Assembly: GCA_050298595.1 (NCBI GenBank)
Contig: JBNKUM010000098.1
Coordinates: 1 to 64,000, forward strand
Direction: 5' to 3'
Source: Gammaproteobacteria bacterium
Lineage (GTDB): Bacteria; Pseudomonadota; Gammaproteobacteria; GCA-001735895
DNA: 64,000 nt
The notes below the pieces were generated by a model. The model had not been told where the DNA came from, ran no database searches, and saw nothing but the letters and a program-made list of their open reading frames with translations. Both the position numbers and the translations under genes were made by a program. Positions within the stretch are counted from its first letter, which is position 1, and the number at the start of each line of letters is the position of its first letter. Shown one piece after another: positions 1 to 64,000 of the stretch.

Positions 1-1
1 G

Positions 2-418
2 ATGAATGGCCCGATGATGCATGGTCAGGATATGCGTCCCCCAATGCGCCCTCCAGAGTTCAAGCGACCTGACATGCCTCCACGCTTCACGCCCGACTTC
101 CCCAGTCCGCAGGAATTAGCGCGCATGGCGCCTCCAGAGCCGATGACCGAGGAAAAGATTAAACAGCGTTTTGCCAAACAAAAGGAAGATTTGCAGGCTA
201 ACCTTGATCGAGATCGTAAGGCTGCTGAAAAATATGCAGCTGACTTTGCTCGCTTTCAGAAATATCAGGCTGATCGCCTGACAGAAATTATGGCTAGAGC
301 AGAGGAAAGACGTGGACAGATGTTACAACGTCTGGAAGAGCAGGAAAAACGGGTTCTTCTACAGTTCCGTGAGCAACAGGCCGCAGAAAAAGCCGATCCG
401 AAGAAAGAAGAAATCTGA
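2..418 (+). CDS. Hypothetical protein, probably 5'-truncated; Pro/Met-rich segment followed by a charged helical region
   Basis: ORF open from the window edge; MRPPMRPPEFKRPDMPPRF then E/K/R/Q-rich helix; no family recognised. Confidence 0.6.
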   Translation: MNGPMMHGQDMRPPMRPPEFKRPDMPPRFTPDFPSPQELARMAPPEPMTEEKIKQRFAKQKEDLQANLDRDRKAAEKYAADFARFQKYQADRLTEIMARAEERRGQMLQRLEEQEKRVLLQFREQQAAEKADPKKEEI

Positions 419-518
419 TGCGCACTATATGAAGCAGAACTAACACCACTGCTTCAGCGTGCACCCAGTAATTTTTGTTACACTCCGCCAATCAACGACT
501 GATATTAAAGTATACCTT

Positions 519-3347
519 ATGAAAAATTCACCTGAAGCAGTGTCATCAATCCCTGACAAGGAATTACGCTCGCGCGTCAAGTTACTGGGAAGCCTGCTGG
601 GTAATGTCCTTAAAAAACATGAAGACCCTCTGGTTTATAAAGCAGTGGAAAAACTACGTAAGGGTTTTATCCAGTTGCGCAAGCAGGATGATGCCGCCAA
701 ACGTCTGCAGTTAATCCAGCAGATTGACCAGCTTCCGGCCAAAATCACCGAACAGGTTATACGCGCGTTTTCCATCTATTTCAGTCTGGTCAATATTGCC
801 GAAGAAGATTTCCTCCACCGCCAGCGTCGGCGTTCGGTTCGCCTGCTCGGGTATCCTGACTGGAAAGGTTCTTTCTTTAAAACCATCACAGAGTTCAAAA
901 GCCAGGGTATCGACGAGCAGGATCTAAGCCTGTTGTTTAACGAACTGTCCTATCGGCCCATCTTTACCGCACACCCGACTGAATCCAAACGCCGAACTGT
1001 GATGCAATTACAACGCGAGATCTTTGAAATCATCGATGACCTGACCGATCAGCGCATTACCGGTTATGAAAAGGATGCACTAATAGAACACTTGCAGGAA
1101 CAGATCGAAGTGTTATGGCAAACCAATGAAGTGCGTGAAAAACGCCCGGAAGTGTCTGATGAAATCAAACTGGGTCTATCTTACTTTCAGCGCAGTATTT
1201 ATCAGGCTGTTGCAATGGAATACCGCCATATAGAAAAAGCCGTGTGCAAGGTATATGGTGAAGATAGTTACGGTAACCCTGTAGTAAAGCCGCCCAGCTT
1301 TATAAAATTTGGTTCATGGATAGGCGGCGACCGCGATGGGAATCCTTATGTCACTTCTCAAACTACTGCTACTGCATTACGCATGCATGCAGAAGAAATC
1401 ATACGAGAGTACTGCTTCAGAGTGCTGGACCTGACACAACAGCTCACTCAATCGTCACGCTGGTGTACGCCCAATGAAGCTTTCATGGAAAGCCTGCTGA
1501 TTGACGAGTCCAAGGGGATAAAAGCCTTTGACGAAACACGGGATCGATTTGAAGAAGAAATCTATCGCCGCAAACTGTATTACATGCATTACCGTTTGAC
1601 TTCTAACCAGCGTACGCTGAAAGCTCGCCTCAAGGGCAAAACGGTAGATACCAGCATCCATTGCTACCAGAACAGTCAGGAGTTTCTGGATGATCTTTAC
1701 CTTATCTACAACTCATTGGTTAGTCATAACGATTCCACGTCAGCAAATGGCAAACTAAAGGATCTGATTCGACTGGTTGAAACCTTTGGCTTTTTTATGC
1801 TGAAACTGGATGTGCGCCAGGAATCGACCCGTCATAGCAATGCTGTTCACGAGATTCTTCAACAGACCAGCATTGCCGACTATCTATCCCTGCCGGAAAA
1901 AACTCGCGTGCAATTCCTGGCTGACCAGATCAGTAGCGGGCTAAAACCTGACACCATAGAATCTGCTTTGACTCCTGAGACTTTAGAGACGCTGCAACTG
2001 TTTAAGACCATGCGCGAGATGCGTAAAGAAATCAGCGAAGAATCCTTTGGCAACTATGTAATTTCTATGACGCACCATGCCAGTCATATCATGGAGGTTA
2101 TGTATCTGGCTTATCTGGCAGGGCTGGTTGGTAAAATCAATGGCGTTTATTTCTGTCATATCGAGATCAGCCCGTTATTCGAAACCATTGAAGATCTTTC
2201 GCATATCGATGAAGTTTTAAATCGACTACTGGACAACAAGCTATACAAAACCTTACTCGCCGCCGCAAAAAACACCCAGGAAGTAATGCTCGGATACTCC
2301 GACTCCTGCAAGGATGGCGGTATAGTCTCCGCCTCCTGGGGCCTGTATCAGGCACAGAAAAAGGTCATCTCGATTACTCGTCAGCATAATGTCAAATGCC
2401 GCATGTTTCATGGTCGCGGTGGCACCATCGGACGTGGGGGCGGCCCTACCCATGATGCGATCCTGTCGCAGCCGCATGATACTGTACATGGCCAAATCAA
2501 GTTCACCGAACAGGGCGAGGTTCTGTCGAGTAAATACAGCAATGAAGAAACCGCGCTGTACGAACTTTCTATGGGTATTACCGGATTGATGAAATCCAGT
2601 TTAAATATCATTCGTGATCAGGTCTTTAACCATGAATTATATTATGCCGATATGCAGCAACTGGCTGATCTGGCTGAGCAAAGCTATCGAGAATTGACCG
2701 ACAATACTGAGGGCTTCTTTGAGTACTTTTATCAGGCCACCCCAGTCAGTGAAATCGGTTTAATGAATATCGGATCGCGTCCAAGTCATCGACGCCAGGG
2801 TGACATGTCCAAATCCTCAGTGCGTGCAATTCCCTGGGTTTTTGGATGGGCTCAGTCACGCCATACCCTGCCCGCCTGGTATGGCATGGGATCAGCAATT
2901 GAAGCCTGGCTAAAATTGCATCCTGATGAGGGTCTGGATAAATTACAGAAGATGTACAGTGACTGGCCATTTTTTAACGCAATGATTTCCAACACTCAGA
3001 TGGCATTGTTCAAATCTGATATGCAGACTGCGCGTTACTACGCCGATCTATGTGACAATCAGCAACTGGCAGACAAGATATTCAGCATGATCTGCTCAGA
3101 ACATGAAAAGATTATGCGCTACGTGTTAGAAATCCCACAGTCCGAACGACTACTGTCGAGTGAACCAACGCTTGAATTATCGCTCACTCGACGTGAGCCC
3201 TATCTCGATCCTCTGGGTTATATTCAGATTAATTTATTGCGTAAATATCGCGCAGGTTCCAGCGATCCCGAGCTAAGTGAAGAGTGGAAAAGTGCATTAC
3301 TTAGTTCTATCAACGCTATTGCAGCGGGCATGAGAAATACCGGATGA
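519..3347 (+). CDS. ppc: Phosphoenolpyruvate carboxylase
   Basis: Motifs FTAHPTE, GSWIGGDRDGNP, VMLGYSDSCKDGG, FHGRGGTIGRGGGP and C-terminal GMRNTG; ATG at 519 preferred over GTG at 459. Confidence 0.97.
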   Translation: MKNSPEAVSSIPDKELRSRVKLLGSLLGNVLKKHEDPLVYKAVEKLRKGFIQLRKQDDAAKRLQLIQQIDQLPAKITEQVIRAFSIYFSLVNIAEEDFLHRQRRRSVRLLGYPDWKGSFFKTITEFKSQGIDEQDLSLLFNELSYRPIFTAHPTESKRRTVMQLQREIFEIIDDLTDQRITGYEKDALIEHLQEQIEVLWQTNEVREKRPEVSDEIKLGLSYFQRSIYQAVAMEYRHIEKAVCKVYGEDSYGNPVVKPPSFIKFGSWIGGDRDGNPYVTSQTTATALRMHAEEIIREYCFRVLDLTQQLTQSSRWCTPNEAFMESLLIDESKGIKAFDETRDRFEEEIYRRKLYYMHYRLTSNQRTLKARLKGKTVDTSIHCYQNSQEFLDDLYLIYNSLVSHNDSTSANGKLKDLIRLVETFGFFMLKLDVRQESTRHSNAVHEILQQTSIADYLSLPEKTRVQFLADQISSGLKPDTIESALTPETLETLQLFKTMREMRKEISEESFGNYVISMTHHASHIMEVMYLAYLAGLVGKINGVYFCHIEISPLFETIEDLSHIDEVLNRLLDNKLYKTLLAAAKNTQEVMLGYSDSCKDGGIVSASWGLYQAQKKVISITRQHNVKCRMFHGRGGTIGRGGGPTHDAILSQPHDTVHGQIKFTEQGEVLSSKYSNEETALYELSMGITGLMKSSLNIIRDQVFNHELYYADMQQLADLAEQSYRELTDNTEGFFEYFYQATPVSEIGLMNIGSRPSHRRQGDMSKSSVRAIPWVFGWAQSRHTLPAWYGMGSAIEAWLKLHPDEGLDKLQKMYSDWPFFNAMISNTQMALFKSDMQTARYYADLCDNQQLADKIFSMICSEHEKIMRYVLEIPQSERLLSSEPTLELSLTRREPYLDPLGYIQINLLRKYRAGSSDPELSEEWKSALLSSINAIAAGMRNTG

Positions 3348-4531
3348 AAAACCTTTTTAAATGGCAAAACCGCCCTGAAATATTATTGTATGTAATGGCG
3401 GCTGCGGTACCTTTAGCCTTCTCTACCTGGCGCACTCTACTGAATAACTTTGCCATAGAACAGGCATCCTTCAGTGGTATCGAAATGGGGATTCTACAAA
3501 GCTTACGCGAAGTCCCCGGGTTTCTGGCATTTGCGGCGGTATTTCTATTGCTGCTTATGCGTGAACAAACGCTGGCATTTGTATCGCTGTTTTTACTAGG
3601 TTTAGGTACTGCGCTTACCGGTTATCTGCCCAGTGTCATGGGGCTTTATTTCACGACGGTATTGATGTCGGTTGGTTTTCACTATGCCGAGACCATGCAG
3701 CAATCTTTATCCCTGCAATTAATTAGCAAAGATCAGCTACCTCTGGTAATGGGCAGACAGATGGCAGTGGGATCATTCACCGGACTGTTTATATTCGCAG
3801 CCATCTATCTGATGCTGGATCTGTTAAAGATTGAATATCACTGGGTCTATCTGGCTGGTGGGCTAACAACTGTTTTTCTCGCTGTACTAATTTATAAGGG
3901 CTTTCCTCATTTTAAAGGTGAAGCCGAACAGCATAAAAAAATGATCCTGCGCAAATGCTACTGGCTCTACTACGCGCTCACTTTTTTATCCGGTGCCAGA
4001 CGGCAGATCTTTGTTGTGTTTGCTGGATTTTTGCTGGTGGAAAAATTTCATCTCTCGGCTTCAAATATAGCCATGCTATTCCTCATCAATGGCGTTTTAA
4101 CCATTTTTCTAGCACCAAAGATTGGCAAGCTGGTTATTTTCTGGGGTGAGAGAAAAACACTATCGCTGGAATATCTGGGCCTGATTATCATTTTCACCAG
4201 TTATGCATTTGTCGATAACGTGATACTGGCTTCGGTACTCTACATTCTGGACCATGTATTTTTTGCCATGGCGATAGCTCTTAAAAGTTACTTCAAGAAA
4301 ATCGGTGATCCTAAGGACTTTGCTTCTACTGCTGGGGTCGCTTTTTCAATCAATCATATCGCTGCGGTCATTCTGCCATTTGCACTGGGTTTTCTGTGGA
4401 TCATATCTCCGTCCCTGGTGTTTTTGTGCGGGACGGGATTTGCAGTTTTGTCGTTAATACTATCTCAGCTAGTACCGATGAATCCTGAACAGGGCTTCGA
4501 AACTACTTTAATCCCGAGAGTTGCAGATTAA
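3344..4531 (+). CDS. MFS transporter
   Basis: 395 aa, about 12 hydrophobic segments; ATGA overlap with the ppc stop. Confidence 0.85.
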   Translation: MKNLFKWQNRPEILLYVMAAAVPLAFSTWRTLLNNFAIEQASFSGIEMGILQSLREVPGFLAFAAVFLLLLMREQTLAFVSLFLLGLGTALTGYLPSVMGLYFTTVLMSVGFHYAETMQQSLSLQLISKDQLPLVMGRQMAVGSFTGLFIFAAIYLMLDLLKIEYHWVYLAGGLTTVFLAVLIYKGFPHFKGEAEQHKKMILRKCYWLYYALTFLSGARRQIFVVFAGFLLVEKFHLSASNIAMLFLINGVLTIFLAPKIGKLVIFWGERKTLSLEYLGLIIIFTSYAFVDNVILASVLYILDHVFFAMAIALKSYFKKIGDPKDFASTAGVAFSINHIAAVILPFALGFLWIISPSLVFLCGTGFAVLSLILSQLVPMNPEQGFETTLIPRVAD

Positions 4532-5856
4532 TCAGGAACAGCCGCGCCTGCATCGCGCATTCTTGCCAGTTTATAGCGTAGAGTCCGTGGGCTAATGCCT
4601 AGCTGCTCTGCAGTCTTCTTGCGACTACCATTATGGCATCTTAATGTCTCCAGAATGACTTCGGCTTCTCTATCGCGTAAATCATTTTGCAGTTTCCCGG
4701 TATCATCATTTTCTTCTGAGCCAAAATCCACAGAACTATTAGTCTCCAGCATAATATCGTCATCAGTGATTTCATTGCCCTGTTTCAGGATCATTGCACG
4801 CTGGATGACATTATCGAGTTCACGCACATTGCCTGGCCAGGGATGCTGAATCAGAAGCTGTGCCGCAGACTCTGATAGCTTGATCGCCTGCCCGGTGGCA
4901 CGGCTATATACGGCGATTAATTTTTCCGCGATAGGAATGATATCCTGTGTGCGATGACGTAATGCGGGCACTACTAACGGGAACACATTCAAACGATAAA
5001 ATAAATCTTCTCTAAATCTTTTTTCAGACACTTCTTTTTTAAGATCTCGATTAGTCGTGGCGATTATGCGCACATCCAGTTCAATCATTTTCTGACTACC
5101 CAGTCTTTCTACCTGACGTTCCTGTATGACGCGTAATAACTTGGCCTGTAACGCCAGATCCATTTCACTAATTTCATCCAGCAGCAGGGTACCACCCTGG
5201 GCCTGTTCGAACTTACCCATAGCGCTTTTTATCGCGCCAGTAAAAGCCCCTTTTTCATAACCGAATAAGGCGGCTTCCAGCATGTTCTCAGGTATAGCGG
5301 CACAGTTAATGGCTACGAATGGACCACTACTGCGCGGTGAATTTTGATGAATTAGTTTAGACAGTACTTCCTTACCTACCCCGCTTTCACCATTTAATAA
5401 TACGGTTGCTTCCGACTGCGCCACCTTTTTTGCTAATTCTACCAGCTTTTTCGATGCAGGATCTACCGCGATCATGCCTTCGCCCAGCTGTCGTGCACTC
5501 GGTAATAATTGTTGCTGCAGGGTTTTAACCAGCTCAGAAACCTCAAAAGGTTTCACCAGATAATCTACTGCTCCCGCCTGAATCGCATCCACCGCCTGAG
5601 GAATTGAGCCATAAGCAGTCATCAAAATAACAGGGAGCCCTGCATGATTCTGATTGATAAACTCCAGTAGCTGATAGCCATTACCGGGACTCATCTGCAC
5701 ATCGCTGAGTACTAGCGCTACATTATTCTCCGCAAGTTGCTGTTGTGCCTGCTGCCCATTTTCGGCTTCGATATAGCTAATATCGTTGATTTCGAGCATA
5801 TCGCAAATCGCTTCGCGTAAATCTGCATCATCTTCAACAACTAATACATCGATCAT
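4528..5856 (-). CDS. fleR: Sigma54-dependent response regulator FleR/FlrC
   Basis: Receiver domain (LSDVQM), GESGVGKE, GAFTGA and Fis-type HTH (LGISPRTLRYKL); downstream of fleS. Confidence 0.92.
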   Translation of the reverse strand: MIDVLVVEDDADLREAICDMLEINDISYIEAENGQQAQQQLAENNVALVLSDVQMSPGNGYQLLEFINQNHAGLPVILMTAYGSIPQAVDAIQAGAVDYLVKPFEVSELVKTLQQQLLPSARQLGEGMIAVDPASKKLVELAKKVAQSEATVLLNGESGVGKEVLSKLIHQNSPRSSGPFVAINCAAIPENMLEAALFGYEKGAFTGAIKSAMGKFEQAQGGTLLLDEISEMDLALQAKLLRVIQERQVERLGSQKMIELDVRIIATTNRDLKKEVSEKRFREDLFYRLNVFPLVVPALRHRTQDIIPIAEKLIAVYSRATGQAIKLSESAAQLLIQHPWPGNVRELDNVIQRAMILKQGNEITDDDIMLETNSSVDFGSEENDDTGKLQNDLRDREAEVILETLRCHNGSRKKTAEQLGISPRTLRYKLARMRDAGAAVPD

Positions 5857-7028
5857 TTATTCGCCTCACTGTTACGTGTACTCAATTGAGTTTTACTGCC
5901 GCTCATACAGGGTAAACTAATGTCAAAACGACTACCTTCACCGAGAGTTGAACTCACCTTGATATGACCCTGATGAGATTCTATAACGGATTTAACCACT
6001 GCCAGTCCCAAACCAGTTCCATCCTGCTTGGTAGTATAAAAGGGGTCAAACAGGTGTTGCAATGTCTGCTCATCCATTCCTCCGGCATTATCAATCACTA
6101 CTAGCTCAAGATCCCCTCTACCATTTAATGCAGTGGTAATCCTGATCGTTAATAGTTGATCGCTGGCATCCATCGCATTCATACACAGATTAGCCAGTGC
6201 GCCCAATAGTGCCCCCTTGTTGCCATTAATCAGTATGCTTTTATCGGTGGCTTCTATCTTCAGTTGAGCATGTTTGTGCATCAACTGTGGTGCCAGATGA
6301 TCATGTAATTCAGCTAATAGATCAGTGATGGCAAAATCACTCATATGGAATTGCCCACCGTGCGCAAAAACCAGCATATCGTTGATAGTTTTCTCGATAT
6401 GCCTGATTCTATCTAAGGCCTTGCCAGTGAATTTACGGCTTTTCTCTTCATCCAGATTACCTTCTATGATCTGTGATAGATACAACATGCTGGATGACAG
6501 AGGCGTGCGAATTTGATGTGCCAGACTGGCCATCATCTTTCCCATAGTCATTAAATGCAGGTTTTGTTGTGCTGCACGTTGCAGAACGCGGGTTTGGGTA
6601 ACATCGCTAAGCAGTAATATCTGTCCAGGTTTATAACCCAGTGGTCGGGTAGAAATACTGAATTGACGTCCATCCGGAGTACGTAATTCCCCCTGATCCA
6701 GATCAGCAAGAAATACACGATGCACAATATCGCGCCAGTGATGCTGGCGCAGGGGTTCACCCAGTAATTCAGAGGCGGCAAGGTTAAAGTCATCTACCCT
6801 ACCTTGCGAATTGATAACGATCACCGCGCCGGGTATAGCATCGATAAGAGATCTGAGTTGTTGACTCATATTGTCCTGTGATTGTGGGGATAGGGTTTCA
6901 ACTTTGGCACGAGTTAACCCATCAACCGTTGCATTCAATTGATTGAAGCTTTCAAGCAGCGTATTTGAAACCTGATTAAACTGATGAAAGGCCTGCTGTA
7001 ATTCTACACGTTGTTGGTTTGAGTTCAT
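5853..7028 (-). CDS. fleS: Cytoplasmic PAS sensor histidine kinase FleS/FlrB
   Basis: PAS-like region, LAHQIRTPLS H-box, GTGLGLAVV; no TM segment; lies between fleQ and fleR. Confidence 0.9.
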   Translation of the reverse strand: MNSNQQRVELQQAFHQFNQVSNTLLESFNQLNATVDGLTRAKVETLSPQSQDNMSQQLRSLIDAIPGAVIVINSQGRVDDFNLAASELLGEPLRQHHWRDIVHRVFLADLDQGELRTPDGRQFSISTRPLGYKPGQILLLSDVTQTRVLQRAAQQNLHLMTMGKMMASLAHQIRTPLSSSMLYLSQIIEGNLDEEKSRKFTGKALDRIRHIEKTINDMLVFAHGGQFHMSDFAITDLLAELHDHLAPQLMHKHAQLKIEATDKSILINGNKGALLGALANLCMNAMDASDQLLTIRITTALNGRGDLELVVIDNAGGMDEQTLQHLFDPFYTTKQDGTGLGLAVVKSVIESHQGHIKVSSTLGEGSRFDISLPCMSGSKTQLSTRNSEANK

Positions 7029-7061
7029 GATTAGTCATATAACTAGCATCTTCTGAACTAC

Positions 7062-7077
7062 TGCAGGATTCAATCCG
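7062..7077 (-). promoter_or_regulatory. Sigma54 -24/-12 promoter of fleSR
   Basis: Minus strand CGGATTGAATCCTGCA has GG-N10-GC spacing, just upstream of fleS. Confidence 0.6.
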
Positions 7078-7096
7078 ACTACTAATTAAGCCTATT

Positions 7097-7109
7097 AATC
7101 AAAGACTTA
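7097..7109. promoter_or_regulatory. IHF site
   Basis: AATCAAAGACTTA matches WATCAANNNNTTR exactly; lies between the sigma54 promoter and the FleQ-like box. Confidence 0.55.
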
Positions 7110-7141
7110 TATAATATCAAAACCCGATTGAGACAGGTATT

Positions 7142-7155
7142 GACAATATATTGAC
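7142..7155. promoter_or_regulatory. FleQ-like binding box
   Basis: Minus strand GTCAATATATTGTC resembles the FleQ consensus GTCANTAAANTGAC; upstream-activator position for fleSR. Confidence 0.5.
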
Positions 7156-7160
7156 TATCA

Positions 7161-8540
7161 CTAACGCTCAATCTCATATTTACGCATCTTCTCAACCAAC
7201 GTGGTTCTACGCATATGCAACAGGTTGGCTGCGCGCGCCACGACATTATCCGTGACCCCCAGCGCCTGCTCGATAAGAGAGACTTCGATATCCATCAGGT
7301 ACTGTTTCATATCGATACCACCATCTGGCAATGCATTGAAATTAACTGCTGTCTGCACGTTTGTCTGAATCTCCGGCACCTCTATACCCGGGATGATGGC
7401 ACCTTCAGGGACAAATTTTGGGGGTAGCTGTTTAACATCGACCACATCATGCGGGTATAGAATGGCCAGACGTTCGATCAGATTCGCCAGCTCGCGCACA
7501 TTACCGGGCCAGTCATATTGAGCAAGCATGGCAATGGCATTTCTGGTAAGCCTAACCGAGCCGCGATTATCCTGTTCGATACGCCCTATCAATTCAGTAA
7601 CCAGTAGTGGAATATCTTCACGACGCTCACGTAATGGCGTTACTTCTATGGGGAATACGTTTAAGCGGTAATACAGGTCTTCGCGAAACCCGCCCTTTTC
7701 TATCAACTCTTCCAGTCGTCTATGAGTCGCTGCTATCACTCGCACATCGGTTTGAATTGTGCGGTTGCCTCCCACGCGTTCAAAGCTGCGTTCCTGTAAT
7801 ACACGCAATAATTTCACCTGCATGGATAAAGGCATATCGCCAATTTCATCGAGAAATATCACCCCACCTTCAGCCAGCTCGAAGCGCCCCTGGCGAGAAT
7901 TAATGGCTCCGGTAAAAGCACCTTTTTCATGACCGAATAATTCGCTTTCAAGCAGGTCAGCAGGAATAGCGCCACAATTTATAGGAACAAAAGGCTTATT
8001 AGCACGATTGGACTGTGCGTGTATATTCCTGGCGATAACCTCTTTGCCCGTTCCTGACTCTCCCAGGATTAAAACCGAAGCATTGGTATCGGCTACCTGA
8101 CCGATCATTTGATTGATGGCATTGACAGAAGGGCTGGTTCCGATGAAAGGCTGGCACTGACGATTATTCTTGCGCCGATCCAGAGAAATATGCGATTTCA
8201 ACTGATCCAGCAACTGAGTCAACGAATGGTAATCGGGACTAAAACTCAGGGCAGCAATAAATGGAGGGAGAACCACCGCTTTCTGGTTATCCAGATCCGC
8301 TTTCTCAGCAAGTAGCACTGCTGGCAACTGACTCTGGCTCTGATCATTTTGTTGTCGCAGAGTTTTGACCACAGAATCATTTTGAATAGTGAAGATGCCC
8401 AGGTATTCGGACAGCTCGGAAGGTTTAATTTTTTCTAACTGGGTCGGATCGATTATTTCAGCCTTATATTTAATGAAGTGGAGTAAATGTTGCAACGATT
8501 TTGCACGAGATAAATCTGAATCGATTATCAATATTGTCAT
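7161..8540 (-). CDS. fleQ: Flagellar master regulator FleQ/FlrA
   Basis: Degenerate N-terminal receiver-like domain, [15 protein letters not shown]-terminal [12 protein letters not shown]. Confidence 0.94.
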
Positions 8541-8622
8541 AGTTAGCCGTTAATAATATTTTTAAATTTACCCAAAAATCCATACCGTCAAGGTAAATAT
8601 TACTCACATTTTAGATGAAAAT

Positions 8623-8636
8623 GACAAAAAATCGAC
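8623..8636. promoter_or_regulatory. Possible FleQ-like box upstream of fleQ
   Basis: GACAAAAAATCGAC resembles the 7142 box; AT-rich intergenic region. Confidence 0.3.
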
Positions 8637-8710
8637 AGAAAATTATATTAACCACAAAATGATCAATAAGAGATTGATTTGATGGATATTATTATAGGCA
8701 AGATTTTATT

Positions 8711-9004
8711 TTAAGTATTGTCCAGATAGGCTTTAGAAGCTTTTGTTGCCTGAGCCAGGCTTGAATGCTGGCTGCGTATCTGTGATTGCATCACAGTCAG
8801 TCGCTGTAAAATATCGTCGTTTAATTCTTTAAGTAAGCGTATCTGTTTTTCATCTTTGTGGTCCGACCCAGAAAAATACTTCGAGATAAAACCCTGTCGC
8901 TCCTGTTCAAGCGATGCAATCAAAACAAGGTCTGAATTATCTATAGCCTCAAGAATCTTTTGACTGACTTCAATCGCCTGATCTAGAGAGTTTAATGGTG
9001 TCAT
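8711..9004 (-). CDS. fliT: FliT-like flagellar chaperone
   Basis: About 97-aa helical protein right after fliS, ending ASKAY; likely start ATG at 9004 (MTPLNSL). Confidence 0.65.
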   Translation of the reverse strand: MTPLNSLDQAIEVSQKILEAIDNSDLVLIASLEQERQGFISKYFSGSDHKDEKQIRLLKELNDDILQRLTVMQSQIRSQHSSLAQATKASKAYLDNT

Positions 9005-9035
9005 ATTAATTAATGTGAAATCCGAAGAAAACTGA

Positions 9036-9419
9036 TTATTTTGGAATTTGAATCCAGGCAGATCTGATTTCCCGTAACAATCGAGAAACCTCATCCAATT
9101 TGCCGACATCATTTTTCAAGTTAGCCTGTAATAAGCTCAAGTTCATATACTCATACAAAGACTCCAGGTTATCTGAAAGATCACCTTCCTGATTATGATC
9201 AAGGCAGGCACTAAGACCCGTTATGATCCCTATGGCTTTACCAATCAACTCACCCTTGGTATTTGAGTCTTTTTGCTGCATACAACCTTTAGCCTGCGCT
9301 ATTCTTTCTATAGCCCCATTCATCAAACGTAGTATTAACTGATGGGGGTCAGCATAAGCAATCGAGCTATTGCTGGTATTTTGATATTCTGAAACCGCAT
9401 TACTGGCTGGCATATTCAT
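9036..9419 (-). CDS. fliS: Flagellin export chaperone FliS
   Basis: ADPHQLILRLMNGA and NLESLYEYM...IRSAW motifs; GGAGA RBS before ATG at 9419. Confidence 0.95.
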   Translation of the reverse strand: MNMPASNAVSEYQNTSNSSIAYADPHQLILRLMNGAIERIAQAKGCMQQKDSNTKGELIGKAIGIITGLSACLDHNQEGDLSDNLESLYEYMNLSLLQANLKNDVGKLDEVSRLLREIRSAWIQIPK

Positions 9420-9445
9420 GTTTTTCTCCACAATACTTAATCTCT

Positions 9446-9472
9446 ATATCGACCAATTGTCGCTAAAATTTA
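9446..9472 (-). promoter_or_regulatory. Sigma28 (FliA) promoter of fliS-fliT
   Basis: Minus strand TAAA-N15-GTCGATAT versus consensus TAAA-N15-GCCGATAA. Confidence 0.65.
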
Positions 9473-9486
9473 GCTCTTTTATCGAA

Positions 9487-11523
9487 TTAATTATTACCAA
9501 CCGAGTTAGGTTTTGGTAAATTCGCCAATTGCTGGGTCAGAAACGAACTGGTGGTATTAAACTGTGATATCAAACTATCCAGCGCTGAAAATTGAGCGAC
9601 CAGACGTTGTTCCAGACTAGCAACTCGAGTGTCTAGCTTCTCTCTTTGTACCGATATGTCTTTTAAATCGCTGTTCAGTCCATCTTCCTTATTAGAAATA
9701 AGACCATCGCTATCCACGTAGTTACTAATTATGTCCTGCAATGCAGTCACTATCCCACGAGAGAATGAAACGCTACCCCGATCTCCAGTGGCGCCAGACT
9801 CAATCAATAATGCGAGCCCCTGACTGGAACCCTCAGAACTGGTTAATAACTGCCCATCACCACTAGCATCCACGCCATTGATAGTACCTGCCACATCGGT
9901 ACCATCGATGCCGGAGCCGACAGTAAAACCAATATCATTGCTAAAATTAGTATCTACGCTAATAAACTCGACCTTTGACTCAGCCCCATATTTCAGTGAT
10001 GAAATATCAAACTCATTAATGGCCTCATCGTATACAACGGTGACACCGACTCCAGATGCTTTAATGTTAGCATCGTTATTTATCTGGGCCTGAATATGAG
10101 CCGCCAGATCATAACCGTCTGCATATACACCTTGACTCAGCAAAATCGAATTAGACGTAACACCATCGATTTTTACTGTAAAAGCATCATTATTGGCATC
10201 AATGGTCAAGTTATTAACTGCTGTACCATTATAAACCGCTTTAGTTGCCATATTGGTAATATTGACAGCGTAATTTCCAGCCTGTGTATTATCGGTAGCT
10301 GACAGATACTGGATGTTAGAATCGCTGGGGCGGCCCTGCAAGGTAAATAGCGCGGCAACCTCATCAGGATAGTTGGCTAACGCGGCGTTAAGTTTGGACA
10401 TGTCCAGACCCAGAGTACCATCCTGTGTAGTTTTTATACCGATATCAGCTAATGAACGTAAATTTCCACTTAATTCAGAAACCGAATTACCGATGATACT
10501 TCTTAACTGGTAACTAATACTTCGAACTGTCGCATCTCCAATCAACAGACCTGCGCTGGAAGTCACAGGGTCATAGCTGGTTAGCGTCGAAAGGGTATTG
10601 GCTAGCCCATTAAAGCCTTCAACAAACTCCTGAATACCTGTACTAAGGTCTTCGATATTTTCGCTGACACTTACATTAACAATATTACCTACATCTGCTT
10701 TTAATAGATTTAGAGTGACGCCATCAATCGCACCTGTAACCGTATTGGTATCACGCGTAATATCCAGACCATTGATGGTTAATGCAGCATCCTGCGCCTG
10801 TACAGTTTGAGTCATACTGCTCTGAGCAGCAGCGTTAAAAGCGAGCTGTGATAAGCCCAAATTATCAGTATTATTTCCATCAGCATCACCGGTCACGCTA
10901 ATTTCCATGCTATTGCTGGCTCCGGTATTGTCTGATGTTAAGGTTAAGCGATAACCGCTGCCGTCATTGACTATAGCCGCCGAAATACCGAAATCACCAT
11001 TATTGATATAATCTTTCATTCCTGAAAGGGTTGTATTGTTATTAGCCGCGCTCACTTCAATAGTCTGTGTCGCTTTGGAAGGATCCTGAGTAAAGGAATA
11101 AGGGCCAGTAGTGGTAGTTCCAAATTTTATGCTTAAGGTACCCATGCCAATGTAATCGTTAACATCCGAAAACGCAGTAGCTGCGTTGCTAGCAATAGAA
11201 TGTGATTTAGCCAGGGCAGAAACTTCAACCGCATAATTTCCATTATCCGCATTACTGGTTACTGAAGTCGAAAAAACCGAACTATCCGATAATGATGCCG
11301 ATTTCAAGTTATAGGTTGAGCTAGATAAAAGATTACTCATGCTACCCTGAAACAGAGACAGGGAGCTTTTTAGTGCGCCAAAAGCCGATAGTTTGGCGGT
11401 AATAGTTTGTTCTTTTAAGGAGAGACGATTTTCAGTAGGAGCACGCTCAGCATTAACTAAACCGGTCACTATCGATGATAGATCTAAACCGGATCCGATA
11501 CCTAAAGAGCTTATAGTTGCCAT
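9487..11523 (-). CDS. fliD: Flagellar filament cap protein FliD (long form)
   Basis: N-terminus MATISSLGIGSGLD; C-terminus QFSALDSLISQFNTTSSFLTQQL. Confidence 0.95.
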   Translation of the reverse strand: MATISSLGIGSGLDLSSIVTGLVNAERAPTENRLSLKEQTITAKLSAFGALKSSLSLFQGSMSNLLSSSTYNLKSASLSDSSVFSTSVTSNADNGNYAVEVSALAKSHSIASNAATAFSDVNDYIGMGTLSIKFGTTTTGPYSFTQDPSKATQTIEVSAANNNTTLSGMKDYINNGDFGISAAIVNDGSGYRLTLTSDNTGASNSMEISVTGDADGNNTDNLGLSQLAFNAAAQSSMTQTVQAQDAALTINGLDITRDTNTVTGAIDGVTLNLLKADVGNIVNVSVSENIEDLSTGIQEFVEGFNGLANTLSTLTSYDPVTSSAGLLIGDATVRSISYQLRSIIGNSVSELSGNLRSLADIGIKTTQDGTLGLDMSKLNAALANYPDEVAALFTLQGRPSDSNIQYLSATDNTQAGNYAVNITNMATKAVYNGTAVNNLTIDANNDAFTVKIDGVTSNSILLSQGVYADGYDLAAHIQAQINNDANIKASGVGVTVVYDEAINEFDISSLKYGAESKVEFISVDTNFSNDIGFTVGSGIDGTDVAGTINGVDASGDGQLLTSSEGSSQGLALLIESGATGDRGSVSFSRGIVTALQDIISNYVDSDGLISNKEDGLNSDLKDISVQREKLDTRVASLEQRLVAQFSALDSLISQFNTTSSFLTQQLANLPKPNSVGNN

Positions 11524-11702
11524 CGCTTTTGTTCTCACTGTTACAGGCTGTAAAACCTGGACATCAATTTAAAGCATAGCAGTTAAATCACTAACTGTTG
11601 CTAATTGAGGATATCTCATCCTCAGGGCGCTTGGGGGCAGTTGAAAATTCCAACTCCCCCCAAAACGATTTGCTACTTTTTTTAATAACTTGCAATAACT
11701 AG

Positions 11703-11718
11703 AGCAATTTACAGACCA
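11703..11718 (-). promoter_or_regulatory. Sigma54 promoter of fliD
   Basis: Minus strand TGGTCTGTAAATTGCT (TGG-N-TTGC, GG-N10-GC). Confidence 0.6.
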
Positions 11719-11724
11719 GTTTTA

Positions 11725-12177
11725 TCAGGTACTATCCGAAAATAGTATCCCCGACGGAAGCGTACCAGTGCTGGTGGTTTCCTTATTCACATCATGTAGA
11801 TATGTAGCCAGTGCCAGCACTTCTTCTGAAGGTATCTGCCGAACTAACTTACCACTTTCAGAATCAATAACCTTGATGATAGTGCGACCACTAGCCTCAT
11901 CCATACTAAAAGATAAGTCTCGCTGCACACTTTGCACAAATTCATTGATCTGGTTGACAGCATCCCGAAGTTCTGACGAACTCGCTGAGGTTTCTTTTTC
12001 CGAAGTTTGTTGTGGCAAGTCCTTACCCTGTGCGGGCAAGTCCTTACCCTGTACGGGCAAGTCCTGGCCACCAGCATCAGGCACATTGGCAGCTTCTAGC
12101 TTTACAAACTGGCTTGATTTTTGCGCACTGGCTGCTGGCAGTTGCGCCATCACCATGCTTGAAATATCGTTAGCCAT
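11725..12177 (-). CDS. flaG: Flagellar protein FlaG
   Basis: LSFSMDEASGRTIIKVIDSESGKLVRQIPSEEVL motif; lies between fliC and fliD. Confidence 0.92.
   Translation of the reverse strand: MANDISSMVMAQLPAASAQKSSQFVKLEAANVPDAGGQDLPVQGKDLPAQGKDLPQQTSEKETSASSSELRDAVNQINEFVQSVQRDLSFSMDEASGRTIIKVIDSESGKLVRQIPSEEVLALATYLHDVNKETTSTGTLPSGILFSDST
12014..12065. repeat. 21-bp tandem repeat (about 2.5 copies) inside flaG
   Basis: ggcaagtccttaccctgt(g/a)cg units start at 12014, 12035 and 12056; encode GQDLPVQ-GKDLPAQ-GKDLPQQ. Confidence 0.9.
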
Positions 12178-12202
12178 GTTCTTTCTCCGTTTTTGATGTT
12201 AA

Positions 12203-12226
12203 GGGCTGGCTCGCAAGAACCAGCCC
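12203..12226 (-). terminator. Hairpin after fliC (terminator or mRNA-stabilising stem)
   Basis: GGGCTGG...CCAGCCC inverted repeat with only a short U tract. Confidence 0.55.
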
Positions 12227-12238
12227 ATTACCCATCAA

Positions 12239-13582
12239 TTACTGTAAAAGTGCCAAAACGTTTTGCGGTGCGGCGTTAGCCTGTGACAGCATCGCAATAC
12301 CAGCTTGCTGGATGATCTGGTTCCGAGTCAATTCAGCAGTTTCAGCAGCAAAATCCGTGTCACGAATCCGGCTGCGGGCAGCAGACAGGTTTTCAGTACT
12401 CGCCTGCAAATTCGCGATTGTAGAATCGAACCGAGTTTGAACAGCACCTAATTCTGCTCGCAATCCGGTGACCTGTTGTAAAGCGAAGTCAAGCGTTAAT
12501 AAAGCGTCATTAGCAGTACTTCCGGTTAGAACATCTACAGCTGCCAATGTTTGGTCAGATTGAGTAGCAGCACCAAGTAAAGCACCTTCGACGTCAACAC
12601 CCACACCACCCGAAGCAGTAAAAGCTCCTTCGGAAACAGCACCTGCAAGTATAAAGCCAGCCTGATATGTTGCGGCGGTACCGCCATTAAGTCCAGCACC
12701 ACTTATAGCTATATCTGATCCATCTGTATTACTCAGCACAATATTTGCACCATTAACAGTAGCAGTTACGCCGGTTTGTGTAGATAGTGCATTAATTGTG
12801 GCGGCATCAGTAGCTGCAGTTCCTACCAAAGTAAAGTTAACCGTATTTATAGTTGCTGCTCCTGCAGCAACCGCAACACCAGCAGCTGCTGTACTAGTCG
12901 TATTCGCAGTCAAAGCCTGTACACCTGTAGTAGCAGAAACATCATTGATAGCATTTACTACATCATTATTTGTAGTGGCAGCAGACAGATCAATGTCATT
13001 ACCATTTAGAGTCACAGTAGTTAATGCTGCAATCTGTGTACTTGTAAACGATGCACTGGTTGATATTCTAGCTCCCAGTTGAGAAGTTCTAGAGTCAACA
13101 CCTGTGACCTGGATAGTTTGGTTCTGATTGGCACCAACCTGAAATGTCAGCGCAGATAGAGATCCATCTAGAATTCTTTGACCATTGAATTCGGTAGCGT
13201 TTGCAACACGATTAATTTCAGCGATCAGGGCACCAACTTCATTATTCAGAGCCTGACGATCTGAAGAAGAGTTGGTATCGTTAATGGACTGTACGGACAG
13301 TTCACGAATCCGCTGCAGACTTCCACCGATGGTACTCAAAGCACCCTCAGCAGTCTGAGAGAAAGATACACCGTCATTCGCGTTACGAATTGCCTGGTTC
13401 AGGCCACGAATCTGGGTAGTCATACGTTCCGAAATCGCAAGACCCGCAGCATCGTCCTTGGCGCTATTGATACGCAAACCAGAAGACAAACGTTGCAGGG
13501 ATGTTTGCAATGCGCTTTGAGACATATTTAATGCTCGCTGAGTGTTAAGCGAGGCGACATTAGTGTTAATAAATTGAGGCAT
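12239..13582 (-). CDS. fliC: Flagellin
   Basis: INTNVASL...RLSSGLRINSAKDDAAGLAI and SRIRDTDFAAETAELTR...QNVLALLQ. Confidence 0.98.
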   Translation of the reverse strand: MPQFINTNVASLNTQRALNMSQSALQTSLQRLSSGLRINSAKDDAAGLAISERMTTQIRGLNQAIRNANDGVSFSQTAEGALSTIGGSLQRIRELSVQSINDTNSSSDRQALNNEVGALIAEINRVANATEFNGQRILDGSLSALTFQVGANQNQTIQVTGVDSRTSQLGARISTSASFTSTQIAALTTVTLNGNDIDLSAATTNNDVVNAINDVSATTGVQALTANTTSTAAAGVAVAAGAATINTVNFTLVGTAATDAATINALSTQTGVTATVNGANIVLSNTDGSDIAISGAGLNGGTAATYQAGFILAGAVSEGAFTASGGVGVDVEGALLGAATQSDQTLAAVDVLTGSTANDALLTLDFALQQVTGLRAELGAVQTRFDSTIANLQASTENLSAARSRIRDTDFAAETAELTRNQIIQQAGIAMLSQANAAPQNVLALLQ

Positions 13583-13672
13583 TGTAATCTCTCCTAAATT
13601 CCACGCTTATTCAGCGCCAAACGTTAAAAATTCCGGGTCACCGATGCTGACTGGTTTTCCCTCTCAGTGATG

Positions 13673-13699
13673 TTAACGGCAGTGGAAAGAAAAACTTTA
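13673..13699 (-). promoter_or_regulatory. Sigma28 promoter of fliC
   Basis: Minus strand TAAA-N15-GCCGTTAA. Confidence 0.8.
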
Positions 13700-13833
13700 G
13701 CGAAATTTCAAAGAGTTTTGGAGGTTTTTATATTGATATGATGCACTGAAATCCAGGAACAAAATAACTGCTTAAATTCAATCACTTATATGCATAACCG
13801 GATAATACAGGTTAATAAATCTAAATAGCTTAA

Positions 13834-15045
13834 TCAGCGCAGATAGTTAAATAACGATGAACTGGTAATGCGCGAAAACACAGCCTGAGCTGCATCCAGA
13901 ATAGTTTGCTCCAATGACAGCTGACTAATCGCTTCTGCAAGATCGGTATCTCGCAAAACGCCTAGCGAACCATTAGTCGCAAGAATGAATGCCTCATTAT
14001 CTTCGGACTGACTTTCCACTGCATTCAATCGCCCACCAATTTTAGTACGACTTTCTATAAAATTATTCATTGCCGAATCAATATTTGATAGCGCCTGGGC
14101 CAGATTTGCCGCACGAACATCACTGGAACCTGACGCACGCAAAGCTTCAGAGGTGGTCTGGACTATGCTGAAAACATCCTGATACTGACCGCTACTAATA
14201 GTAAAACTGTCGCCGGCTGCCGGAGTACCTGTAATGCTGGTACGTATGCCCTGAAAATCCAGAATATCACCATCTGTATAGCTTGCTGCAGACACGATAG
14301 TAGTTGGCCCTGATAAATCGATGACATCATAGGTCTGAGGGGGTGCTGCAGGGTCTGAAAATACGATCTGATAATTACCTGGTACATAAGCAGTCTGGTC
14401 AATAACATGTGCTGCTGCCATGGTACCTGTGCCCGTATTCCCAGCAGCAGTAGTTTCATTTAATGCCACGCTACTACTCACCTGCATAAAAACCTCTGAA
14501 CCATTAATACTGGCATCAATTTGACGACTTTGACTGATCTGGAAATAACGACGGCCCTGGTCACCATTAAATTGAATCTGTTTTATAGAACCGATAGTTA
14601 GCTCGGTGAATGGCTCTGATCGATTCTGGTATCCGGCAAACAGAAAGTCACCATTCTCATCAGTCGTATTAGAGAGAGAAACAAGTTCCTTGTATCTTTC
14701 ATCAATTTCATCAGCTATCGCATTGCGAGATTCTGCACTCATGACCGCATTATTACCCTGAATGACTAGCTCTCGAATACGCTGCATGACATTTTCAACT
14801 GAATTCAGTGTAGTATCCTCAAGTTCAAGACGATGTTTGGCCTGACTTATGTTGGATTGATATTGCTCATTTATGGCAACAACTTGTTCAAGTTCCAGTA
14901 CCCTTGCTGATGCAGCAGGATTATCCGAAGGCTTGGTAAGTTTCCGACCCGTGGATATCTGCTGCTGAAGCGTGGACAGTTTGGTCTGCTGGTCGCCAAA
15001 TGCCTTTAAGCCCTGAGTATATATCTGTGTCGTTGAAATTCGCAT
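13834..15045 (-). CDS. flgL: Hook-associated protein FlgL
   Basis: MRISTTQ, STGRKLTKPSDNP and C-terminal SLFNYLR. Confidence 0.95.
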   Translation of the reverse strand: MRISTTQIYTQGLKAFGDQQTKLSTLQQQISTGRKLTKPSDNPAASARVLELEQVVAINEQYQSNISQAKHRLELEDTTLNSVENVMQRIRELVIQGNNAVMSAESRNAIADEIDERYKELVSLSNTTDENGDFLFAGYQNRSEPFTELTIGSIKQIQFNGDQGRRYFQISQSRQIDASINGSEVFMQVSSSVALNETTAAGNTGTGTMAAAHVIDQTAYVPGNYQIVFSDPAAPPQTYDVIDLSGPTTIVSAASYTDGDILDFQGIRTSITGTPAAGDSFTISSGQYQDVFSIVQTTSEALRASGSSDVRAANLAQALSNIDSAMNNFIESRTKIGGRLNAVESQSEDNEAFILATNGSLGVLRDTDLAEAISQLSLEQTILDAAQAVFSRITSSSLFNYLR

Positions 15046-15047
15046 GA

Positions 15048-16958
15048 CTACCTCGTTGAATCGATCAGTGATTGAAACAATGTTTGCGCGATAGTGATTA
15101 CTCGTGCCGCTGCTTCATAGGCCTGTTGATACTTAATCAGGTCTGCCGCTTCTTCATCCAGATTGACCCCGGCTATCTGACTACGTCGATCTTCTGCCTG
15201 TGTCAGTAATGCCTGCTGGGCATCTCGATTATTCATCGCCGAATTTGTCACCGCACCGACTTGACCTACGATGACGCTATAGGCTTCCTGATAGCTATTG
15301 GTTCCACGATCAAATAAGCCCTGGGTTTGCAGGTTTAAAAGCTCCAGGCCGTTTCGATTATCACCTGTCCCACCCTGATTCGATTGTATAGTGAACACAT
15401 CTCCAGGCTGTGGATTACCATCCAGAGTCAGCTGCCAGCCATTGGACTCAATCAGCATATTTTTACTATAGGGAACCGAAGTTCCTGCTGGATACGCTGT
15501 ACCATTGACCACTATATCGGACGTGGAGACGAAATCTGTAGCTGGATTGTTAAATGTAAGGTTAACGCTAGTGAGTAAATCTACATGGGTCGCATCCACC
15601 ACTTCTCCCTGACTGATGGTTGCATCACCTAAATTATTCAGCGAGCTGGAAGTTCTAATTGCGGCAGCTGCTGCAATCAAATTAGGGTCAGAAATGGAGA
15701 CATCAATAGTCCCAGATCCCAGCTCTGTAGGCTTGATAGTGAACCTGTCTCCATTCGCAGCCGCACCAGCAATATTAAAGGTGAGGCCTTCAAAAGTATC
15801 AGTAGGAGCAGTAATAACACTAGACGATCCACTGGTAGAAGTTACCGTCCACACACCCGAATCAAAGGCGAGCGTATAGTCCTCAGTAGTCAACTGACTG
15901 ATATCGGTGATGCTGGTAGTAACAACTGCTGCCCCCGTGTTGGCGGTATGCGCAATGGTTTGAGGTTGAGAGAAACTGAAAAAATCTCCACCTAAATTGC
16001 CTAGTAAATCCATCCCTTCCCGGTGCTGGTCATTAAAACTGTCTGCTATCCCAATAGCCATTCTGCCCAGTGAGTTGGCAGCGGGAGTCAGCATATTATT
16101 TCTAAAATCGAGCAGGCCACCAAGTTCCCCTCCCGTGAGCTGAGCACTGATATCGCTATCACCAGATAATCCGTTATAGATGATGATATTCTGAGTGGGA
16201 TCAGCCTGATCAGCTATCACAGATAAATCGTAAGCTGAAGCACCCGCTACCACCGTTTGACCATTACCGATCAGCACAGTGATATTGTTTTCGCGTTCAT
16301 TAATAACATTAATGGTGACTTTGCTGGACAACTCCTGCAGCAAGGCATCGCGTTGATCTAGCAAGTCTGAAGACTGTTGATCCAGATTGCCCGAAGCATT
16401 GGTCTCCTGAAGTGTTCTATTGATTCGAGCGATATCAGCGGTAATCTGATTAATCTCTTCAACTGTGGTTTTAATTTCGCCTTCAGTATTAGTGCTTAAG
16501 TTTTCCAGCCGGGTATCAAAGGTATGGAAGCGATTGACCAGAGTTTCAGCAGCACTGATCAATTGATAGCGCGCTGATCCAGACGAAGGGTCGTTATTCA
16601 CATCCTGTACTGCAGTAAAAAACTCCTGCAGCACAGGGGAAAGCCCCCCTTGTGGGTCGGCCAGAATATTGTCAATCTGACTCGCAAGATCGGTGAATTT
16701 TTCCAGCCGTGTATAACTCGAAGTACTTTCACGCAGGTTACTGGTGATGAACTGGTCGTAGGAACGCCGGATATTGGTAATCTCTACGCCACTACCGACA
16801 TAATTACCGCCGATCAAACTTGGGTTACGGGTATCCAGTTCCACTCGCTGACGGCTATAGCCCGGAGTGTTCACATTGGAGATATTGTGACTGGTCGTGG
16901 TTAAGGCTCGTTGAAACGATAATAAGCCGCTTACTGCATTGCCTAACATATCACCCAT
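15048..16958 (-). CDS. flgK: Hook-associated protein FlgK
   Basis: HNISNVNTPGYSRQRV and GVNLDEEAADLIKYQQAYEAAA. Confidence 0.96.
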   Translation of the reverse strand: MGDMLGNAVSGLLSFQRALTTTSHNISNVNTPGYSRQRVELDTRNPSLIGGNYVGSGVEITNIRRSYDQFITSNLRESTSSYTRLEKFTDLASQIDNILADPQGGLSPVLQEFFTAVQDVNNDPSSGSARYQLISAAETLVNRFHTFDTRLENLSTNTEGEIKTTVEEINQITADIARINRTLQETNASGNLDQQSSDLLDQRDALLQELSSKVTINVINERENNITVLIGNGQTVVAGASAYDLSVIADQADPTQNIIIYNGLSGDSDISAQLTGGELGGLLDFRNNMLTPAANSLGRMAIGIADSFNDQHREGMDLLGNLGGDFFSFSQPQTIAHTANTGAAVVTTSITDISQLTTEDYTLAFDSGVWTVTSTSGSSSVITAPTDTFEGLTFNIAGAAANGDRFTIKPTELGSGTIDVSISDPNLIAAAAAIRTSSSLNNLGDATISQGEVVDATHVDLLTSVNLTFNNPATDFVSTSDIVVNGTAYPAGTSVPYSKNMLIESNGWQLTLDGNPQPGDVFTIQSNQGGTGDNRNGLELLNLQTQGLFDRGTNSYQEAYSVIVGQVGAVTNSAMNNRDAQQALLTQAEDRRSQIAGVNLDEEAADLIKYQQAYEAAARVITIAQTLFQSLIDSTR

Positions 16959-16967
16959 AATCGTCTC

Positions 16968-18008
16968 CTAACCCAAAGCTCTTTCGGATGAAACAAACGA
17001 CTCAAGCGAACTGCTGAGAGTGCTTCCATCTCGAATGTTAATAATCTTGTCTGCATAGTTCGGGTCGGTTGCATAACCACCCTGCTGCAAACCACGAATA
17101 TATCTGCTATCACTACCCTGGTGATTCAGCGCCTGTTGATAACGAGGACTGGACTGAACAAAATCTACATAATCCTGCATCGCTTCAGAAACCGAATCGT
17201 AGGCACGGAAGCTTGCCTGTTCACGCTGCATGGCACCCTGTCGATACTCCAGCGTAGATTGAGAAACCTGCTGCCCCTGCCAATCTGTCCCGGCTTTAAT
17301 ACCGAACAGGTTAAAGGCAATACTGCCATCTGGCTTTTTCATGCTGTGCTGGCCCCAGCCGGTTTCCAGAGCGGCCTGAGCAACGATAACCTCGGCAGAT
17401 ACTCCAAGTTCAGATGCAGCCTGTTCAGCATGAGGCCAAAGATCGCGCACGAATGTTTTTGCATGGTCCCAGCCATAAAATGGCTCAATCGCTTCCATTT
17501 GTAGTGATGTATTCTGTGGCTCAGGTTCAGTTAGTTTGATAGTGCTATCGTTTGTTAATGAACCAATCAGTTGATGCACCTGAAGTGCTGGATTGATGGG
17601 GAAGTATTCCTCATGTTTAGCTATCGGTGAGTTGAACATTTGCTGGGGATTCATTCGGTATACAGGCAAGTCCTTGCCCTCGGTAGCGGCAGTTTGCTGC
17701 CGCTGTGCCGAGGCTGGATTCAGCTGTCTTTGCAATACAGCCCCCAGACCTATGCCACCGTTTTGCGACATCACCTGGGATAATTGCTTGTCATACATAT
17801 CGGTATAAAAATCCATGTACGAGCTGTGCTGAGTGTCATCAAACTTAGCTGCAGAGCGCATATTCTTTAGCATCATCTGTATAAACAGACCTTCGAACTG
17901 TTGCGCAACCGATTTACTGGCGCTGGCATCATGCTCCCTGGCGGCCAATTTCATATCTGAAAACTGGCTCATATTCATATACAGGTCTGTAGATGTGGAG
18001 GGCATCAT
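16968..18008 (-). CDS. flgJ: Flagellar rod-cap/peptidoglycan hydrolase FlgJ
   Basis: AQQFEGLFIQMMLKNMR rod-binding domain plus AQAALETGWG, NLFGIKA and GYATDPNY (GH73). Confidence 0.95.
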   Translation of the reverse strand: MMPSTSTDLYMNMSQFSDMKLAAREHDASASKSVAQQFEGLFIQMMLKNMRSAAKFDDTQHSSYMDFYTDMYDKQLSQVMSQNGGIGLGAVLQRQLNPASAQRQQTAATEGKDLPVYRMNPQQMFNSPIAKHEEYFPINPALQVHQLIGSLTNDSTIKLTEPEPQNTSLQMEAIEPFYGWDHAKTFVRDLWPHAEQAASELGVSAEVIVAQAALETGWGQHSMKKPDGSIAFNLFGIKAGTDWQGQQVSQSTLEYRQGAMQREQASFRAYDSVSEAMQDYVDFVQSSPRYQQALNHQGSDSRYIRGLQQGGYATDPNYADKIINIRDGSTLSSSLESFVSSERALG

Positions 18009-18032
18009 GGCTTTAACCTATCTCGTAATTTT

Positions 18033-19136
18033 TTAGATTACGATTAACTCTGCAGAAAGCGCGCCAACCTGCTTCAAAGACTCCAGAATGGCTACCAGAT
18101 CACCCGGAGAAGCACCCACCTGATTCACGGCTCGAACGATCTGTTCCAGCGTTACACCTGTGTTAAACAGGAACATACGGCTATCGTCTGGTTTTACGGC
18201 TATATCGCTTTGCACAGTTTGAACCGTTTGACCACCCGATAAAGCGCCCGGCTGACTGACCTCGGTTGTATTAGTAATCGTAACGGTCATATTGCCATGT
18301 GATACCGCTGCAGAATAAACCCGCACATGATTGCCAATCACCACCGTTCCGGTACGTGAATTGATGATGACCTTGGCAGGTGCTTCACCCGGTTCAAATT
18401 CAAGATTTTCGATAAACGACATAAATCCTACGCGTTGCGATGTATCTTTAGGCGCATTAATGGAAACGGTAACGGCATCTTTAGCAAATGCGTTATTCGG
18501 CCCCAGCACATGATTAATGGTATCGGCCAGACGTTTGGCGGTAGTGAAATCGGAACGTTTCAAATTAAGAGTGATATGACTACCCAGAGCAAAGGGATTA
18601 GTCACTTCTTTTTCGATGGAAGCACCATTGGGTATCCGCCCAACACTGGGGATATTGATAGTCACACGCGACCCATCCTGCCCTTCCACACCCAAACCAC
18701 CAACAATCAGATTACCCTGTGCCAGCGCATAGATCTGACCATCGGCACCTTTTAATGGGGTCATTAATAAGCTACCACCACGCAGGCTTTTGGCATTACC
18801 TAAGGAAGATACCGTGATATCAATTTTTTGACCTATTTTGGCAAAGGGAGGAATATCGGCATGAATACTCACAGCAGCGATGTTCTTCACCTGTGGGTTA
18901 ACATTAGCTGGAATAGTTATGCCGTACTGCGATAGCATGCTTTTCAGGCTTTGCACGGTAAAGGGGGTTTGAGCTGTCTGGTCACCAGTACCGTCCAGAC
19001 CCACTACTAAGCCATAACCTACCAGTTGGTTGGAGCGCACGCCCTGTATCTCGGTTAAATCCTTGATACGTTCGGCATGGCTGGAAAATACTGGGAGTGC
19101 CAGTGCAAAAAATAAAACAAGGTTAATCTTTTTCAT
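18033..19136 (-). CDS. flgI: Flagellar P-ring protein
   Basis: Signal peptide, RIKDL...[13 protein letters not shown]. Confidence 0.97.
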
Positions 19137-19145
19137 TGCAGACTC

Positions 19146-19829
19146 CTAAAAAGGAAATACAGGGCTATCGAAGAAGCGACTTAGCCAGCCCTTGGTGTTA
19201 GATTCAGCAACTACGCCACCACCACCATAATAGATACGGGAATTAGCCAGCTTGCCGGACAGCACGACATTATTGGCACTTACATCCTGTGGTCTGACAA
19301 TGCCGGTAAGACGGATGAATTCAGACCCCTGATTAAGGCCAAGGATCTTTTCACCGCGTACCAGTAAATTTCCATTGGGGTAGATATCCACCACCATAAC
19401 GGTGATCTCACCTCTCAGACTGTTGCTCTGAGCACTATCACCTGATCCGGTAAATGCACGTTCGGCTGACAGTGAGTTATTTAACACGGCGTCGTCGTGA
19501 TAAGTCGGCGTAGTACCTAGCAAGGTACCTGCTCCAATTCCTACACTGTCATCCTTTGCAGTTTTGGTTTCCGCCGATTTTGACGCATTGGTAGATTCGA
19601 AAAGCGTGATACTCAGCAAATCGCCAATACGAAAGGCCTTGCTGTCTTCAAACAGTCGTACTGCTCGCCCCTGCTGGTAAATAGACCCGTTATTAACCGG
19701 TTGAAAACGCGCTTCTTTCAGATCAACTGGAGCAAACATTGGGTCTGGTTGAACCTCGATTCGAGTACTCGCACAAGCCTGCAACAACAGTATTGCCAGA
19801 GCGCAAATTGTTATGCTTAATGGTTTCAT
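19146..19829 (-). CDS. flgH: Flagellar L-ring lipoprotein
   Basis: Lipobox LQAC, PNGNLLVRGEK, GWLSRFF...PF. Confidence 0.96.
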   Translation of the reverse strand: MKPLSITICALAILLLQACASTRIEVQPDPMFAPVDLKEARFQPVNNGSIYQQGRAVRLFEDSKAFRIGDLLSITLFESTNASKSAETKTAKDDSVGIGAGTLLGTTPTYHDDAVLNNSLSAERAFTGSGDSAQSNSLRGEITVMVVDIYPNGNLLVRGEKILGLNQGSEFIRLTGIVRPQDVSANNVVLSGKLANSRIYYGGGGVVAESNTKGWLSRFFDSPVFPF

Positions 19830-19837
19830 CGCATCAC

Positions 19838-20623
19838 CTAAATATTGTTATTCAGATAGGACATCATTCCGTCGGCGGTTGAAATCACGCGTGAGTTCAT
19901 TTCATAAGCTCGTTGTGTTTCGATCATGCCGACCATTTCTTCAACGATGTTAACGTTTGATCCCTCTATCGATCCCTGACGTAATGTACCTAATCCAGTC
20001 AGACCAGGGGTACCTGCCTGCGCTGTGCCACTGGAAGCGGTTTCAAGAAACAGATTTTCGCCGATAGGTTCAAGGCCCATGGGGTTGATGAAGTTAGAAA
20101 GCTGAATATTACCGACCACCGAAGGTGTACTGGTGCCTTGAGTGGTGACTGAAACAACGCCATCGGTACCAATGGTTATAGACTTGGTATCTGAAGGAAT
20201 GGTAATGCCGGGCTGCAAGGTATAACCGCTAGAGGTAACTAATTGCCCCTGGTCGGACAATTTTAATCCACCATCACGTGTATAGGCTTCGCTACCGTCA
20301 GGCATCAAAATCGGCAAATATCCCTTGCCATCGATGGCTATATCCAGCGAATTACCAGTGGTTTCAATAGAGCCCTGCGTATGTATTTTTTCAGTAGCCA
20401 CAATACGTGAGCCTGCACCGAGGTAAAGACCTGTAGGCAGGCGCGTATCCTGTGATGTCTGGCCACCGGCCTGACGTATATTCTGATATAGCAAATCTTC
20501 AAATACCGCACGGCTTTGTTTAAAGCCAGTGGTACTGACGTTCGCAAGGTTATTAGAAATAACCGATAACCGAGTCTGTTGGGCGTCAAGACCGGTTTTT
20601 GCAACCCAGAGAGCCTGGTTCAT
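19838..20623 (-). CDS. flgG: Distal rod protein FlgG
   Basis: ALWVAKTGLDAQQ...SNNLAN and SNVNIVEEMVGMIETQRAYEMNS. Confidence 0.96.
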   Translation of the reverse strand: MNQALWVAKTGLDAQQTRLSVISNNLANVSTTGFKQSRAVFEDLLYQNIRQAGGQTSQDTRLPTGLYLGAGSRIVATEKIHTQGSIETTGNSLDIAIDGKGYLPILMPDGSEAYTRDGGLKLSDQGQLVTSSGYTLQPGITIPSDTKSITIGTDGVVSVTTQGTSTPSVVGNIQLSNFINPMGLEPIGENLFLETASSGTAQAGTPGLTGLGTLRQGSIEGSNVNIVEEMVGMIETQRAYEMNSRVISTADGMMSYLNNNI

Positions 20624-20661
20624 GATAATTCTCCTGTGTTTGGGGCATTCACAGGTAAATA

Positions 20662-20677
20662 TGCAGGGAGTGTGCCA
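20662..20677 (-). promoter_or_regulatory. Sigma54 promoter of flgG-flgL
   Basis: Minus strand TGGCACACTCCCTGCA, near-consensus TGGCAC-N5-TTGCW, about 40 bp upstream of flgG. Confidence 0.8.
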
Positions 20678-20823
20678 GAATTACCTGACAGCAAAATACA
20701 GAGCCCCGTTACTTCGTCTAAAGTTATTTGTGAAGATTTGTACCTAAATCATTGAAGTTAACCAAAATTATTCTAAACTACTTTTTTTATGAAAAATTAA
20801 AAACTTCAATACAGGGAAACCGA

Positions 20824-21615
20824 ATGAAAAATCTGCTGATATTATTAACATTTTGTATATCTCTACCGTTAAACGTCCTGGCCCAAAATGAGGGTTTTCC
20901 GGGACGTAGCATGTATCCAAACGTCAACTTCTATGAAACCGAACAATTAAATAGCAATTTAGATAAAGTCATTATCGTAGATGTACGCTCAAGCTATGAG
21001 TATGAAACGCTACATATCAATGGCGCACTCAATATTGCCTTGGTTAGCAAAAATTTTACCGATAAAGTTAGAGCTTTGCCCACGGAAGATAAAGATATTG
21101 TCTTTTATTGCAACGGACATACCTGTTATAAATCCTATAAAGCCGTACTAAAGGCCCGCAATGCAGGTGTTAAAAATGTGTATACCTACGACGCAGGAAT
21201 CTTCGACTGGGCCAATGCCCACCCGGATAAATCCACCTTATTGGGTGTTACACCGATAAATCCGAAACAATTAATCAGTAAGGAAATGTTTAATGCCCAC
21301 CTGTTAGACCCTGATAAGTTTGGCAATGCAATAAACGATAACGTAGTTATTCTTGATATCAGAGAGCCGGGGCAGCGTGGCCTTTTGGAGCTCTTCCCCT
21401 ATCGGCAGGAAAGCATTTCAATGGCTCAGAAGGAAAAGATGGCCAGTTTACTGAAGAGTATTCGGGAACAGGGTAAGACTCTGCTGGTATATGATGAAGC
21501 AGGTAAACAGGTTGCCTGGTTACAGTATTCGCTAGAAGCCCAGGGAATATCAAAGTATTACTTTATGAAGGGAGGAGCAAAGCAGTTCTTCAAGGACATT
21601 AAGAAGAAGAAATAA
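20824..21615 (+). CDS. Exported tandem rhodanese-like protein
   Basis: Signal peptide MKNLLILLTFCISLPLNVLA; IIVDVRSSYEY..LHINGA and FYCNGHTC; second domain ILDIRE...VYDEAGKQ. Confidence 0.82.
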   Translation: MKNLLILLTFCISLPLNVLAQNEGFPGRSMYPNVNFYETEQLNSNLDKVIIVDVRSSYEYETLHINGALNIALVSKNFTDKVRALPTEDKDIVFYCNGHTCYKSYKAVLKARNAGVKNVYTYDAGIFDWANAHPDKSTLLGVTPINPKQLISKEMFNAHLLDPDKFGNAINDNVVILDIREPGQRGLLELFPYRQESISMAQKEKMASLLKSIREQGKTLLVYDEAGKQVAWLQYSLEAQGISKYYFMKGGAKQFFKDIKKKK

Positions 21616-21642
21616 AAAATGTAAAAGTTTTGTTTTAATCAA

Positions 21643-21677
21643 ACCAGGCTGGCGAGAGTTATTCTCGCCAGCCTGGT
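21643..21677. terminator. Hairpin between the convergent rhodanese gene and secF
   Basis: Perfect 15-bp inverted repeat ACCAGGCTGGCGAGA / TCTCGCCAGCCTGGT. Confidence 0.6.
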
Positions 21678-21690
21678 AAATAAAAAGGCT

Positions 21691-22617
21691 TTACGGGCGA
21701 TCCAGCTCTTCATCAGTCTTTTCAGGCACCAGTAAATCTTCCCTCGAAATACCTAATGCAAGTGCAGTAGCACTGGCGACATAAATCGATGAATAGGTAC
21801 CAACCACTACACCAATAATCAACGCCAGGGCAAAGGATTGAATCACTTCTCCGCCGAATACATATAGCGAAATCAGCACCAGCAGGGTCGTCAGCGATGT
21901 CATCAGGGTTCTGGATATAGTTTGATTGATGGAAGTATTGGTAATCTCAAGCGCCGACTTTTTACGAATTTTACGGAAGTTTTCACGGATACGATCAAAC
22001 ACCACGATGGTATCGTTTAACGAATAACCGATTACCGCCAGTATTGCCGCCAGTACCGTCAAATCGAAATCAAGTTGCAGAATAGAGAATACACCCAGCG
22101 TTATCACCACATCGTGGATCAGTGCAGCAACGGCACCCAGCGAGAAGCGATACTCAAAACGTAGAGAGACATACACCAGAATCGCAATCAGAGCGTACAG
22201 TACCGCTAAACCACCATCTTCGGTAAGTTCCTTACCCACCTGAGGACCGACAAAATCCACCCGGCGCACATCCAGTTTATCGCCTTCCAGCTCTTCTAGC
22301 AGGGTGATTACCTGAGTACTTAACTCTGCCTTGTTCTGACCTTCCTGGGGTACCAGTCGAATCAGAACCTCTTTGGCGCTGCCAAAATGCTGAACAACAG
22401 CATCAGCATAGCCGGCTTTTCCCAATGCCAGACGAATGGGTTCCAGTTCCACCGACTTCTTGTAGCCAATTTCAATGACACTACCACCGGTAAAATCGAT
22501 GCCGACATTGAGCTTGTTAACGATCAGACTGATCACAGATATCAGCATTACAATTACTGAAATCGTCAGGGCAATCTTACGTATGCCCATAAAGTTATAT
22601 TCACGAATAAGAGCCAT
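21691..22617 (-). CDS. secF: Protein translocase subunit SecF
   Basis: GIDFTGG, GYSLNDTIVVFDRIRE, GTYSSI. Confidence 0.97.
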   Translation of the reverse strand: MALIREYNFMGIRKIALTISVIVMLISVISLIVNKLNVGIDFTGGSVIEIGYKKSVELEPIRLALGKAGYADAVVQHFGSAKEVLIRLVPQEGQNKAELSTQVITLLEELEGDKLDVRRVDFVGPQVGKELTEDGGLAVLYALIAILVYVSLRFEYRFSLGAVAALIHDVVITLGVFSILQLDFDLTVLAAILAVIGYSLNDTIVVFDRIRENFRKIRKKSALEITNTSINQTISRTLMTSLTTLLVLISLYVFGGEVIQSFALALIIGVVVGTYSSIYVASATALALGISREDLLVPEKTDEELDRP

Positions 22618-22625
22618 AATTGTTC

Positions 22626-24491
22626 CTAGATAGCCAGCTTTTTGATGTTTTTACGACCGTAAATTAAATTGATAATCGCCCGCGTGCCCATGATGGCAGT
22701 GAACATTGAGGTCAGAATACCTATCGACAGGGTAACCGCAAATCCCTGTATGGGACCGGTACCAAAACTGAACAGTATCACTGCTGCAATCAAGGTTGTG
22801 ATATTCGCATCAGCAATAGTACTGAAAGCCTTCTGATAACCTGCAAATATCGATGCCTGTGGCGAGTTACCCAGCCTCAATTCTTCACGGATACGCTCAA
22901 AGATCAGAACATTGGCATCCACCGCCATACCCACCGTCAATACGATACCGGCAATACCCGGTAAGGTCAGGGTTGCCTGCAACATGGAAAGTATGGCGAC
23001 TATCAACACCAGATTCAGCGTTAGCGCAATATTAGCAACCATACCGAACAGCTTGTAATAGACCGCCATAAAGATAAGTACAGCAAAAAAGCCGATCACA
23101 ACCGACTTGAATCCCTTATCGATGTTATCCTGACCCAGGCTAGGGCCGACTGTACGTTCCTCAACGATCACCATAGGCGCTCGCAATGCACCAGCTCTAA
23201 GCAGTAATGCCAGATCACGAGCTTCACGGGTTGAATCCAGTCCAGTGATATGAAACCGCTTGCTCAACTGGTCGCGGATAGTGGCTACATTAATAACCCG
23301 TGATTCAGTTGTTTTAATGCGCTTTTTCTCGCCATCCTGCTCAACGAATTCATACTTATCCTCAATAAATACAACTCCCATAGGTTTTCCGACGTTTTCG
23401 CGAGTGACCTTACTCATACGATCAGCACCCTTGCTGTTGAGGGTAATGCTGACATCGGGAGAGCTGGATTGAGTATCAATACCTGAGGCGGCACCGACAA
23501 TCTGGTCACCGGTAACAATCACGCTACGTTTGAGTAAAACCGGAGAACCATTGGTTTCCTTGTACAATTTGGCACCCAGAGGGATCTTGCCGCTACTGGC
23601 AGCCGTTTGCCAGTCAGCGAGTGAACCCTGTACCAGGCGAAACTCCAGCGTTGCAGTGGCCCCCAGAATTTCTTTCGCACGAACGGTATCCTGTACACCT
23701 GGCAACTGAACCACCACGCGATCTTCACCCTGCTGTTGAATCAGAGGCTCAGCAACACCCAGTTCGTTAACACGATTTTTCAGGGTAGCGATATTCTGCG
23801 TCAGTGCCGATTTCTTTTCTGCCAGTAAAGCCTGAGGGCTATAGGTCATAGTAATTAATGCAGCATTGGCTTCTTCAGTCGATGCAAACTCAAAATCACG
23901 GAATTCATCTTCCAGTACCTGGATCGCTTTTTCTCTTTCTGCATCGTCGGTAAAGCGAATAATCAAACTATCCTTGCCTGGCTGAACCGTACGGTAGTGA
24001 ATCTTTTGATCCCTTAAAAACCCGCGAATTTCAGTTGCTGAGCGATCCAGCGCCTTGACTATCGCCTCTTCCATATCCACTTCCATCAGGAAGTGCACAC
24101 CACCGCGCAAATCCAGACCCAGATACATGGGTAAAGCATTTAGCTTGGTCAACCAGTCTGGGGTCGCAGGGGCCAGATTAAGTGCCACCGTGTAACGGCT
24201 ATCCTGTTCCTGTAAAGCATCTTTAATATCCGAAGCAGCTTTTAACTGAGCCTCTTCTGACTTAAAGCGAACAAGAATACTACCCTCAGTCAGTTCCACT
24301 GAACGATACTCAATATCGAGATTTTTCAGTAGCGTAGTTACATGGTTGAGTTCTTCTTCATTGACCAGGTTGACACGATGCGAAATTTGAACTGCAGGAT
24401 CTTCGCCATACAGATTAGGAGCGGCATATACAAGCCCAAGCGCAACCACAATAATGAGAAGTAGATACTTCCACAGGGGATAATGATTCAT
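22626..24491 (-). CDS. secD: Protein translocase subunit SecD
   Basis: LGLDLRGG and GMAVDANVLIFERIRE. Confidence 0.97.
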   Translation of the reverse strand: MNHYPLWKYLLLIIVVALGLVYAAPNLYGEDPAVQISHRVNLVNEEELNHVTTLLKNLDIEYRSVELTEGSILVRFKSEEAQLKAASDIKDALQEQDSRYTVALNLAPATPDWLTKLNALPMYLGLDLRGGVHFLMEVDMEEAIVKALDRSATEIRGFLRDQKIHYRTVQPGKDSLIIRFTDDAEREKAIQVLEDEFRDFEFASTEEANAALITMTYSPQALLAEKKSALTQNIATLKNRVNELGVAEPLIQQQGEDRVVVQLPGVQDTVRAKEILGATATLEFRLVQGSLADWQTAASSGKIPLGAKLYKETNGSPVLLKRSVIVTGDQIVGAASGIDTQSSSPDVSITLNSKGADRMSKVTRENVGKPMGVVFIEDKYEFVEQDGEKKRIKTTESRVINVATIRDQLSKRFHITGLDSTREARDLALLLRAGALRAPMVIVEERTVGPSLGQDNIDKGFKSVVIGFFAVLIFMAVYYKLFGMVANIALTLNLVLIVAILSMLQATLTLPGIAGIVLTVGMAVDANVLIFERIREELRLGNSPQASIFAGYQKAFSTIADANITTLIAAVILFSFGTGPIQGFAVTLSIGILTSMFTAIMGTRAIINLIYGRKNIKKLAI

Positions 24492-24514
24492 GATTTGGAG
24501 TTATTCGAGTTGAA

Positions 24515-24844
24515 TTAAATACTTTTGATCGTGCCTTTAGGCAGAACCGTCGAAACTGCATGGCGCTGAACCTTAACTTCAACATTTTCAGCCAGTTTAC
24601 AGGTCAGGAAACCCTCTGAAATATCGGTTACCTTGCCTACCAGACCACCTGTGGTGACAATTTCATCACCTTTTTGCAGGCTCTCTACCATGTTCTTATG
24701 TTCTTTGGCCTTTTTTTGCTGAGGACGGATCAACAGGAAATAAAAGATGACAAACAGGATAACCAGAGGAAGAAAAGACATTATAGGGTTGCCCTGTCCT
24801 GCTGCTGCCGTTTGCGCCATCGCATCATTGATAAAAAAACTCAT
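24515..24844 (-). CDS. yajC: Preprotein translocase subunit YajC
   Basis: FYFLLIRPQQK...LQKGDEIVTTGG; likely start MSFFINDAMA. Confidence 0.95.
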   Translation of the reverse strand: MSFFINDAMAQTAAAGQGNPIMSFLPLVILFVIFYFLLIRPQQKKAKEHKNMVESLQKGDEIVTTGGLVGKVTDISEGFLTCKLAENVEVKVQRHAVSTVLPKGTIKSI

Positions 24845-24983
24845 AACTTTTCCTAATTTATATTGGCTGGTAAGGGATGAACCGGCGTTCTGCCGCTTCA
24901 TGGCCTAAAACGGCGCGTATTATTGCATAGCGACGGTTTTAGATAAAAGCCTTATTCCCGATCAGGCCCGAATCAGATCAGAT

Positions 24984-26513
24984 TCAGGCAAACAATTTTG
25001 CATCGAGCAGTGTTGGCTGTGGGTCAATAATGGGGACGAAATTCATTTGATCAAGTATGTCCTTTTGAATATCGATGCCTGGAGCAACAGATTCCAGGTG
25101 TAGGCCCCCCTCAGTCAGTCGGAAAACCGCGCGTTCGGTGATGTAATAAATCTTCTGACCAGTCTGCAGGGAGCGCCGCCCATTAAAGGTTAAATGTTGC
25201 ACCTGAGGCACAAATTTCTTTACCGGGCCATTGGATATCACCTTTAGTCCATCGCTTAACAGCTCTATCTGCTGCCTGCCTGAGGTAAAGCTACCCATGA
25301 AGAATACTTCGCGTGCATTCTGACTGATATTGATAAAACCACCAGCCCCGGCAGTACGGCTGCCAAAGCGGCTGACATTCACATTGCCCTGAGTATCTAC
25401 CTCGGCCATACCGAGAAATGCCTGATCCAGACCACCGCCGTCATAGAAGTCAAACTGAGCCGATTGATCGATGATAGCCTCTGCGTTGGCAGCAGCTCCA
25501 AAGCTTAGACCGCTGGCAGGTATTCCACCGATGCCACCCGGTTCAACAGTCAGGGTAAAATCATCAATCATACCCTTTTCACTGGCTGCCTGGGCCACTG
25601 CTTCAGGCATACCTATCCCCAGATTCACAATGCTGCCGGGTTTTAGATACTGGGCTGCAATTCGACCCAGAATAAGACGAATATCCTTTTCGTACTTTAT
25701 ATGTGCTCGTGAAACAGTGACTTCTCCACTGTAGGCAGGGTTATAAAGCTCACCAAAGGTTTGCATATGATTTTGCCTGTCAGCGATGACGACAGCATCT
25801 ACCAGAATCCCCGGTATCTTCACCATCTGTGGTGACAGTCGATGCTGCTCGGTAACACGCTCAACCTGCACCAGCACCTTGCCACCACTATTGTGAACGG
25901 CCTGTGCAATAGACAGTGCTTCCAGGGTGAGGGCTTCGTGCTCCATGGTGATATTGCCATTGCTATCCGCTGTGGTGCCGCGCAGTAATGCAATTTGAAT
26001 GGGAAAGGCCTTGTAGAACAGATATTCCTGATCATCGATGTGCATCAGCTGTACGATGTCTTCACTAGCGGCAGCGTTTAACTTGCCGCCATCAACCCTC
26101 GGATCAACAAAGGTATGCAGGCCCACATGCGTCAGGGTGCCCGGCTTACCGGCTGCGATGTCTCTATATAAATGAGAGATGACACCCTGAGGTAGATTAT
26201 ATGCCTCCAGTTCATTCTCGTAAGCCAAAGCACCCAGCTTAGGCACCAGCCCCCAATGACCACCGATGATGCGTTGTACCAGTCCCTTTTCACCCAGATG
26301 ATTGAGCCCCTTTTCCTTACCATCACCCTGACCTGCAGCATACACCAGGGTTAAATTCTGCGGATGACCGCTTGCCAGAAAACGCCTCTGCACGGCTATC
26401 AATAGCTCTTCAGGCACACCCGTACCCACGAATCCGCCGGTAGCTATAGTATCCCCATCCTGAATTATCTGCGCCGCCTGTTCGGCACTGATCAACTTAT
26501 GATGCGGGTTCAT
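24984..26513 (-). CDS. Family I acyl-CoA transferase (YdiF/propionate CoA-transferase type)
   Basis: IQDGDTIATGGFVG, GHWG, NLGIGMP, TVEPG (catalytic Glu), GAGGFINISQ, ITERAVF. Confidence 0.88.
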   Translation of the reverse strand: MNPHHKLISAEQAAQIIQDGDTIATGGFVGTGVPEELLIAVQRRFLASGHPQNLTLVYAAGQGDGKEKGLNHLGEKGLVQRIIGGHWGLVPKLGALAYENELEAYNLPQGVISHLYRDIAAGKPGTLTHVGLHTFVDPRVDGGKLNAAASEDIVQLMHIDDQEYLFYKAFPIQIALLRGTTADSNGNITMEHEALTLEALSIAQAVHNSGGKVLVQVERVTEQHRLSPQMVKIPGILVDAVVIADRQNHMQTFGELYNPAYSGEVTVSRAHIKYEKDIRLILGRIAAQYLKPGSIVNLGIGMPEAVAQAASEKGMIDDFTLTVEPGGIGGIPASGLSFGAAANAEAIIDQSAQFDFYDGGGLDQAFLGMAEVDTQGNVNVSRFGSRTAGAGGFINISQNAREVFFMGSFTSGRQQIELLSDGLKVISNGPVKKFVPQVQHLTFNGRRSLQTGQKIYYITERAVFRLTEGGLHLESVAPGIDIQKDILDQMNFVPIIDPQPTLLDAKLFA

Positions 26514-26519
26514 GGACTA

Positions 26520-27638
<1,119 letters not shown>

Positions 27639-27674
27639 CTATAGAGTCGGTATTTTAAGAGACTGGGGTTTAAA

Positions 27675-28703
27675 TTAAAGCCGATTTTTAATCAGCATCG
27701 AATCGCCGTAGCTGAAAAAGCGATATTCAGCATCCACAGCATGTTGATAGGCCTGCATCATGAAGTCTTTTCCTGCAAAAGCGCTCACCAGCATTAATAA
27801 GGTAGAACGTGGTAAATGGAAGTTGGTAATCATCGCATCCACTACCCGAAACTCATACCCTGGTGTAATAAATAATTGCGTATCGCCCTGAAAGGGTTTG
27901 ATACCTCCATCAGCAGCGGCGCTTTCCAGGCTACGCACGACGGTAGTACCTACCGCTATTACTCTGCCGCCGATTTTTCGAGTATATTTAATCTGCTGGC
28001 AAACCGCTTCGCTTACCGCCACCATCTCGGCATGCATAATATGTTCAGATACCTCTTCAACGCGCATCGGCTGGAATGTACCAGCTCCTACATGCAACGT
28101 CACATAAGCCGTTCTGACACCACGCTCCTGCAATGAATCCAGTAGTGTCTGATCGAAATGCAGCCCCGCTGTGGGCGCTGCAACAGCCCCTACATTACGC
28201 GAGTAAACGGTCTGGTAACGATCTTTATCGCTGTCATCATCCTTACGCTGTATATAAGGAGGTAAAGGCATATGACCATGCTGCTGTAACAAATCGAGCC
28301 AATTGCCCTGCTGATTGAGCTTCAATCTAAATAAATCATCCTGCCGACCTTCAACCTGACAGTCTATAACCTGCTCCAGTTTAAGACGCGTCCCGGCCTT
28401 AGGGGATTTACTGCTACGAACATGAGCCAGAACTTCCTGATCATTAATGATGCGTTCAATCAACACCTCTACCTTGCCGCCACTTTCCTTCTGGCCAAAT
28501 AAACGTGCGGGAAACACGCGAGTATCATTAAAGATGAGTAAATCTTGCGGCCTTAGATACTGCTCAAGGCAGGAAAACTGTTGATCTTCAATACTACTCT
28601 GTTGTGGGTCGAGCACCAGTAGTCGTGAAGCTGTTCTTTGCTCAAGTGGTTTTTGAGCGATTAATCGCTCAGGTAATTCGTAGTCAAAGTCTGAAGCTTT
28701 CAT
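27675..28703 (-). CDS. queA: SAM:tRNA ribosyltransferase-isomerase
   Basis: PLPPYI, YQTVY, AAPTAGLHF, TNFHLP, YRFFSYGD. Confidence 0.98.
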   Translation of the reverse strand: MKASDFDYELPERLIAQKPLEQRTASRLLVLDPQQSSIEDQQFSCLEQYLRPQDLLIFNDTRVFPARLFGQKESGGKVEVLIERIINDQEVLAHVRSSKSPKAGTRLKLEQVIDCQVEGRQDDLFRLKLNQQGNWLDLLQQHGHMPLPPYIQRKDDDSDKDRYQTVYSRNVGAVAAPTAGLHFDQTLLDSLQERGVRTAYVTLHVGAGTFQPMRVEEVSEHIMHAEMVAVSEAVCQQIKYTRKIGGRVIAVGTTVVRSLESAAADGGIKPFQGDTQLFITPGYEFRVVDAMITNFHLPRSTLLMLVSAFAGKDFMMQAYQHAVDAEYRFFSYGDSMLIKNRL

Positions 28704-28871
28704 AGCATGAAGGGGGTTTCACAGGTCGATATTTTAAAGGGGCGCAATCATACTGGGCTTCTTAAGCCCTGCCAATCGGTGTTTAATGCAGATATGTTGC
28801 AATATCTGCATAAATTTCTCTTCTTAGTGCTACCACTTAACGACATTATCCATTAAAATCCACGCCTTATT

Positions 28872-28958
28872 GCCGGGGTGGCGGAACTGGTAGACGCGGC
28901 GGATTCAAAATCCGCTGGTGGTAACACCTTGGGGGTTCGAGTCCCCCCCCCGGTACCA
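28872..28958 (+). tRNA. tRNA-Leu(CAA)
   Basis: GCCGGGG acceptor stem, D-loop GGTAGAC, anticodon arm GCGGA-TTCAAAA-TCCGC, long variable arm, GTTCGA, encoded CCA; 87 nt. Confidence 0.95.
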
Positions 28959-29048
28959 AACACTATTTGTTTGGATCACTTAATATGTTTCAATAGCCGT
29001 GTAACTAACTTTTATTATAACTAAACCAAGCATTCAGCTGAGAAGTCT

Positions 29049-29675
29049 ATGAAACGTCTAACTACTATAATCATCGTCTGCTTCACCTTCCTTATCAGTT
29101 CAAATGCCCAGTCCCAGATGCCGGGTTATGGTTATGCCCAGCCGTATCAGCCCTACCCTAATTACGCACAGCAAACGCCAGCGCAGTTACTGGAAATGGG
29201 TATTCGGGTATTACAGAACTACCTGAACTCAGGTGAATTTGATAATCCCGAAAAGGTGCTTAACTTCCTGGATAGCCAGATGTCTCAGTTTTTCGATTTT
29301 GAACAGATGGCTCAATGGGCCTCTGGATATCACTATAACCGTATGAATTCGGCGCAAAAATATATCTTTCAGTCGAATCTGAAGAAAATGTTTTTTGCTG
29401 CCTTTGCTCGAATCATCACTGCCTATGGCGACGCTCAACCTAAGGTTGAATTTTTACCCCCCAGAAGACAGGGTTACAACGAGGTTTTAGTGACAGCTCG
29501 CGTTATCCCTACCGATAGCTACCCTATTCGAATTGATTTCCGTTTTATGCAAGGCCCTGGTGGCTGGAAGGTATTTGATGTAGGCACCAATGGCAACAGT
29601 GCGGTCGCCTACTATCGAGCCTACTTCAATAACCTGATTCGTAGTCGCGGATTTAACTCTCTACTCCAACAATAG
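29049..29675 (+). CDS. MlaC/Ttg2D-like periplasmic lipid-binding protein
   Basis: Signal peptide; FDFEQMAQW and IDFRF...GWKVFDV..NGNS....YR..F motifs typical of the Ttg2D/MlaC fold. Confidence 0.72.
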   Translation: MKRLTTIIIVCFTFLISSNAQSQMPGYGYAQPYQPYPNYAQQTPAQLLEMGIRVLQNYLNSGEFDNPEKVLNFLDSQMSQFFDFEQMAQWASGYHYNRMNSAQKYIFQSNLKKMFFAAFARIITAYGDAQPKVEFLPPRRQGYNEVLVTARVIPTDSYPIRIDFRFMQGPGGWKVFDVGTNGNSAVAYYRAYFNNLIRSRGFNSLLQQ

Positions 29676-29688
29676 TCGACAGACATCC

Positions 29689-30633
29689 ATGGATACGCAT
29701 CGCCTGCTCATCAAACTTAGTCAGCGCATACTCATTCAGTTTGCACTAACAGTTATCATCGCTATTGTCGCCATTGCATCAAACCATGAATTCCTGAGTC
29801 ATTTTTATCTGGAAAACCAGCAAACTAATACTGGCATCATTATTAACAGTATAATTGCTGGCATATTTGGTATCGGCATTATCAACCTGTTATTACTCTT
29901 ACTACGTTATCAGCGTGAAGAAAATGCACTGACTGGATTTGTAGAAAATATTGAAGCTATCCGTAACGATCCTACCGAAAACTTAAATGCGCATAGTTTG
30001 ATCGTAAAGCGTTTTGCCACCATGAAAGCCATCAACTCGGCACATGGTGAAATTAATCACAACGCACTGGCTGCGATGCTGACAGCCGATGAAGGTACGC
30101 GACTGGGGATCGTACGTTTTATCAATAACATCCTGATACTGACGGGTGTATTCGGTACCATCGTTTCTCTTTCTATTGCTCTTATAGGCGCTTCGGACCT
30201 GATTGAATCGGCCTCTGCCGGTTTAAGTGGGATGGGCCTGGTTATCCACGGTATGTCAACAGCACTATCTACCACCATAACGGCTATCGTCAGTTATGTG
30301 ATATTCGGTTATTTTTATCTGCGCGTTAAAGACGTACAAACGCATTTACTCAGTGGCATCGAACACCTGACTTCGGTCTATCTGATTCCACGCTTTGTGA
30401 AACGTAGCGAAGATATCATCAATCAAATGAGCGGGCTGATCAAAGGCATCATTCGTGCTACTGAAAAAATGTCTGAGACGCAGGAAATCTATCACTCATC
30501 AGCTACCACCTTAATGCAATCCATCAATAGCAATAAGCAACAGATGGATAAGCTGGGCAGTGATATCGTTACTATTAAGAAACTTTTGCGTGATGGTTTC
30601 CGCCTGCCAGCGCCTCCTCCAGGACAGGAATGA
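29689..30633 (+). CDS. MotA/TolQ/ExbB proton-channel family protein
   Basis: Four hydrophobic helices; LILTGVFGTIVSL and GMSTALSTTITAI match the channel hairpin; helical C-terminal tail. Confidence 0.8.
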   Translation: MDTHRLLIKLSQRILIQFALTVIIAIVAIASNHEFLSHFYLENQQTNTGIIINSIIAGIFGIGIINLLLLLLRYQREENALTGFVENIEAIRNDPTENLNAHSLIVKRFATMKAINSAHGEINHNALAAMLTADEGTRLGIVRFINNILILTGVFGTIVSLSIALIGASDLIESASAGLSGMGLVIHGMSTALSTTITAIVSYVIFGYFYLRVKDVQTHLLSGIEHLTSVYLIPRFVKRSEDIINQMSGLIKGIIRATEKMSETQEIYHSSATTLMQSINSNKQQMDKLGSDIVTIKKLLRDGFRLPAPPPGQE

Positions 30634-30645
30634 GCCCTGGTATAA

Positions 30646-31635
30646 ATGAGTAATTTCCCTACCATAGGACCTCACTCTTTAGATTCAGAAAACGAAGGAT
30701 CCTTCTGGCCGTCATTTACTGACATCATGATGGTGGTGGTATTGATTTTTCTGATGGCAACTAGCTTACTGATCGTACGTAACTGGCAACTGGTTGCTGA
30801 GCTACAGCAAAGTATTGAAGCTGAAAAGCTGGCTTCAGAAATGATCGAATCCACCTCGCAGGAAAACGCCACGCTAGAAGAACGTTTGATTAATGCTGAA
30901 CAGTTAAACTCCATTTTGCGTTTACGCATCATGGAAAAAGATGAACTACTAGCTAAAGCCAGGCAACACGAAGAGCAACAACTGCTTGCGATCAATGCGT
31001 TAGAAAGCGATAAGGCCCGACTCAATCAAACCATAGAAACATCTCGCTATGAACTTACCGATGCGCGCCAGAAAATCAATGAGATTAACGCACAGTCTGA
31101 AGTATTTGCTCGACAACTTGCCGAGCTAAAACTCCAGTTAGAAAAACAGAAACAACTCACCGATGCTGCACAGCAGGAACTGGAATTTGCCAATGCTGAA
31201 ATAGCGGCACTTAATACATCAGCAGAACAGAAGCAGTTGAGTATAGATTTACTGGAGCAGGAAAAAGTAGAATACAACCGCCAGTTACTAACGCTGCGAG
31301 GCGAGTACGACGTGGTGAAATCCAAATACGACCAGTTAATCAAACCTGCTCGTAGCGCCAGGGGAAAATATGTTGCCGAAGTCTATTACGTGAAAGAAAA
31401 AGGCGGCGAGGTTTATCGTTATAAGGAACCCATCAACAAAAACTACCAGAACCTGTCGCTGGCTGAGGTTGAAAAACGACTGGATAAGCTCAAACAGGAA
31501 AAAGGCCAGGACCTGTATGTTAAAATCATTATCCCGAAAGATAGTGGCCTTACATATAACGAAGCCTGGAACTTTATGAGGTCATTGCTGCAGAAGTATG
31601 ATTATTACTATCAGGGTAATGAATTAGAGGAATAA
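30646..31635 (+). CDS. MotB/ExbD-like small motor subunit with a long coiled coil
   Basis: FWPSFTDIMMVVVLIFL single TM with Asp26; about 190 aa of E/Q/K/L heptad-like sequence; C-terminal domain resembling ExbD/TolR. Confidence 0.7.
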   Translation: MSNFPTIGPHSLDSENEGSFWPSFTDIMMVVVLIFLMATSLLIVRNWQLVAELQQSIEAEKLASEMIESTSQENATLEERLINAEQLNSILRLRIMEKDELLAKARQHEEQQLLAINALESDKARLNQTIETSRYELTDARQKINEINAQSEVFARQLAELKLQLEKQKQLTDAAQQELEFANAEIAALNTSAEQKQLSIDLLEQEKVEYNRQLLTLRGEYDVVKSKYDQLIKPARSARGKYVAEVYYVKEKGGEVYRYKEPINKNYQNLSLAEVEKRLDKLKQEKGQDLYVKIIIPKDSGLTYNEAWNFMRSLLQKYDYYYQGNELEE

Positions 31636-31819
31636 CAAATTGTTATTAATCTCAATTTGAGTTAAACCCGACACACAAGCATAGAAGGCTATCGAAACAG
31701 GTATTCAATATACGACCAGCTTTAAACCAGACATAGGCGTAATTTATTTTGTGAGTATAGATTAATACCATACAATAAATTATCCTTACCCGGTTAAATT
31801 TCAATAACGGAGAGGACAC

Positions 31820-32935
31820 ATGAGAAATACTATCCAATATTCATTATTAGCGTTACTACTTTCAGCTGGACTGACGGGTGTCGCGTCTGCTGATACCATT
31901 AAACTTGGGGTTGCCGGTCCGCACAGTGGTGACCTCGCCTCCTATGGTATCCCTACTGTAAAAGCCGCGGAGCTGGTGGTCAAAGAAGTCAACGCCAAGG
32001 GCGGTATCAATGGTATGCAGGTTGAGTTATTAATCGAAGACGATGTCTGTAAACCTGAGATTGCAACTAACACAGCGACTAAACTGGTCTCTGATGGCGT
32101 TGATGTGGTACTTGGACATATCTGTTCTGGCGCAACCAAAGCCGCCCTGCCCATTTATAAAGATGCCCGCATTGTCGTGATGTCCCCTTCCGCTACCAAC
32201 CCTGCGTTAACCCAAAGTGGAGACTATCCAAATTTTTATCGCACCATTGCTTCAGATGACGCACAGGCTATCAAAGAGGTTGAGTTTGCGCTTAACACGC
32301 TGGGATTGAAAAAAATTGCCGTCATCCACGACAAGGGCGATTACGGTAAAGGTCTTGCTGAATTTGCCAAAGCTTACATCGAAAAAGCAGCTAAAGGTGA
32401 AGTGGTATTATACGAAGGTGTAACCCCTGGCGCAGTTGACTACTCAGCCGTTGTACAGAAGATCAAACGCTCAAAAGCTGATGCTGTGATCTTTGGCGGT
32501 TATCACCCGGAAGCTTCCAAGATTGTCACTCAAATGCGTAAAAAGCGTATCAAGATTCCTTTCATCTCAGACGATGGTGTTAAGGATGAGACCTTCATCA
32601 AGGTGGCTGGAAAATATGCTGAAGGCGTATATGCTACCGGACCACAGGATAACTCTAAAAACCCACTCTCCAAAGCAGCAATTGACGCTCATAAAGCAGC
32701 CTATAAAGAAGACCCCGGTGCGTTTTATGAGAATGCCTATTCCGCAGCTCTGGCACTATTAAATGCCATTGATCAGGCAGGATCTACAGATTACGACGCG
32801 ATTCGTGCTGCCCTGCAAAAGCATAAAACTGCTACACCTGTAGGCAATATAAATTTCGATGCGCGCGGTGATGCCATCGGCGTTGGCTTTGCTATGTACC
32901 AGGTAAAAGACGGCGCCTACGTCGAAGTGAAATAA
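31820..32935 (+). CDS. livJ: Branched-chain amino acid ABC transporter binding protein
   Basis: Signal peptide, IKLGVAGPHSG, GHICSG, SPSATNP, DYGKGLA; GGAGG RBS. Confidence 0.9.
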   Translation: MRNTIQYSLLALLLSAGLTGVASADTIKLGVAGPHSGDLASYGIPTVKAAELVVKEVNAKGGINGMQVELLIEDDVCKPEIATNTATKLVSDGVDVVLGHICSGATKAALPIYKDARIVVMSPSATNPALTQSGDYPNFYRTIASDDAQAIKEVEFALNTLGLKKIAVIHDKGDYGKGLAEFAKAYIEKAAKGEVVLYEGVTPGAVDYSAVVQKIKRSKADAVIFGGYHPEASKIVTQMRKKRIKIPFISDDGVKDETFIKVAGKYAEGVYATGPQDNSKNPLSKAAIDAHKAAYKEDPGAFYENAYSAALALLNAIDQAGSTDYDAIRAALQKHKTATPVGNINFDARGDAIGVGFAMYQVKDGAYVEVK

Positions 32936-32949
32936 CATTCCTGAAAATT

Positions 32950-32979
32950 AGCCCGGCACTTTTTGTGCCGGGCTTTTTT
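32950..32979 (+). terminator. Rho-independent terminator or attenuator after livJ
   Basis: AGCCCGGCAC-TTTTT-GTGCCGGGCT followed by a T run. Confidence 0.8.
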
Positions 32980-33015
32980 GTTGCTCAATATTGACTGTCT
33001 GAATGCGAAGTACTG

Positions 33016-33918
33016 ATGGATTATTTTATTGAATTAGTTTTTAGCGGTTTATCCCGCGGTTCCATCTATGCCCTTATCGCTTTGGGGTACACCATGGTGT
33101 ATGGCATTATCGGCCTGATCAATTTCGCACATGGCGAAATCTATATGATCGGCGCTTTTACCGCTTACATCATTGCTTCCGTTCTCGGCATACTCGGCTT
33201 CCCGGTGCTTGCTATTGCAGTTTTGGCCGCACTGGCTGCCGTGATCTGGTCCAGTGCCTACGGCTATACAGTGGAAAAGCTGGCTTACAAACCATTACGT
33301 CATGCACCTAGATTATCGCCTTTGATCAGCGCAATTGGCATGTCAATTTTCCTGCAGAACTATGTGCTACTGGCTCAGACTTCCGACTTTCTGGCCTTTC
33401 CCGAACTCATTCCTGAATTTGATTTTATGGAACCCATAGCGCATATCGTTGGCACCACCGACATGATGATCATCGTAACTGCAACTATCGTGATGATCTC
33501 TCTGACCCTTTTTATTCGTTTCTCACGCCTTGGCAAGGCAATGCGTGCCACCTCACAGGATCGAACCATGGCAATGCTTGTCGGCATAAACGTTGATCGC
33601 ATCATCTCTGTCACCTTTATCATTGGTTCATCACTTGCCGCTGTAGGTGGCGTTTTGATTGCATCGCATATTGGCCAGATAAATTTCTTTATCGGTTTTA
33701 TTGCCGGTATAAAAGCTTTTACCGCAGCTGTACTAGGTGGCATCGGTTCGATCCCTGGTGCAGTTCTTGGTGGACTGGTGCTGGGTTTAACCGAAAGCTT
33801 TGCTACTGGTTATGTATCCAGCGATTACGAGGATGTATTCGCCTTTTCATTATTAGTGCTGATCCTGATTTTTAAGCCATCAGGTCTGCTCGGAAAAGCG
33901 GAGATTCAAAAAGTATGA
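33016..33918 (+). CDS. livH: Branched-chain amino acid ABC permease
   Basis: GSIYALIALGYTMVYGIIGLINFAHGE and KAFTAAVLGGIGS. Confidence 0.93.
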   Translation: MDYFIELVFSGLSRGSIYALIALGYTMVYGIIGLINFAHGEIYMIGAFTAYIIASVLGILGFPVLAIAVLAALAAVIWSSAYGYTVEKLAYKPLRHAPRLSPLISAIGMSIFLQNYVLLAQTSDFLAFPELIPEFDFMEPIAHIVGTTDMMIIVTATIVMISLTLFIRFSRLGKAMRATSQDRTMAMLVGINVDRIISVTFIIGSSLAAVGGVLIASHIGQINFFIGFIAGIKAFTAAVLGGIGSIPGAVLGGLVLGLTESFATGYVSSDYEDVFAFSLLVLILIFKPSGLLGKAEIQKV

Positions 33919-35138
33919 TCTCCTTAAAAGAAAGTAAACGATCTCTTTCTGTATCACTCTGGTTTATGTTTCTCACCTTTCCAATCATAGTCATCAAGGT
34001 CGACCCACTGGAAAAAACCATCGACATGCGCTGGGAAAACATGCTGCTAGTCGGTTTTGGTAGCTTTGTACTATCAATTGCCAGCCGAATTTTTTTCGAG
34101 CGCAGGCGTAGACAACAGGTAAGCAAAACTCTGGAAAAGGCAGAAAGTCTGAGCATCCTGCAAATTATCCAGCGCGAAAGACGTTACCTATACCCTATCG
34201 CCCTGGCCTCGCTGGCTTTTGCACTATTGTTTCCACATATATTTTCTACCTACCAGACTAATGTCATGGTTACGGCATTGATGTATGTCGTACTGGGTCT
34301 GGGATTAAACATTGTAGTCGGTGTTGCCGGTTTGCTGGATCTAGGCTATGTCGCCTTCTATGCGGTGGGTGCCTACAGCTACGCGCTATTAAACCTGCAT
34401 TTTGACCTGGGATTCTGGTTTGTATTGCCTATTGGTGCCATTTTAGGTGCTTTTCTGGGGATTTTACTGGGCTTTCCGGTATTAAGGCTGCGTGGAGATT
34501 ACCTGGCCATTGTCACCCTGGGTTTTGGCGAGATCATTCGCTTAATCCTGGAAAACTGGAATGAATTCTCGAAGGGTCCCAGTGGGATTGCAAATATAGA
34601 CCGGCCCGGTTTTTTCGGTATGGATATGGATTTAAACCAGTCGATTACCTATCTGTATTACCTGATGATACTGATGGTCATATTTACAATTTTCGTGGTG
34701 AATCGTTTGCAAAACTCACGCATGGGGCGAGCCTGGTTGGCTCTGCGTGAGGATGAAATTGCCTGTCAGGCCATGGGCATAGACAAAACCAAAACCAAAT
34801 TGACCGCCTTTGCCTTAGGTGCAACCTGGGCAGGTATGGTGGGCGTTATCTTTGCTGCTAAAACAACCTTTATAAACCCATCCAGTTTTACCTTTCTCGA
34901 ATCTGCTATCATTCTGGCTATCGTTGTGCTGGGCGGAATGGGATCTATTCTTGGCGTCATTCTGGGCGCCCTGTTTCTGATTTTGTTGCCGGAGTATCTA
35001 CGTGCATTATCGGATTACCGAATGCTCGCTTTCGGCATCATTATGGTCAGCATGATGGTGTTCAGACCACAGGGGCTTATCAGTCAGGTGCGACGGCATT
35101 ATCACTATAAGCCAAGTCATCAGGGGGAGAAAGAATGA
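33915..35138 (+). CDS. livM: Branched-chain amino acid ABC permease
   Basis: GLNIVVG.AGLLDLGYVAFY and LRLRGDYLAIVTLGFGEI. Confidence 0.93.
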   Translation: MISLKESKRSLSVSLWFMFLTFPIIVIKVDPLEKTIDMRWENMLLVGFGSFVLSIASRIFFERRRRQQVSKTLEKAESLSILQIIQRERRYLYPIALASLAFALLFPHIFSTYQTNVMVTALMYVVLGLGLNIVVGVAGLLDLGYVAFYAVGAYSYALLNLHFDLGFWFVLPIGAILGAFLGILLGFPVLRLRGDYLAIVTLGFGEIIRLILENWNEFSKGPSGIANIDRPGFFGMDMDLNQSITYLYYLMILMVIFTIFVVNRLQNSRMGRAWLALREDEIACQAMGIDKTKTKLTAFALGATWAGMVGVIFAAKTTFINPSSFTFLESAIILAIVVLGGMGSILGVILGALFLILLPEYLRALSDYRMLAFGIIMVSMMVFRPQGLISQVRRHYHYKPSHQGEKE

Positions 35139-35923
35139 GCCTCCCTATTCTGGATGTTAGTGGATTGGGTATGAGCTTCGGCGGTATTCGTGCGGTTAAT
35201 GAGGTGAACCTGCAGGTGCATGCTGGTGAAATCATCGCTTTGATTGGCCCTAACGGCGCTGGCAAAACAACTTTCTTCAACTGTATCACTGGTATTTACA
35301 AACCCACTCAGGGAGAAGTTAAACTCAATACCCCCGGCGGCAAAAGTTACAGACTAAATGGTTTAAAACCCAATCAGGTTGCAGAAAGAGGACTGGCACG
35401 TACCTTTCAGAATATCCGCCTGTTCAGCAATATGACGGTGTTGGAAAATGTCATGATCGGGCGTCATTGCCGTACTTCTTCATTTATCTTTGGCGCTATC
35501 TTCAGGCCCCGTTCCACAATGCAGGAAGAAAATGACATCATCGAAACCAGTTATCAAATGCTGAAAAAACTGGGGTTGGAAAAACATGCTAATGAGCTGG
35601 CGAGCAATCTATCCTACGGCGAACAACGTCGACTTGAGATTGCCCGTGCCCTGGCTACAGAGCCGGCACTCTTATTACTTGATGAACCTGCCGCTGGCAT
35701 GAACCCTCAGGAAACTATGCAGCTTGAAGAGCAGATTCTTAAATTACAGCAGGAAGGTCAGGCGATTCTGTTGATTGAACACGATATGAAACTGGTGATG
35801 AACCTGTCACACCGACTTTATGTGCTGGATTACGGTAACTTAATTGCTACCGGTACGCCCGAGCAAATTCGTGAAAATCCCGCTGTTATCAAAGCCTATC
35901 TGGGAGAAGAAGTCGATGCTTGA
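35135..35923 (+). CDS. livG: Branched-chain amino acid ABC ATPase
   Basis: GPNGAGKTT, RTFQNIRLF, LSYGEQRRLEIARAL. Confidence 0.93.
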   Translation: MSLPILDVSGLGMSFGGIRAVNEVNLQVHAGEIIALIGPNGAGKTTFFNCITGIYKPTQGEVKLNTPGGKSYRLNGLKPNQVAERGLARTFQNIRLFSNMTVLENVMIGRHCRTSSFIFGAIFRPRSTMQEENDIIETSYQMLKKLGLEKHANELASNLSYGEQRRLEIARALATEPALLLLDEPAAGMNPQETMQLEEQILKLQQEGQAILLIEHDMKLVMNLSHRLYVLDYGNLIATGTPEQIRENPAVIKAYLGEEVDA

Positions 35924-36623
35924 ACTCCACCAGGTACATAGTCACTACGGCAATATTTCTGCGCTCAAAGGCATTACTTTAAACATTAATGAAGGAGAGA
36001 TAATCACTCTCATTGGTGCCAATGGTGCCGGTAAAAGCACCACGTTGATGTCTATCTGTGGCGTAGTCCCACCCAGTAAGGGCAGCATAAAATTCGAAGG
36101 CCAATCGATTCAAAAATTACCACCCGACCAGATCGTCAAACTTGGTATCAGTCAGGTACCGGAAGGGCGGCATATCTTTCCACATCTAACGGTTCAGGAA
36201 AATCTCGACCTCGGTGCCTTCCTACGTGATGATCATGCTGCCATTAAAAGCGACATGAAATACGTCTACGAACTATTTCCAATACTGTCAAAACGCAAGC
36301 ACCAACCCGGTGGAAACCTGAGTGGTGGTGAACAGCAAATGCTCGCAATCTCGCGCGCATTAATGACGCGACCACGCCTGTTATTACTGGATGAGCCTTC
36401 TATGGGGCTGGCACCGCTCATCATCAAACAGATATTCGATATAATCAAAATGATCAATCAGGAACAGAACACTACCATCTTTCTGGTTGAGCAGAATGCG
36501 AATCAGGCATTGCAAATCGCTGATAGAGGCTATGTGATTGAGAATGGCAGCATCATCCTGACCGACAGGGCCGAAGCTCTGACGCAAAACCCAGAGGTAC
36601 AAAAGGCTTATCTGGGTATATAA
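35916..36623 (+). CDS. livF: Branched-chain amino acid ABC ATPase
   Basis: GANGAGKST, VPEGR, LSGGEQQML; start MLELHQV. Confidence 0.93.
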   Translation: MLELHQVHSHYGNISALKGITLNINEGEIITLIGANGAGKSTTLMSICGVVPPSKGSIKFEGQSIQKLPPDQIVKLGISQVPEGRHIFPHLTVQENLDLGAFLRDDHAAIKSDMKYVYELFPILSKRKHQPGGNLSGGEQQMLAISRALMTRPRLLLLDEPSMGLAPLIIKQIFDIIKMINQEQNTTIFLVEQNANQALQIADRGYVIENGSIILTDRAEALTQNPEVQKAYLGI

Positions 36624-36711
36624 GCCGATACACGATCATGGAATTACTGTATAAGCTAAATACTTCGTTTGAGTTTCTGGATTTACCCCAGCATAAATAA
36701 AGGGAGAAAAC

Positions 36712-37518
36712 GTGAAAACACTTGCCTTATTAGCAGTCATCGTCATCCTTGCTGGAGCTGGGTATTACGGCTATACCAACTACCAGCAGCAGCAATTACT
36801 GGAACAGTCAGTGGCCCGCATGGAACAGGAAAAACAGGCCCTGCAAGATGCACAGGCAAGCAAAGATATCTTAGCGCTGAACCAGTTTATCGCCGATCAC
36901 CCCCAATCCAACTGGTTAGAAAAAGCAATCTATGAACGGGATAAACTGGCCTACCATCAGGCTACGGAAACAAACCGGATATCAGCGCTGGAAAAATTCA
37001 TTTCCCAATATAAAGGTAGCCAATGGATAACACAGGCTCGAAATCGTTTACAGCGACTTCAGCAGGAACAGAAACTTCGAGCTGATATTGAACGAAAGCA
37101 GCAACAATTAGAGATTCAGCGCCAAGAGATGGCAAAACAACAATCAACTACCGGCGAACTCGAAGAAAAAACCACTGACAACCCCATTGCAAGCACAACT
37201 CCAACTTCAACCCCCGCCCCAGCAAAAACCAGCAGCAGTTTGAGTAGTAGAGACCGGGTTAGCCGTGCTCTGGCGATTTATCAGAAACAACGACAACAGG
37301 AGCAGCATACTGATACTGAACAACAGCAAGAAGATCTTAAAGAAGAACGGATAAAGAAGCGCTGTCTACAGATCAAGGATCAGATCGCGCAATTCAATAA
37401 TAGAAGAATCAAGTGGTATGATCTGGATGGTAGTGGAAAACGAGTCTATCTGAATAAAAAGCAGGTCAGCATCAATAGAAAACGTCTTAGGGAAGAATAC
37501 AATCAAAACTGTGAATGA
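36712..37518 (+). CDS. Membrane-anchored hypothetical protein with helical repeats and a coiled coil
   Basis: GGGAG RBS and GTG start; N-terminal TM; two F...[HY]..S.W...A repeats; C-terminal Cys pair. Confidence 0.7.
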   Translation: MKTLALLAVIVILAGAGYYGYTNYQQQQLLEQSVARMEQEKQALQDAQASKDILALNQFIADHPQSNWLEKAIYERDKLAYHQATETNRISALEKFISQYKGSQWITQARNRLQRLQQEQKLRADIERKQQQLEIQRQEMAKQQSTTGELEEKTTDNPIASTTPTSTPAPAKTSSSLSSRDRVSRALAIYQKQRQQEQHTDTEQQQEDLKEERIKKRCLQIKDQIAQFNNRRIKWYDLDGSGKRVYLNKKQVSINRKRLREEYNQNCE

Positions 37519-37575
37519 AGAAAAAGATATCACATGATTTAATGCTGCAGTCTTTGTATAATCCCGCAGCATTAA

Positions 37576-37652
37576 GTCCCCGTGGCACAATTGGATAGCG
37601 CGGCTCCCTCCTAAGGAGCAGGTTAGAGGTTCGAACCCTCTCGGGGACGCCA
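37576..37652 (+). tRNA. tRNA-Arg(CCT)
   Basis: GTCCCCG/CGGGGAC acceptor stem, anticodon arm GCTCC-CTCCTAA-GGAGC, GTTCGAA, encoded CCA; 77 nt. Confidence 0.95.
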
Positions 37653-37759
37653 TTTATTCCAGTTAAAAAAAACCCGCAGAAAATTCAGGCAGGTTAATCT
37701 TGAGAGGGCATATATTAAGACTAGTCCATTCCGATAAAAGTGTTGAATTATTTCTGCAC

Positions 37760-37788
37760 AAAAAAACCAGCACTAAGCTGGTTTTTTT
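37760..37788. terminator. Bidirectional terminator between tRNA-Arg and amtB
   Basis: A run, CCAGC-ACTAA-GCTGG hairpin, T run. Confidence 0.75.
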
Positions 37789-37806
37789 ATACGCAGATGT
37801 AAGATT

Positions 37807-39090
37807 CTAAATGCTATAGCCAACCTCATCATGCGAGACCAGATCAAGCCCTTCAGTTTCCTGTTCTTCGCTCACTCTAAGCGTAATAAACATTCCTACT
37901 ACTTTCAGGATGCCATAGGTAACTACTGCGGTCCAGGCCGCGACTGCAAGTACAGCTATGATTTGCACCATCATCTGAGCCCCAATAGTCACGCCATCCG
38001 CGAGGCCAGAACCGCCGAACTGATCAGCCACGAATACTCCGGCAAACAGGGTGCCTAAAATACCACCGACACCATGCACTGGAAATACATCCAGTGAATC
38101 ATCAATACGTAAATGCTGTTTGAGGTACATGGTAGAGGTAAAACATATAATACCTGCACTTAAGCCAATAAATAACGCAGCCATTGGTCCAACATAGCCA
38201 GAAGCAGGGGTAATGGTACCCAGACCGGCAACCATACCAGTAACTATGCCCAGTGCTGAAGGTTTGCCGAATTTTATCCATTCAATCATCATCCAGGTAA
38301 AAGCTCCAGTTGCTGCTGAGATATGGGTAACCAGCATTGCCATGCCCGCATCACCATTAGCGGTAAGCGCACTACCTGCATTAAATCCAAACCAGCCTAC
38401 CCACAACATGCCAGCGCCAGTAACTGTCATGGTCAGGTTATGAGGTGTCATCTGGTGAGTTAAAAAGCCTTTACGATTACCCAGCACCATTGCTGATACC
38501 AGAGCACCAACGCCAGCTGTAATATGCACTACTGTACCACCGGCAAAATCGAGCAGCCCCTTTTGTGCCAGCCAACCACCGCCCCACACCCAATGACATA
38601 CAGGTAAATACACCAGCAAAAACCATAACAGACTAAAAATAATCATGGCTGAAAAACGCATACGTTCGGCAAAACCACCCACGATGAGCGCTGGAGTGAT
38701 GATGGCAAAGGTCATCTGGAACATCAGGAAAACTGAATCAGGGATAGATCCATTTAGTGAATTGCGTGTGACGTTAGCAAGGAAAAAATTACTACTGCCA
38801 CCTATCCAGTCATTAAATGAACCTCCATCAGAGAATGCCAGGCTATAGCCAGCTATTACCCAGACGATGGTCACAATACAGGTGATCGCAAAGCATTGCA
38901 TGAGTACCGATAACACATTCTTGGCACGTACCAAACCACCGTAGAACAGGGCTAGCCCGGGTAGCGTCATAAAAAGTACCAGAGCAGTTGAGGTCAGTAT
39001 CCAGGCTGTATCACCAGTATCTATCGCGTCAGCCGCGAAACTTGATTGAGGTAACAATAGAAGAAAAAATATATAAACATAAAACTTCAT
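37807..39090 (-). CDS. amtB: Ammonium transporter
   Basis: GLALFYGG, FQMTFA, DFAGGTVVH, WFGFNAGS, DDSLDVFPVHG. Confidence 0.97.
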   Translation of the reverse strand: MKFYVYIFFLLLLPQSSFAADAIDTGDTAWILTSTALVLFMTLPGLALFYGGLVRAKNVLSVLMQCFAITCIVTIVWVIAGYSLAFSDGGSFNDWIGGSSNFFLANVTRNSLNGSIPDSVFLMFQMTFAIITPALIVGGFAERMRFSAMIIFSLLWFLLVYLPVCHWVWGGGWLAQKGLLDFAGGTVVHITAGVGALVSAMVLGNRKGFLTHQMTPHNLTMTVTGAGMLWVGWFGFNAGSALTANGDAGMAMLVTHISAATGAFTWMMIEWIKFGKPSALGIVTGMVAGLGTITPASGYVGPMAALFIGLSAGIICFTSTMYLKQHLRIDDSLDVFPVHGVGGILGTLFAGVFVADQFGGSGLADGVTIGAQMMVQIIAVLAVAAWTAVVTYGILKVVGMFITLRVSEEQETEGLDLVSHDEVGYSI

Positions 39091-39105
39091 CGGATACATC
39101 TCCCC

Positions 39106-39486
<381 letters not shown>

Positions 39487-39512
39487 CTAATATGGAGCAA
39501 GGTTTGAATAAG

Positions 39513-39529
39513 CGCACTATATAGGTGCA
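39513..39529. promoter_or_regulatory. NtrC-like binding site
   Basis: CGCAC-TATATAG-GTGCA versus TGCAC-N7-GTGCA, upstream of glnK. Confidence 0.6.
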
Positions 39530-39573
39530 TATTTATCTGCAACCATATTTTTATCTGATTTTCTTGCTTTTCC

Positions 39574-40899
39574 CTATTTCATGGAGAACACAGCCATGGA
39601 CTCAACATGAGCAGTTTGTGGAAACATATCCATCAGGCCCAGATGCGTTAAACGGTAGCCTTTATCGCATAAAAGTCTGGCATCACGCACCAGGCTAGAT
39701 GGCTGGCAGGATACATAGACAATGGTTTTAGCCTTCATCGCGGGTAACTGCTCGACAATTTCATATGCGCCAGATCGGGGCGGATCAAGCAGTATTTTAT
39801 CGAATTTCAGTTTCATCCAGGCATTGGATGCATCAATTTTGGTCAAATCTGAGGCATAGTACTCGGTATTAACGAGCCCGTGTTCAAGTGCATTTTCCCT
39901 GGCTCTGGCTACCATGGCTTCATCCCCTTCGACTCCGATAACCTGTTTTGCCAGCTGAGCCATTGGGAGCGTGAAATTCCCCAACCCGCAGAATAGATCA
40001 AGCACATAATCTTCAGTCTGTAAATCCAGCAAGTCCAAAGCCTGCCTCACCATCTGATGGTTAATGTCGGCATTTACCTGAGTGAAGTCACTGGATTTAA
40101 ATCGAATGGATAGATCATTATCCAGTAAAGGTTTGAAGCGCAGGATCTGTTGCTCTGGATACAGCGGAGTGACAGAGTCAGCGCCGCCAGGTTGAAGTTG
40201 AACCCAGAAACCACTGTCTACGGCAAATTGACAGAGCTTTGCACGATCAGACTCGGATAAGGGTTTTAAATGGCGAAACACCAGCATGCAATTTTCATCA
40301 TCTGCAGCCACTTCTATCTGCGGAATGCTGTCGCGTGCTTCCAGTCCGGTAATCAATTCCATCAGTTCTGGCATATGTTGCCCAACCCGCTCTATCAGGA
40401 TTGGACATTGCTGCATATCGGCAAGATAGGGTTTATTGCGTTCACGAAACCCGATCAGCAGGCGTTCTTTTTTGATCACGTATTTCACACCCAGACGTGC
40501 CTTGCGTCGATATCCCCAGGGCTCAGTAGTCAGTGCAGGCAACCATTCACCAACCTGTATACCCGCATGCTCAATCATTTCACGCACCGCTTGCTGCTTT
40601 AAGCGCAGCTGAGTTTCCGAGCTAACATGCTGCATGCTACAACCACCACAAACTGTAAAGTTCGGGCAATGCGGTTGAATACGATCGGGTGAAGGTGAAA
40701 TAACTTCTATTACAGTGGCTTCTGAATATTTTTTGGTGGTTTTGTTAACCTGAATCTTAACCACTTCACCGGGTAATGCCGCAAATACAAATATGATTTT
40801 GCCATTGTGATGACAAATACCACGACCTTCGTGTGATAGACCTTCAATAGTAACTTCAAACGGCTCGGGTAGTTGCCGCTGGCGATTTCTTCTCGACAT
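39574..40899 (-). CDS. rlmD: 23S rRNA m5U1939 methyltransferase
   Basis: TRAM domain, C-x5-CGGCSMQH Fe-S motif, LDLFCGLGNF, LDPPRSG, YVSC, DMFPQTAHVE. Confidence 0.95.
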   Translation of the reverse strand: MSRRNRQRQLPEPFEVTIEGLSHEGRGICHHNGKIIFVFAALPGEVVKIQVNKTTKKYSEATVIEVISPSPDRIQPHCPNFTVCGGCSMQHVSSETQLRLKQQAVREMIEHAGIQVGEWLPALTTEPWGYRRKARLGVKYVIKKERLLIGFRERNKPYLADMQQCPILIERVGQHMPELMELITGLEARDSIPQIEVAADDENCMLVFRHLKPLSESDRAKLCQFAVDSGFWVQLQPGGADSVTPLYPEQQILRFKPLLDNDLSIRFKSSDFTQVNADINHQMVRQALDLLDLQTEDYVLDLFCGLGNFTLPMAQLAKQVIGVEGDEAMVARARENALEHGLVNTEYYASDLTKIDASNAWMKLKFDKILLDPPRSGAYEIVEQLPAMKAKTIVYVSCQPSSLVRDARLLCDKGYRLTHLGLMDMFPQTAHVESMAVFSMK

Positions 40900-40915
40900 A
40901 TTTTTGTTGCCTGGG

Positions 40916-41689
40916 TTAGTAGTCGATCCAGTTTTTTTCAAACTCGATCAAATGAGGATTTTCAGATTTTATTAATTCTGCGCGAACCAATGCGCAGCGC
41001 GCATCATATTCAGTGGTTGTGAGGTGGGCTCGATTTCTTTCCCAGTTGAGGTAGAGCAAATACGTATTAAGCACCTTAATTTCTGAATGCTTACACAGTG
41101 CTGCAAAATCATACTCTATTGTTGACTCCTCGATCCCACTTTCTGACTCATAAAGATTTCCCGGAAAGCCGCACAGAATGGCTATTTCATTCAGCCCGGC
41201 AACGGTATCCTTGCGATAAGCTGCCAGCACGTCCATTAAATCGGTATGCCGCCAGTGATAGCGTGACAGATAATTATCCTGACTGAACTGACTGTCGTTT
41301 TCTCCGCTTTCCCAGTATCTGGCCGCATTTAACGTGTATTTCATCGAGCGGTAATGAGTCACCGGTATTTCAAAACCATTACCGCCCCAGGTAACCAGGC
41401 GTGGTGTATAGCGATCTATGCCATCATAGAAACGTTGTAGCAAATCCTGTTCGCCCGAATGTTCATTGCCCAGAGACCACACCGTAAAGCGCTCATCGCT
41501 AGACAATACTGCCGAGATGGCTGCAATTTTCTGTAGATGAAGTGGGAATGATTCCTTATTCGATAACTGCCTGCATTTATGTAGCACAGCACGTGCTACA
41601 TCATCATCCGACAGGCCATGCAGATCATACAATCTCCTTGCACCATCAATATCGGGGACTGTCTGTATCGCAAATACAAGTACATTCAT
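40916..41689 (-). CDS. PolB-related 3'-5' exonuclease family protein with degenerate catalytic motifs
   Basis: Family features (F.VWSLG, LLQRFYDGIDRYTP, RHTDLMDVL, GFPG, VLNTYLLY) and the cysM-rlmD position; ExoI reads FAIQT rather than FDIET. Confidence 0.8.
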   Translation of the reverse strand: MNVLVFAIQTVPDIDGARRLYDLHGLSDDDVARAVLHKCRQLSNKESFPLHLQKIAAISAVLSSDERFTVWSLGNEHSGEQDLLQRFYDGIDRYTPRLVTWGGNGFEIPVTHYRSMKYTLNAARYWESGENDSQFSQDNYLSRYHWRHTDLMDVLAAYRKDTVAGLNEIAILCGFPGNLYESESGIEESTIEYDFAALCKHSEIKVLNTYLLYLNWERNRAHLTTTEYDARCALVRAELIKSENPHLIEFEKNWIDY

Positions 41690-41707
41690 ATCGATATACA
41701 GGAATAC

Positions 41708-42583
41708 TTACGCGGGGAATACATCGGTGGACAGATAGCGGTCACCTCTATCACACACGATACTGACGATAGTAGCGTTTTCCAGGGTTTGCGCTAAGCG
41801 TAATGCCACTGCGGCCGCACCACCTGATGATATACCACAAAAAATCCCTTCTTTAGCGGCCAGATCACGCGTGGTCTGTTCCGCCTCCTGCTGGGTGACA
41901 CCGAGTATTTGATCAATATTAGTCGAATCGTAAATCTCAGGCAGATACTCTTCTGGCCAGCGCCTGATACCTGGAATTGTAGCCCCATCTGCCGGTTGAA
42001 CACCGACTACCTGTATAGCAGGATTCACTTCCTTAAAATATCTGGCGCAACCCACGATAGTACCCGTAGTCCCCATAGAGCTAACAAAATGGGTGATACC
42101 CTGAGCAGTCTGCTGCCAGATTTCAGGGGCTGTGTTTTCATAGTGGGCAAGTGGATTATCGGGGTTGGCAAACTGATCCAGCACCTTACCCTTACCTTTT
42201 GCCTGCATCTCTAAAGCCATATCACGTGCCACCATCATATCTTCAGCGAGGATAAGTTCAGCACCGTAGGCTTTCATCACAGCACGACGTTCCTGACTCA
42301 TATTGGAAGGCATGATAATAATCATATGGTACCCCTTAATGGCTGCAGCCATAGCCAGTGCTATACCAGTATTTCCGCTGGTGGCCTCGATTAAGGTATC
42401 TCCCGGTTTAATATCGCCGCGTAGTTCAGCATGAAGGATCATACTCAGAGCCGGACGATCCTTAACTGACCCAGCAGGATTGTTGCCTTCCAGCTTAAGC
42501 ATGATTTTATTGTTTGAGCCCTCAACGCCTAAACGCTGCAATGTAACCAGGGGGGTATTTCCGATATAATCTTCAAGTTTCAT
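41708..42583 (-). CDS. cysM: Cysteine synthase B
   Basis: KLEGNNPAGSVKDR, EATSGNTG, IPGIRRWPEEYLP. Confidence 0.95.
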   Translation of the reverse strand: MKLEDYIGNTPLVTLQRLGVEGSNNKIMLKLEGNNPAGSVKDRPALSMILHAELRGDIKPGDTLIEATSGNTGIALAMAAAIKGYHMIIIMPSNMSQERRAVMKAYGAELILAEDMMVARDMALEMQAKGKGKVLDQFANPDNPLAHYENTAPEIWQQTAQGITHFVSSMGTTGTIVGCARYFKEVNPAIQVVGVQPADGATIPGIRRWPEEYLPEIYDSTNIDQILGVTQQEAEQTTRDLAAKEGIFCGISSGGAAAVALRLAQTLENATIVSIVCDRGDRYLSTDVFPA

Positions 42584-42673
42584 GGGTTTTAATTATAAAA
42601 AAAATTGACCTATAGTTTACTCGATTCAACGAGCTTAAACTATGGTAATACAGTACTGATAAAGGGGTTTAAG

Positions 42674-44704
42674 TTGAAAATAAATGTATTTCTCAGTTTG
42701 ACGTTATTAAACGTTTTACCTGTTTTTGCTGACATTTCACAGACTATTGACTATGAGGCAGGAAACGACTTCTTTGGCGAATCTTCTGTAGTACTTACTG
42801 TATCACGTATGCATAAACCACTTGATGAGTCGCCTGCTTCGGTGAGCATTATCGACCGCCAGATGATTCACGATTCTGGCGCACGTCAGATAGCCGATAT
42901 CTTTCGTATGGTTCCCGGGTTTATCGTTGGCTACTATTCAGGGAATGAACCCGTAGTAACCTATCAAGGCTTAGGTAATAGATATCAGCGACAGTTGCAG
43001 GTATTGATCGATGGCCGATCGGCATTTATTCCTTCATATGGTGGTGTGCCGTGGACAAACCTGCCTCTACTTTTAGAAGATATTGAACGTGTTGAAATAA
43101 CTCGCGGACCCAATGCCGTAACTTATGGTGCTAACGCATTTCTGGCCACAATCAATATCATTACCCGTCACGCTGCTGAGGATGCAGGCAGCGAAGTCAT
43201 ACTCACTCAAGGTTTGGGTAAAAACGAATCGACCAGTGATTTCTATGCCCGTTACGGAAACAACTATGGTGATCTAGACTGGCGTATTTCGGCCGGTCGA
43301 GAAATGGCTGATGGTTATGAAACGGTTAATGATTCCAGCGAAGTGGAGAAAATCAATATACGAGCTGATCTTTTAACCCAATATAATCAATTTTGGACTA
43401 TTCAGGCTGGCCTGAACCAAACAAAAGCTGGCCGTGGTGATGGAAGCTTTTCAAACATCTTTCGTGACGAGGATGTTAGCAATAGCTACCAGAACATAAA
43501 ATGGGAAATGGTAGAAGATAATACTAACACCACAGCATTACTCACACACACTAGGCAGGAAGTGCAAGACATATTCAAATCAGGTGCATTAAATGAATTA
43601 GCAGCAGTTCTTGAAAATCACCCAATAAACTCATTGGCCATTCTGAGTCTACCTCCTTTTTATACTGATATAGATTTTGGTCGAAAATCGGATAGGCTGG
43701 ATTTTGAGATATATCAAAGCTTGAATCTGGACTCGAAAACCAAGCTGTTATATGGGGGGAGCCTGCGTAAGGACGAGGTTATTTCTAATTATCTATTTAA
43801 TGATGAATTGGCACATACTGTTGATACCAAACGCTTATTCAGTAGTGTCGAATGGAAACCACAAAATGATCTCATTTTAGATTTTGGTTTTATGCTGGAG
43901 GATACAAATTATACCGACAACGAGATTTCGCAAAGAATATCTTTACTAAAAAAGTTTGGTCAACACCGACTGAGATTAGTATCATCAACAGCTAAAAGGA
44001 ACCCCATTTTGTGGGAACTAATAGGCGAAACCCAATACATCGTACCAGTACCAGAACCATTCAATAAAGGCCTCCCATATTTAAGGTGGCGCGGAAATGT
44101 CAATCTCAACCCGGAAAGTATTAATTCAACTGAAATTGGATTATTCACAGAATATTTAAATAGACAGCTGACGACCGATTTTAAGCTGTTTCATTATAAA
44201 ATTAGAGATCAAATAGATGATAAGGCGCTAACACTTGCAGTTGATCCTTCAAATAACATTAACATAGAACAGACTTATGGTACCTCGATAAATGATGGGG
44301 ACACCATTGTAAACGGGCTGGATCTATCTTTTAACTTTAGTCCTGAATATAAACAATATCGGCTATTTGGAGGGATGAGTATTGTAAAAGTAAAAGAGAG
44401 CATTGACGATTTTGCAGAATCATATCCAGACCATACAGCATACCTTGGAGGTCATTATAACTTAAGTCCGTATCACCAATTATCTGGCGTTTTTTATATC
44501 GTGGATGGTATGACCTGGACAGGCATAAAAGGAAGCCTGGATGAATATAAAAAACTTGATTTACGATATCAATTTATTATTGACCCCGTCCATGACCTTA
44601 AACTTGAGCTAATAGGACAGAATTTACTCGAAGACTATAGTGACTTCGAGCCAGATAAATCCTGGGGTGATTCATACTTCTTAAGGATTTCTGGTAGGTT
44701 TTAG
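42674..44704 (+). CDS. TonB-dependent outer-membrane receptor
   Basis: Signal peptide from TTG at 42674 (AAGGGG RBS); plug motifs SPASVSIID and DIERVEITRGPNAVTYG..A....INIIT; GQNLL; terminal Phe. Confidence 0.9.
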   Translation: MKINVFLSLTLLNVLPVFADISQTIDYEAGNDFFGESSVVLTVSRMHKPLDESPASVSIIDRQMIHDSGARQIADIFRMVPGFIVGYYSGNEPVVTYQGLGNRYQRQLQVLIDGRSAFIPSYGGVPWTNLPLLLEDIERVEITRGPNAVTYGANAFLATINIITRHAAEDAGSEVILTQGLGKNESTSDFYARYGNNYGDLDWRISAGREMADGYETVNDSSEVEKINIRADLLTQYNQFWTIQAGLNQTKAGRGDGSFSNIFRDEDVSNSYQNIKWEMVEDNTNTTALLTHTRQEVQDIFKSGALNELAAVLENHPINSLAILSLPPFYTDIDFGRKSDRLDFEIYQSLNLDSKTKLLYGGSLRKDEVISNYLFNDELAHTVDTKRLFSSVEWKPQNDLILDFGFMLEDTNYTDNEISQRISLLKKFGQHRLRLVSSTAKRNPILWELIGETQYIVPVPEPFNKGLPYLRWRGNVNLNPESINSTEIGLFTEYLNRQLTTDFKLFHYKIRDQIDDKALTLAVDPSNNINIEQTYGTSINDGDTIVNGLDLSFNFSPEYKQYRLFGGMSIVKVKESIDDFAESYPDHTAYLGGHYNLSPYHQLSGVFYIVDGMTWTGIKGSLDEYKKLDLRYQFIIDPVHDLKLELIGQNLLEDYSDFEPDKSWGDSYFLRISGRF

Positions 44705-44710
44705 CGCATT

Positions 44711-45649
44711 ATGCATGGAATAACCTCATATTCAAGGAAGGCATATCACCGACTGATTTTCTTCTGGCTATGGCTATGGTTATTGCCACTAACAGTAACA
44801 GGCAGTGAAAATACAGTTCTTATTATAAAGAGTAACGAAAACAGTTTTTTCAATCAAAGCATTGAAAAACTAATCAACATGACTGAAGCAAATGTTAAAT
44901 TTAATACCGTCAATGCGAAAATATACGAAAGAAACCCTCAGAATTATCAACCAGATATTATCATCACTCTGGGATTCAAGGCCGTTCAATTAACCCTCCA
45001 GATAGAGGATGACATACCGATTATTCACAGTTATATCACTGAGTTTCAGCTGAAAAATCACGATATGACCAAACAACACTACAGCATTCTATTAGAACAA
45101 CCCATTGAACGGTATTTACATTTTATTAAGAGATTACTAGCCATTAAAAAAGTAGGCCTGATCAAAACCAGAGATAACAGCTATGGTCGTAAAAAATTAG
45201 AACAACTGGAAAAATCCAATGCTGTGCAGATTAATCAATATATATTTAATCCGGATGAAAACCCAAATCCGGTAACGACTGTGCGCAATATATTACAAAA
45301 AAATGATGTATTGCTAAGCCTCCCAGAACCCACGGTTTATAACCATCAAACACTGAAAGGGATTCTACTGGCTTCCTACAGACTTAACAAACCGGTGATC
45401 AGCTATTCACCCGCGCATGTCAATTCTGGAGCTCTTGCAGCTATTTATACTTCACCCTCTCAAATTGGTACGCAGATAGCGAGTATGCTGAATAAATTAC
45501 TGGAAAGTAAATTAACCCCTAAAGATTACAAAAATTACGCCAACGATTTTGAGATAAAGATAAATCGGCAGGTAGCACATTCATTAAAAATTGAATTACC
45601 TTCCGATGATGACATTATCAGTCAAATGCGATCAGGAGAATCAAAGTGA
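44711..45649 (+). CDS. Orphan ABC-type periplasmic substrate-binding protein
   Basis: Signal peptide; DVLLSLPEPTVYN, SGALAAIY, FEIKINRQVAHSL motifs; no permease or ATPase nearby. Confidence 0.75.
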   Translation: MHGITSYSRKAYHRLIFFWLWLWLLPLTVTGSENTVLIIKSNENSFFNQSIEKLINMTEANVKFNTVNAKIYERNPQNYQPDIIITLGFKAVQLTLQIEDDIPIIHSYITEFQLKNHDMTKQHYSILLEQPIERYLHFIKRLLAIKKVGLIKTRDNSYGRKKLEQLEKSNAVQINQYIFNPDENPNPVTTVRNILQKNDVLLSLPEPTVYNHQTLKGILLASYRLNKPVISYSPAHVNSGALAAIYTSPSQIGTQIASMLNKLLESKLTPKDYKNYANDFEIKINRQVAHSLKIELPSDDDIISQMRSGESK

Positions 45650-48354
45650 GGCATCACAGCATCAAGTTACAGATTCTAATGGTTATGATGATCCCTGTAT
45701 TTATGACTGCAGCTATACTGTCTTACATCCATGTTAACAACAGCATCACTCAGGCTGAAAAAATTCTGCAGAGCAAAGGAGAAATTATCGCTAAACAGAT
45801 AGCAGGTGCCACAGAATTTGATCTCTTCTCTGGTAATTTTGATCATATTCAACATCTGTTAAATAGATCAATTAATACTAACGATATCGTCTTTGCATCT
45901 GTATATGATAGCAAGGGCAATCAGATAGCAAAAGTCAGCGGGACTGAATATTCTGCCGCTAACAGTTCACATTATTTATATTATCGTTATCCAATTCAAA
46001 CTCAGAATCTGGAAGTTACAGATGTATTCAGCACGCAAATAGATAATTCACAAGATGGCTTCCGTAACCTGGGTTGGGTGCATTTATATATCTCACGTCA
46101 GCGCCTGGATAAAAGTAAGATTTCAATTTACCATGAAGCACTGATTGTTTTCTGCGCCACCATGTTACTAGCCATTGTCCTTACTTTTTTTATCAGCCGT
46201 CGAATTACACAACCAGTATTTACACTGATAGATTATTTAAAAAAAATTGAAACCGGACATCTGGGCGAAGTAATAAAACCGGTTGAAAAAAATGAAATTG
46301 GCGACGTGCAAAAAGGCTTTAATAGCATGTCGCAATCCTTGCTTGCTAACCGCATGCAACTGGATCAAAAAATAAAAACAGCCACTCTCGATTTAATGAA
46401 TGCGATTACTGACCTGGAATATAAAAACAGGGAAATTTCACTGGCCAGAGACGAAGCTCAAAATGCTAATAAGATTAAATCACAATTTCTGGCGAATATC
46501 AGCCATGAAATTCGAACACCAATCAATGGTATCAAAGGTTTTGCCAACTTACTGACACAGACAGGATTAACTTCACAACAACGTCGCTATGCCGAGATTA
46601 TTAATCAATCCACTTCTGATCTAAGCAGTATCGTGAATGAAGTTCTGGATTTCTCCAAGATAGAGTCCGAAAAAGTCGACATTATCCAGGGGCACTTTGA
46701 TTTATATGAACTGGTCGAATCAACCCGCGATAGCCTGTTTACAGCAGCTATGGATAAAAATATCGACCTCTATCTCACTATCTACAGTGATACCCCACAA
46801 TACCTGACAGGGGATAAATTGCGTTTAAAACAGATATTGATCAACCTTATTGGAAATGCGATTAAATTCACTGATACCGGTTACGTAGAAATCGTGGTCC
46901 ATCTGGAAGAACAAACTGATCAACAGGTCATTATTAAATTCAAAATCAGAGATTCAGGAATTGGTATCTCCAAGGACGAGCAAAAACAATTATTCCAGGC
47001 TTTCAAGCAGATTGAGTCTGACAGTAATCGTCGATTTTCGGGGACAGGGCTAGGACTGGTTATATCAAAAAATCTTGCCCGACTGATGGGAGGAGAAATT
47101 ATTTTAGATAGCGTCACTAACTTTGGCTCCTTATTCACCCTTACCTTACCTTTCACTCCCAGTGAAGATGCCGAGTCTGAATTGCAGCCATCTGATGATA
47201 TACAGACCTGTCTGTTGATAGCATTTGGTCAAAAACCCCTGAATGAAATTCAGTCACTTTATAACCGGGCCGGATTCAACACCGAATTTATACTGATAGA
47301 GCCTGAGATGGATATACATAGAATCCAGTCACAGATATCACAGAACCTCGTTTATATTGATTGTATTGTTCTTGACTTGAGACACGCAACCTTAGAACCA
47401 GATGACCTTTTTGACAAAACTATGCAGAATGAAAAACGCATTATTGTCATGCATTACGATTTATCTTTGACTCAATTAGCAAAACAAAGCCGCTATGAAT
47501 TCATCTCGGTGATTAACACCTCTAAGAATTTACACAGACTGCTATCTCATGGTGAGCCGGTCATTGATGAATATATTAAACCCTCTCGTAAACCGGAAGC
47601 TATCCCCCACAGTGTACTTATCGTGGATGACAATCCTATCAATTTAGCTTTAGCTGTTGAACTTGCACAGATGTGGGGACACCACCCCTTTGAAGCAAGT
47701 AATGCTCAACAGGCCATGCAATTATTTCGCATCAAAAATTTTGACTTAATTCTATTGGATATTCAGATGCCAGAAATAGACGGTGTAAAATTAATGCAGA
47801 TGATGCGAGAAGAAAAGCCAGATCTAAAAACCCCGATTGCAGCTATTACGGCAAATATTCTAGACAGTGAAAAAAAGCGCTTACTGGGACTGGGTTTTGA
47901 CGCCTACTTCAGGAAACCAATCGAAGAAAATAAACTTCGGGCTTTACTCGATAAAGCTGAAGTGAGCGATGAAATGACTCTAGAAGAAATACCTGCTGAA
48001 AATTTTGAATTATCAGTAGATCAGGCTTTATCCTTTAAACTGTCTTCCAGTAACAAGGTATTAATGAACCAGGTATTCAGCATGCTGCTTAAGGAGATCC
48101 CCTCTTACCAGCAAAGTATCCAGCAAGCGACTGAGCAAAAATACCTGGCTGATTTTGAACGAATTATGCATAAACTACATGGTGTTACCTGCTACGCAGG
48201 GTTACCAAAACTAAAACAATTGTTAGATGAGTACGAGACGGTTAAAAAGAATGCCGCTCATAAAATTCCATCTATCGCACAAAGTATCAGTGAAGAGCTG
48301 GCAGAGATCGATAAAATTCTCAAAACTCAGAATATTGATGGAACGGTAGTTTAA
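45646..48354 (+). CDS. barA: Hybrid sensor kinase, BarA/GacS type
   Basis: Two TM, HAMP, FLANISHEIRTPING, GTGLGLVI, receiver LLDIQMP, Hpt HKLHGVTCYAG; divergent from cysM/rlmD as for barA/gacS. Confidence 0.82.
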   Translation: MRHHSIKLQILMVMMIPVFMTAAILSYIHVNNSITQAEKILQSKGEIIAKQIAGATEFDLFSGNFDHIQHLLNRSINTNDIVFASVYDSKGNQIAKVSGTEYSAANSSHYLYYRYPIQTQNLEVTDVFSTQIDNSQDGFRNLGWVHLYISRQRLDKSKISIYHEALIVFCATMLLAIVLTFFISRRITQPVFTLIDYLKKIETGHLGEVIKPVEKNEIGDVQKGFNSMSQSLLANRMQLDQKIKTATLDLMNAITDLEYKNREISLARDEAQNANKIKSQFLANISHEIRTPINGIKGFANLLTQTGLTSQQRRYAEIINQSTSDLSSIVNEVLDFSKIESEKVDIIQGHFDLYELVESTRDSLFTAAMDKNIDLYLTIYSDTPQYLTGDKLRLKQILINLIGNAIKFTDTGYVEIVVHLEEQTDQQVIIKFKIRDSGIGISKDEQKQLFQAFKQIESDSNRRFSGTGLGLVISKNLARLMGGEIILDSVTNFGSLFTLTLPFTPSEDAESELQPSDDIQTCLLIAFGQKPLNEIQSLYNRAGFNTEFILIEPEMDIHRIQSQISQNLVYIDCIVLDLRHATLEPDDLFDKTMQNEKRIIVMHYDLSLTQLAKQSRYEFISVINTSKNLHRLLSHGEPVIDEYIKPSRKPEAIPHSVLIVDDNPINLALAVELAQMWGHHPFEASNAQQAMQLFRIKNFDLILLDIQMPEIDGVKLMQMMREEKPDLKTPIAAITANILDSEKKRLLGLGFDAYFRKPIEENKLRALLDKAEVSDEMTLEEIPAENFELSVDQALSFKLSSSNKVLMNQVFSMLLKEIPSYQQSIQQATEQKYLADFERIMHKLHGVTCYAGLPKLKQLLDEYETVKKNAAHKIPSIAQSISEELAEIDKILKTQNIDGTVV

Positions 48355-48731
48355 TCACGCTCCATTACAACCGTGGCCACTACATAGTGCTTTTCATCTG
48401 ACAAACTTAACAGGCTTCGAGTCACTTTTTGCTGCTGACTTATAAATAGTGCAATATCATGTAAGAGGAGTTCTGGCTTACCTCGGTCATCATTCACAAT
48501 TTCTATAGAGTGAAAACTCATTCCACCAGAAATACCCGTACCTAAGGCTTTACTAGCCGCCTCTTTCGCAGCAAACCTGCTGGCTAAAAATGTAGCAGAG
48601 CCATTTCGCTGTTGAAACCTGGCAAACTCCTGTTCAGTCAGCAGGCGATGTGCAAATTTCTCACCAAAGCGTTCCAGAAGCTTTTGTATGCGTGATATTT
48701 CAACTATATCTACACCAAGACCGGTTATCAC
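48351..48731 (-). CDS. acpS: Holo-ACP synthase
   Basis: GLGVDIV, RFAAKEA, SLSDE. Confidence 0.96.
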
Positions 48732-49468
48732 TTTAATGACCTGGCTTCAATCATCAGGCGCTTCATCTCTCTTACCGATGAAGCCAGTCCATTGAATACG
48801 GCATCAGCAATAATAGCGTGACCAATATTTAGCTCTACAATCTTTGGATTACGAGCAATGGGTTGAACATTATGAATATGCAATCCATGACCGGCGTTTA
48901 CCTGCAGCCCTTTGGCATAGGCATAATCCACAGCATGGTTTATCTGTTGCAGTAGTTCCTGCTGTTGTTGACCGCTAGCATCGGCATAATGACCTGTGTG
49001 TATCTCAATACAGGGTGCTCCACAGGCGAGAGCTGCATCGATTTGCGCTTCATTAGCATCTATAAACAGTGACACGCGTGTCCCCTGCTCTGCCATGCGA
49101 TCACAGGCCTGTTTTATACGCTCAAAACCCTGTACAACATCAAGACCACCTTCAGTAGTTAGTTCTTCCCTTTTTTCTGGAACCAGACAACAGTCCTGTG
49201 GTTGCAACTCTTCGGCAAAATCCAGCATTTCATCGGTAACCGCCATCTCCAGATTCAGCTTGGTTTGCACCATCTGCTTTAACAGATAGCAGTCCCTTTT
49301 CTGTATATGTCGCTGATCTTCACGCAAATGAAAGGTGATAGAATCCGCACCCGACTGTTCTGCAATAACTGCAGCTGTCACCGGGTCTGGGTAAGTTGTC
49401 CCCCTGGCCTGACGCAAGGTAGCAACATGATCAATATTTATCCCTAGCAAAATACTCTGAGTATTCAT
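48728..49468 (-). CDS. pdxJ: Pyridoxine 5'-phosphate synthase
   Basis: [30 protein letters not shown]. Confidence 0.97.
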
Positions 49469-49470
49469 AA

Positions 49471-50181
49471 TTATGCTTTGCCCTTTTTACTGTGAATCAT
49501 TTGTTGATAGAACTGACGAGATTGTAGCGCTCTACCCTGCAGGTTGAAATCAATAATCGAACGCATCAATCGTTTTGCTGCCGGTAGTGTAGATGCTGAT
49601 GAAAAATCACAGGCCTGTATAGCGATCAATTGCTCAGAAGAAAAAGCGTTTTTATCAAGCTCATCTGCACGTAACAAACCCGCTGACGGGTTTATCTGAT
49701 ACATTGAGTTTTCTACGATTGGCTGGCCAGCTGAAGACTCTATACCCAACTCCGGCATCAGGCCCAAAGAGGTCAGCATGTTGAACTCAAAATTTCTTAG
49801 TAACGGTTCCAGAGAATCAGCATCAAGTTGCAACAGAGTACGTTGATATAACTCGAACAGATCCGTGTAAGGATCCTGTTTTGGTAACAGATACATGAGT
49901 AATTCATTAATATAAAAAACCGCGATCAGGCAGGAGTCAGTAACTTCAAGTGATCGGCTTTCAATAGTGGTTAACACTTTTAAATCTGAACGACCACTCC
50001 AGCCTAGCTGCAATCGGTTACCAATCTGAAAGTGCGATACATCGCGTCGTTTTCGTGCACCACGCGCTAACAGACTCATGCGTCCATAATCACGAGTAAA
50101 TAATTCAAGAATCAGACTGGAGTTTTGATATTCACGACGATGGAGCAGGAATGCCGCTTGATCATTAACGTGCATATCCAT
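49471..50181 (-). CDS. recO: DNA repair protein RecO
   Basis: [22 protein letters not shown] and YINELL; era-recO-pdxJ context. Confidence 0.9.
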
Positions 50182-50213
50182 TTATTCAATCTGGATAAAG
50201 AGTTTAGATGAGG

Positions 50214-51107
50214 TCATTCATTAGAATAGCCAAAGGCTGCCAGCGAGCGTTCATCATCTGACCAGTCTTCACGTACCTTAACCCATAGCTGTAGATAGAC
50301 CTTGCAATCGACCAGGCGCTCAATATCTTTACGCGCTTCGGTACCAATTTTCTTCAGCATGCGTCCCTGATTTCCAATCACAATGCCTTTTTGTGATTTT
50401 CGTTCCACCCAGATGGAAGCGGAAATACGTACCATATCTTCTTCGTGGACGTAATGCTCGACATTGACGGTTAATGCGTAAGGTAATTCCTGAGTCAGCA
50501 TACGGAACAGTTTTTCTCGTACAATTTCTGCCACGATGAAACGCATCGGTTTATCGGTTAACTGATCTACAGGAAAATGCGGGATACCGATGGGCAGACG
50601 TGAACGTATTTGAACCATTAACTGCTCAAGATTTTGTTTTTCCAGCGCTGAGATCGGGATAATATCAACATCAGGCAGCCACAATGACACTTTTTGCATC
50701 AGTGGCAACAGATCCTGTTTTCTTATCTGATCGATCTTATTGATCAGAATCAGTACATTACTATGCTTTTGCAGACGCTGTAGAATCTGTTCATCATCAC
50801 CATTTATACTTCTGGCTTCCAGCAATACACAAATTAAATCGACATCACTCAGCATGCTGGTTGCTGCTCGATTCATGTATCGGTTGATGGCTTTTTTCTG
50901 ATTTTGGTGTATACCCGGTGTATCCACAAAGATACATTGAAACTCTTCTGTAGTGAGAATACCTAGAATCTGGTGTCTAGTGGTCTGAGGACGATGCGCG
51001 GTAATGCTCAACTTCTCACCTACCAGTGCATTCATCAGTGTCGATTTACCCGTATTGGGCTTACCAACCAGGGCCACATAACCACATTGAAAGCCTTCAA
51101 TGTTCAT
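50214..51107 (-). CDS. era: GTPase Era
   Basis: GKPNTGKS, PQTTR, DTPG, NKID and KH motif VIGNQG. Confidence 0.96.
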   Translation of the reverse strand: MNIEGFQCGYVALVGKPNTGKSTLMNALVGEKLSITAHRPQTTRHQILGILTTEEFQCIFVDTPGIHQNQKKAINRYMNRAATSMLSDVDLICVLLEARSINGDDEQILQRLQKHSNVLILINKIDQIRKQDLLPLMQKVSLWLPDVDIIPISALEKQNLEQLMVQIRSRLPIGIPHFPVDQLTDKPMRFIVAEIVREKLFRMLTQELPYALTVNVEHYVHEEDMVRISASIWVERKSQKGIVIGNQGRMLKKIGTEARKDIERLVDCKVYLQLWVKVREDWSDDERSLAAFGYSNE

Positions 51108-51778
51108 TTTTTGGCCTGCCCAAGAGCTCGAGATGCAGCCATTTGCTCAGCCTTTTTTCGGCTGGTGCCCTTACCATGTGCAGTAATATTCATCGCATCG
51201 ATTCGGCATTTGACCGTAAAGGTTTGATCATGAGATTTACCTTCGGTTTGCACCACTTCATATTCAGGTAAATCATGTTTATGGCTTTGCAGGTATTCCT
51301 GCAAGGTTGTTTTAGGGTCTTTCAAATCACCTGGGGAAGGTAGCGTAACCAGATAGTCTTCGTATAGAAACAGGATAGTTTGTTTACACTGCTCAAAGCC
51401 TCCATCCAGATAAATTGCTCCAAATAGCGCTTCCATAGCATCTGATAAAATTGAGGCTCGTCTATAGCCTCCGCTTTTAAGTTCTCCGCTACCAAGCTGC
51501 AGGAAATCACCCAGGTTGATATCTCGTGCAACTGTCGCCAGTGCATCTTCCTTGACCAGACTGGCTCGAACCCGGCTTAGTTCTCCTTCAGTTGCATCAG
51601 TCAGACGAAGAAACAGGTGCTCGGAAATTACCAAACCTAAAATACTATCCCCCAGGAATTCCAGCGTTTCATTATTATTATTCTTTGAAAAGCTACGATG
51701 TGTCATCGCAGTCTGTAGTAATTCATCATCTTTAAATTGATAATGAATCACTACCTGCAATTGTTGCAGCGGTTTCAC
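51104..51778 (-). CDS. rnc: Ribonuclease III
   Basis: ETLEFLGDS signature, DAMEALFGAIYLD, dsRBD DPKTTLQE. Confidence 0.96.
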   Translation of the reverse strand: MKPLQQLQVVIHYQFKDDELLQTAMTHRSFSKNNNNETLEFLGDSILGLVISEHLFLRLTDATEGELSRVRASLVKEDALATVARDINLGDFLQLGSGELKSGGYRRASILSDAMEALFGAIYLDGGFEQCKQTILFLYEDYLVTLPSPGDLKDPKTTLQEYLQSHKHDLPEYEVVQTEGKSHDQTFTVKCRIDAMNITAHGKGTSRKKAEQMAASRALGQAKK

Positions 51779-52158
51779 CTGTTAATCTCAACCGAGTAAT
51801 TGAATTTTGCGACAAGATATAGCTGAGCGATATAAGGCTTTTCGACCGAATAATCTACGGTGATTGTAGTGATTCCTTCTTTACGCACAAAACTGACATT
51901 CTCTCGCTTGATATTTCGAATCGAATTAACCACTAGACGTTTACTAATTGCATCCCATAAGTCTTTTTTGGATTTTGGATCTATTGATGGATCATTTGCC
52001 ACAGAATCAACTACCGATTTCACATTAAAATAATCCAGATACATAGGTAAAATCTTTAAGCCGGTAAGTACGATACTTCCAAAAATCGCTATTATAATTA
52101 TCCAGCCGATAGTCGTTAAGCCTTTCTGTGAATGCCTGTTCATAGTTTTCTCACTCAT
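51775..52158 (-). CDS. DUF4845-like protein
   Basis: Pilin-like N-terminus SQKGLTTIGW; usual lepB-rnc position. Confidence 0.75.
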   Translation of the reverse strand: MSEKTMNRHSQKGLTTIGWIIIIAIFGSIVLTGLKILPMYLDYFNVKSVVDSVANDPSIDPKSKKDLWDAISKRLVVNSIRNIKRENVSFVRKEGITTITVDYSVEKPYIAQLYLVAKFNYSVEINR

Positions 52159-52952
52159 ATTTTCTGACCAATTCTTGATAAGTCTAGACCACTACCGCCA
52201 GCTCGCCAATCCCAGTGCATCCAGACTCTAACGGCTTTCCCTACCAGATTCTGCTCAGGTACAAAGCCCCAGTAACGACTATCGTTACTATGGTCTCGAT
52301 TATCTCCCATTACGAAGTAATGCCCATCGGGTACGATCAGTTCTCCTTCCGTACTAAATTCTATGTTTGAATCAGTCATCATGGTATAGGAATGGTCGCC
52401 CTGTTTTTCAATAAAAACATCGCTCCCTTTCATATTATCCCGACCGGTCCCCTGACCTTCAAACACCTTTTGAAACTCCACTGGCAAGGGCTTATCGTTA
52501 ATCATTAATCGTCTACCATAATAGCTCACATGATCACCCGGCAACCCAATCACTCGTTTGATAAAATCTACGGATTCGTCTTTGGGATAGCGAAAAACCG
52601 CAACATCTCCACGTTCGGGTTTTACTCCCTCGGTCACCCTGGTATGTACAACAGGCAAGCGTAATCCGTAAGTGTATTTATTCACTAAAATAAAATCACC
52701 CACCAGTAACGTTGGCATCATTGAGCCTGAAGGTATACGAAACGGCTCATAAAGAAATGTGCGCAATAGCATCACGGCCAGTAAAACCGGGAAAAAAGAC
52801 TTGGAATACTCGACCAGTATTGGATCAGGAGAAGCGGTACCACTAGAATTAAGCTGCCTTTTAGAAGCTAGAAATAGTTTATCTATCAGCCATATAAAGC
52901 CGGTAACAGCAACAGCTGCAACCAGTACAAATTCAAAATCAAAATGAATCAT
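52155..52952 (-). CDS. lepB: Signal peptidase I
   Basis: IPSGSMMPTL, FIKRVIGLPGD, GDNRDHSNDSRYWG. Confidence 0.97.
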   Translation of the reverse strand: MIHFDFEFVLVAAVAVTGFIWLIDKLFLASKRQLNSSGTASPDPILVEYSKSFFPVLLAVMLLRTFLYEPFRIPSGSMMPTLLVGDFILVNKYTYGLRLPVVHTRVTEGVKPERGDVAVFRYPKDESVDFIKRVIGLPGDHVSYYGRRLMINDKPLPVEFQKVFEGQGTGRDNMKGSDVFIEKQGDHSYTMMTDSNIEFSTEGELIVPDGHYFVMGDNRDHSNDSRYWGFVPEQNLVGKAVRVWMHWDWRAGGSGLDLSRIGQKI

Positions 52953-53011
52953 ATTTCACTAAACTCTTCTATATTAAAAATTTTGGAGGCCCGGTATAGA
53001 CCAGAGGCCCC

Positions 53012-54811
53012 TTATTTACTATCTACCTGCAAAACGGCGAGGAAGGCATCCTGAGGTATTTCAACACGACCTACCTGTTTCATGCGTTTCTTACCCGCTT
53101 TTTGCTTTTCCAGCAGTTTTTTCTTACGCGACACGTCACCACCGTAACATTTTGCAGTCACGTTTTTGCGCAGTGCTTTAACATTGGTTCGGGCAATGAT
53201 ATGCGCGCCTATTGCAGCCTGAATGGCCACATCAAACATTTGACGGGGAATCAAATCTTTCATCTTACTGGCAAGTTCACGACCACGATAATCGGCATTA
53301 TCTCTATGTACGATGATAGATAAGGCATCTACACGCTCGTTATTAATCAGCACATCAAGTTTCACAAGGTTTGCCGCTTCAAAGCGTAGAAATTCATAAT
53401 CGAAAGAAGCATAACCCCGGCTCACACTCTTCAATCGATCAAAGAAATCCAGAACAACTTCACTCATAGGAATTTCATACACGATAGAAACCTGACTACC
53501 CATATATTGAATCTGTTTCTGCACACCTCGCTTTTCGACACACAGGGTAATAATTGCGCCAATATAGGCCTCAGGTGTCAGAATATTCGCACGAATAATC
53601 GGCTCACGGATTTCATTGATTTTATTCACCGCAGGTAACTCGGCCGGGTTATGGATTTCAATAATCTCACCCGAGGTACTTTCCACCTGATAGATAACGG
53701 TAGGTGCTGTGGTGATCAAATCCAGATCGTACTCACGCTCCAGACGCTCCTGCACAATCTCCATGTGTAACATACCGAGGAAACCGCAACGAAAGCCGAA
53801 GCCCAACGCCTGCGAAGTTTCCGGTTCAAACTGTAATGCAGCATCGTTTAATTTAAGCTTTTTTAATGCTTCACGGCAGTTTTCATAGTCATCCGAGCTG
53901 ATCGGAAATAAACCCGCAAATACCCGCGGCTGAATTTCCTTAAAACCTGGCAAAGCCTGGTCAGCAGGATTTTGCACAAGAGTAATGGTATCACCGACTT
54001 TTGCGGATTCGATATCCTTGATTCCGGAAATAATATAACCCACTTCACCACAGGATAATTGTGCGGTAGCAGTACGCTTTGGAGTAAATACTCCTACCTG
54101 ATCCACCAGAAATTCAAATCCAGTTGACATCATTTTAATTTTTTGGCGTGGTTTGACACTACCCTGCATAACACGAACCAGCGTAATAACACCGACATAG
54201 CTATCGAACCATGAGTCTATGATCAACGCCTGACAGGGCAAGTTTTCATCACCCTGAGGAGGAGGAACCTTAGCCACCAGCTGTTCTAATAAATCATCGA
54301 TACCAATACCGGTTTTTGCGCTGACTTCTATCGCCTCACTGGCATCCAGACCGATAATGTCCTCGATTTCTTTCTTAACTTTCTCTGGATCTGCGGCTGG
54401 CAGGTCGATTTTATTAAGTACAGGAATGACTTCCAGATTCATATCTATCGCTGTATAACAGTTAGCCACTGACTGGGCTTCTACGCCCTGAGAAGCATCG
54501 ACAACCAGTAGAGCACCTTCACAGGCCGCCAGGGAACGTGATACCTCATAAGAGAAATCTACATGTCCAGGAGTATCGATAAAGTTGAGTTGATAGACCT
54601 CGCCATCGCGTGCTTTATATTTCAGTGAAACTGACTGAGCCTTAATGGTTATCCCACGTTCGCGCTCCAGATCCATCGAATCCAGCACCTGCTCAGACAT
54701 CTCGCGTTCGGTTAACCCTTCACAGATCTGTATAAAACGGTCTGCGATGGTGGATTTACCGTGATCGATATGAGCAATAATGGAAAAGTTTCGGATATTC
54801 TGCATCCGCAT
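53012..54811 (-). CDS. lepA: Elongation factor 4
   Basis: [16 protein letters not shown] and [18 protein letters not shown]. Confidence 0.98.
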
Positions 54812-54913
54812 AGATAAAAGCCCAGGTTGAAAAGCCTGCGAATTTTACGGGAAACTACCGCAAAGAGACAGGGCGAAAACGAAGTTTAGCCAAAAAATGC
54901 CTCAATAGTTTGT

Positions 54914-55210
54914 TCAGACTGATAATAGTTCGAGGATCGCCTTTTCGTCGATGAAATAGTGGCAAACCTCATTTCCATCCAGTTGCAATACAGGAACCAG
55001 AGTATCGAACTGAAAAATCAGATCGGTATCACGATCAATATCGATTTCTGTCCAGGTGAAGGCCACCTTTTTCTGAAGCTTTGCCAATGCGAGTCGCATC
55101 GACTCGCAAAGGTGGCAGTTTTCTCGATAATAAAGGATGAAGCTTTTCTGAGCTGCTGCAGCCACTGAATCAGGGCTTGTCAGGTTTAATGGCCAGAAAC
55201 ACTGGGCCAC
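54914..55210 (-). CDS. Glutaredoxin-like protein (DUF836 type); start uncertain
   Basis: YYRENCHLCE CxxC, IDID, VPVL. Confidence 0.75.
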   Translation of the reverse strand: MAQCFWPLNLTSPDSVAAAAQKSFILYYRENCHLCESMRLALAKLQKKVAFTWTEIDIDRDTDLIFQFDTLVPVLQLDGNEVCHYFIDEKAILELLSV

Positions 55211-56588
55211 TACTACGCTGAATCAAGATGGCAACTGACTTTTGATCTTGTAGCCCATCCACAACCTCATTAAATTCGTCCACTGTATTCACACCGTGGT
55301 TATCTATCATACTGATCACATCACCTTTTCGGATACCTGCACTGCTGGCAGGCCCCTGAGCATCAGTATCCATTACAAGCACACCCGCAGACAGACCCAG
55401 CCTGTCACGTGTAGCCTTGTCCAGGGGAGTAACCGTCATTCCAAGAGCAGACTTTTCTACTTCTTTAGGTTTTACCACTGGTGCAGAAGCCTGAGTAATA
55501 TCAGTCGGTAACTGAGCAATTTTCACCTTAATGGTTTTTTCCTTACGATCACGAATAATAGTGACATCCGCATACTTATCAACCGCCGTTCTGCCAACCA
55601 GAGGGGGCAAGCTACTTGAACGCGTCACTTTCTTACCATTGAATTCGACGATCACATCTCCAACCTGTAAACCAGCCTGCTGAGCAGGGCTATCATCCAG
55701 CACCTTGGCTACAAGAGCACCGTGTGGGGTCTTCATTCCGAAAGTTTCAGCCAGTTCGCGCGTAACTTCCTGAATCAGTACGCCTAACCAGCCACGTGAT
55801 ACCTTGCCACTCTCCTTGATTTGCATAGCAACATCGACAGCCATCTCGATTGGAATAGCAAACGACAGTCCCATAAACCCACCCGAACGGCTATATATCT
55901 GTGAGTTGATACCAATAACTTCACCATCCATATTAAACAATGGACCACCGGAGTTACCGGGATTAATGGCCACATCCGTTTGAATAAAAGGTACATAGTT
56001 ATCACTAGGTAAGCTACGACTCTTGGCACTCACGATGCCTGCGGTTACGGTATGGTCAAAACCAAAAGGTGAACCTATAGCCAGCACCCATTCTCCAACT
56101 TTCAGAGCATTCGAGTCACCGAATTTAAGCATTGGAAAATCATCACCTTCAATCTTGATCAGAGCAATATCCGAATCCTTATCAGAACCTATCACCTTAG
56201 CTTCATACTCTTCGCGATTATTCAGTCGAACAATCACTTCATCAGCACCATCAACCACATGGTGATTGGTCAGAATATAGCCATCCCTGGAAATAATAAA
56301 ACCAGATCCGAGTGAACTGGTTTCTCGATCAGGTATACCTAATCCGTCCGGATTAAAGAATTTTTTAAACAATTCACTGAAGGGCGAGCCATCTGGAAGC
56401 TGAGGAATCTCCAGATGCTTATGCAATTGATTACTTTTAATGATTTTAGAAGTACTGATATTAACCACCGAATCTTTCGCTTTTTCTACAATGCCCGTAA
56501 AGTCAGGTAACTGGTTAGCAAACGCAATCGGTGTGTTGAAAAAAAGGATGCTAAAAGCAATAAAAAATAGCGGAACAATTTTTTTCAT
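55170..56588 (-). CDS. mucD: Periplasmic serine protease DegP/MucD
   Basis: TNHHV, DIAL, GNSGGPL, two PDZ domains; follows rseC. Confidence 0.9.
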   Translation of the reverse strand: MKKIVPLFFIAFSILFFNTPIAFANQLPDFTGIVEKAKDSVVNISTSKIIKSNQLHKHLEIPQLPDGSPFSELFKKFFNPDGLGIPDRETSSLGSGFIISRDGYILTNHHVVDGADEVIVRLNNREEYEAKVIGSDKDSDIALIKIEGDDFPMLKFGDSNALKVGEWVLAIGSPFGFDHTVTAGIVSAKSRSLPSDNYVPFIQTDVAINPGNSGGPLFNMDGEVIGINSQIYSRSGGFMGLSFAIPIEMAVDVAMQIKESGKVSRGWLGVLIQEVTRELAETFGMKTPHGALVAKVLDDSPAQQAGLQVGDVIVEFNGKKVTRSSSLPPLVGRTAVDKYADVTIIRDRKEKTIKVKIAQLPTDITQASAPVVKPKEVEKSALGMTVTPLDKATRDRLGLSAGVLVMDTDAQGPASSAGIRKGDVISMIDNHGVNTVDEFNEVVDGLQDQKSVAILIQRSSGPVFLAIKPDKP

Positions 56589-56619
56589 TTTTTAATCTCT
56601 AAAATAAAGTAACGATTAA

Positions 56620-56646
56620 TAGGACTAGAAGATTGAGCTTAGGTTC
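56620..56646 (-). promoter_or_regulatory. SigmaE-type promoter of degP/mucD
   Basis: Minus strand GAACCT-N16-TCCTA versus GAACTT-N16-TCTRA. Confidence 0.5.
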
Positions 56647-57073
56647 ACCAGATTTTACGCATGATTTTCGGCTGTAATGCGTTCGCATAACGACGCCGAG
56701 ACAGACTACCGGAAAATAGTAGCCCCGTAATCAAACCGAGCATAGAGAGCACCACAGTTACCCACTCAACATGCCAGAGTAACTCAGCTAATAATGCACT
56801 TAAAAAGAATGTTAATAACGGTAACAGATAAATCAGAAAAGAGCTTAAAAGGTAGGATTTATCAGGAATAGCCAGTATCACCTTATCCCCTGATTTAAGA
56901 CCCAGAGTGTTTGAAAAAACCCACTCAGTACTTTTATAACCCATTAATTTACCGAGACTTCCAGTACCGCAACCTTCGTTTAAACTACAGTGCTGGCAAC
57001 CTGACTGTCGTTTAACCGTCATCCAGACCTTATCACCTTTAACAAAAGTTACCTGAGCCTGTTGTTCTATCAT
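56645..57073 (-). CDS. rseC: RseC/MucC
   Basis: RQSGCQHC....GCG and YLLPL plus two TM. Confidence 0.9.
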   Translation of the reverse strand: MIEQQAQVTFVKGDKVWMTVKRQSGCQHCSLNEGCGTGSLGKLMGYKSTEWVFSNTLGLKSGDKVILAIPDKSYLLSSFLIYLLPLLTFFLSALLAELLWHVEWVTVVLSMLGLITGLLFSGSLSRRRYANALQPKIMRKIW

Positions 57074-57088
57074 TGGACGTACTCTGAA

Positions 57089-58099
57089 TTAATTCTGATA
57101 CACCACAGCTTCTGCAATCTGTCGTACGGTAACAGCCGGTACTTCTCCGATTGCAGTGATATTAAATTCTTTATAACGTGTACCAAAGGCATTCACCGCT
57201 CCCATTGATGACTCGCCCACAAGCTGTTGATCATGTGCTTGCTCGATAAATACTGAAACAGAGGCCATACCATCGGTTAAAATCATTTGCTGGGTATAAT
57301 CATCAGTAAGCGACATTTTTTTGCGGAAAGAAGTTTCCAGCCAGAAGCCTCCTGGAACCGACTTTAACTGCCATTTATCATCGGAACTCTGTGGGTTGCC
57401 ATCAGCTCCCTGGTGTGATTGTATTAATGCATAGCTATCATCGATTTTAGGTAACACTGAAAAAGCTTTTTGCTGTTCACTGTCGAGTAAGGTTAAATCA
57501 GTAAACATGACCTGTTCTACATTTTCACCATTCCCATCTATCACAGAAGACTGGACTAACAAACCAGTACCCACATCCAGCCAGATCTTCATCCCGTATC
57601 TAAACTCATCCCTCGGTAAAATTGAGATAATGACAGCATTACGATCAGCGATCCGGTCATGACCTAATATTTTAAATTCGTAAAATTTTGAGAGTCTTTG
57701 CACATCCTCCGGAATCCAGATGGGTGATACATTATTCACCTGTTTTGCCTGATCAACGACTACCTGTTTACTGGATGGCCAGATACAGGTCAGGTTTTTA
57801 TTGTCGCGAAGAATTTCACGAGCTTCGCCATTAAGAGATACCAGGCGCTCGCGATTACCAAGTTCATCTTTTACATGAACAATGGACATGCTCTCCAGTT
57901 GCCCGTCGTGCAGATACACGAAGTGCCCCTGATAACTATATTGCTGCATAGCGTGCGACATTTTTTGGATCCATTGCATCGCATCATTCTGGGTACTGTC
58001 GGCATAACTATCTACTCCCTGAAGCGCCAGGGAACTGAATAAAAGTATCTGAATAAAAAATACAGGGTGATACGACCTGTTTTTATTTCTGGTCATCAA
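57089..58099 (-). CDS. rseB: RseB/MucB
   Basis: ERLVSLNGEAREILR, DGMASVSVFIE, GEVPAVT. Confidence 0.92.
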   Translation of the reverse strand: MMTRNKNRSYHPVFFIQILLFSSLALQGVDSYADSTQNDAMQWIQKMSHAMQQYSYQGHFVYLHDGQLESMSIVHVKDELGNRERLVSLNGEAREILRDNKNLTCIWPSSKQVVVDQAKQVNNVSPIWIPEDVQRLSKFYEFKILGHDRIADRNAVIISILPRDEFRYGMKIWLDVGTGLLVQSSVIDGNGENVEQVMFTDLTLLDSEQQKAFSVLPKIDDSYALIQSHQGADGNPQSSDDKWQLKSVPGGFWLETSFRKKMSLTDDYTQQMILTDGMASVSVFIEQAHDQQLVGESSMGAVNAFGTRYKEFNITAIGEVPAVTVRQIAEAVVYQN

Positions 58100-58727
58100 A
58101 TCCTACTACTCTGGCCTGAGGAATAATTCCACTCATGGAATTAGAATACTCATTGTGATTGATCAAATAAATGTTCAATTTATTCTGCATTGCAGGTTCA
58201 TTGCGTTTAATCTTCCAGTTCATACCATTCACCAGTTTACGAGCAGGTGCAGCAGTTGAAACTAGCTGAGCATTGTTCTGTATCACAGGAATCTGTGCTA
58301 AACGTTCCACCTTGGCACTACTGGCATCAGAATTTGCCAACTGATCAGGCTGACTGTTTGTCAACTGCGTAGACTGGAAGGTAGAAATAGTAATTACAGC
58401 AACTGCCGCCGCCACAGCAAGTCCAGCAACGGGCTTAAATAACCAGCCCCACAAGTTTACAGGTACTCTGTTAGTTGAGCGTTTTTTATTGCTGGAGGGT
58501 TTAAGCGATGATTCCTGAGCAATTTGCGACATAACGTCTGCTGCAAACCCTGGCCTGATTTGATCCGGAATGTCATTGCGCATCGTATCGCCGATCAACT
58601 GGTATCGATTCAGGGTGTTTCGTTGATTAATGTCAGCTAACAACTCGTTAAGAGCCTTATGCTCTTCTTCGTTTGCCTGAAAATCATCCATCAGCGCAGA
58701 TAGCTTTTCATTTTGCTCATTCATCAT
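58083..58727 (-). CDS. rseA: Anti-sigmaE factor RseA/MucA
   Basis: EKLSALMD, RYQLIGDTMR, TM AVAAAVA, YLINH. Confidence 0.9.
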   Translation of the reverse strand: MMNEQNEKLSALMDDFQANEEEHKALNELLADINQRNTLNRYQLIGDTMRNDIPDQIRPGFAADVMSQIAQESSLKPSSNKKRSTNRVPVNLWGWLFKPVAGLAVAAAVAVITISTFQSTQLTNSQPDQLANSDASSAKVERLAQIPVIQNNAQLVSTAAPARKLVNGMNWKIKRNEPAMQNKLNIYLINHNEYSNSMSGIIPQARVVGFDDQK

Positions 58728-58761
58728 CTTAATTCCGGTATTCTCATAGTTATCATTTTAG

Positions 58762-59337
58762 TCATTCCAACAACGGTCTTAGTTCCTTATCAATTGCATC
58801 CCGAGCACGAAATATTCGCGATCTGACCGTACCAATAGGGCAATCCATTACCGACGCAATCTCCTCATAACTTAAGCCTTCGATTTCTCGCAGCGTAATC
58901 GCTGATTTTAAATCATCCGGTAAGGCTTCTATAGCTGCATAAATTGTATGTTTGATCTCATCAGTAAGCATTAAGTTCTCAGGGGTGGTAAATTCTTTTA
59001 ATCCACTTTCCCCACCGAAGTGTTCAGCATCATCAACATCAACCGAATAGTTCGGTGTTTTGCGACTTTTTGATGCCAGGTGGTTTTTGGCCGTATTAGC
59101 AGCAATTCTATACAGCCAGGTATAAAACTGACTATCACCTCTAAAATTGGGTAAAGCTCTATAAGCCTTGATAAAGGCTTCCTGGGCCACGTCATAACAC
59201 TCACTATGGTCAGACACAAAACGGGAAATCAAATTCACCACTTTTTGCTGATACCTTAGTACCAGCACATCAAATGCAGCTTTGTCCCCCTGCTGGACAC
59301 GCTCAACCAACTCGACGTCTAATTCTTTGGACCCCAT
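58762..59337 (-). CDS. rpoE: ECF sigma factor RpoE/AlgU
   Basis: DVAQEAFIKAYRAL, FYTWLYRIA, CPIGTVRSRIFRAR; likely start MGSKELD. Confidence 0.96.
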   Translation of the reverse strand: MGSKELDVELVERVQQGDKAAFDVLVLRYQQKVVNLISRFVSDHSECYDVAQEAFIKAYRALPNFRGDSQFYTWLYRIAANTAKNHLASKSRKTPNYSVDVDDAEHFGGESGLKEFTTPENLMLTDEIKHTIYAAIEALPDDLKSAITLREIEGLSYEEIASVMDCPIGTVRSRIFRARDAIDKELRPLLE

Positions 59338-59403
59338 TAAATAACCTTGTTTTGATTTTCTTTTACTGATTTTTAAAAACCAGTGCCCGTTTAAATCCAC
59401 CTA

Positions 59404-59430
59404 TGTGACAGGCAATATATCAAAAGATTC
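59404..59430 (-). promoter_or_regulatory. Possible sigmaE autoregulatory promoter
   Basis: Minus strand GAATCT-N16-TCACA upstream of rpoE. Confidence 0.35.
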
Positions 59431-59542
59431 TCTTCAAGATAGATTTTTTGTGTCAAATTTTCTATAGGCATGGTGTTTTTTGAAGAATCTCTGCATACTC
59501 ACAGGTCTTACACTCATTTCTCCAGGGCTTCTTAATGATATC

Positions 59543-61162
59543 ATGAGCAAACAATACCACTTTGATATAGTCATTATCGGCAGCGGTGCATCCGGTTCCT
59601 CTTTGGCTTTACAGCTTCCTGATAATCTTTCGATAGCTTTATTTGCCAAGAATGGCTTTGAACACTGCTCCAGCAATTACGCCCAGGGCGGCATTTCTGC
59701 CGTATTAGAACCCGAAGATTCTTTCGAATTACACAGCATTGATACTCAGGTGGCTGGAGCAGGTCTATGTGACCCCGAAACTGTGAAAACAGTGACCGAA
59801 AGTGGACCTGAAATCATAAAGTGGTTGTCAGACCTGGGCATGCCATTTACCAAAGATCGCCAGGATGTTTCTAAAAGCGGTTATCATCTGACTCGCGAAG
59901 GTGGTCATAGCAAACGTCGAGTAGTGCACGCAGCTGATGCTACCGGTAGAGCCATGCAGCATACCCTGCAGGCACATGTACTTGAAAAATCTAATATAAC
60001 TATTTTCAATCAACACCACGCGATTGACCTTATTACGCGTCATAACAAGTGTGTGGGCCTTTACGCCTATAACAATTCCAATCATCAGGTAAACGTTTTT
60101 TCTGCGCGCAAGGTCATCCTGGCAACAGGCGGTGCCAGTAAGGTATACCTGTATACCAGCAATCCTGACGGATCCACCGGTGATGGCATAGCCATGGCAT
60201 GGCGCGCCGGTTGTCGAGTGGCGAATATGGAGTTTATGCAATTCCATCCAACCTGCCTGTATCACCCAGAAGCCCGGACATTCCTCATTTCAGAAGCGCT
60301 TCGTGGTGAAGGTGCAAAACTTTTACTGCCCAATGGTAAGCGATTCATGCAGCATTTTGATGAAAGAGCAGAACTTGCCCCGCGCGATATTGTGGCACGT
60401 GCCATTGACCATGAAATGAAAAGACTAGGTGCAGAATGCGTCTATCTGGATATTAGTCATAAGAGTCGAGCTTTTATCAAATCGCATTTTCCTATGATTT
60501 ATGAACGCTGTAAAAAATACGATATCGATATCACTAGCCAACCTATCCCTGTGGTACCAGCAGCGCATTATACCTGTGGAGGCGTGATGATTGACTTACA
60601 TGGACAGACTGACCTTGAGAATCTTTATGCGATTGGTGAAACCGCCTATTCAGGCTTACATGGAGCCAACCGTATGGCAAGCAACTCCCTGCTCGAATGC
60701 CTGAGCTATTCACGTGCGACGGCTCAGCATATAACTGAAACCATTTCCAAAACCCCGAAACCCGGCCGTCTGGTCAACTGGGATGAATCGATGGTGACCG
60801 ATTCAGATGAAGAGGTTGTGGTTGCTCATAACTGGGATGAGCTGCGCCGCTTTATGTGGGATTATGTCGGAATAGTACGCACCAATAAGCGCCTGGAACG
60901 GGCACTCAATCGGGTGCATTTACTGAAACGGGAAATCAACGAGTATTACGGTAACTTCCGGGTTACCGCTGACTTACTGGAACTACGTAACCTGGTCGTG
61001 GTGGCTGAACTGATCATCCGCTCAGCCATGTCGCGTAAAGAGAGTCGAGGCCTGCACTACACGCTGGATTACCCGGATATGCTGGATAAAGCCGAGGTGA
61101 CTATCCTCGAACCTGAAACCAATAATCGCAACTCTAAAAAGGTCACCCTCATCAATAACTGA
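59543..61162 (+). CDS. nadB: L-aspartate oxidase
   Basis: GSGASG, AQGGI, EGGHS, QFHPT, LHGANRMASNSLLE; divergent from rpoE. Confidence 0.96.
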   Translation: MSKQYHFDIVIIGSGASGSSLALQLPDNLSIALFAKNGFEHCSSNYAQGGISAVLEPEDSFELHSIDTQVAGAGLCDPETVKTVTESGPEIIKWLSDLGMPFTKDRQDVSKSGYHLTREGGHSKRRVVHAADATGRAMQHTLQAHVLEKSNITIFNQHHAIDLITRHNKCVGLYAYNNSNHQVNVFSARKVILATGGASKVYLYTSNPDGSTGDGIAMAWRAGCRVANMEFMQFHPTCLYHPEARTFLISEALRGEGAKLLLPNGKRFMQHFDERAELAPRDIVARAIDHEMKRLGAECVYLDISHKSRAFIKSHFPMIYERCKKYDIDITSQPIPVVPAAHYTCGGVMIDLHGQTDLENLYAIGETAYSGLHGANRMASNSLLECLSYSRATAQHITETISKTPKPGRLVNWDESMVTDSDEEVVVAHNWDELRRFMWDYVGIVRTNKRLERALNRVHLLKREINEYYGNFRVTADLLELRNLVVVAELIIRSAMSRKESRGLHYTLDYPDMLDKAEVTILEPETNNRNSKKVTLINN

Positions 61163-61169
61163 TAGCGAC

Positions 61170-61934
61170 TCAGTGTATCGTTTTATCCAGCCACTGTTTG
61201 ATGGCATCGAGTAACTCCGCCTCCTTGCCATCCCAGAAATGGGTCACGCCCTCAAATACCTGTTGTTCATAATGAGCATTATGCGCGGCGGATTGCTTAC
61301 GTAACTCACTGGTATCCAGCACGCCCTGTAAATCCTCCGTACCGTACATATCAAATACTGGAATATTGATCGATTTAAGAGCATTGGCTGAATTCAAATG
61401 ACTATCTTTTTGCGTGGCACCCATACCGATAGCTACAAATGCCTTCGCCTTACTGGTATTACGTGACAGATAATAACTGGACATAGTCGCCCCCTGGCTG
61501 TGCGAGACGATGACGATATCGGTCATACCTTTTTCCAGCAGAAAATCCTCTGCGGCTTTCATGCGGGGCGGGACCTCAGGATACAAAGGGACATAATCTG
61601 CATACTCCGCCTCATTCGGCAGAATTGGCATCTGAATGGATAAGGTATTCCAGCCATGGCTCGCCATATCAACACGAATGGGCTTTACCACCTGATCCCA
61701 GTCAGGGTGAACGCCAGTCCCATGCACCACGATCATACCCTTGCGGGTTTCCTCTTCAGCTTCGGTATAGATAGCAAGAAATTTTTGATTCCCTGCCTGT
61801 AACCATTCAGCCTCACCATCTAATAATGAATCGACAATTTGATCTGCCCAGCGCTGTTCCTTTGCCTGATCAGATGCCAGTACAGATTGAAAGTTTGCAA
61901 ACAACAGTAAAAATAATAAGATGAGCTGACGCAT
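61170..61934 (-). CDS. Exported alpha/beta-hydrolase-fold protein (DUF3530-like)
   Basis: Signal peptide, HGTGVHPDW, GWNTLSIQMP, SHSQG nucleophile elbow, Asp and His downstream. Confidence 0.75.
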   Translation of the reverse strand: MRQLILLFLLLFANFQSVLASDQAKEQRWADQIVDSLLDGEAEWLQAGNQKFLAIYTEAEEETRKGMIVVHGTGVHPDWDQVVKPIRVDMASHGWNTLSIQMPILPNEAEYADYVPLYPEVPPRMKAAEDFLLEKGMTDIVIVSHSQGATMSSYYLSRNTSKAKAFVAIGMGATQKDSHLNSANALKSINIPVFDMYGTEDLQGVLDTSELRKQSAAHNAHYEQQVFEGVTHFWDGKEAELLDAIKQWLDKTIH

Positions 61935-62018
61935 AAGGGGCGGGTCCTGTGTTCGTTAGTATAGAAATCGAAATTGATTTTCATTCTTAAATGATTCAAT
62001 CAGGGCGAATATTATTCC

Positions 62019-62435
62019 ATGATAAAACAACAACAGATCAGTATCACCACAGATGGGCGATCAACCACTAATATCACTCGGGAAATCAATCACATCATCC
62101 GCGAAAGTGGTGTCAACAATGGCCTTTGTCACATATTTATCCAGCATACCAGCGCATCCTTAATCATCACCGAAAACGCCGACCCTGCGGTGCGTAAGGA
62201 TCTGGAATACTTTATGAGCAAGCTCGTCATCGATGGCGACCCTCATTATATCCATGATCAGGAAGGGCCGGATGACATGTCAGCACATATAAGAAATATA
62301 TTGACCCAAACCGAAATAACCATCCCCATTCATCACGGGCATAGCGGCCTCGGCACCTGGCAGGGTGTATTTGTATGGGAACACCGAAGCATGCCGCATC
62401 AGCGCCAGCTACTCATCACCATCAATGGCGAGTGA
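62019..62435 (+). CDS. yjbQ: YjbQ family protein (UPF0047)
   Basis: HTSASL..ENADP, EGPDDMSAH, LGTWQG. Confidence 0.9.
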   Translation: MIKQQQISITTDGRSTTNITREINHIIRESGVNNGLCHIFIQHTSASLIITENADPAVRKDLEYFMSKLVIDGDPHYIHDQEGPDDMSAHIRNILTQTEITIPIHHGHSGLGTWQGVFVWEHRSMPHQRQLLITINGE

Positions 62436-62465
62436 GTTTTCTCAGACCAGATAGTTCACAATGAA

Positions 62466-63413
62466 TCAGGGAACAAACTGATGCAAGCCTGAAGTCATGA
62501 AAAATGTTGAGTCCATCATTTTGATAAATTCGCGCGCTTGAGGCGTGAGAAATTTACCGCGCCGGATAACAACCCCGTAAGAGCGCTTGGGAATATGCTC
62601 AGCCAGACTTCTTTGCGCCAGCGGTTCATTACCAGTCAAACACAGGCCGCTGACGATAGAAATCCCCAGCCCCATGGAGACGTATTTCTTAATAATTTCA
62701 TATCCACCCGCTTCCAGCGCGACCTGAAACTTCAATCCTGCGCGATTGAATACCCATTCCAGAAAACGCCAGGTAGCCAGATGTCGGGGCGGTAAAATCA
62801 AACCGTAGGGGCAAATATCCTCCAGAGAGATGTAGTCTTTGTTAGCTAAGGGGTGATCCAGCGGAGTAATCAGGGTTTGCTCAAAGGAGATAGACTCCTT
62901 ATATATGATGTCATCTGGTACCTCCATCATAGATCCCACAGCCAGATCAGCTTCATCAGCCCGTAACATCGCCATACCGTCACGACCGGTTACATTATGC
63001 AGCTTGATTTCTATGCCTGGATAGGTCTGGGCAAAGCGCTTAATGTATTCAGGCAGGATATATAGCGTGGTCGACTCACCCGCTGCAATATTAATAGTGC
63101 CACCATCCAGCTTGCCGAATTGAGCCTTAAAGCTCTGTTCCAGGCCATTCATCCCATCCACCAGAGGCTGAGCAATTCCATACAGAACCTCACCTTCCGG
63201 CGTCAGGGTAATCCTCTGACCTCTTCGCTCAAACAAGATGACATTCATGTCTCGCTCAAGCGCCTGAATTTGCAGAGATATGGTCGGCTGACTAAGAAAC
63301 AGGGCTTCACCTGCGGTGGAAATACTGCCTGTTTTTGCCGCCATACAGAATGCTGTTAATTGTTTTAAGCGGTTTTGTTTGTAGTAAAACCGCCCCTTGC
63401 TTTTCACTGCCAT
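62466..63413 (-). CDS. LysR-family transcriptional regulator
   Basis: LSQPTISLQIQALE HTH, LFER.G...LTPEG, substrate-binding domain. Confidence 0.92.
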   Translation of the reverse strand: MAVKSKGRFYYKQNRLKQLTAFCMAAKTGSISTAGEALFLSQPTISLQIQALERDMNVILFERRGQRITLTPEGEVLYGIAQPLVDGMNGLEQSFKAQFGKLDGGTINIAAGESTTLYILPEYIKRFAQTYPGIEIKLHNVTGRDGMAMLRADEADLAVGSMMEVPDDIIYKESISFEQTLITPLDHPLANKDYISLEDICPYGLILPPRHLATWRFLEWVFNRAGLKFQVALEAGGYEIIKKYVSMGLGISIVSGLCLTGNEPLAQRSLAEHIPKRSYGVVIRRGKFLTPQAREFIKMMDSTFFMTSGLHQFVP

Positions 63414-63435
63414 CTATTCACTTTTCCACAACATT

Positions 63436-63450
63436 ATTAACATTGTTAAT
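63436..63450. promoter_or_regulatory. LysR-type T-N11-A palindrome
   Basis: ATTAACA-T-TGTTAAT dyad 23 bp upstream of the LysR start. Confidence 0.55.
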
Positions 63451-63472
63451 ATATTAAATTAAACATATTAAA

Positions 63473-63486
63473 TTGATCAATATGAA
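63473..63486. promoter_or_regulatory. FNR/ANR-like box
   Basis: TTGAT-caat-ATGAA, 9 of 10 matches to TTGAT-N4-ATCAA. Confidence 0.45.
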
Positions 63487-63533
63487 TAATCCATACATTC
63501 TATAGCACTTTTAAACCTGAGGTTATTTTACTC

Positions 63534-64000
63534 ATGGGCCTGGATGTCTCTCACATCGCTGTCACGGTTGCCTTTATGTTTGGACTGGGTTTGGTACTGT
63601 CCTCACTACTTGCGGTAGCAAACCGCAAGCTTTGGGTATTTGAAGATCCCAGAATCGATGCCGTGGAAGAGCTACTGCCTAACACCAATTGTGGTGCCTG
63701 CGGTACCGCGGGTTGTCGTGTATTTGCCGAAGCCCTGATCGCTGGTGAAACCCAGCCTGCGAATTGTACCGTAAACTCTTCAGATGCGACGGGTGAAATT
63801 GCTGAATACCTGGGTATAGATGCAGGTGATGTAGTGAAACGAGTTGCCCGACTAGCCTGTGCAGGAGGCAGTAATGTTGCCCGCAATACAGCCAGTTATT
63901 CGGGTATGGAATCCTGTAGAGCGGCATCGGTCATAAATGGCGGGCCCAAAAATTGCTCCTGGGGATGCATTGGCCTGTCAGACTGCGCCAAAGTGTGCGA
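63534..64000 (+). CDS. rnfB: Rnf electron transport complex subunit B, 3'-truncated by the window edge
   Basis: Not in the ORF track; my translation is MGLDVSH...TM...FEDPRIDAVEELLPNTNCGACGTAGC...C...CAGG...CSWGCIGLSDCAKVC; GAGG RBS. Confidence 0.88.
   Translation, partial: MGLDVSHIAVTVAFMFGLGLVLSSLLAVANRKLWVFEDPRIDAVEELLPNTNCGACGTAGCRVFAEALIAGETQPANCTVNSSDATGEIAEYLGIDAGDVVKRVARLACAGGSNVARNTASYSGMESCRAASVINGGPKNCSWGCIGLSDCAKVC

Follow-up and report, generated by a model that had tools for sequence, protein, structure and literature searches.

Flagella, Ton uptake, Tol-Pal maintenance of the envelope, gliding and Zorya defence all run on ion-driven motors of the 5:2 type, and none of the known types acts on its target without a separate adaptor. 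Closest to the locus discussed here are the pairs TolQ-TolR, with TolA, and ExbB-ExbD, with TonB. Two further systems offer a precedent for an axle that passes on the force by itself. One is GldM, reported as a shaft 18 nm long for which rotation is proposed (PMC9389320). The other is a computational proposal, TolQ-like proteins paired with TPH-vWA, in which the place of TolR/ExbD is taken by an axle-type protein that has the ExbD/TolR-like membrane helix with its Asp and also an effector domain of its own (PMC12204202). As to Zorya, a domain that binds the wall is reported for ZorB and a tail of ~70 nm for ZorA (PMC11946911), while Tol-Pal has been tied to outer-membrane lipid homeostasis (PMC11889096).

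The locus lies in a window of 64,000 nucleotides (the whole stretch of DNA that was analysed, from contig JBNKUM010000098.1 of a member of the Gammaproteobacteria) and consists of three co-oriented open reading frames on the + strand. They encode an MlaC-family paralog of 208 aa (29049-29675), an ExbB/TolQ-like channel-forming subunit of 314 aa (29689-30633), further referred to as A, and a subunit of 329 aa (30646-31635), further referred to as B, which is built of a membrane helix, a coiled-coil rod and a TolR/ExbD-fold head. The ORF list reproduced the common strand and the gaps of 13 bp (29676-29688) and 12 bp (30634-30645) given in the initial annotation. Its statement that no FliG, TonB, TolA or Zor partner is encoded in the locus holds as well, the neighbours in the window being tRNA-Leu, queA/tgt and a branched-chain amino-acid ABC transporter. 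Consensus scans found no sigma-70-like site on the + strand 5' of the first gene and no terminator-like site 3' of the third. We suppose, at a probability of about 0.6, that A and B represent an undescribed, self-transducing 5:2-type branch of the ExbB/TolQ-ExbD/TolR ion-driven motors; the system had been put forward as an undescribed one, and literature searches returned no description of such a rod-bearing TolQR-like architecture. The arguments are as follows.

Subunit A, assigned from profiles, an AF2 model and structural comparison, is predicted to have four helices in the membrane, followed by a C-terminal helix in the cytoplasm. Its TM3-TM4 hairpin (residues 143-209, 30115-30315, located by the family alignment and hhalign), presumed to be the ion pathway, contains the two motifs from which a TolQ/ExbB/MotA-type channel had been proposed, LTGVFGT at residues 151-157 and GMSTALSTT at residues 188-196. 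Both are invariant in all 24 family sequences, the invariant stretches of the hairpin being G153-V-F-G-T157 and G188-M-S-T-A-L-S-T-T196, and both periplasmic loops of A are likewise invariant over the whole family. Alignment by hhalign with the genome's own ExbB/TolQ (E 1.6e-4, probability 50.7%) pairs GVFGT157 and GMSTALSTT with G-L-x-G-T and G-I-S-x-A-L of these paralogs; A, like ExbB and TolQ, has the G-x-x-G-T and S/T-rich motifs in its last two membrane helices. With the AF2 model (pLDDT 78.5), the top Foldseek rows were all ExbB/TolQ. In a second look with VIA-align, ExbB/TolQ occupied rows 1-17 (Z 11.8-13.4, 190-219 residues aligned), ahead of ZorA (Z 10.4-11.0) and MotA/PomA (Z 8.1-10.0); the VIA-align notes class as borderline both a Z of 13 when the fold is a helical bundle and a Z of 8 when the domain is small, and the fold case, for A as well as for the head of B, rests on this consistent ranking, in which the core of A superposes best on ExbB and TolQ.

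The fold of A is that of the MotA/TolQ/ExbB family, while its score against Pfam MotA_ExbB (PF01618) is 15.3 bits (18.1 bits in the genome search), under the cut-off of 22.9. A homologue of A from the distant clade with MlaC downstream scores 24.5 bits and passes the same cut-off. The nearest Atlas cluster is named MotA/TolQ/ExbB (0.98), and PF01618 is carried by 21-31% of the members in the nearest clusters. HMMER profiles of A and of the B head, run against PDB sequences, retrieved no motor protein, only coiled-coil or chance rows. Unlike ExbB and TolQ, A has a long C-terminal helix and an extra N-terminal membrane helix, the latter being evident because ExbB/TolQ align only from model residue 32 on.

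Subunit B, analysed by alignments, heptads and VIA-align, starts with a membrane helix (residues 19-45, 30700-30780) that reads S-F-W-P-S-F-T-D26-I-M-M-V and continues as a hydrophobic helix. None of the 20 aligned sequences deviates at F20, W21, P22, F24, T25, D26 or M28, and the FWPSFTD motif of the one transmembrane segment noticed earlier indeed ends at the invariant Asp26 (codon 30721-30723). As in ExbD and TolR, this helix has P-x-x-D-[IV]-M with the Asp, and in hhalign the Asp is matched with that of the genome's own ExbD/TolR (E 1.1e-4). B has no match to Pfam ExbD (PF02472) at E up to 1, and a PF02472 search of the genome found six other genes and not B. Thus B possesses the Asp-bearing N-terminal helix and the fold of ExbD/TolR but falls outside the curated family model, and neither A nor B reaches the curated Pfam cut-offs. 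The proposed module of an ExbB/TolQ-type and an ExbD/TolR-type subunit with a membrane Asp is borne out by the alignments, hhalign and VIA-align as a divergent one.

Unlike ExbD and TolR, B has ~188 coiled-coil residues inserted between the membrane helix and the head (residues 46-233, 30781-31344, delimited by the heptad register and the spacing in homologues). The heptads stay in one unbroken register between about residues 53 and 228, and their periodicity peaks at 3.51 residues, in line with the ~190 heptad-like residues originally reported. With the coiled-coil rise of 0.1485 nm per residue, the rod, comprising ~25 heptads, amounts to ~28 nm. Its length is quantised: among 185 distinct homologues of B the Asp-to-Pro spacing deviates from 208 by a multiple of 7 in 174, by 7n+4 in 10 and by another value in one. 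Over the homologues the rod varies from ~24 to ~45 nm; the longest rods exceed usual periplasm widths, and these fit a simple perpendicular spanner poorly. As for an antiparallel hairpin, we judged it unlikely by argument only, since the common single-arm indels of 7, 14 or 21 residues would offset the hairpin arms.

A long rigid rod with quantised lengths might also belong to a passive strut or spacer of the envelope, A-B merely anchoring a coiled-coil ruler in the inner membrane and having no motor activity, the more so as ion use by A-B is a prediction. However, the family-wide invariance of Asp26, of G-x-F-G-T and S-T-A-L-S-T-T and of both periplasmic loops of A is unexpected for a passive anchor, and we consider this explanation improbable.

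The C-terminal heptad-like helix of A (residues 240-307, 30406-30609, defined by the AF2 model, periodicity and alignment) spans residues 240-304 in the AF2 model with pLDDT 53-73. It has a periodicity of 3.58 residues and ends in the conserved L-L-R-[ED]-G-F-R-L, of which R301, G303, F304, R305 and L306 are invariant; the long forms of this tail contain a 43-residue tandem duplication. A conserved cytoplasmic helix with an invariant C-terminal motif would suit a trans-envelope sensor, acting by Zorya-like logic in a housekeeping setting. Rod and head would signal how far off the wall or outer membrane is or what state it is in, ion flow would spin the A ring once the head is engaged, and the coiled-coil tail with its G-F-R-L tip would signal to a cytoplasmic target encoded elsewhere. 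This possibility is favoured by weak PADLOC matches of the pair to ZorA2 (E 1.2e-3) and, in the N-terminal part of B, to ZorB1 (E 4.8e-6), and by the relation between the tail and the rod: long tails (DVQT-to-GFRL spacing 112-131) occur only with long rods (236-324; 8 of 8 loci) and, of the 74 loci with a spacing of 88, 73 have rods no longer than 229, although this covariation may be just two or three lineage events. Furthermore, the ZorA tail is reported to carry the motor signal to cytoplasmic effectors (PMC11946911). On the other hand, the tail of A has only 65-108 residues, compared with the ~70 nm reported for ZorA (PMC11946911), and no conserved cytoplasmic-partner gene lies beside the pair in any clade examined. 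On balance, we regard the sensor function as a possible though doubtful alternative.

The head of B (residues 234-323, 31345-31614, defined by its AF2 model and VIA-align) has the motifs P-x-x-S-G-L-x-Y-x-E-A-W and D-Y-Y, invariant in the alignment of 20 B sequences. With the AF2 model (pLDDT 73.6), VIA-align was run as a wide search and again as a second look, of which the top six rows were all periplasmic domains of TolR or ExbD, namely TolR of E. coli (5by4, Z 8.3) and H. influenzae (2jwk, Z 7.4) and ExbD 8p9r, 8vgc, 8vgd and 8pek (Z 7.1, 6.9, 6.8 and 6.4), and the next row, an unrelated one, had Z 5.7. As Pfam, in addition, found no OmpA or MotB domain in B, the earlier suggestion of an ExbD/TolR rather than OmpA fold is supported. 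The fold match came from VIA-align alone: Foldseek returned nothing at E 1e-3 or better, hhalign of the head alone against the genome's own ExbD/TolR was null (probability 0.2%), and the best Atlas score, 0.84, was under the lead level. In a profile search the head was present only at the C-terminal end of proteins and only in its own family (371 clusters).

ExbD binds the D-box of TonB, and the head superposes on ExbD structures with TonB or D-box peptides (8p9r, 8vgc, 8vgd) with Z 6.8-7.1 and rmsd 2.3-2.5 Å over 71-73 residues. It could be imagined, given the several TonB and ExbBD sets in the genome, that A-B is an extra energiser of the Ton or Tol type, the head of which captures a strand of TonB, TolA or another partner encoded elsewhere and so energises an outer-membrane transporter. 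A-B does share with Tol and Ton the gene order, A then B, and the tight spacing, but it is accompanied by neither a TonB nor a TolA gene. Each canonical ExbBD set of the genome already has a TonB- or TolA-like gene of its own beside it, only 1 of 18 distant loci has a TonB-dependent receptor in the vicinity of A-B, and the domain of ExbD sits on the motor and not 28 nm off. We find an energiser of this kind quite improbable.

According to the weak PADLOC matches, hhalign and the VIA-align ranking, the pair clusters with neither ZorAB nor MotAB. ZorAB and A-B have in common the 5:2 motor superfamily, a helical cytoplasmic tail on the A subunit, weak profile matches and the VIA-align similarity of A to ZorA given above; in A-B, unlike ZorAB, the long element is on B and in the periplasm, ZorC/D neighbours are lacking and the context is a housekeeping one. 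Membership in ZorAB was rejected on the grounds that B lacks an OmpA-type domain, that NCBIfam ZorB1 gives 17 bits against a cut-off of 400, that the tail of A has ~65 residues and that the annotated neighbours include no defence genes. Membership in MotAB/PomAB was rejected because hhalign of A with the genome's own MotA yielded E 0.2 and a probability of 0.3%, because an OmpA domain is absent and because MotA structures rank below ExbB/TolQ and ZorA. The same data bear on a role in Zorya-type anti-phage defence or as a flagellar or gliding stator, with which the PADLOC matches and the position of the pair within the MotA/ExbB superfamily would agree. However, B has no OmpA-type domain for wall binding, the annotated neighbours include no ZorC/D-like or other defence gene and show conserved housekeeping synteny, the A tree splits genomes of different taxonomic families into distinct clades, and the genome has three separate MotAB pairs. 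Such a role is, in our opinion, highly improbable.

In concept, A-B resembles GldLM/PorLM of Bacteroidota gliding and type IX secretion, where a dimeric axle subunit is itself the periplasmic shaft. The shaft of GldM, however, is a string of four globular domains, while that of B is a coiled coil; GldLM/PorLM belong to a different phylum, the GldKN partner ring has no counterpart at A-B, and A-B matched neither the GldL nor the GldM family with an E value of 1 or less. TPH-vWA differs in having a vWA head, whereas B has a head of the TolR/ExbD fold and a long canonical coiled coil as the spacer; coiled coils are not mentioned in the TPH-vWA paper (PMC12204202).

The A-B pair is a self-contained module in housekeeping surroundings. 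A is located directly 5' of B in all 80 related loci, as well as in 18/18 more distant genomes and 3/3 further loci. A has relatives in no fewer than 580 species genomes; the head of B is present in 56 of the 400 sampled genomes of the class, with a single match in each of the 56. The recurrent neighbours are queA, tgt, hisBH, dtd and similar ordinary metabolic genes, and no TonB, TolA or Zorya partner was found near A-B in the loci examined. No match to X, a small secreted protein from the distant clade, was found in this genome. The tRNA-Leu(CAA) gene (28872-28958, + strand, predicted by ARAGORN), 90 bp 5' of the MlaC-like gene, occupies the same position in all nine near-clade loci tested; it is a case of conserved synteny, and its membership in the system is putative.

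The first gene of the locus encodes a protein with an N-terminal hydrophobic signal-like segment, judged a putative signal peptide from the sequence, a Pro/Tyr/Gln-rich stretch and an MlaC domain. Having 93.3 bits against Pfam MlaC (PF05494; cut-off 26), it belongs to the family, while its scores are far below the cut-offs of the NCBIfam MlaC equivalog (NF011697; 25.5 bits against 195) and of HpnM (67.4 bits against 160.1). The canonical MlaC of the genome is on contig C115, adjoined by a 100-aa ORF that was taken by eye as MlaB-like. With this MlaC of the Mla system the motor-linked protein shares the Pfam domain and the signal-like N-terminus; it differs from MlaC proper in its Pro/Tyr/Gln-rich extension, in failing the equivalog model, in lying outside any mla operon and in the tree, where the motor-linked copies form one group apart from 13 canonical MlaCs (SH-aLRT 95). 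The unlinked MlaC paralogs of two genomes (G036 and G033) adjoin porins, a sulfur-globule protein and the like.

As for the link of the MlaC-like gene to the motor, suggested in the initial annotation, the paralog is upstream of A-B in 13 of 80 loci and downstream in 10, and the paralog-A-B order was seen again in two further families. The motor is present in 20 of 40 genomes with the paralog, called at a 130-bit threshold that was chosen after the score gap was visible, and in 36 of 360 without it (odds ratio 9, p 5.6e-9, in the sample of 400 genomes of the class, where related genomes are not independent); counting families instead gives an odds ratio of 10 (p 1.6e-6). The two gene orders, the single paralog subfamily and the co-occurrence thus speak for the link. 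At the same time, it is facultative, because 36 of the 56 motor-bearing genomes have no paralog and 20 of the 40 paralog-bearing genomes have no motor; in seven genomes of the same family that possess A-B, the only MlaC is the canonical one. The MlaC paralog is an accessory partner in some lineages and not a core part of the motor.

Taking the self-transducing motor as the preferred reading, we suggest the following mechanism. A would most likely form a pentameric ring of ExbB/TolQ cores, each with the extra N-terminal membrane helix and the cytoplasmic heptad-like tail, while B would most likely be a dimeric axle, and in this putative 5:2 complex the proton would bind to Asp26, opposite the invariant residues Thr157 and Thr195/196 of A. 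Past the membrane, B would continue as a rigid, probably parallel two-stranded coiled coil that would bring the head up to the cell wall or to the inner side of the outer membrane. With its head so placed, B alone would therefore do the work of TolR plus TolA or of ExbD plus TonB. Driven by the ion flow, A and B would turn against each other, and rod and head would anchor to, pull or turn on a distal target. In some lineages the motor might work with the dedicated MlaC-like periplasmic lipid carrier, and such a partner points weakly to a role in outer-membrane or lipid homeostasis.

In a more specific version, A-B would be a periplasm-spanning, self-transducing proton motor energising outer-membrane lipid handling, in which the head, capturing a strand as ExbD does from TonB, docks the dedicated MlaC-like carrier or some distal partner, and in which the pmf (proton motive force) drives lipid loading or unloading. 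We put this forward as a tentative and rather unlikely model. If true, it would provide, in one defined machine, the energised step that has so far been missing both from Mla, an ATP-driven pathway, and from the lipid phenotype of Tol-Pal.

The A-B family as a whole would be a compact two-gene motor, the axle of which is its own rigid, length-quantised shaft, and its wide spread makes it a simple object for studying rotation or pulling across the periplasm. Since all members that we saw carry either a 'hypothetical' label or the wrong one of a 'chromosome segregation ATPase', naming the family would mend many annotations. The recurrent, optional pairing with the MlaC paralog offers a testable handle on pmf-dependent lipid homeostasis.

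The locus comprises three co-oriented genes on the forward strand, taken from the ORF listing: gene 1 (P0001, 29049-29675, 208 aa), encoding an MlaC-like protein; A (P0002, 29689-30633, 314 aa), encoding an ExbB/TolQ-like protein; and B (P0003, 30646-31635, 329 aa), whose product consists of a membrane helix, a coiled-coil rod and a C-terminal head domain. The genes are separated by gaps of 13 and 12 bp, and this layout, as well as the motifs that the initial annotation had assigned to A and B, was found exactly in place. A tRNA-Leu(CAA) gene (28872-28958) lies 90 bp upstream of gene 1 and is kept upstream of the MlaC-like gene in all nine near-clade loci tested; queA and tgt are located further upstream on the opposite strand, and a branched-chain amino-acid ABC transporter is encoded 3' of A-B. 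Just 5' of the tRNA gene, an inverted repeat with a 10-bp stem is followed by a T-rich tail (28786-28811). In base composition (0.44-0.45) the locus does not stand out within the window. Elsewhere in the window, G+C content falls to 0.37-0.39 at 44001-48000 (0.42-0.48 in the rest), possibly marking an island, and an ORF at 36712-37518 encodes a 268-aa protein without a Pfam family, whose N-terminus is hydrophobic and which contains a long stretch rich in Gln and Glu.

Protein A itself scores 15.3 bits against Pfam MotA_ExbB, under the cut-off of 22.9, which is passed by a distant homologue of A (24.5 bits); in the Atlas, the closest cluster bears the name MotA/TolQ/ExbB (0.98). In an AlphaFold2 model built with 24 homologues as input (pLDDT 78.5), four helices of hydrophobic character are predicted at residues 10-31, 47-72, 143-167 and 183-209 of A, together with a cytoplasmic portion of ~70 residues and, towards the C-terminus, a helix spanning 240-304. 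All top Foldseek matches of this model were ExbB or TolQ (probability 1.00, E from 4.7e-3), and in VIA-align the first 17 matches were again ExbB/TolQ (Z 11.8-13.4, 190-219 residues, model residues 32-250), followed by ZorA (Z 10.4-11.0) and MotA/PomA (Z 8.1-10.0). Profile-profile comparison with the five ExbB/TolQ paralogs of the same genome (E 1.6e-4, probability 50.7%) aligned G153-V-F-G-T157 and G188-M-S-T-A-L-S-T-T196 of A with G-L-x-G-T and G-I-S-x-A-L of the paralogs, whereas the comparison with the three MotA proteins of the genome gave a probability of 0.3%; neither motif varies among the 24 family members compared. The structural rankings, the profile alignment, the invariant motifs and the homologue passing the Pfam cut-off thus identify A as a protein of the ExbB/TolQ type, carrying an additional membrane helix at its N-terminus. 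It further differs from ExbB and TolQ by a heptad-like cytoplasmic tail (30406-30609, forward strand) terminating in an invariant G-F-R-L motif.

The N-terminal motif of B, S-F-W-P-S-F-T-D26-I-M-M-V, is invariant across the family alignment and aligns with the Asp-bearing helix of ExbD/TolR from the same genome (E 1.1e-4), and more weakly with its MotB (E 1.3e-3); the PADLOC ZorB1 profile matches the same stretch (E 4.8e-6). The long heptad region noticed beforehand behind this helix (rod, 30781-31344, forward strand) proved to be continuous: residues ~53-228 keep a single unbroken register with a periodicity peak at 3.51 residues, and family-averaged hydrophobicity reaches 0.5-0.9 at both core positions. 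Sequence conservation covers the first ~55 residues of the rod, beyond which only the heptad pattern is kept. Rod length was measured as the spacing between the Asp and the conserved K-P-A-R Pro, which is 208 in the B protein of the window. Among 185 distinct homologues it differs from 208 by a multiple of seven in 174 (range 180-257), by 7n+4, the classic stutter, in ten, and otherwise in one. Stepwise change of this kind marks a single, unbroken coiled coil, the seam of which has to be preserved. A coiled coil rises by 0.1485 nm per residue, which gives rods of ~24, 28 and 29 nm in the common forms and ~45 nm in the longest. One same-genus MAG (G003, 86% complete, 3% contamination) carries two full-length B copies on separate contigs (C186 and C34), sharing 71% and 69% identity with the query, which could reflect either a real duplication or a mixed bin.

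The C-terminal ~90 residues of B were modelled alone (17 sequences, pLDDT 73.6). Foldseek returned no match for this head model at E 1e-3 or better; an independent search of 48,161 chains ranked TolR first and second and ExbD fourth. In a second-look comparison by VIA-align the head matched TolR of E. coli (5by4, Z 8.3) and H. influenzae (2jwk, Z 7.4) and four ExbD periplasmic-domain entries (8p9r, 8vgc, 8vgd, 8pek; Z 7.1-6.4), three of which are complexes with TonB or D-box peptides; the best of these superpositions covered 73/74 residues at 2.3 Å, and unrelated folds began at Z 5.7. The suggestion that this domain has an ExbD/TolR rather than an OmpA fold is therefore upheld by the structural ranking. 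A profile of the head retrieved 371 clusters from 1.84 billion representatives, 341 of them at E 1e-10 or better. Among the 150 matches listed, the head ends within ~35 residues of the C-terminus of proteins mostly 290-540 residues long, and none has the ordinary ExbD layout.

A word-indexed search yielded 3112 A-like and 1422 B-like clusters, and at least 580 one-per-species genomes encode a relative of A (580 of 599 pattern matches). Family members are named 'hypothetical' or carry automatic mislabels such as 'chromosome segregation ATPase'. The best 80 loci belong nearly all to uncultured marine Gammaproteobacteria, including an Olavius symbiont, Cellvibrionaceae and Thiotrichaceae, and in an even sample of the class the head was found in 56 of 400 genomes (39 of 321 genera; one of the 56, G319, is an unpublished genome), with one match in each. 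A-B contigs filed under MAGs of Acidimicrobiia, Urechidicola and Polaribacter (L068, L070, L077) are probably mis-binned; on the A tree they fall within a clade of gammaproteobacterial sequences (SH-aLRT 100). A lies directly 5' of B in 80/80 loci, in 18/18 genomes of other families and in 3/3 further loci. The surrounding genes are unremarkable (cystathionine enzymes, hisBH, dtd, HemN and others), and the neighbourhoods surveyed show no recurring TonB, TolA, Pal, flagellar or Zorya partner, in line with the absence of FliG, TonB, TolA and Zor partners noted earlier for the locus; the genome separately encodes TolQRA, three MotAB pairs and four sets of ExbBD accompanied by TonB-like genes. We conclude that A-B is a real, widespread and unnamed variant of the Tol/Ton-type motors with a built-in coiled-coil shaft. 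The proposal that the system is undescribed agrees with our search of full texts, in which no description of an ExbB/TolQ-like protein paired with a coiled-coil-shaft ExbD/TolR-like protein was found; supplementary files could list members. In the text of a survey of MotAB relatives published in 2025 (PMC12505986), generic ion transporters whose function is unknown are mentioned, and the word 'coiled' does not occur.

The lengths of the two proteins pose a puzzle. Rods of up to ~45 nm fit poorly with a simple perpendicular spanner, and the tail of A and the rod of B lengthen together, although they are predicted on opposite sides of the membrane: tail spacings of 112-131 go with rods of 236-324 in 8/8 loci, and a spacing of 88 with rods of at most 229 in 73/74. 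The longer tails result from a 43-residue tandem duplication (L057, L084, L086, L101, L109). This covariation may hint at a trans-envelope sensor of Zorya-like logic, in which the tail of A would signal to a cytoplasmic target, or it may be a matter of lineage history.

Considering A-B as a motor, A would form the ring, two B helices the axle and Asp26 the ion site, by homology to the family. The rod would most simply be a parallel B dimer, as single indels of one, two or three heptads are common and would throw a hairpin out of alignment, and the head would then stand ~24-29 nm off the inner membrane, in the region of the cell wall or outer membrane. In this way B could combine the roles of TolR/ExbD and TolA/TonB in a single chain, being either anchored distally while A turns, or itself turning or pulling on a distal partner; GldM (PMC9389320) and the proposed TPH-vWA axles (PMC12204202) provide precedents for an axle transmitting force itself. 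Since the ExbD domain captures a TonB strand, judging by the titles of 8p9r and 8vgc, it is a reasonable guess that the head captures a strand of some partner.

One candidate for such a partner is the product of gene 1, which has a conserved Pro/Tyr/Gln-rich extension after its signal-like N-terminus. It clearly matches Pfam MlaC (93.3 bits, cut-off 26) and remains below the NCBIfam MlaC equivalog cut-off (25.5 bits versus 195), as it does for HpnM, its top NCBIfam match. Because the equivalog assignment fails and the canonical MlaC of the genome is encoded elsewhere (contig C115, 186 bits), gene 1 is a second, divergent MlaC paralog. An MlaC-like gene is directly upstream of A in 13/80 loci, forming one clade (SH-aLRT 89). 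The same order is seen in two other families, in three genomes whose A shares only 40-53% identity with the A queries (P0002 and that of L110). In a separate clade (SH-aLRT 99) it lies downstream of B in 10/80 loci; five further members of this clade lack it, four of them on contigs ending just past B. In these ten loci a conserved gene (L110:8992-9393, L111:9003-9536, L116:8987-9529 and seven more) intervenes, encoding a secreted protein of ~175 aa with several Cys and the ending R-Y-K-F-Y, which has no Pfam family and no match in the genome of the window. Linked MlaC copies of both orders, together with two unlinked ones, group apart from 13 canonical MlaCs (SH-aLRT 95).

In the class sample, scores against a profile of this paralog group drop from 130.1 to 114.6 bits (own canonical MlaC, 100.4), and with a limit of 130 bits, chosen after this gap was seen, 40 of 400 genomes carry the paralog. 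Of these 40, 20 also have the motor, as do 36 of the 360 genomes without the paralog (odds ratio 9, Fisher p 5.6e-9). Counted by family, both occur in 13, the paralog alone in 12, the motor alone in 21 and neither in 194 (odds ratio 10, p 1.6e-6). Both p-values are overstated, because related genomes do not count as independent. The supposed MlaC link is thus borne out by adjacency in two orders and by co-occurrence, but does not extend to most motor genomes: under the same limit 36 of 56 are without the paralog, the canonical MlaC is the only one in seven A-B genomes of the same family, and in G036 the paralog and the motor genes are 630 kb apart. The MlaC-like gene is therefore not a core component, and is a facultative partner of A-B.

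Other neighbours related to lipids or the envelope are suggestive only: a cyclopropane-fatty-acid synthase gene adjoining A-B on the opposite strand in 22/80 loci (L020, L022, L024, L085 and others) and, at single loci, a phospholipase A1 (L013:9344-10345), a patatin-like lipase (L142:4599-6071) and, immediately 3' of B, an RND pump and its fusion protein (L021:3722-7980). Considering the role of Tol-Pal in outer-membrane lipid homeostasis (PMC11889096; bioRxiv 10.1101/109884), a lipid-related role for A-B is, by analogy, plausible.
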